IMG/VR virus record: IMGVR_UViG_641522650_000012
Length of the DNA: 13,224 bases
Direction: 5' to 3' (one strand)
Source: a virus
Taxonomy: Duplodnaviria; Heunggongvirae; Uroviricota; Caudoviricetes
Part shown: in pieces, positions 1 through 13,224 of the stretch
Position numbering within the stretch: position 1 is the stretch's first letter
Layout: each line of letters opens with the position of its first letter
The notes under the pieces: generated by a model
The model's database searches: none
What the model saw: only the letters and a program-made list of their open reading frames with translations
What the model was told of the DNA's origin: nothing
Made by a program: the position numbers and the translations under genes

Positions 1-258
1 ATGCAAACCGTTATTTTTGGTCGTTCGGCTTGCCCTTACTGTGTGCGTGCAAAAGATCTGGCTGAGAAATTGAGCAATGAACGCGATGATTTTCAGTATC
101 AGTATGTAGATATTCGTGCGGAAGGGATCACTAAAGAAGATCTACAACAAAAGGCAGGTAAACCCGTAGAAACCGTGCCGCAGATTTTTGTCGATCAGCA
201 ACATATCGGCGGCTATACCGATTTTGCTGCATGGGTGAAAGAAAATCTGGACGCCTGA
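1..258 (+). CDS. grxA: Glutaredoxin 1
   Basis: 85-aa ORF with the CPYC active-site motif (SACPYCVRAK); near-identical to my recollection of E. coli GrxA. Followed by a hairpin terminator. Confidence 0.95.
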   Translation: MQTVIFGRSACPYCVRAKDLAEKLSNERDDFQYQYVDIRAEGITKEDLQQKAGKPVETVPQIFVDQQHIGGYTDFAAWVKENLDA

Positions 259-267
259 TCGTCTGAC

Positions 268-300
268 AAGCCCTCGCGTTGAGGGCTTTACTGATTTTTT
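268..300 (+). terminator. Rho-independent terminator downstream of grxA (overlaps the 3' end of convergent ybjM)
   Basis: Inverted repeat agccctc/gagggct (269-275 / 281-287) with a 5-nt loop, followed by a T-rich run ending in tttttt (295-300). Confidence 0.5.
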
Positions 301-665
301 CTGTGCTGTGGTTTAAACAAACTACTGATAAATAAGAAACACAGTGCCCCCAGCGCACACCAGAACACCGCGCTTAGTAACCATGCCAGCTCTTGCCAGA
401 ATGAGCGCGTCGGTGAAAAAAACAGCCGCATAATGAGCATTGAACAGGGTGCCGCCAGCATTGCGCCAAATAGAGGTTTCAGGACTTCTCTACGCTGTGA
501 AAAGAAACTGGCAACTGCTCCAGGAAGAATGAAAAACAGCAAGCCGATTTCAGGATGCCCGGCAGCCCGAAAAGCGCCTTTCATGTGCGTCGCCAGAAAA
601 AGGCACACCACAATGAAGAGGACAAAACAGCAGATTGCCCCCGCCCAACGTTGTTTATGTTTCAC
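288..665 (-). CDS. ybjM: Small inner-membrane protein (YbjM-like)
   Basis: 125-aa ORF, strongly hydrophobic with several predicted TM segments; size and position between grxA and ybjL match the E. coli K-12 synteny as I remember it. Confidence 0.75.
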   Translation of the reverse strand: MKHKQRWAGAICCFVLFIVVCLFLATHMKGAFRAAGHPEIGLLFFILPGAVASFFSQRREVLKPLFGAMLAAPCSMLIMRLFFSPTRSFWQELAWLLSAVFWCALGALCFLFISSLFKPQHRKNQ

Positions 666-934
666 TCGTTCCTCCTGACACTGCGTCTATCGAACACATT
701 TTTCGCCAGTGTGGCGTTCAGTAAGATAAAGCCGCTTCGCATTCCATGCTAATATAGGCCAACGCAATTCATATAGCCGTTGATACCTAATGTGATTACA
801 CTAGTAAAATATATTGTTACTTTACTATCGTTTAGGTGCGCTGAATGAATCTGCGCCCTGAATTCTGGTAAAAAACATTATCGTAAATTACCATTTCTTT
901 CAACAGCTTACTAGTAAACAAGAAGTTAGCCTCC

Positions 935-2620
935 GTGAATATAAACGTCGCCGAATTGTTAAATGGGAATTACATTCTGTTATTATTTGTGGTCCTCGCG
1001 CTTGGGCTATGTCTCGGAAAGTTACGACTTGGTTCGATCCAACTGGGTAATTCCATTGGCGTTTTAGTCGTATCGCTGTTATTAGGCCAACAACATTTCA
1101 GCATTAACACCGATGCGCTTAATCTTGGCTTTATGCTGTTTATTTTCTGCGTCGGGGTCGAAGCCGGACCGAACTTTTTTTCCATTTTTTTTCGCGATGG
1201 GAAAAATTACCTAATGTTAGCACTGGTGATGGTTGGCAGTGCGCTGGTGATCGCCTTAGGGTTAGGTAAGCTGTTTGGCTGGGATATTGGCCTGACGGCC
1301 GGTATGTTAGCAGGCTCTATGACGTCGACACCGGTTCTGGTCGGTGCTGGCGATACACTGCGTCATTCCGGCATGGAAAGCAGGCAGCTCTCACTGGCAC
1401 TGGATAATCTGAGCCTCGGGTATGCCTTAACCTATTTAATCGGTCTGGTGAGTTTGATTGTTGGTGCGCGTTACTTGCCGAAATTGCAGCATCAGGACTT
1501 ACAGACCAGCGCCCAGCAAATCGCCCGCGAACGTGGCCTGGACACTGATGCCAACCGTAAGGTTTATTTACCGGTGATCCGCGCCTATCGCGTCGGCCCG
1601 GAGCTGGTGGCCTGGACCGACGGCAAAAATCTGCGTGAACTGGGTATTTATCGACAAACCGGCTGCTACATTGAACGTATTCGACGTAACGGGATTCTGG
1701 CAAATCCAGACGGTGATGCCGTGCTACAAATGGGCGATGAAATAGCGTTGGTAGGCTATCCCGACGCCCATGCCCGACTCGATCCCAGCTTCCGTAACGG
1801 TAAAGAAGTTTTCGATCGTGACCTTCTCGACATGCGTATCGTCACTGAAGAAGTGGTCGTTAAAAACCATAACGCTGTAGGTAAACGTCTCGCACAACTG
1901 AAGTTGACCGATCACGGTTGCTTCCTTAACCGCGTCATTCGTAGCCAGATTGAGATGCCGATAGATGACAACGTCGTGCTTAACAAAGGTGACGTTTTAC
2001 AAGTCAGCGGTGATGCCCGTCGCGTAAAAACCATCGCCGATCGCATCGGCTTTATCTCGATTCACAGCCAGGTCACTGACCTGCTGGCATTTTGCGCCTT
2101 CTTTGTTATTGGGCTGATGATCGGGATGATCACCTTCCAGTTCAGCACATTCAGTTTCGGCATGGGGAACGCTGCCGGGTTGTTATTCGCCGGAATTATG
2201 CTGGGCTTTATGCGTGCTAACCACCCGACCTTCGGTTACATTCCGCAAGGTGCATTAAGCATGGTGAAAGAGTTCGGCTTGATGGTGTTTATGGCAGGCG
2301 TTGGTCTGAGCGCCGGTAGCGGTATTAATAACGGCCTGGGCGCGATTGGCGGTCAGATGTTGATTGCCGGATTAATTGTCAGTCTTGTGCCCGTGGTTAT
2401 CTGTTTCTTGTTCGGTGCTTATGTATTGCGAATGAACCGCGCACTGTTGTTCGGCGCAATGATGGGCGCACGCACCTGCGCGCCGGCAATGGAGATCATC
2501 AGTGATACAGCTCGCAGTAACATCCCTGCGCTGGGCTATGCGGGCACCTACGCAATCGCCAACGTCCTGCTGACGCTGGCAGGGACAATCATCGTCATGG
2601 TATGGCCAGGATTAGGATAA
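935..2620 (+). CDS. ybjL: Putative AAE-family transporter YbjL with two central RCK_C/TrkA_C-like domains
   Basis: 561-aa ORF, N-terminus [13 protein letters not shown] matches my recollection of YbjL; hydrophobic N- and C-terminal halves around a soluble middle. Start codon is GTG at 935. Confidence 0.9.
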
Positions 2621-2732
2621 AACTGAAGTTGCCCTGAAAATGAAATTTTTTTGCACAACCGCAGAACTTTTCCGCAGGGCATCAGTCTTAATTAGTGCCA
2701 CTGCTTTTCTTTGATGTCCCCATTTTGTGGAG

Positions 2733-2778
2733 CCCATCAACCCCGCCATTTCGGTTCAAGGTTGATGGGTTTTTTGTT
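2733..2778 (+). terminator. Intrinsic terminator-like hairpin in the ybjL/ogr intergenic region
   Basis: Perfect 10-bp inverted repeat cccatcaacc (2733-2742) / ggttgatggg (2760-2769), followed by tttttt (2770-2775). T-run only on the + strand, so it would stop rightward transcripts. Confidence 0.45.
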
Positions 2779-2855
2779 GTCTGAAATTTATGCCTTTTAA
2801 AATCATGATGTTAGAAGCACTGTTTTTTAACGATGGCGACAAAATGGCGGCAGCG

Positions 2856-3107
2856 TCAAAGAGAGAGCGCCACCTGTCCTGATTTCATTGGATGCGGCTG
2901 AACCGGATTTGACTCTTTTGGCGTTGCAATCGAACGAACAAAAGTTTCATGGGTAACAAAAGTATGGCTGCAGTTAATGTTCTGGCACTGGTTGTAACGC
3001 TCTTTGGTCAATGAAGATACCTGAAAACTGCTGCGAGTATGGGCGGCACTTCCACACAGTGGGCAAATCATCATTTTTCGAGTTCTCCCCATTTTTGCTA
3101 AATTCAC
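2856..3107 (-). CDS. ogr: Ogr/Delta-family zinc-finger late-gene transcriptional activator
   Basis: From the internal Met (start at 3071) the protein reads MICPLCGSAAH...KERYNQCQNINCSHTF, the C-x2-C...C-x4-C pattern of P2 Ogr (~72 aa). The ORF-track start at 3107 is probably an upstream over-extension. Confidence 0.85.
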   Translation of the reverse strand: MNLAKMGRTRKMMICPLCGSAAHTRSSFQVSSLTKERYNQCQNINCSHTFVTHETFVRSIATPKESNPVQPHPMKSGQVALSL

Positions 3108-3164
3108 AATAATGATACCGCATTATTCCATTTTGCAAGCTTAAAAGTTCTCCATTGCGAAGAA

Positions 3165-4265
3165 TCATTCCATTTCGAAATCATCAATCCTCACTTCAAG
3201 CTCCAGACTGGTCGTAAAACCGTTATCCGGGCTGACAGTATGCGTCAGAGTCGTAATGGTCCATTCCGCATCATCTATCGGCTGTTTAAAGCCACTGACC
3301 TTCACAGGCATTTCTGTGTAGAGATCTGCCCGCCCTTCCGCCAGTTGTAGCGAGAATGATGCAACGCCGCGTTGCAGGCGTTCCCACTGCATTTTCGCTG
3401 CCCGTTCGGCGTTGCTCCGGTTGGCATAAGTGCGATTAAGTACCAGCACGTTTTCATCCGTACCCACCAGGTAATCGCCCTGCTTCGCTTCCGGCTCTTT
3501 CTTCTGCTTCTTAGTCCTGCGCTTACGCTTCACCGTGGTGCTTTCTTTCTTCGCGGGTTCGCGGGTATGCAACCAGCTGGCAATGACGCCCGTGTAAGCT
3601 CCGCGATCTGCCAGGGTAAAGCGGTGACTGTCGCCGTCCTTGCGTGTGATAGTGATCACCGGTAGTGGTTTACCGCTGGCGCTTTTACCCTGCCCCTGCC
3701 GGATGAATAACAGATTGCCATTTTTCACCGACGCAATAGCACCGTACTGGCGCGCCAGCCGCATCAAAAAACTGCCGTCACTCTCATTAGTCTGGTCTAT
3801 ATGCTCCACGAGTTTATCCGACAAGTCTTCACCCAATGCCATCTTCAGTTTGTGCCGCGCAGCTATTTCCTTCACCACTTCCCCAACGGTGGTCTTGTGC
3901 CACGACTTTTCACGGCGGGTATTCAGCGTTTCACGAAAATCAGCACTTCGCGCCCGGATAGTCAGGCGATCCGGTGCGCCAGTGTGTTCAATCTCGTCCA
4001 CCGTGAATGCCCCTTTCGGGAAAAGCGGCTGTCCCTTCCAGCCCAGCGCCAGCGTAATGACAGCCCCACGGCGCGGCAGCACGATTTTTCCATCGGCGTC
4101 GTCCAGCTCCAGATCAAGCTGGTCCGCTTCAAAGCCCCGGTTATCCGTCAGCGTCAGCCCCATCAGGCGGTTGTCCAGCACAGTGGTGATATCCCTGCCT
4201 TCAATACTGATGCTGAATGCCGGAGTTTTGTTGCCTTTGTTAAGCAGTTCAGAGCTGAAATTCAC
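3165..4265 (-). CDS. P2 gpD-like tail protein (late control gene D family)
   Basis: 366-aa ORF in the canonical P2 position between U and ogr; basic KRKRRTKKQKK linker region. Start inferred as GTG at 4265, overlapping the U stop codon (GTGA). Confidence 0.8.
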   Translation of the reverse strand: MNFSSELLNKGNKTPAFSISIEGRDITTVLDNRLMGLTLTDNRGFEADQLDLELDDADGKIVLPRRGAVITLALGWKGQPLFPKGAFTVDEIEHTGAPDRLTIRARSADFRETLNTRREKSWHKTTVGEVVKEIAARHKLKMALGEDLSDKLVEHIDQTNESDGSFLMRLARQYGAIASVKNGNLLFIRQGQGKSASGKPLPVITITRKDGDSHRFTLADRGAYTGVIASWLHTREPAKKESTTVKRKRRTKKQKKEPEAKQGDYLVGTDENVLVLNRTYANRSNAERAAKMQWERLQRGVASFSLQLAEGRADLYTEMPVKVSGFKQPIDDAEWTITTLTHTVSPDNGFTTSLELEVRIDDFEME

Positions 4266-4747
4266 GACAGCAGCCCTCCCACCGTTTTACTGATATCGCT
4301 TAAGGCAGATGTTGCCGTTCCCTGCAGATTATTCAGTTGCGCACTGAGATCACCGAACATATCGGACAGGGATTCATCCACGCGTTTTAGCGACAGGGTG
4401 AACTCAATCCGGCGCGGCATACCGTCGCGGAAAAACTCCGTTTTAGTCTGATTCAGTCCCTCAATCACATACATGCCGTAAATCGTGCCGCTGCCTTCAA
4501 TCAGGGGCCATGCTTTTCCCTGTTCTGCCATCTGCTCCAGAGCCAGCAACGACAGCCTGCCGCCCGTTACCTCCGGCATAAGAACACCAGAAAGCGTCAG
4601 CATGTCGTTGTCCGGTCCCAGAAACTGCGTTGACGGGCGTCGGTTTACCCGGCTGTTTGCCGCATGTCGCCAGCTGCGTTGATACTGCAGCTCCTGATAC
4701 GGCACGGTGCGCAGCATAAACACGTACAATCCCAGCACCATCATCAT
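4262..4747 (-). CDS. P2 gpU-like tail protein
   Basis: 161-aa ORF starting MMMVLGLYVFMLRTVPYQ, matching my recollection of gpU; ATGA overlap with the tape-measure stop codon (4744-4747). Confidence 0.85.
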   Translation of the reverse strand: MMMVLGLYVFMLRTVPYQELQYQRSWRHAANSRVNRRPSTQFLGPDNDMLTLSGVLMPEVTGGRLSLLALEQMAEQGKAWPLIEGSGTIYGMYVIEGLNQTKTEFFRDGMPRRIEFTLSLKRVDESLSDMFGDLSAQLNNLQGTATSALSDISKTVGGLLS

Positions 4748-7700
4748 GCGTCGTATCCCCCCTGATCGCTGTAGTTACTCCTGGCTTTTGCCTTCAGCCT
4801 GCGTTCACGTTCATCAAGCTGGCGGGCCACCTCCCGCGCAATATCCTGCGCACTTTGTCCTGGCTGCGTTTGAATGATGATCTGCATCGGTGCCTCAATC
4901 CGTTGAACGGGCGGCACAGTGGCTGCACGACTCACCATCGCTTCACCGCCTTTCGCGGGAAGTGCCAAAGGGTGCAACGGTGGAAGCTCTGCTGGCGTAG
5001 CAGCAACACCCATCATTCCGGCAACAACGGCAGCCAGTGCAGCTGTATTTCTCCGGCTGGTCACATTTGCCGGGCCGTTAACAATTTCCGGCCCGTTTTC
5101 ACCGACGATGCCAAACTGCCCGCGCGGGATATACCCGCCGCTGTCATACATCCCCGCAAAGCCATATCCCCATGACGGAAAACCACCCGATGGCATCATC
5201 ACTTTACCGTCTGCATTCACCGTCGCAGGTTGCTGACGCGTCACGCTTTCCGGCAGTTTCGCCTTTGCGGCCTCTTTACTGACAATGCCAAGTTTCTCCA
5301 GCAACCAGGAAACGCCGGATTTCAGGGAGTCCAGCGGATGCATGACCATATTCAGCCCTTCCGCCAGAGCCTCCCCGAATCGTCGCCCCATTGCCGCTGC
5401 ACTCTGCAGTTCGGCAGAGGTCGACTTAACGGGCGTCAGCAGATCAGTAAACCAGCCCCACAGCGCCTGTACTTTGTCGCCAATCCACTGGAACACAGGC
5501 TTAAGCGGTTCGAACGCGGCACTGACAGGACCTGCCGCCGCTTTGAATCCTTCCACCACGCCACCGAGAAATGCGGTGATGGGCTGCCAGTATTTCCAGA
5601 CAACCAGCGCCACACCCGCCAGTGCAGTAACCACAAGACCTATCAGACTGAGCAGAGCACCTAACAGACCAGAGACGGCATACAGGGCAACGCGCAGCAT
5701 CGCCAGTGGACCGGATGCGAGCATACGCAGCACCGTGCCTGTGGCAGCCAGTCCGCCGCGTAGTACCGCCAGTGGATTCATAAACATCACAGCAACCGCA
5801 CGTAAACCGGATAATCCAGACCGCAAAAGTGCAACCGGCGCACCTGCTACAGTTTTCAGGACATTTCCCGTCAGTGATGCCGTGCGGCGCAAAGACGACA
5901 ACGGCGCAGTAAGTAAACCTGCAGCGTTGCCCGATGAAGCAAGCCCGCGTCGCAGCAGTGCCAGTGGTGCGCCAGCCAGCCAGGACAACGCGTTGCTGGT
6001 TCGGGTTACTGCTGCCGTAACGGAAGGTAACGTTTTGATACCCAGCACAGAGAATCCCAGACGGATGACTGCCAGCGGCCCCAGCACTGCAGCCAGCGCC
6101 ACCGCTAAGGTGCCGAGGCCCACGGTAACGGCAGCTACCACAGCGGCTACTTTCATCAGAGTGCCCGTCAGTTCCGGGTTAGCTTCCACCCAGCGACGCA
6201 ACGCCCCCGTGACGCTTTTCACCGTGTACAGAATATCCATCAGCGGCTGGCGCAGCGTTTCCCCCAGGCTGCTGAAGGTGTTCTGTGCTCCGGTTTTGAC
6301 CAGCAACCACTGAGCAGAAAGTGAATCCTTGTTGATGTCGGATTCTTTCTGCATGGAACCGAGCGCATCATTGCCCGCAGTCAGTTTTAACTGGCGCTGA
6401 AGTTCCGGCAGGTTGTTTGCCAGTTTCGCTGCGTCATCGCCAAACTCTTTACCAAACAACATGGTCATGGCAGACAGGCGCTTATCCTGTGGCAGCGCAT
6501 TCACCTTCTCCAGCACCCGCTGGATAGTTCCCATCGCATCCTTCGTCATCTGCTTTTCAATCACTTCTGGATTGAGTTTCAGCAGATTCATCCCTTCAAA
6601 GAAACTCTTGCTTTGCATGGTGGCAATGGACAATTCACGCACCATCGCGTTTGCTGCACTGGCTGCAACCTCAGGCGCAGCGCCGAGTGTCAGGAAGGTG
6701 GAACCCAGCGCCGCCGCTTTACGATAATCCAGACGGTCAGCCACACCGCCCAGGCGTTGCATGACATCAATGATGTCCGCCCCTTTCGACATGGCGTTAT
6801 CATCCAGATAGTTCAGCGCATCACCGAGCTGCTCAATATTGCGGGTAGGGATTTTGTAGAGCTGGGCGATTTTCCCCAGACTTTCTGACAGTTCATCCGC
6901 TGGCAGTTCAAAGGCTGTTGCCGCCTTTGCCGCCGTGCTGGCGAAGGCCAGCAGGTCACGTTTCTGGTCTTCCCAGCTGTCGTCAGGGTTTGCGACGTTC
7001 ATGCGCGCACCACCTTCAACCAGTGCGGCGAAGTCCACAGCACCGTTTTCCATCGGCAACTGTTCGCTGGCAGCCTTGATGGCACCCTGCATTTCGTAAA
7101 AACGCGCAGTGCGGTTGCCATTATCGTCACGCAGACCATTGACCTGCTTTGCCACACCTTTCATGGCATCTTCCATGCTGGTATAGCTTTTTACTGCCGC
7201 CATCACTGGTGCGCCCATTGCCAGCCCTGCAGCCGTGGTGGTGGCTCCGGCACCTGCAATACGATCCCTTACCTCAAGACGCCTGGCGTAAGCCCCCCGG
7301 GCGGCGTGCATTTTTCGCTGTTGCTCCCCGACACGTCGTAACCTCGCTTCCTGCTCAGAAAGCTGCCTGTTATAACGCATCGTTTCACGGGTAATGCGGG
7401 CCGTCGCACTGGCGCCATCATTAGCTGAAATACCAGCACGATAAAGTTCTGCACGCACAAGCGCCGTCTGCTGCTGCAGCTTTTTCTGGCGTTCTTCCAG
7501 GCGCTGAACAGCCAGCCGTTGACGGCCCAGAGCAACAACCTGACGTTGCGAAGGCGGCCCCATCGCTCCCAGTTCCTGACTGAGCAAATTTGCACGCTGG
7601 CGGGCATAGTTCAGCCTGTCGCCTAATTTCTGATTTTCTGCCTGCAGCTTTCGGAAGCTGTCCAGACTGCTCCCGGCCTGATCAAGCTGCTTTATTGCAT

Positions 7701-7821
7701 CGCGGGATTTTTTGACAGCAGCAGCCAGTTCTCTTGAACTGGCCTGCGCGGATCGAAATGGGCGGGTGAGTTTGTCAACCGCATTAAGAATCACCTGCAG
7801 ACGCAGGTTATTGTCACTCAT
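4744..7821 (-). CDS. Tail tape measure protein (P2 gpT family)
   Basis: 1025-aa ORF, coiled-coil-like N-terminal third, central hydrophobic/Gly-Ala-rich repeat tract, position between E/E' and U. Its start overlaps the E' stop codon. Confidence 0.9.
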   Translation of the reverse strand: MSDNNLRLQVILNAVDKLTRPFRSAQASSRELAAAVKKSRDAIKQLDQAGSSLDSFRKLQAENQKLGDRLNYARQRANLLSQELGAMGPPSQRQVVALGRQRLAVQRLEERQKKLQQQTALVRAELYRAGISANDGASATARITRETMRYNRQLSEQEARLRRVGEQQRKMHAARGAYARRLEVRDRIAGAGATTTAAGLAMGAPVMAAVKSYTSMEDAMKGVAKQVNGLRDDNGNRTARFYEMQGAIKAASEQLPMENGAVDFAALVEGGARMNVANPDDSWEDQKRDLLAFASTAAKAATAFELPADELSESLGKIAQLYKIPTRNIEQLGDALNYLDDNAMSKGADIIDVMQRLGGVADRLDYRKAAALGSTFLTLGAAPEVAASAANAMVRELSIATMQSKSFFEGMNLLKLNPEVIEKQMTKDAMGTIQRVLEKVNALPQDKRLSAMTMLFGKEFGDDAAKLANNLPELQRQLKLTAGNDALGSMQKESDINKDSLSAQWLLVKTGAQNTFSSLGETLRQPLMDILYTVKSVTGALRRWVEANPELTGTLMKVAAVVAAVTVGLGTLAVALAAVLGPLAVIRLGFSVLGIKTLPSVTAAVTRTSNALSWLAGAPLALLRRGLASSGNAAGLLTAPLSSLRRTASLTGNVLKTVAGAPVALLRSGLSGLRAVAVMFMNPLAVLRGGLAATGTVLRMLASGPLAMLRVALYAVSGLLGALLSLIGLVVTALAGVALVVWKYWQPITAFLGGVVEGFKAAAGPVSAAFEPLKPVFQWIGDKVQALWGWFTDLLTPVKSTSAELQSAAAMGRRFGEALAEGLNMVMHPLDSLKSGVSWLLEKLGIVSKEAAKAKLPESVTRQQPATVNADGKVMMPSGGFPSWGYGFAGMYDSGGYIPRGQFGIVGENGPEIVNGPANVTSRRNTAALAAVVAGMMGVAATPAELPPLHPLALPAKGGEAMVSRAATVPPVQRIEAPMQIIIQTQPGQSAQDIAREVARQLDERERRLKAKARSNYSDQGGYDA
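5686..5967 (-). repeat. Five imperfect ~63-bp (21-aa) in-frame tandem repeats inside the tape measure gene
   Basis: Protein motif P-L-A-x-L-R-x-G-L recurs at about aa 619, 640, 661, 682 and 705 of the tape measure protein. Confidence 0.6.
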
Positions 7822-8250
7822 GGCTGGCCCCGCTTCTCTGAATCGCTTTATCCCGCCATTCCAGCACTTCGGTCAGCGGCATAACGTCAGTAACGGATGG
7901 CGGCCAGTGAAAGATGGTGGCGATATCAGCCACCAGATCGTCAACCGTCAGGCTGTCGGTAAACCGGCAAGCACCGACTTCTTCAACAAAAAAGTGACAA
8001 CCTCAACCGACATGGCAGTGAGATCTGCCGGGTCCATCTCTGCAATTTCCTGTGCAGTCAGTGCCGGACTGGAGATGCGGGGGATCACGGTCATCATCGC
8101 GTTCACATCCATATCCATAATGGCCTGCAGGCGTGTGCCGCGCAGCGCACCGGACTGCGGTTTACGCAACACAATTTCGGTAATTTCTGTTTTACCGCGC
8201 ATGATGGGAGTATCCAGTTGAATGGTCTTTTCAGTCTGCTTATCGCTCAT
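7814..8250 (-). CDS. gpE+E' tail assembly chaperone made by programmed -1 ribosomal frameshift
   Basis: After a -1 slip at T-TTT-TTG the reading frame stays open for 58 codons to a TGA at 7816-7814, overlapping the T start codon (ATGAGTGA). Predicted fusion is about 146 aa, as for P2 E+E' and analogous to lambda G/GT. Confidence 0.6.
7948..8250 (-). CDS. P2 gpE-like tail assembly chaperone (zero-frame product)
   Basis: 100-aa ORF between FII and T with an SD-like AGGA upstream; contains the TTTTTTG slippery heptamer near its 3' end. Confidence 0.8.
   Translation of the reverse strand: MSDKQTEKTIQLDTPIMRGKTEITEIVLRKPQSGALRGTRLQAIMDMDVNAMMTVIPRISSPALTAQEIAEMDPADLTAMSVEVVTFLLKKSVLAGLPTA
7987..7993 (-). 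promoter_or_regulatory. Slippery heptamer T-TTT-TTG for the E/E' -1 frameshift
   Basis: The + strand reads caaaaaa at 7987-7993; on the coding strand this is the TTT-TTG codon pair of gpE preceded by T. Confidence 0.6.
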
Positions 8251-8304
8251 TTTGTTGTCCTGTAAATTAGGTTCTGGCGCGGCATTCCGCGCCGTTCAGA
8301 TACA

Positions 8305-8820
8305 TCAGAGGCCGAGGGCGTTGCGGTGCGCTTCCATCAGGTCCACACCGTCCACAATTTCCACCATGTTGATCAGGTCCACTTCATAGAGCACCTCACC
8401 ATTGATGGTCAGCTTCGCGTAGCTGTTGGTACTGGTCACTTTGGTAGTGTTGCTTTCGCCCGTCTTCCACTCGCCGGAATCTACTTCTTTGTGACGTCCA
8501 CGCACCACAAGCTCCACGGCCTGCACTTCCCCGGTATCATCACGCTGAATAGAGCCGGTAAAGCGCAGCTGGATGCCATCCACCGTGGCTTTGCCCATCT
8601 GCTTAAACAGCAGCAGTTCAGTACCACCAATGGAAAATTCTGTATCCAGTGCACTGTCATCCAGTCCCAGATCCACATCCACCGCTCCGGGCATACCGCC
8701 GCCGCGATACTTCTCATATTTGCGGGTGAATTTCGGCAGCGTCAGCGACTCAACGATCCCCTGCCAGTTGTTCCCGTCGTTAAACAGGTTCAGGTGTTTT
8801 AATTTGCGTGGTAAAGCCAT
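8305..8820 (-). CDS. Tail tube protein (P2 gpFII family)
   Basis: 171-aa ORF immediately downstream of the sheath gene; size and position match P2 FII. Confidence 0.85.
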   Translation of the reverse strand: MALPRKLKHLNLFNDGNNWQGIVESLTLPKFTRKYEKYRGGGMPGAVDVDLGLDDSALDTEFSIGGTELLLFKQMGKATVDGIQLRFTGSIQRDDTGEVQAVELVVRGRHKEVDSGEWKTGESNTTKVTSTNSYAKLTINGEVLYEVDLINMVEIVDGVDLMEAHRNALGL

Positions 8821-8829
8821 GTTGTCCCC

Positions 8830-10002
8830 TTACGCGCTGACCTGGCTGGAGAAATTCACCAGGTACTGATCGGTGATGCGCTGACGCAGCATCAGGTTTT
8901 CAAGTGGCGGCACTGGCGTGTAGTCGTAATCGATGGTGAGTTTCCCGGCTTTCAGCGTGTCTTTATCGTTCACCGACTCGTCCAGCCAGCAATCACCACC
9001 AATGAGATAGCCCTGACTGACCAGGCTACGCATTTTGGCGCGGATACCTTCGATAATGTCGCGGGCCAGCGACGGGTTCAGCGGTTTGTCCACCGCCCAC
9101 ATGTGCGCTTCTGCCATCGTGTCCATCAGCACCTGCGCCGTGCGGGTGTAGTTTTCGAAGGCAAAGAGCGGATCATCGCTCAGACAGCGGGAACCCCAGA
9201 AGCGGAAACCGTCTTTGCGGATAAGCGTGGTGATATCGTTCTGGTTAAGCAGACCTGCATCGGTTGCCGGGTCCTGCAGATCCCAGAACACATCAGCAGA
9301 AATTCCGGTGACACCGTTCACGCCCACGTTGGACAGGCTTTTGTGCCATCCGGTCTGCTCATCAATTTTAGCGCGCAGACCGAGCGCACGGGCGGTGGCA
9401 TAAGCCGTTGCTTCGGCATTCAGCACCGTGTCCCAGCCAGTAAAGTCGGGCCAGATCAGCATTCCTTCACGCTGACTGAAGTTTTCACGGTAAGTGATTG
9501 CTTCCTGCACCGTCTTGCAACCATACGCTGACAGGTAAGCAAATCCACGCAGGCTTTGCGCCACGCTCAGCAACTCAGTAGCTACCGCCTTCGTGTCGTG
9601 ACCTGGCACGCCGAGAATGCGCGGTTTAACGCCGAGCTGTGACTGGGCAGATAACAGGGCTTTCATACCTGTTTTTTTACCCTCGGCGGTCACTGCGCCA
9701 ATGATATTGGTTGTGGTTTCTTCTTCCGTTTCACCCTGCGGCACACGCACAACAACGGTCACGGGTTTTGCCTGGTCAGCGATGGCATCCAGCGAACGGG
9801 CCAGCGTGCCAGACTCACCCGCTTTACCGCTGGCGGTCAGCACATCAGTGATCAGCACAGGTTTATTAAGAGGAAACATTTTTGCATCGGCATCATCGCC
9901 CGTGCAGACCATACCCACGATGGCGGTGCTCACCGTGGTAATGGATCGGGTGCCTTCGTTGACTTCAACAACGCGCACCCCGTGGTGGTAATCCTGAGCC
10001 AT
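8830..10002 (-). CDS. Contractile tail sheath protein (P2 gpFI family)
   Basis: 390-aa ORF starting [14 protein letters not shown] with an AGGAGG SD 9 nt upstream; first gene of the FI-FII-E-T-U-D cluster. Confidence 0.9.
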
Positions 10003-10064
10003 AGTGGCGAACCTCCTGATTGGATTAGGCTTCGCCCTATGTTGAAGTGGGTAATGACTCCAAC

Positions 10065-10442
10065 TTATTGATAGTGTTTTATGTTCAGATAATGCCCGAT
10101 GACTTTGTCATGCAGCTCCACCGATTTTGAGAACGACAGCGACTTCCGTCCCAGCCGTGCCAGGTGCTGCCTCAGATTCAGGTTATGCCGCTCAATTCGC
10201 TGCGTATATCGCTTGCTGATTACGTGCAGCTTTCCCTTCAGGCGGGATTCATACAGTGGCCAGCCATCCGTCATCCATATCACCACGTCAAAGGGTGACA
10301 GCAAGCTCATAAGACGCCCCTGCGTCGCCATAGTGCGTTCACCGAATACGTGCGCAACAACCGTCTTCCGGAGCCTGTCATACGCGTAAAACAGCCAGCG
10401 CTGGCGCGATTTAGCCCCGACGTATCCCCACTGTTCGTCCAT
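10065..10442 (-). CDS. insB: IS1 InsB reading frame (expressed as InsAB' transposase by -1 frameshift)
   Basis: ORF-track fragment [22 protein letters not shown]... is the canonical InsB frame. The slippery motif AAAAAAC lies at 10505-10511 (+ strand gtttttt), so the real frame extends upstream of this Met. Confidence 0.85.
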
Positions 10443-10486
10443 TTCCGCGCAGACGATGACGTCACTGCCCGGCTGTATGCGCGAGG

Positions 10487-10762
10487 TTACCGACTGCGGC
10501 CTGAGTTTTTTAAGTGACGTAAAATCGTGTTGAGGCTAACGCCCATAATGCGTGCAGTTGCCCGGCATCCAACGCCATTCATGGCCATATCAATAATTTT
10601 CTGGTGCGTACCGGGTTGAGAAGCGGTGTAAGTGAACTGCAGTTGCCATGTTTTACGGCAGTGAGAGCAGAGATAGCGCTGATGTCCGGCAGTGCTTTTG
10701 CCGTTACGCACCACCCCGTCAGTAGCTGAACAGGAGGGACAGCTGATAGAAACAGAAGCCAC
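10487..10762 (-). CDS. insA: IS1 InsA (transposition inhibitor / N-terminal part of InsAB')
   Basis: 91-aa [27 protein letters not shown]..., the canonical IS1 InsA with its zinc-finger. Confidence 0.9.
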
Positions 10763-11110
10763 TGGAGCACCTCAAAAACACCATCATACACTAAATCAGT
10801 AAGTTGGCAGCATCACCGCTCTTTGTTATTAAGCCCACTAACTACCTATGCTAAAAATTATCCTTGTTCTGGGAAAAAGGGAGGTGTCTCTCACTGTACC
10901 TCCGATGGAAAATTTGTTTGCAATGATGGAACTATTAGTAAATTCAAAAAAATCTGTACTAAAAACTCACGATAACTTTTGCTTTTATATCTGCGTCTAA
11001 AATAAAAATGAGCCGCAGGTTAACCGCAAAAGTTACATGCTCACATAGCAAAAAGAATAGCCAACTTCATTATGGCTTCAGTGAGATGTATGGTCGTAGG
11101 ATTTCATACA

Positions 11111-11139
11111 TTGACACTGGTTATACATACAGTGAAAAT
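11111..11139 (+). promoter_or_regulatory. Candidate sigma70 promoter upstream of the integrase, now separated from it by IS4
   Basis: Perfect -35 TTGACA at 11111-11116, 17-bp spacer, -10-like GAAAAT at 11134-11139; predicted start site about 11146, just before the IS4 insertion point. Confidence 0.3.
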
Positions 11140-11142
11140 ACT

Positions 11143-11153
11143 CTCTACTGGAG
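11143..11153. repeat. IS4 target-site duplication, left copy (CTCTACTGGAG)
   Basis: 11-bp sequence immediately flanking the IS4 end, identical to 12580-12590. Confidence 0.9.
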
Positions 11154-12579
11154 TAATGCCAGTCAGTTAAGCAACTGACTGGCTCTTTTTCGGGGCTGTG
11201 GGGTATTTCCAGGGCCTCTCCTTTACCACTCTCGGGAAGGCCCTTCCCCTTCTCGTCGGTAATTTCACAAGTTGTCCCATACTTGCAAGATCGCGCATCA
11301 GCTCCGGTATACGTCCCGGTGAAGCGCCCTGCAATGTCATCAGCATTCTCATCACCATTCCGCATGATTCTGAGAAACTCAGTTGATTCGGCCAGTAACC
11401 TTTCAGATGTTCCGCCATTTTAATCATCTGATATCTCACCAGATTATAAGCCAGTAAGACACCCCACAGCTCTTGCTCCACAAGCTCCGGCTTTTTACTT
11501 CTCAGCGTCAGCCTGCTCAGTTGCATCGTCTGTTTTATCTCCCTGTATCCCAGTTCGATTTCCCAGCGATGACTGTACAGATCCGCCATTTCTCCTCCGG
11601 GGAAGCGCATGGCGTCCGTCATCGACGTCAGCAGATGGCAGACTTTTCCTTTGCGCGTCACGGTCAGCAGGCGGGCTGTCACTTCATTTCCCAGTCCCGG
11701 CCACTTTTTTCGTGCCTGCGGGCTGGTTTTCAGCTTCACCAGATGATCGCCTTTACCCAGTTTTCTGAGCTCTTCATATTGCGCTCCCTTTCTGAGAGGT
11801 ATCATCCAGTGGCGGTGTTCTCCCGCCAGGCTCCAGGCATTTAACAGTCCCAGTGAGTAATAACCTTTATCCATTAACGTCAGAGTGTTATCGCCGGTTT
11901 GTTCTATAAGTTGCTCAGCAAGCTCATTTTCGCTGTTCTTCATCGTGCCGAAGGCTGCAGCCGTCAGCAGATGGCTGGTCAGTTCCATCTGGCAGACCAT
12001 TTTGACCTGCGGGTAGAGCGCCGGGTTCCCGGCATGTGTCTGGCGGGGGAAGGCTGCATCGTTCTCTGGTGTATCCGGTGTGCGCCAGAACACACCATCG
12101 ATGGCCAGCAGGGTCAGGCCGCACCAGTGCGGATGCGGCGTGGCGTTATGCCAGAGCTGCGCTGTTTTCGTGAACACGCGGCGGACAGCCTCACTTCCCA
12201 GGCGCTGGCGGGCCTGAATAACGGCACTGGGGGCAACGAAGGGGCGATTGCCCGGCAGCATGATGTCCAGGCGATTCACAATCTGGTGAAGAGGTTCTTT
12301 ACGCTCAAGCGCCATGCCAACAATACACCAGACCATCATTTCGAGGGGAAGACGGCGCTTGCGTAGCGTTACAGTACCTGATTCGGCAAGGCAACGAGAG
12401 ATGAGTTCGGGGTCGAGGTAATCCCCCAGAGAAGTCAGTGGGTTACGCAGAGAATCGTAACGGGATACCAGATCAAGAGCCTGTCCAATGTGCATAAAAA
12501 AATCCGGAAACAAGTGAGCGTTTCCGGATTCTTACACAGCCACTGGATCGGTCAACTGATCCTTAACTGATCGGCATTA
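11154..12579 (-). mobile_element. IS4 insertion sequence, complete 1426 bp
   Basis: Ends taatgccagtcagttaag... (11154-) and ...cttaactgatcggcatta (-12579); single transposase ORF; exactly the 1426 bp I remember for IS4; perfect 11-bp direct repeats flank it. Confidence 0.95.
11167..12513 (-). CDS. insG: IS4 transposase (DDE family)
   Basis: ORF-track protein matches my recollection of E. coli IS4 transposase from [16 protein letters not shown]...; the likely true start is that Met (12495), giving 442 aa; the track's 448 aa includes a 6-aa upstream extension. Confidence 0.9.
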
Positions 12580-12590
12580 CTCTACTGGAG
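12580..12590. repeat. IS4 target-site duplication, right copy (CTCTACTGGAG)
   Basis: Identical to 11143-11153; contains the GGAG of the integrase Shine-Dalgarno sequence. Confidence 0.9.
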
Positions 12591-12600
12591 GGCATTTTTT

Positions 12601-13224
12601 ATGGCAGTACGAAAACTCACCACTGGGAAATGGCTTTGCGAATGTTACCCCGCCGGACGAAGTGGGCGTCGTGTGCGTAAACAATTCGCCACCAAAGGCG
12701 AAGCACTGGCTTTTGAGCGCCACACGATGGAAGAAACCGAAGCAAAGCCCTGGCTGGGTGAATCAGTGAATCGTCGAACACTGAAAGACGTGGTTGAGCT
12801 ATGGTTCAAACTACATGGTAAATCTCTGACAGCTGGGCAGCATGTCTATGACAAATTGCTGTTGATGGTTGACGCTCTGGGCAATCCTCTTGCAACCGAT
12901 CTCACCTCTAAAATGTTTGCCCACTATCGAGATAAACACCTGACAGGCGAGATCTACTTCAGCGAGAAATGGAAGAAAGGAGCAAGCCCGGTCACCATTA
13001 ACCTGGAGCAAAGCTATCTAAGTAGTGTTTTTAGCGAACTATCCCGTCTGGGCGAATGGTCGTATCCGAACCCACTGGAGAACATGCGAAAATTCACCAT
13101 CGCAGAAAAAGAGATGGCATGGCTTACCCATGAGCAGATTGTTGAATTGCTGGCTGATTGCAAACGTCAGGACCCAATTCTGGCACTGGTAGTTAAGATA
13201 TGCTTAAGCACAGGCGCACGCTAG
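12601..13224 (+). CDS. int: Tyrosine integrase of the P2/186 family (3'-truncated by the window end)
   Basis: N-terminus MAVRKLTTGKWLCECYPAGRSGRRVRKQFATKGEALAFE and the segment WLTHEQIVELLADC...VVKICLSTGAR resemble my recollection of P2 and 186 Int; GGAGG SD 9 nt upstream of the ATG. The catalytic C-terminal domain lies outside the window. Confidence 0.85.
   Translation: MAVRKLTTGKWLCECYPAGRSGRRVRKQFATKGEALAFERHTMEETEAKPWLGESVNRRTLKDVVELWFKLHGKSLTAGQHVYDKLLLMVDALGNPLATDLTSKMFAHYRDKHLTGEIYFSEKWKKGASPVTINLEQSYLSSVFSELSRLGEWSYPNPLENMRKFTIAEKEMAWLTHEQIVELLADCKRQDPILALVVKICLSTGAR

Follow-up and report, generated by a model that had tools for sequence, protein, structure and literature searches.

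A simple insertion of IS1 is recognized by a direct duplication of its target, 8-10 bp and usually 9 bp in length. Two other processes, namely intramolecular transposition of IS1 and recombination between two insertion sequences, both leave an element that is devoid of direct repeats (PMC9330008). The small-RNA gene rybB is listed among the insertion sites of P2-like prophages (PMC3032704), and TGT-N12-ACA is the published consensus of the P2 late promoters (PMC3931495). In the record of P2, the activator site of promoter pF extends from -97 to -69 relative to the ATG of the tail-sheath gene FI, with the +1 at -26 to -24. In that of 186, the B site of promoter pJ lies at -92 to -73 from the sheath ATG, with the +1 at -24. 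The 186 record also describes the promoter of the activator gene B (pB) as directly repressed by CI.

The DNA analyzed here, referred to as the window, is a stretch of 13,224 nucleotides. It is identical to Shigella boydii CP001063.1 over all 13,224 bases (100%), and CP001063.1 is the genome of S. boydii CDC 3083-94 (PMC2974192). We find that the window very probably holds the scar of one IS1-associated deletion in a prophage of the 186/P2 family, inserted at the 3′ end of rybB in this strain and its relatives. The features on which this reading is built are collected in Table 1.

Table 1. Features of the window in order of position; L001 is the 46-kb reference that carries the intact prophage of E. 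coli UPEC-245U.
Feature	Position	Strand	Basis or remark
rybB small-RNA gene	2700..2778	plus	Rfam RF00110, 105 bits, full-length model
Attachment core, rybB 3′ end, ATGGGTTTTTTGTT	2765-2778		ogr-side prophage end; 14-mer recurs after int in intact L001
ogr/B-type late-gene activator, 72 aa	2856..3074	minus	Pfam Ogr_Delta, 6.7e-22; annotated as 72 aa in L001
ogr upstream region	3075-3164	minus	
gpD homologue (tail/baseplate hub, late control D)	3165..4265	minus	Pfam Phage_GPD; L001 annotation
gpU homologue, tail protein	4262..4747	minus	Pfam Phage_P2_GpU, 2.6e-44
gpT homologue, tape-measure protein, 1025 aa	4744..7821	minus	Pfam PhageMin_Tail
GpE′ frameshift extension ORF, 39 aa	7814..7933	minus	maps to L001 CDS 12325-12444; PF06528
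gpE homologue, tail assembly chaperone	7948..8250	minus	Pfam Phage_TAC_7
gpFII homologue, tail tube	8305..8820	minus	Pfam Phage_tube, 8.8e-60
gpFI homologue, tail sheath, 390 aa	8830..10002	minus	Pfam Phage_sheath_1, Phage_sheath_1C, Gp18_domIII_N
Native leader and partial core promoter, 47 bp	10003..10049	minus	L001 14514-14560, identical
IS1, complete, 768 bp	10050..10817	minus	ORFs, inverted repeats, 97-98% identity to E. coli IS1A/IS1B copies
insB, 125 aa	10442-10065	minus	PF03400 recorded for identical gene
insA, 91 aa	10762-10487	minus	PF03811 and PF12759 recorded for identical gene
pIRL-like promoter, CTGCCA-16-TATGAT	10810-10783	minus	sigma-70 consensus scan
Prophage DNA of the cI-int interval	10818..11153	plus	L001 40028-40363, 99.1%
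Small ORF of the YdcA family, 5′-truncated by 34 nt, 50 aa as called	10823-10975	plus	PF27300 YdcA
Promoter-like TTGACA-17-GAAAAT upstream of int	11111-11139	plus	promoter scan
IS4, 1426 bp	11154..12579	minus	Pfam Nterm_IS4, DDE_Tnp_1
IS4 transposase	12513-11167	minus	
Integrase N-terminal fragment, 207 aa	12601..13224	plus	Pfam Int_N

The retained prophage genes form the tail block typical of the Peduoviridae (P2/186-like phages), i.e., FI-FII-E-E′-T-U-D followed by ogr, which adjoins the attachment site. The predicted Ogr protein, a zinc-finger activator, is 54% identical to B of phage 186. The tail block is 94% identical to that of Klebsiella P2-like phages over 7.3 kb, and an identical gpT tape-measure protein is present in many assemblies. 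The ORF list and Pfam reveal no genes for baseplate, fibre, head, lysis or replication in the window. That is, it does not have the full complement of genes for head, baseplate, fibre, lysis, replication and immunity that marks a functional prophage of this family; 37 such coding sequences lie in the interval that was deleted, as described below. Both ends of the prophage are still in place around the deletion.

An intact counterpart is found in E. coli UPEC-245U (NZ_CP049845.1), which matches the sheath region of the window at 99.9% and the 336-bp far flank of IS1 at 99.1%. This strain carries an intact prophage of 34 kb between ybjL and rcdA, that is, at the same ybjL/rybB-rcdA locus as the window, and the 46-kb reference L001 was taken from it. 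Window positions 1-10049 correspond to L001 4512-14560 (99.89%, with 11 mismatches and no gaps), and BLAST aligns positions 12580-13222 with L001 40353-40995. The two flanks of IS1 thus map to L001 14560 and 40028, and the 25,467 bp in between (14561-40027) are replaced by IS1. The break points of the BLAST matches coincide to the base with the ends of IS1, as in the scar of an IS-mediated deletion. The lost segment begins 48 nt before the sheath gene and ends within the YdcA-family ORF between cI and int, of which it takes the first 34 nt, so that the far flank of IS1 is prophage DNA of the cI-int interval, not host DNA. Its size is given on the assumption that the unseen S. boydii ancestor had the gene content of the E. 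coli reference prophage.

The deleted interval comprises 37 annotated coding sequences in L001. These include a Hin/Cin-type invertase with its invertible fibre segment, and the tail fibre with its chaperones. Also lost are the baseplate genes I, J, W and V; a DUF5677 cargo gene; S and R; the spanins, LysA, lysozyme and holin; X, L, M, N, O, P and Q; an HNH/AAA cargo pair; a DinI-like gene; the replication endonuclease; Dam; and small early genes, Fil, CII, the gene at the position of Apl, and CI. The CI of the intact relative is 32% identical to that of 186 (E 7e-38), and by its sequence the phage is assigned to the 186 branch, being closer to 186 than to P2.

The element at the scar belongs to the IS1 family on two grounds. 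It has the expected length of about 768 bp, with imperfect terminal repeats of about 23 bp (GGTGATGCTGCCAACTTACTGAT/GGTAATGACTCCAACTTATTGAT), and it encodes insA (zinc ribbon and helix-turn-helix) followed by insB′ (DDE), with the A6C frameshift motif (AAAAAAC, minus strand, approximately 10505-10511) between insA and insB. Read directly from the sequence, IRR is GGTAATGACTCCAACTTATTGAT at 10050, facing FI, and IRL, at 10817, is the reverse complement of GGTGATGCTGCCAACTTACTGAT. At the junctions, IRR is joined to CACTTCAACATAGGG and IRL to GCTCTTTGTTATTAAGC. The flanking 9-mers, GTTGAAGTG and GCTCTTTGT, are identical at 2 of 9 positions; no direct repeat was found at the ends of the element for any k from 5 to 14, and the 20-bp flanks have no word of five or more nucleotides in common. 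The target duplication that characterizes a simple insertion is therefore absent.

These results bear on an earlier note on this DNA, which had placed IS1 47 bp upstream of the tail-sheath gene, in the orientation of the tail operon and between unrelated 9-mers with no target duplication. Its description proved accurate: positions 10003-10049 amount to exactly 47 bp up to the FI ATG; insA, insB and FI (10002-8830) are all on the minus strand; and the 2/9 match, together with the search over k = 5-14, leaves no 8-9 bp repeat that could have been overlooked. The note had also argued that this was no simple insertion, but an IS1-associated deletion or recombination, and had proposed aligning the flanks with an intact prophage at the same locus. 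The alignment bears this out, since 25,467 bp separate the flanks in the UPEC-245U prophage and the deleted interval can be delimited as L001 14561-40027. The claim that the genes normally upstream of FI are absent holds as well, none being present in the window. The named neighbour, Z/fun, was mistaken; in L001 this position is occupied by the DNA invertase.

The scar is shared by independent assemblies. Both 40-nt junctions occur in CP026762.1, CP026795.1, CP049281.1, AMKE01000099.1, AMKC01000167.1 and PTES01000002.1, while CP026866.1 and CP026797.1 have, by BLAST, identical break points and an IS1 that is 100% identical. In all, at least eight other assemblies have both IS1 junctions, and several of these are complete chromosomes. 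Within this Shigella clade, 10-11 kb differ at only 1-8 positions. The cut-down YdcA product of 50 aa is indexed in 137 blocks of the collection, mostly from draft contigs of 10-20 kb, and the examples read begin at the IS1 boundary. Because both junctions are common to at least eight other assemblies, we conclude that the scar is a single ancestral event, fixed in one Shigella clade, and not an artefact of assembly.

Neither junction is present in any of 5,426 complete E. coli genomes. When positions 9400-11400 were compared with the same 5,426 genomes by megablast, only separate matches to IS1 and IS4 were obtained, none of which covered 80% or more of the query. One match, in PEC422, covered 55%; it is in fact an unrelated IS1 inside int. 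The 32-nt pattern of the left junction has no exact match in the GTDB species-representative genomes, in which each species is represented by one genome. Likewise, among the genomes searched there is no relative with the junction but without IS1, a finding that would have spoken against the earlier note. The tape-measure ORF is split in CP026795.1, PTES01000002.1 and others, which might be taken for pseudogenization. All of these splits are single-C deletions, and the gene is intact in the near-identical CP026762.1; they are probably sequencing errors and were not counted as decay.

The same prophage has met IS1 in sister lineages too. In CP026766.1, a different isoform, 91% identical to the IS1 of the window, has its IRR abutting the 9-mer CAATTGAGT at L001 21704. 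S. boydii Sb227 (CP000036.1), CP162080.1 and CP026731.1 carry the isoform of CP026766.1, with no differences over the 628 bp available. In these three, CAATTGAGT is found at the IRL side (L001 21696) and IRR is joined to L001 16150, so that 5.55 kb of baseplate and fibre genes are gone. The CP026766.1 locus ends 140 bp inside the element; judging from the 9-mer it shares with Sb227, its IS1 would be a simple insertion. The pattern of CP026766.1 and Sb227 is as expected of a simple insertion with a 9-bp duplication, followed by a deletion from one IS1 end. These lineages show that IS1 has eroded the same prophage repeatedly and independently across Shigella.

To locate the late promoter of the tail operon we relied on distances from the sheath ATG, as the MAFFT alignment of the P2 pF region with the region upstream of the sheath gene in the intact relative is unreliable outside the coding start. 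In the intact relative, this ATG is preceded by a perfect TGT-N12-ACA dyad, TGTGTGAATAACGACACA, at -94 to -77. In the 46-kb reference as a whole, the motif is found 10 times, against 11.6 matches expected, i.e., not above chance. Four of the 10 dyads nevertheless fall within or border on the three intergenic regions expected to carry late promoters, namely those preceding FI and V and the one between the divergent O and P; because these intervals total only about 360 bp, the placement of the four is not random. By analogy with the known late promoters, and with the dyad centre taken at about -56, the +1 would fall near -29 from the ATG and the -10 element at about -41 to -36, both within the retained leader.

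In the window, IS1 starts at -48 from the FI ATG, and so IS1 sequence stands where the activator dyad and the -35 region would be. The 110 nt upstream of FI contain no TGT-N12-ACA, even with the second half-site relaxed to [AC]CA; that is, the dyad of an Ogr/B-dependent late promoter of the P2/186 type, centred about 55 nt upstream of the start, is missing. The AGGAGG ribosome-binding site of FI is kept within 10003-10049. The earlier note had predicted that the Ogr dyad would lie beyond the retained 47 bp. The dyad of the intact relative, at -94 to -77 as in P2 pF and 186 pJ, agrees with this prediction, and no site of the Ogr type was found inside the 47 bp. Ogr-dependent transcription of FI-FII-E-T-U-D has thus presumably been lost.

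Might IS1 itself supply a promoter? IS1 ends can form fusion promoters, given a well-placed -10 element (Prentki et al. 1986, as summarized in PMC9330008). Here, the best -35 candidate in the IS1 end, TTGGAG, agrees at 3 of 6 positions, with no suitable -10 element at a spacing of 16-18 nt. A well-placed -10 is therefore not apparent, while a weak fusion promoter below the threshold of the scan is conceivable. The consensus scan detected no sigma-70-like site across the IRR/FI junction, the pIRL-like site being the only match on the minus strand. No intrinsic terminator is predicted on this strand from insB to FI, and read-through is hence physically possible. The IS1 promoter pIRL is, however, a weak one under repression by InsA, and the element has a strong polar effect on transcription that reads through it, so little expression is to be expected. 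What transcription of the tail block remains would be at most a weak read-through from the autorepressed insA promoter.

The other end of the remnant has suffered further inactivation. IS4 entered by simple insertion and is flanked by an 11-bp duplication, CTCTACTGGAG, at 11143-11153 and 12580-12590, which is also seen as overlapping BLAST matches to L001. It stands between the promoter-like sequence at 11111-11139 and the ATG of int (12601). In addition, compared with the intact int of L001 (350 aa), codon 208 is changed from TGG to the stop codon TAG. Among the assemblies read, IS4 is found only in CP001063.1 and two sequencing runs, which indicates that it arrived after the IS1 event. The TGG-to-TAG change is also found in relatives that do not have IS4. 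Because immunity, replication, head, baseplate, fibre and lysis genes are all missing, and int is both stopped and cut from its promoter by IS4, the remnant is a fixed, non-inducible and non-excisable prophage fragment.

How the scar formed is deduced from its product alone. IS1 would first have inserted at one of the two present junctions; in an intramolecular, replicative transposition, its other end would then have been joined to a distant target on the same molecule. Such an adjacent deletion would take with it the intervening DNA and one copy of the original 9-bp duplication. An intermediate, i.e., IS1 at one junction only and with its 9-bp duplication, was not found among the genomes searched. 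The same product, one IS1 between unrelated 9-mers, is also the outcome of recombination (PMC9330008), here a RecA-dependent exchange between two co-oriented copies of IS1 that had inserted independently at L001 14552-14560 and 40028-40036, each with its 9-bp duplication. We consider this quite possible, if somewhat short of probable. Shigella genomes contain very many copies of IS1, and the independent acquisition of another IS1 by the same prophage in sister lineages makes a double insertion plausible. Yet no genome was found with two IS1 in the prophage, or with IS1 at only one of the two sites, and recombination calls for two insertions and an exchange, as compared with one insertion and one transposition. 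The single-insertion and deleted states of the sister lineages, moreover, share one fixed IS1 end, as expected of adjacent deletion, which is no proof. On grounds of parsimony, we lean slightly towards adjacent deletion. There remains the reading in which the prophage is really intact and the junction reflects an assembly artefact, or a plain IS1 insertion with a missed duplication. As a high-copy repeat, IS1 is a frequent site of collapses and breaks in assemblies, and many draft contigs end exactly at this IS1. Against this, the same left and right junctions recur in no fewer than eight other assemblies, among them contigs 148 kb to 2 Mb long that run through IS1, and the flanks, which are 25.5 kb apart in the intact phage, have no repeat of 5 to 14 nt; this reading is exceedingly improbable.

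Accepting a deletion, one may ask whether what it left behind has a function. The tail block might have been domesticated as a sheath-tube-tape-measure module that selection maintains and that IS1 drives, through insA read-through or a hybrid promoter at IRR. The window and most sister assemblies have ogr and all seven tail ORFs at full length, IS1 is co-oriented with them, no minus-strand terminator is predicted from insB to FI, and FI has kept its ribosome-binding site. However, no more than 11 differences in 10,049 positions separate the tail block from that of the intact E. coli prophage, and the integrity of its ORFs therefore reflects recency, not selection. Furthermore, assembly of a contractile tail requires baseplate and fibre genes, and the deletion took all of them; there is no consensus-like promoter at the IS1/FI junction; and pIRL is weak and InsA-repressed in an element that is polar. 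Domestication is thus very unlikely. We give similarly little credence to a second idea, which is drawn from gene content only: with cI lost, and ogr/B kept with its own upstream region, the remnant could provide a constitutive late activator in trans, along with weakly IS1-driven sheath and tube proteins. If so, the activator could act on the late promoters of other P2-like prophages, P4-like satellites and incoming phages. A search for a CI operator common to the pR/pL region and the D-ogr interval of the intact phage showed k-mer sharing at a level not above shuffled expectation (p approximately 0.09-0.12), and the scan revealed no sigma-70 consensus promoter upstream of ogr.

The locus, read as a deletion scar, is a clean and base-resolved example of how insertion sequences dismantle Shigella prophages, and it matters little beyond annotation. 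It can be annotated as a non-inducible remnant, with promoterless tail genes and an inactivated int. In Shigella, one prophage is seen with IS1 in three states, namely a putative simple insertion, a deletion of 5.5 kb and one of 25.5 kb; as a series, these could provide a small natural time course of IS1-driven genome reduction and a lineage marker.

Compared with known systems, the scar is of the same kind as those left by IS1 adjacent deletion or inter-IS1 recombination (Turlan and Chandler 1995, as summarized in PMC9330008): a single IS1, no repeats, and flanks that are not contiguous. Only the setting differs, in that it lies inside a prophage from which about 25.5 kb were removed. The prophage resembles, by description, Rybb*W, Rybb*B and Rybb*Cr of E. 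coli W, B and Crooks (PMC3032704), which occupy the same site at the 3′ end of rybB, belong to the same family and are defective; the Shigella remnant is set apart by its own IS1 deletion, IS4 insertion and int nonsense mutation. With 186 (Eganvirus) and P2 it shares the gene order FI-FII-E-E′-T-U-D-ogr, and the intact relative has its dyad at the same distance from the ATG. The cI, cII, fil and DinI-like genes of this relative are of the 186 type. In contrast, the sequence upstream of the sheath gene cannot be aligned with P2 or 186 beyond the geometry of the dyad, the upstream neighbour in the intact relative is a DNA invertase with an invertible fibre segment, and the promoter in the window has no upstream half. 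R-type pyocins and other tailocins likewise lack head genes while having sheath, tube, tape-measure, U and D genes of the P2 type. However, they keep baseplate, fibre, chaperone, lysis and regulatory genes, and a working promoter, whereas the remnant has none of these, which makes the likeness superficial; in the window, no baseplate, tail-fibre or lysis genes stand beside those for sheath and tube, as they do in R-type tailocins. IS1 deletions, the 11-bp duplication of IS4, the Ogr/B dyad, the rybB site and IS-driven decay in Shigella are all textbook items. The finding is thus an ordinary case of a process already known, IS-driven prophage decay in Shigella, and not a new system.

The full-length small-RNA gene rybB (105 bits) lies between ybjL on one side and ogr, the late-gene activator, on the other. 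Its last 14 nt, ATGGGTTTTTTGTT, recur as a second copy downstream of int in the intact prophage. It follows from this repeat that the integration target of the phage is the 3′ end of rybB, which insertion rebuilds.

At int itself, an IS4 element separates the start codon from a strong promoter-like site, TTGACA-17-GAAAAT (11111-11139, + strand). Among the assemblies examined, this insertion is found only in CP001063.1, with two sequencing runs also carrying it; we conclude, therefore, that it is younger than the IS1 deletion. The integrase is also shortened to 207 amino acids by a premature stop, which is common to relatives without IS4.

The interval missing from the window includes both cargo sites of the intact prophage, which sit at the usual P2 moron positions. 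The HNH endonuclease and AAA ATPase pair may constitute a defence module. The deletion also removed the first 34 nt of a YdcA-family small ORF; gene callers still report the truncated ORF, from an internal start, as a 50-aa protein.

Coordinates of the features in the window and related loci
Feature	Locus	Position	Strand	Remark
rybB	window	2700-2778	+	small-RNA gene
Attachment core	window	2765-2778	+	ATGGGTTTTTTGTT, end of rybB
D-ogr intergenic region	window	3075-3164	-	inverted repeat AATAATG-N6-CATTATT
YdcA-family small ORF	window	10823-10975	+	63 aa in intact phage
IS4 with duplication	window	11143-12590		11-bp duplication CTCTACTGGAG
int premature stop	window	13222-13224		TGG-to-TAG, codon 208
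DUF5677 cargo gene	L001 (intact prophage)	20696-21715		between V and S
HNH endonuclease + AAA ATPase	L001	30571-33085		after portal gene
Second IS1 isoform	L027 (CP000036.1, S. boydii Sb227)	7597-8364
Second IS1 isoform	L005 (CP026766.1)	1-628

In other Shigella lineages, the same prophage was struck by an IS1 of another isoform, which shares 91% identity with the window's copy. Two states are seen there, one in which the 9-mer CAATTGAGT adjoins IRR, and another in which CAATTGAGT is found at IRL together with a 5.55-kb loss of baseplate and fibre genes. Side by side, the two states resemble successive steps of an IS1 adjacent deletion.

The tape-measure gene, equivalent to window 4744-7821, is broken by single-C deletions in several complete assemblies (loci L009, L010, L026, L028 and L031). 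It is unbroken in CP026762.1, whose chromosome is almost equal in length to that of CP026795.1. These deletions are probably homopolymer sequencing errors, and not pseudogenisation.

Lastly, the inverted repeat between D and ogr overlaps a -10-like hexamer, TATCAT, with TTGCAA upstream of it, and may be an operator controlling ogr. The corresponding promoter of the related coliphage 186 is pB, for which repression by CI is annotated; the cI gene is gone from the window, having been deleted.

Follow-up and report, generated by a model that had tools for sequence, protein, structure and literature searches.

P2-like prophages integrated at the small-RNA gene rybB have been described in E. coli W, B, and Crooks (Rybb*W, Rybb*B, and Rybb*Cr; Archer et al. 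2011, PMC3032704, Table 2), making rybB a published integration site for this type of phage. In the lysogenic operon of coliphage 186 and P2, the repressor gene (cI or C) is followed by int in the direction of attP, and cI likewise lies upstream of int in the intact relatives of the prophage described here; the rybB-integrating group differs from 186 and P2 in that a variable spacer or cargo separates cI from int, and in that its Int is 39% identical to P2 Int. Another P2-family prophage located at a small-RNA gene, cyaR, has been reduced in K-12 to its ogr-proximal end, the ogr–D′ fragment (PMC3032704, Table 2). Two complete phages, Escherichia phage vB_EcoM-813R9 (ON470620) and Klebsiella phage 4LV2017 (Elveevirus, Peduoviridae), encode integrases that are 100% and 99.4% identical, respectively, to the intact form (350 aa) of the integrase discussed below, and in both the int leader is conserved from an inverted repeat or the −35 element onward, as is the case here; these phages differ from the present locus in having a full-length int and other genes between cI and int.

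The window, i.e., the whole stretch of 13,224 nt that was analysed, almost certainly contains both ends of one P2/186-like (Peduoviridae) prophage located at rybB in Shigella boydii CDC 3083-94 or in an identical genome, and altered by three lesions. Positions 4823–13224 are 100.000% identical to the S. boydii CDC 3083-94 chromosome (CP001063.1). Attachment site, gene order, and orientation are shared with the rybB-integrated prophages Rybb*W, Rybb*B, and Rybb*Cr, and the late genes are 96.7% identical to those of the intact E. coli 1EC213 prophage, the cI–int spacer and int 99–99.7%; by comparison with intact rybB prophages, the copy in the window lacks approximately 26 kb of internal genes, including cI, and has gained an IS1, an IS4, and a premature stop in int. 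Unlike the K-12 ogr–D′ fragment, this remnant has kept both prophage ends and both att cores, and its deletion is internal and marked by IS1. The features are as follows.

935–2620, plus strand: ybjL.
2700–2778, plus strand: complete rybB small-RNA gene (Rfam RF00110), in the order of the empty site of K-12; its 3′ terminator bears the phage attachment core.
2765–2791, no strand assigned: left copy of the att core, ATGGGTTTTTTGTTGTCTGAAATTTAT (direct reading and BLAST).
2856–10049, minus strand: surviving late-gene block, comprising ogr, D, U, T, E/E+E′, FII, and FI, plus 47 bp upstream of FI.
Within 2856–10049, minus strand: tape measure gene T, 1025 aa (ORF).
8830–10002, minus strand: tail-sheath gene FI (Pfam).
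10050–10817, minus strand: IS1, 768 bp, encoding InsA and InsB on this strand (Pfam).
10818–10975, plus strand: 3′ remnant of a YdcA-family gene (translation of the intact 1EC213 gene; NCBIfam, PHROGs, and PF27300).
10976–11153, plus strand: native spacer in front of int, which it directly adjoins in E. coli prophages that lack IS4.
11143–11153, no strand assigned: left copy of the IS4 target-site duplication, CTCTACTGGAG (read directly).
11154–12579, minus strand: IS4, 1426 bp, a simple insertion (Pfam; transposase at 11167–12513).
12580–12590, no strand assigned: right copy of the IS4 target-site duplication, CTCTACTGGAG (read directly).
12601–13224, plus strand: int pseudogene, codons 1–207 plus the premature TAG at 13222–13224 (ORF, Pfam, and comparison with relatives).

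The late-gene block was assigned from ORFs, the Pfam domains of the sheath protein, the 96.7% alignment to E. coli 1EC213, and Pfam marks in S. boydii relatives. The initial annotation of this DNA had placed IS1, an AT-rich segment, IS4, and an int start at 12601 in this order, and ORFs, Pfam, and GC content bear out these placements. Its observation that int begins only 2.6 kb from the tail-sheath gene (8830–10002 to 12601), with no repressor gene between the two, also holds, as neither the ORF list nor Pfam revealed a repressor-like ORF between the sheath gene and int. The immunity region as a whole (cI/C with apl/cox and cII) is absent from the window and falls within the block of the 1EC213 prophage that has been deleted here.

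The rybB gene matches RF00110 over model positions 1–79 of 79 with 105.3 bits (gathering score, 40), and RybB was the only Rfam family detected at the gathering threshold in the whole window, with none in 10818–13224. In K-12, the unoccupied site has the order rcdA–rybB–ybjL, with a single copy of the core at the 3′ end of rybB; in the window, the first 14 nt of the left core are the final 14 nt of rybB, and homology to K-12 stops at position 2791. The right copy of the core, ATGGGTTTTTTGTTATCTAAAATTTAT, follows int just past the end of the window, where it was read in an S. boydii sibling and in CP001063.1. The 27-bp core can be written as ATGGGTTTTTTGTT(G/A)TCT(G/A)AAATTTAT, with one copy at the rybB terminator and another immediately downstream of int. 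The right core is directly followed by rcdA, so that host DNA, and no cargo, lies beyond int. A single pair of core repeats therefore bounds an element whose unoccupied site is known in K-12, no second att pair is present, and the prophage is integrated at the 3′ end of rybB, between ybjL and rcdA.

As reference for the intact state we used the prophage of E. coli 1EC213 (NZ_CP061101.1, 3104136–3138799). BLAST against this locus returned three blocks, representing the late genes (window 1–10049 to locus 1282–11330, 96.7%), the spacer (10818–11153 to 37402–37737, 99.1%), and int (12580–13222 to 37727–38369, 99.7%), with order and orientation kept on either side of the gap. The annotated order in 1EC213 begins with ybjL, ogr, D, U, T, E, E′, FII, FI, an invertase gene, tail fibres, and baseplate; continues with lysis, head, terminase, portal, cargo, replication A, dam, and more genes through fil, cII, and apl; and ends with CI, a 63-aa ORF, int, and rcdA. 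In the intact relatives, cI is located upstream of int on the same strand, apl and cII are divergent, and no further gene separates int from the att site. Intact P2/186-like prophages with which the window is collinear occupy the interval between rybB/ybjL and rcdA in approximately 1100 E. coli genomes. Among 5426 complete E. coli genomes, 1120 contain the int segment and 695 the 336-bp segment (10818–11153); in the E. coli genomes inspected, the two matches abut directly, without an IS4.

These alignments bear on two readings put forward in the initial annotation, i.e., a single P2-like prophage that lost a very large internal part together with its immunity region, or a second integrative element or satellite starting at position 10818, with its own promoter and a P2-family int, that was joined through IS1 to an unrelated tail remnant. 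A second element would be consistent with the perfect −35 hexamer and plausible −10 element just upstream of int, with a leader that travels with int across differing upstream contexts, and with an IS1 that lacks a target-site duplication and could in principle join unrelated DNA. However, the sequences to the left and to the right of IS1 come from one and the same prophage type at one att site, only one att pair is present (cores at rybB, left of ogr, and just after int), rcdA rather than cargo follows int, and the 336-bp segment is 99.1% identical to the cI–int spacer of intact prophages. Collinearity with the intact prophages thus refutes the second element, which we consider very improbable, while the same collinearity, together with the att core and rcdA after int, upholds the reading of a single prophage with a large internal deletion. 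An att core and host DNA after int, and a homologous phage whose C–int junction matches 10818–11153, were what the initial annotation had said would reduce the locus to a trivial deletion derivative, and both were found. The apparently atypical context stems from decay involving IS1 and IS4 and does not reflect a different regulatory design.

The IS1 copy is complete (768 bp; Pfam Zn_ribbon_InsA, HTH_Tnp_IS1, and DDE_Tnp_IS1). A simple insertion of IS1 is expected to produce a target duplication of 8–9 bp; the flanks observed here, GTTGAAGTG and GCTCTTTGT, differ from each other, showing no target-site duplication, and are located 26 kb apart in the 1EC213 locus, indicating a deletion or recombination junction and not a simple insertion. 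IS1 takes the place of 1EC213 locus positions 11331–37401 (26,071 bp), a block that includes the whole immunity region. By the 1EC213 gene content, the genes lost are the invertase, fibre, baseplate, lysis, head, terminase, cargo, and replication genes, cII, apl, cI, and the first 34 nt of the YdcA-like gene; both the size of the deletion and this gene list come from an E. coli relative that is 96.7–99% identical, and the cargo of the lineage's own ancestor may differ. IS copies without duplications have been presented, as a general point, as marks of IS-associated deletions (PMC11708052). We infer that the block was lost either by an adjacent deletion mediated by IS1 or by recombination between two IS1 copies, two routes that are indistinguishable here. 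Neither IS1 junction was found in the 5426 complete E. coli genomes, which also contained no intermediate.

The position of the deletion also bears on the suggestion that 10818–11153 is left over from accessory cargo of the Z/fun type, carried at a variable locus upstream of FI. In P2, this locus natively lies between the tail-fibre genes and FI. The segment is now located approximately 0.8 kb upstream of FI, is AT-rich, and holds part of a small accessory gene, as such a remnant might; in the intact prophage, however, it is found about 26 kb from FI, between cI and int (1EC213 locus 37402–37737), at the opposite end of the deleted block, and it is an invertase gene that occupies the position upstream of FI. 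The present adjacency is a product of the deletion, and an origin as Z/fun-type cargo is refuted.

The 336-bp segment has a GC content of 36.0%, as compared to approximately 53–58% in the adjoining phage genes. The initial annotation had described it as an AT-rich leader full of stop codons; the AT-rich character was confirmed, but only part of the segment is non-coding, as 10818–10975 represents the 3′ 158 nt of a 63-aa YdcA-family gene that was cut by IS1. This gene lost 34 nt at its 5′ end, and with them its start codon and the first part of the signal peptide. Its intact counterpart (1EC213 locus 37368–37559, translated) encodes a 63-aa member of a small secreted-protein family, which matches NCBIfam NF007463 with 115 bits (cut-off, 93) and phrog_6000, and the remaining 50-aa ORF carries a PF27300 mark. 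No Pfam match was obtained for the three small ORFs within 10818–11178, the Pfam copy used being one without PF27300. The other 178 nt of the segment are untranslated spacer and int leader. Judged by its alignment, the AT-rich 336-bp segment is the normal cI–int spacer of this phage type.

The spacer includes a 7-bp inverted repeat (ATGTATG at 11086–11092 and CATACAT at 11105–11111) and a σ70-like match, TTGACA-17-GAAAAT, at 11111–11139. A promoter-like element had been proposed here, and the match itself is present; it could not be set apart from chance, as a scan of 2 kb yielded three such matches, as compared to 1.8 ± 1.1 in shuffled sequences, and the match at 11111–11139 is not significant on its own. 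The region upstream of int suggests a conserved int-proximal module next to a position of cargo exchange between cI and int. One could further speculate, although we think it rather unlikely, that the module of approximately 65 nt (repeat, TTGACA, −10-like element, and leader) acts both as an autonomous int cassette that permits rybB-integrating P2-like phages to swap cargo between cI and int, and as a preferred IS4 target, where an insertion would cut int off from transcription upstream and thereby fix prophages in place.

Four cargo contexts were observed upstream of int, consisting of the YdcA-like gene, a set of three genes including an ASCH-domain gene, a gene encoding a 558-aa ATPase, and a 349-aa ORF. 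Three of these contexts were aligned (all but that of the 558-aa ATPase), and in each of the three homology resumes at the ATGTATG…CATACAT repeat, which abuts the −35 hexamer.

The N-terminus of the int product matches Int_N (PF24624, E = 7e-31), and the label of P2-family integrase given in the initial annotation is correct: besides its 39% identity to P2 Int and its identities of 100% to the integrase of vB_EcoM-813R9 and 99.4% to those of Klebsiella Peduoviridae, the intact Int is approximately 55% identical to the integrases of P2-like phages of Yersinia and Salmonella. That annotation had taken the ORF as an integrase, overlooking the stop codon with which it ends. Codon 208 is TAG (13222–13224), while all intact relatives have TGG at this position (W208*), and the stop directly follows the first catalytic Arg (…STGAR*). 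In the source genome, the frame is open beyond the stop, encoding HVLRH and MRYAH before the normal int stop. The codons for the catalytic K, HVLRH, GHH, and RY all lie beyond the TAG, and an uninterrupted ORF for a functional tyrosine recombinase was not encountered; int is therefore a pseudogene through a single nonsense mutation. A truncated Int that lacks the Lys, His-x-x-Arg, His, and Tyr would, from the chemistry of tyrosine recombinases, be unable to recombine. The exact 207-aa product corresponds to WP_000290945.1 from S. boydii and is present on eight contigs; a near-identical 207-aa variant is present on 155 contigs from S. boydii and S. dysenteriae. In the presence of an amber suppressor, the full-length protein would again be made.

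At least six independent assemblies, four of them complete chromosomes, share this IS1 junction, and the 50-aa YdcA ORF truncated by IS1 occurs in 137 indexed blocks of the collection. Misassembly is common at IS elements and the TAG codon represents the final three bases of the window, which could point to an assembly or sequencing artefact as the source of the arrangement or of the stop; yet this recurrence of the junction and of the truncated ORF, the presence of the exact and near-identical 207-aa products on multiple contigs, and the clean target-site duplication of IS4 leave an artefact with hardly any likelihood. Because the ORF cut at the IS1 junction and the 207-aa Int variant are spread over the 137 blocks and 155 contigs, respectively, both lesions are old in the lineage. 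Both are also present, without IS4, in S. boydii sequences GCF_002950275.1, CP049281, and CP026762 and in AMKE and AMJS contigs (S. boydii), the first of these being the genome of an S. boydii ATCC strain (PMC12679885).

The apparent integrase without a repressor is thus the outcome of three separate lesions: an IS1-associated deletion that starts 47 bp upstream of FI and reaches 34 nt into the YdcA-like gene, with loss of cI; a TGG-to-TAG change at codon 208 that truncates Int; and a later transposition of IS4 into the int leader, producing an 11-bp duplication, in the CDC 3083-94 sublineage only. The remnant is, as far as can be predicted from its gene content, immobile and non-inducible prophage debris. 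This is ordinary, well-understood IS-driven prophage decay in Shigella, seen in a published genome at a published integration site. Its value is mainly for annotation, in that int is best marked as a pseudogene, the tail genes and int belong together as one remnant, and the 50-aa “YdcA” ORF represents a truncated gene; the int leader as a recurrent target of IS4, and the cI–int spacer as a variable cargo position, may be of interest to phage and IS specialists.

The IS4 element (1426 bp; RefSeq label IS4) has the ends TAATGCC…GGCATTA and the Pfam domains Nterm_IS4 and DDE_Tnp_1. Target duplications of IS4 are normally 11–13 bp in length, and the copy in the window is flanked by the 11-bp direct repeat CTCTACTGGAG, the right copy of which ends 10 bp upstream of the int ATG; the same sequence is present as a single copy in the IS4-free loci of E. 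coli 1EC213 and two S. boydii siblings. While the IS1 deletion is common to the siblings, IS4 is absent from the six sibling S. boydii loci examined, and was otherwise found in two short-read assemblies, with contigs that start 27 bp inside IS4; its restriction to CDC 3083-94 and these two assemblies indicates a later, simple transposition. A candidate target consensus for IS4 is AAA-N20-TTT, for which we found no support in the literature searched. The IS4-free site fits this consensus (AAA-ATACTCTCTACTGGAGGGCA-TTT); the motif is nevertheless too unspecific to serve as more than a lead, with nine matches in the window, as compared to 4.8 expected. In E. coli EC0880B, a prophage that is otherwise intact has an IS4 inserted at this very position, with the same orientation. 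This IS4 copy is flanked by a 12-bp duplication, CTCCACTGGAGG, in which the local C allele is duplicated, and the IS itself differs at six positions; the length of the duplication, the allele, and the six differences indicate an independent IS4 hit on the same target.

An IS4 element sits in the leader of the prophage integrase gene in the window, and the intact prophage of E. coli EC0880B carries an IS4 at the identical spot and in the identical orientation. The features concerned are as follows.

Window, 11143-11153 and 12580-12590: IS4 target-site duplication (11 bp, CTCTACTGGAG)
EC0880B, 12040-13480: IS4 in the int leader (duplication of 12 bp, CTCCACTGGAGG)

Because the duplications differ in length (11 vs. 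12 bp) and the two IS4 copies differ at 6 positions, they represent two independent insertions, which points to a hot spot for IS4 in the int leader, 10 bp upstream of int.

In this leader (window 11086-11139), a 7-bp inverted repeat, ATGTATG-N12-CATACAT, adjoins a perfect -35 hexamer, TTGACA. When the window, EC0880B, the intact reference prophage of E. coli 1EC213, and the relative L018 were aligned, the repeat and the -35 were found to be kept upstream of int where more distal DNA is unrelated, and the homology shared by the cargo variants restarts precisely at the inverted repeat. This element could be an operator, hairpin, or promoter module for int. The DNA between cI and int differs from relative to relative among P2-like phages integrating at rybB:

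EC0880B, 9778-11982: three genes, one encoding an ASCH-domain protein
1EC213, 37368-37559: 63-aa YdcA-like secreted protein
L009 (a further relative), 3242-4918: 558-aa "chromosome segregation ATPase"
L018, 1851-2900: 349-aa hypothetical protein

The cI-int interval looks like a variable cargo position in these phages, one that apparently coincides with neither of the classical cargo sites, old/tin and Z/fun. A further interval, between the portal gene and dinI, often holds defence cargo in P2-like phages; in 1EC213 it contains the following genes, which fall within the block deleted from the window.

1EC213, 26362-30324: three genes for hypothetical proteins, together with one DUF4145 gene

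The surviving late-gene block (window 2856-10002), which extends from ogr to the sheath gene, consists of intact ORFs, including an unbroken tape-measure ORF of 1025 aa; the partners of these genes (baseplate, fibres, and head) are missing from the window. In two sibling S. boydii assemblies (L003 and L004) the tape-measure gene is split, possibly as a result of assembly errors. The rybB gene is complete in the window, with the phage att core rebuilding its terminator (gene and core together span 2700-2791); the phage-side copy of this core shows three differences from the K-12 sequence, all downstream of the 3′ end of the RybB RNA. Among the neighbouring host genes downstream of the window, mdfA appears degraded in the S. 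boydii relatives (L003-L007), being split or shortened (e.g., 304 + 70 aa or 341 aa), and ybjJ appears degraded in some of them (375 aa vs. 402 aa), in keeping with a general decay of Shigella genes in this neighbourhood.

Follow-up and report, generated by a model that had tools for sequence, protein, structure and literature searches.

The presence of an IS4 element directly in front of the integrase gene (int) of a prophage raises the question whether the insertion silenced a working integrase and thereby locked the prophage in its host chromosome, as the original prediction for this locus proposed. The window analysed here is a stretch of 13,224 nucleotides, deposited as IMG/VR virus record IMGVR_UViG_641522650_000012. 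Our analyses indicate that, very probably, a resident IS4 of the Shigella type moved recently into the int leader of a 186/P2-like prophage remnant, an event that was probably neutral, as we assume. The insertion of IS4 probably had no functional consequence because a nonsense mutation in int (W208*) and an IS1-linked loss of 25.5 kb came first. The features at and around the insertion point are the following:

11111-11139, plus strand: putative int promoter, consisting of TTGACA (11111-11116), a 17-bp spacer and GAAAAT (11134-11139), with 10 of 12 positions matching the sigma-70 consensus
11115-11134: LexA-box-like palindrome CACTGGTTATACATACAGTG in the promoter spacer, with 15 of 20 positions matching the consensus
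11143-11153: left copy of the target-site duplication, CTCTACTGGAG, 11 bp, abutting IS4
11154-12579, minus strand: intact IS4 of 1426 bp, recognized by its duplications, terminal repeats and near-identity to reference IS4
11158-11190, plus strand (the int strand): terminator-like hairpin inside the IS4 end, with an 11-bp perfect stem and a 4-nt loop, followed by TCTTTTTC
11167-12495, minus strand: uninterrupted IS4 transposase coding sequence of 442 aa plus stop, with Pfam matches to Nterm_IS4 (3e-33) and DDE_Tnp_1 (8e-32)
12528-12555, minus strand: promoter-like site for the transposase, TTGACC, 16-bp spacer, AAGAAT, from the promoter scan
12580-12590: right copy of the target-site duplication, CTCTACTGGAG, 11 bp, abutting IS4
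12587-12591, plus strand: Shine-Dalgarno sequence of int, GGAGG, 9 nt before the ATG, within and just beyond the right repeat
12601-13224, plus strand: int pseudogene of 207 codons, followed by TAG (13222-13224) at the position of Trp208 in intact homologues

Length, terminal repeats, duplication, the DDE/YREK reading frame and near-identity to known copies all identify the inserted element as IS4 itself, of the IS4 subgroup of the IS4 family. It shares its length, its ends and a 442-aa DDE/YREK transposase with IS4 of E. coli K-12 (insG; ISfinder IS4), the type element of the IS4 family, from which it differs by its location, by four amino acid changes and by carrying a transposase variant named under Shigella flexneri. 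The terminal inverted repeats, TAATGCCAGTCAGTTAAG and TAATGCCGATCAGTTAAG, are imperfect and match at 16 of 18 bases. Compared to standard E. coli IS4, as found at ravA-kup, at lacY and in E. coli EC0880B, 6 of the 1426 bases are different (99.6% identity to the ravA-kup copy), and these six substitutions cause the four amino acid differences from the standard protein. The YREK residues of the transposase are Y307/R310/E314/K321; the Y(2)R(3)E(6)K motif defines the transposases of the IS4 family, the members of which generate target duplications of about one helix turn (PMC2266710). The duplication in the window has 11 bp, within a range of 11-14 bp over all IS4 sites that we collected, and the chance of an 11-bp match at two fixed positions is about 4^-11. 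Scans with Rfam and for tRNA genes gave no match in or adjoining IS4. Much of the original prediction was borne out by the coordinates: IS4 is intact between perfect duplications (1426 bp, an open frame of 442 aa, 11 of 11 repeat bases), 21 bp separate it from the int ATG (last IS4 base 12579, ATG at 12601), with the Shine-Dalgarno sequence at the right duplicate, it stands between the promoter-like site and the Shine-Dalgarno sequence and ATG, and its transposase gene, running from 12495 to 11167, is on the opposite strand. Two lesions had been overlooked, namely the premature TAG that ends the int reading frame at the edge of the window and, separated from IS4 by 336 bp of int-upstream DNA on its left, an IS1 element with a large deletion. 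The prophage and its boundary with the host genes comprise these features:

935-2620: host genes grxA, ybjM and ybjL, at the left of the window
2700-2778, plus strand: rybB sRNA gene (Rfam RF00110, 105 bits), the 3' end of which overlaps the prophage attachment core
2765-2791: copy of the prophage attachment (att) core, ATGGGTTTTTTGTTGTCTGAAATTTAT, a 14-bp exact repeat with extended similarity to position 11128 of locus L003
2856-10002, minus strand: surviving prophage arm with ogr, D, U, tape measure, E/E', tail tube and tail sheath genes (UPEC-245U annotation, Pfam)
10050-10817, minus strand: IS1 of 768 bp with InsA/InsB' Pfam matches, lacking a 9-bp target duplication
10823-10975, plus strand: 5'-truncated remnant of a small open reading frame of the YdcA family, which intact prophages carry between the genes CI and int

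The prophage is a 186/P2-like remnant integrated at the rybB 3' end, in the ybjL-rcdA interval, and its att core overlaps the rybB terminator; the second copy of the core is located downstream of int, outside the window. Positions 1-10049 of the window are 99.9% identical to E. coli UPEC-245U. In common with 186/P2-like prophages (Peduoviridae), the locus has the order ogr-D-U-T-E-FII-FI ... cII, cox-like, CI, small ORF, int, att, in which int follows CI on the same strand, but unlike them the remnant has a truncated int and retains no more than about 8.8 kb of phage DNA. Its int module matches Escherichia phage vB_EcoM-813R9 and Klebsiella phage 4LV2017 at about 97% identity, which is not the case for 186 itself. 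The exact match to the 207-aa int product, WP_000290945.1, is named under Shigella boydii, and the exact transposase protein is named 'IS4 ORF [Shigella flexneri]' and also appears under Enterobacteriaceae. The Shigella names of these two exact proteins indicate that the chromosome is of the Shigella type, and the whole arrangement was absent from every complete E. coli genome in RefSeq (5426 complete E. coli genomes). In related genomes, the same prophage has been struck by other IS elements, and in sister genomes mdfA is split nearby.

The sequences flanking IS1, GTTGAAGTG and GCTCTTTGT, differ from each other and map to positions 10049 and 35517 of locus L016, and relative to UPEC-245U the IS1-linked deletion comprises 25,467 bp. 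It removed the tail fibre, baseplate, lysis, head and replication genes, cII, CI and the start of the YdcA-family reading frame, and with them the Cox-like excisionase (phrog_575). In phage 186, int is located downstream of cI and was used as a reporter of leftward transcription (PMC7708051); Apl is reportedly required for prophage excision, going by the title of a 1993 study by Dodd and colleagues that the same paper cites. By analogy, the remnant would already have been without a source of upstream transcription, an excisionase and a recombinase. Two matches (H31 and H32) that appeared to represent E. coli genomes with the IS1 deletion were rejected as artefacts of joining pieces, as they have IS1 near grxA and an undeleted prophage.

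Comparison of int with the intact 350-aa gene of UPEC-245U revealed three base differences, which cause the exchanges D57N and R113H and the change of TGG to TAG at codon 208. Where intact homologues continue with ...STGAR-W-REAV..., the window has ...STGAR-TAG, leaving 207 of 350 residues. The stump retains the core-binding domain Int_N (PF24624, 6.9e-31), whereas the catalytic domain PF00589 (Phage_integrase) was matched in the intact 350-aa homologue only and is missing from the stump, which thus does not combine the H-x-x-R box and the tyrosine nucleophile of a tyrosine recombinase in one polypeptide. The part of int downstream of the stop survives untranslated in sister genomes. Across lineages, Trp208 is replaced by TAG in most and by TGA in one: nine of ten further loci that we examined have TAG at codon 208 and the tenth has TGA, with CI retained and with different IS lesions. 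The occurrence of the same TAG in nine of ten loci with differing IS lesions indicates that the stop is old. The product of the stump variant is indexed in 186 blocks of the collection.

Removal of the element together with one repeat restores a sequence that exists in nature, and exactly this empty site was found in two near-identical sister genomes, GCA_002968185.1 (L002) and GCA_002950275.1 / CP026795.1 (L003), which share 99.92% and 99.94% identity with the window, respectively. Positions 1160-11153 and 12580-13224 of the window map on these sisters with an overlap of 11 bases, corresponding to a single copy of CTCTACTGGAG. More broadly, the joined empty-site sequence is covered to at least 80% in one piece in 594 complete E. 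coli genomes, with up to 99.5% identity. Both the recent arrival of IS4 and the natural empty site had been anticipated by the original prediction. The sisters were retrieved by exact lookup of the 207-aa int product and therefore carry the stop codon, and these IS4-free genomes have the same IS1 beside the sheath gene and the same 25.5-kb deletion. The order of events was thus the stop codon, then the IS1 deletion and finally IS4, so that the element was immobile before IS4 arrived. A contig from SRR1811689 likewise passes directly from the end of IS1 to int, without IS4. The insertion itself is present in Logan contigs from SRR9432728 and SRR9432729, which start 27 nt inside the IS4 end. A literature search on the accessions of the sisters gave no match. 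The intact reading frame and ends of IS4, together with the absence of the insertion from the sisters, are indirect evidence that this copy was probably active recently.

Among 5426 complete E. coli genomes, one other strain carries IS4 at this site. In E. coli EC0880B (NZ_OX460335.1), IS4 is inserted in the same leader, in the same orientation and with the same left edge of the duplication, which has 12 bp in this strain (CTCCACTGGAGG). The EC0880B copy is standard E. coli IS4 and differs from the window copy by six bases. Unlike the window, EC0880B has an intact prophage with an intact int of 350 aa, and the annotated prophage upstream of it contains CI, Cox-position and CII genes. These differences and the IS4-free sisters demonstrate two independent insertions at the same place. 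A single ancestral insertion that was spread to both genomes by recombination or phage transfer, without any hot spot, would be in keeping with the same position and orientation and a right junction that is identical except for one T/C base. We consider such a shared origin very unlikely, because the duplications differ in length (11 and 12 bp), because the two IS4 copies differ at six bases, with each copy matching the pool of its own host (the Shigella-type protein or standard E. coli IS4), and because the sisters have the private IS1 deletion of the window but lack IS4. Exact-pattern scans for the right IS4/int junction, GATCGGCATTACTCYACTGGAGGGCATTTTTTATGGC, found no further occurrence in IMG/VR, in JGI metagenomes or in the GTDB species representatives, a set that is poorly suited for events at the strain level.

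For the preference of IS4 for particular targets, we built a pattern from six independent IS4 sites (ravA-kup, lacY, PSS-07, 14EC007, RMDEC465 and EC0880B), all of which have duplications of 12-14 bp. In most of these sites, exactly 19 bp with a partly palindromic centre separate an A-run from a T-run, and the int leader fits this pattern as AAAAT-ACTCTCTACTGGAGGGC-ATTTTTT (that is, AAAAT ACT CTCTACTGGAG GGC ATTTTTT). In the 11.8 kb of the window without IS4, the int leader is the only site of the form AAAA-N19-TTTT, of which 0.41 per 13 kb would be expected by chance. A literature search did not retrieve an explicit IS4 target consensus; Mayaux and colleagues reportedly described one in 1984 as AAA-N20-TTT. 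Judging from the six sites, IS4 may have landed in the int leader through this target preference for an A-run, 19 bp with a palindromic centre and a T-run.

Between 10800 and 12700, no plus-strand site other than the candidate int promoter resembles a promoter, but the scanned region contained two promoter-like sites where shuffled sequence led to an expectation of 2.0, so that the consensus match alone is not significant and the credibility of the promoter rests on its context. In EC0880B, vB_EcoM-813R9, 4LV2017 and the 72%-identical ESSI2_ev129, the homology to the int module starts 5-7 bp before the -35 hexamer, and all four have kept the -35 and -10 hexamers, the latter as TAAAAT in most relatives. 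This conservation at the module boundary is what suggests that the site may be active as int promoter. The LexA-box-like site is the best CTG-N10-CAG match in the window, with 15 of 20 positions identical to TACTGTATATATATACAGTA compared to 15-17 of 20 in relatives, and it is kept in the int promoter down to 72% int identity. This prophage type has a LexA-like box in front of a small ORF and a DinI-like gene, comparable to p95 of phage 186 (PMC7708051). Searching the literature for LexA-regulated int promoters in P2/186-like phages, we found only the known LexA-controlled p95-tum of 186. The leader can form a hairpin that holds the Shine-Dalgarno sequence and is followed by U6; it is weakened in the lineage of the window and has been kept in vB_EcoM-813R9 with a wholly different stem sequence.

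Taken together, these features allow the tentative reading, which we regard as possible but rather doubtful, that the leader of this widespread 186-like int module is a recurrent hot spot for IS4 and that int is transcribed from its own LexA-controlled promoter, the transcripts of which escape the leader hairpin. A hairpin that contains the Shine-Dalgarno sequence and is flanked by an A-run and a U/T-run would mimic an IS4 target. Transcription from the putative promoter is predicted to start inside the 5' arm of the hairpin, and these transcripts could therefore escape it, whereas the hairpin would terminate transcripts that read through from CI or mask them translationally.

It might be argued that the insertion was selected, for instance because it stops the SOS-driven synthesis of a truncated, DNA-binding Int fragment or because it removes a LexA-titrating site. 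The LexA-box-like site in the promoter, the presence of other IS elements in the int upstream region of other lineages and the interruption of Trp208 by both TAG and TGA are compatible with this idea. However, nothing points to harm from the stump, most stump-bearing genomes have no IS4, and multiple IS insertions are expected from neutral decay in Shigella, all of which makes selection a very improbable explanation. A neutral transposition into an element in decay remains our preferred interpretation.

Transcriptional uncoupling of int is likely as a local effect of this transposition, as far as can be judged from the arrangement of motifs. IS4 splits the putative int promoter from the Shine-Dalgarno sequence and the ATG, and transcripts starting at this promoter are predicted to end at the hairpin with its T-run inside IS4. 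The fold of 11158-11183 has -24.2 kcal/mol (z = -4.5) and was matched by no shuffled sequence, and its orientation is such that it faces transcripts from the putative int promoter, a few tens of bases downstream of it; termination inside IS4 is thus suggested by the hairpin together with the T-run. In the far end of IS4, nothing appears to read outward to int, as the promoter-like site found there is on the minus strand and would serve the transposase. The position of IS4 between promoter-like site and Shine-Dalgarno sequence, the terminator-like hairpin facing the promoter and the occurrence of this arrangement before an intact int in EC0880B could be taken to mean that a functional integrase was silenced by IS4, which would thereby have locked the prophage in the chromosome. 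For the window, hardly any credence can be given to this central claim of the original prediction, because int was already a stump of 207 codons with Int_N as its only domain, its catalytic domain being lost by the stop at codon 208, and because the IS4-free sisters share this stop and the 25.5-kb deletion that includes the Cox-like excisionase. Of the predicted silencing, the uncoupling is plausible in view of the hairpin and the absence of an outward promoter, but the gene that was uncoupled had been dead before IS4 arrived. Locking by IS4 would fit better to EC0880B than to the window. The opposite effect, activation or maintenance of int stump expression by an outward or hybrid promoter in the IS4 end, is scarcely credible even though some IS elements create hybrid promoters and the IS4 end is only 21 bp away from the int ATG, since the scan detected no plus-strand site with at least 9 of 12 matches in 11200-12600, inspection of 12540-12600 by hand gave no usable -35/-10 pair, and any fragment produced would be non-catalytic.

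Grounded prophages, like deletions next to IS1 and polar insertions of IS elements, are textbook phenomena. The locus is a typical case of the IS-driven decay of prophages and genes in Shigella, which likewise involves IS1 with an adjacent deletion, IS4 insertion and nonsense mutation, and from which it does not differ in substance; the phenomenon is already known in kind. The locus should accordingly be annotated as a grounded 186/P2-like remnant with three stacked lesions, the nonsense mutation in int, the IS1-linked deletion and IS4, and not as an IS4-silenced prophage. Beyond annotation its significance is small, but it provides a clean example of how decay events can be ordered with the help of sister genomes, and a second independent insertion is added to the small set of documented IS4 targets. 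The LexA-like box, the conserved leader hairpin and the replacement of Trp208 by two different stop codons are of mild interest where the prophage is intact. If the int leader were indeed a recurrent hot spot, IS4 could repeatedly ground prophages in strains whose int is intact, such as EC0880B.

The putative int promoter, its leader and the surrounding prophage remnant, together with related sequences, contain the following features:

Window 11115-11134: LexA-box-like CTG-N10-CAG palindrome within the spacer of the putative int promoter, matching the consensus at 15/20 positions.
L016 (the undeleted relative UPEC-245U) 35814 and 29341, and L021 (a further relative) 1511: LexA-box-like sites, scored against the same consensus.
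Window 11135-11153 joined to 12591-12600, and the comparison sequences L001, L019 and L021: hairpin of the int leader at the empty site, assessed by folding energy.
Window 10050-10817: IS1 without target duplication, marking a deletion of the prophage interior.

In the relatives, the LexA-like box reaches scores of up to 17/20, in an int module that is 72% identical. The intact prophage has a second such box, also scoring 17/20; a small ORF and a DinI-like gene lie downstream of it, so placed that its position corresponds to the one occupied by p95-tum in phage 186. The -10 hexamer of the putative int promoter (window 11134) reads GAAAAT in the window as well as in the IS4-free sister assemblies, whereas most relatives have TAAAAT at this position. 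GAAAAT in place of TAAAAT would be a weakening change, which is consistent with decay.

The leader of int is predicted to form a hairpin with the Shine-Dalgarno sequence in its 3' arm and U6 after it, and the start of the putative int promoter is predicted to lie inside the 5' arm. The folding energy is -14.9 kcal/mol for the version shared by EC0880B, an E. coli with an independent IS4 at this site, and a Klebsiella phage, -13.3 kcal/mol for vB_EcoM-813R9, in which the stem sequence is unrelated, and only -6.5 kcal/mol in the window lineage. A further IS4 copy was found in E. coli PSS-07 (L009, 332-1757) inside the perfect terminator-like hairpin AAAAGGCTCCCACTAGGGGAGCCTTTTTT, approximately 50 bp downstream of the gene for an unrelated tyrosine recombinase; this insertion site matches the IS4 target pattern of the int leader.

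The codon for Trp208 of int is TAG in the window (13222-13224) and in most related genomes, whereas one lineage, whose upstream module differs, has TGA (L025, 3501-4124), both versions yielding the same 207-aa stump. This distribution implies either two independent nonsense mutations at a single codon or recombination around it. At the IS1, 25,467 bp of prophage interior are missing relative to UPEC-245U. Other genomes sharing the int stump (L023 and L027) carry an IS3-family element between CI and int (1903-3131 in both), and cII and neighbouring genes are broken there by more IS1 and IS3-family copies. In the sister assemblies L002 and L003, mdfA consists of two ORFs (14212-15340) and is another pseudogene close to the prophage locus.

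The prophage end is adjoined by rybB, encoding the RybB sRNA, and the att core overlaps the rybB terminator (both within window 2700-2791). The integration site of this phage family is therefore the 3' end of rybB, a gene for an sRNA.
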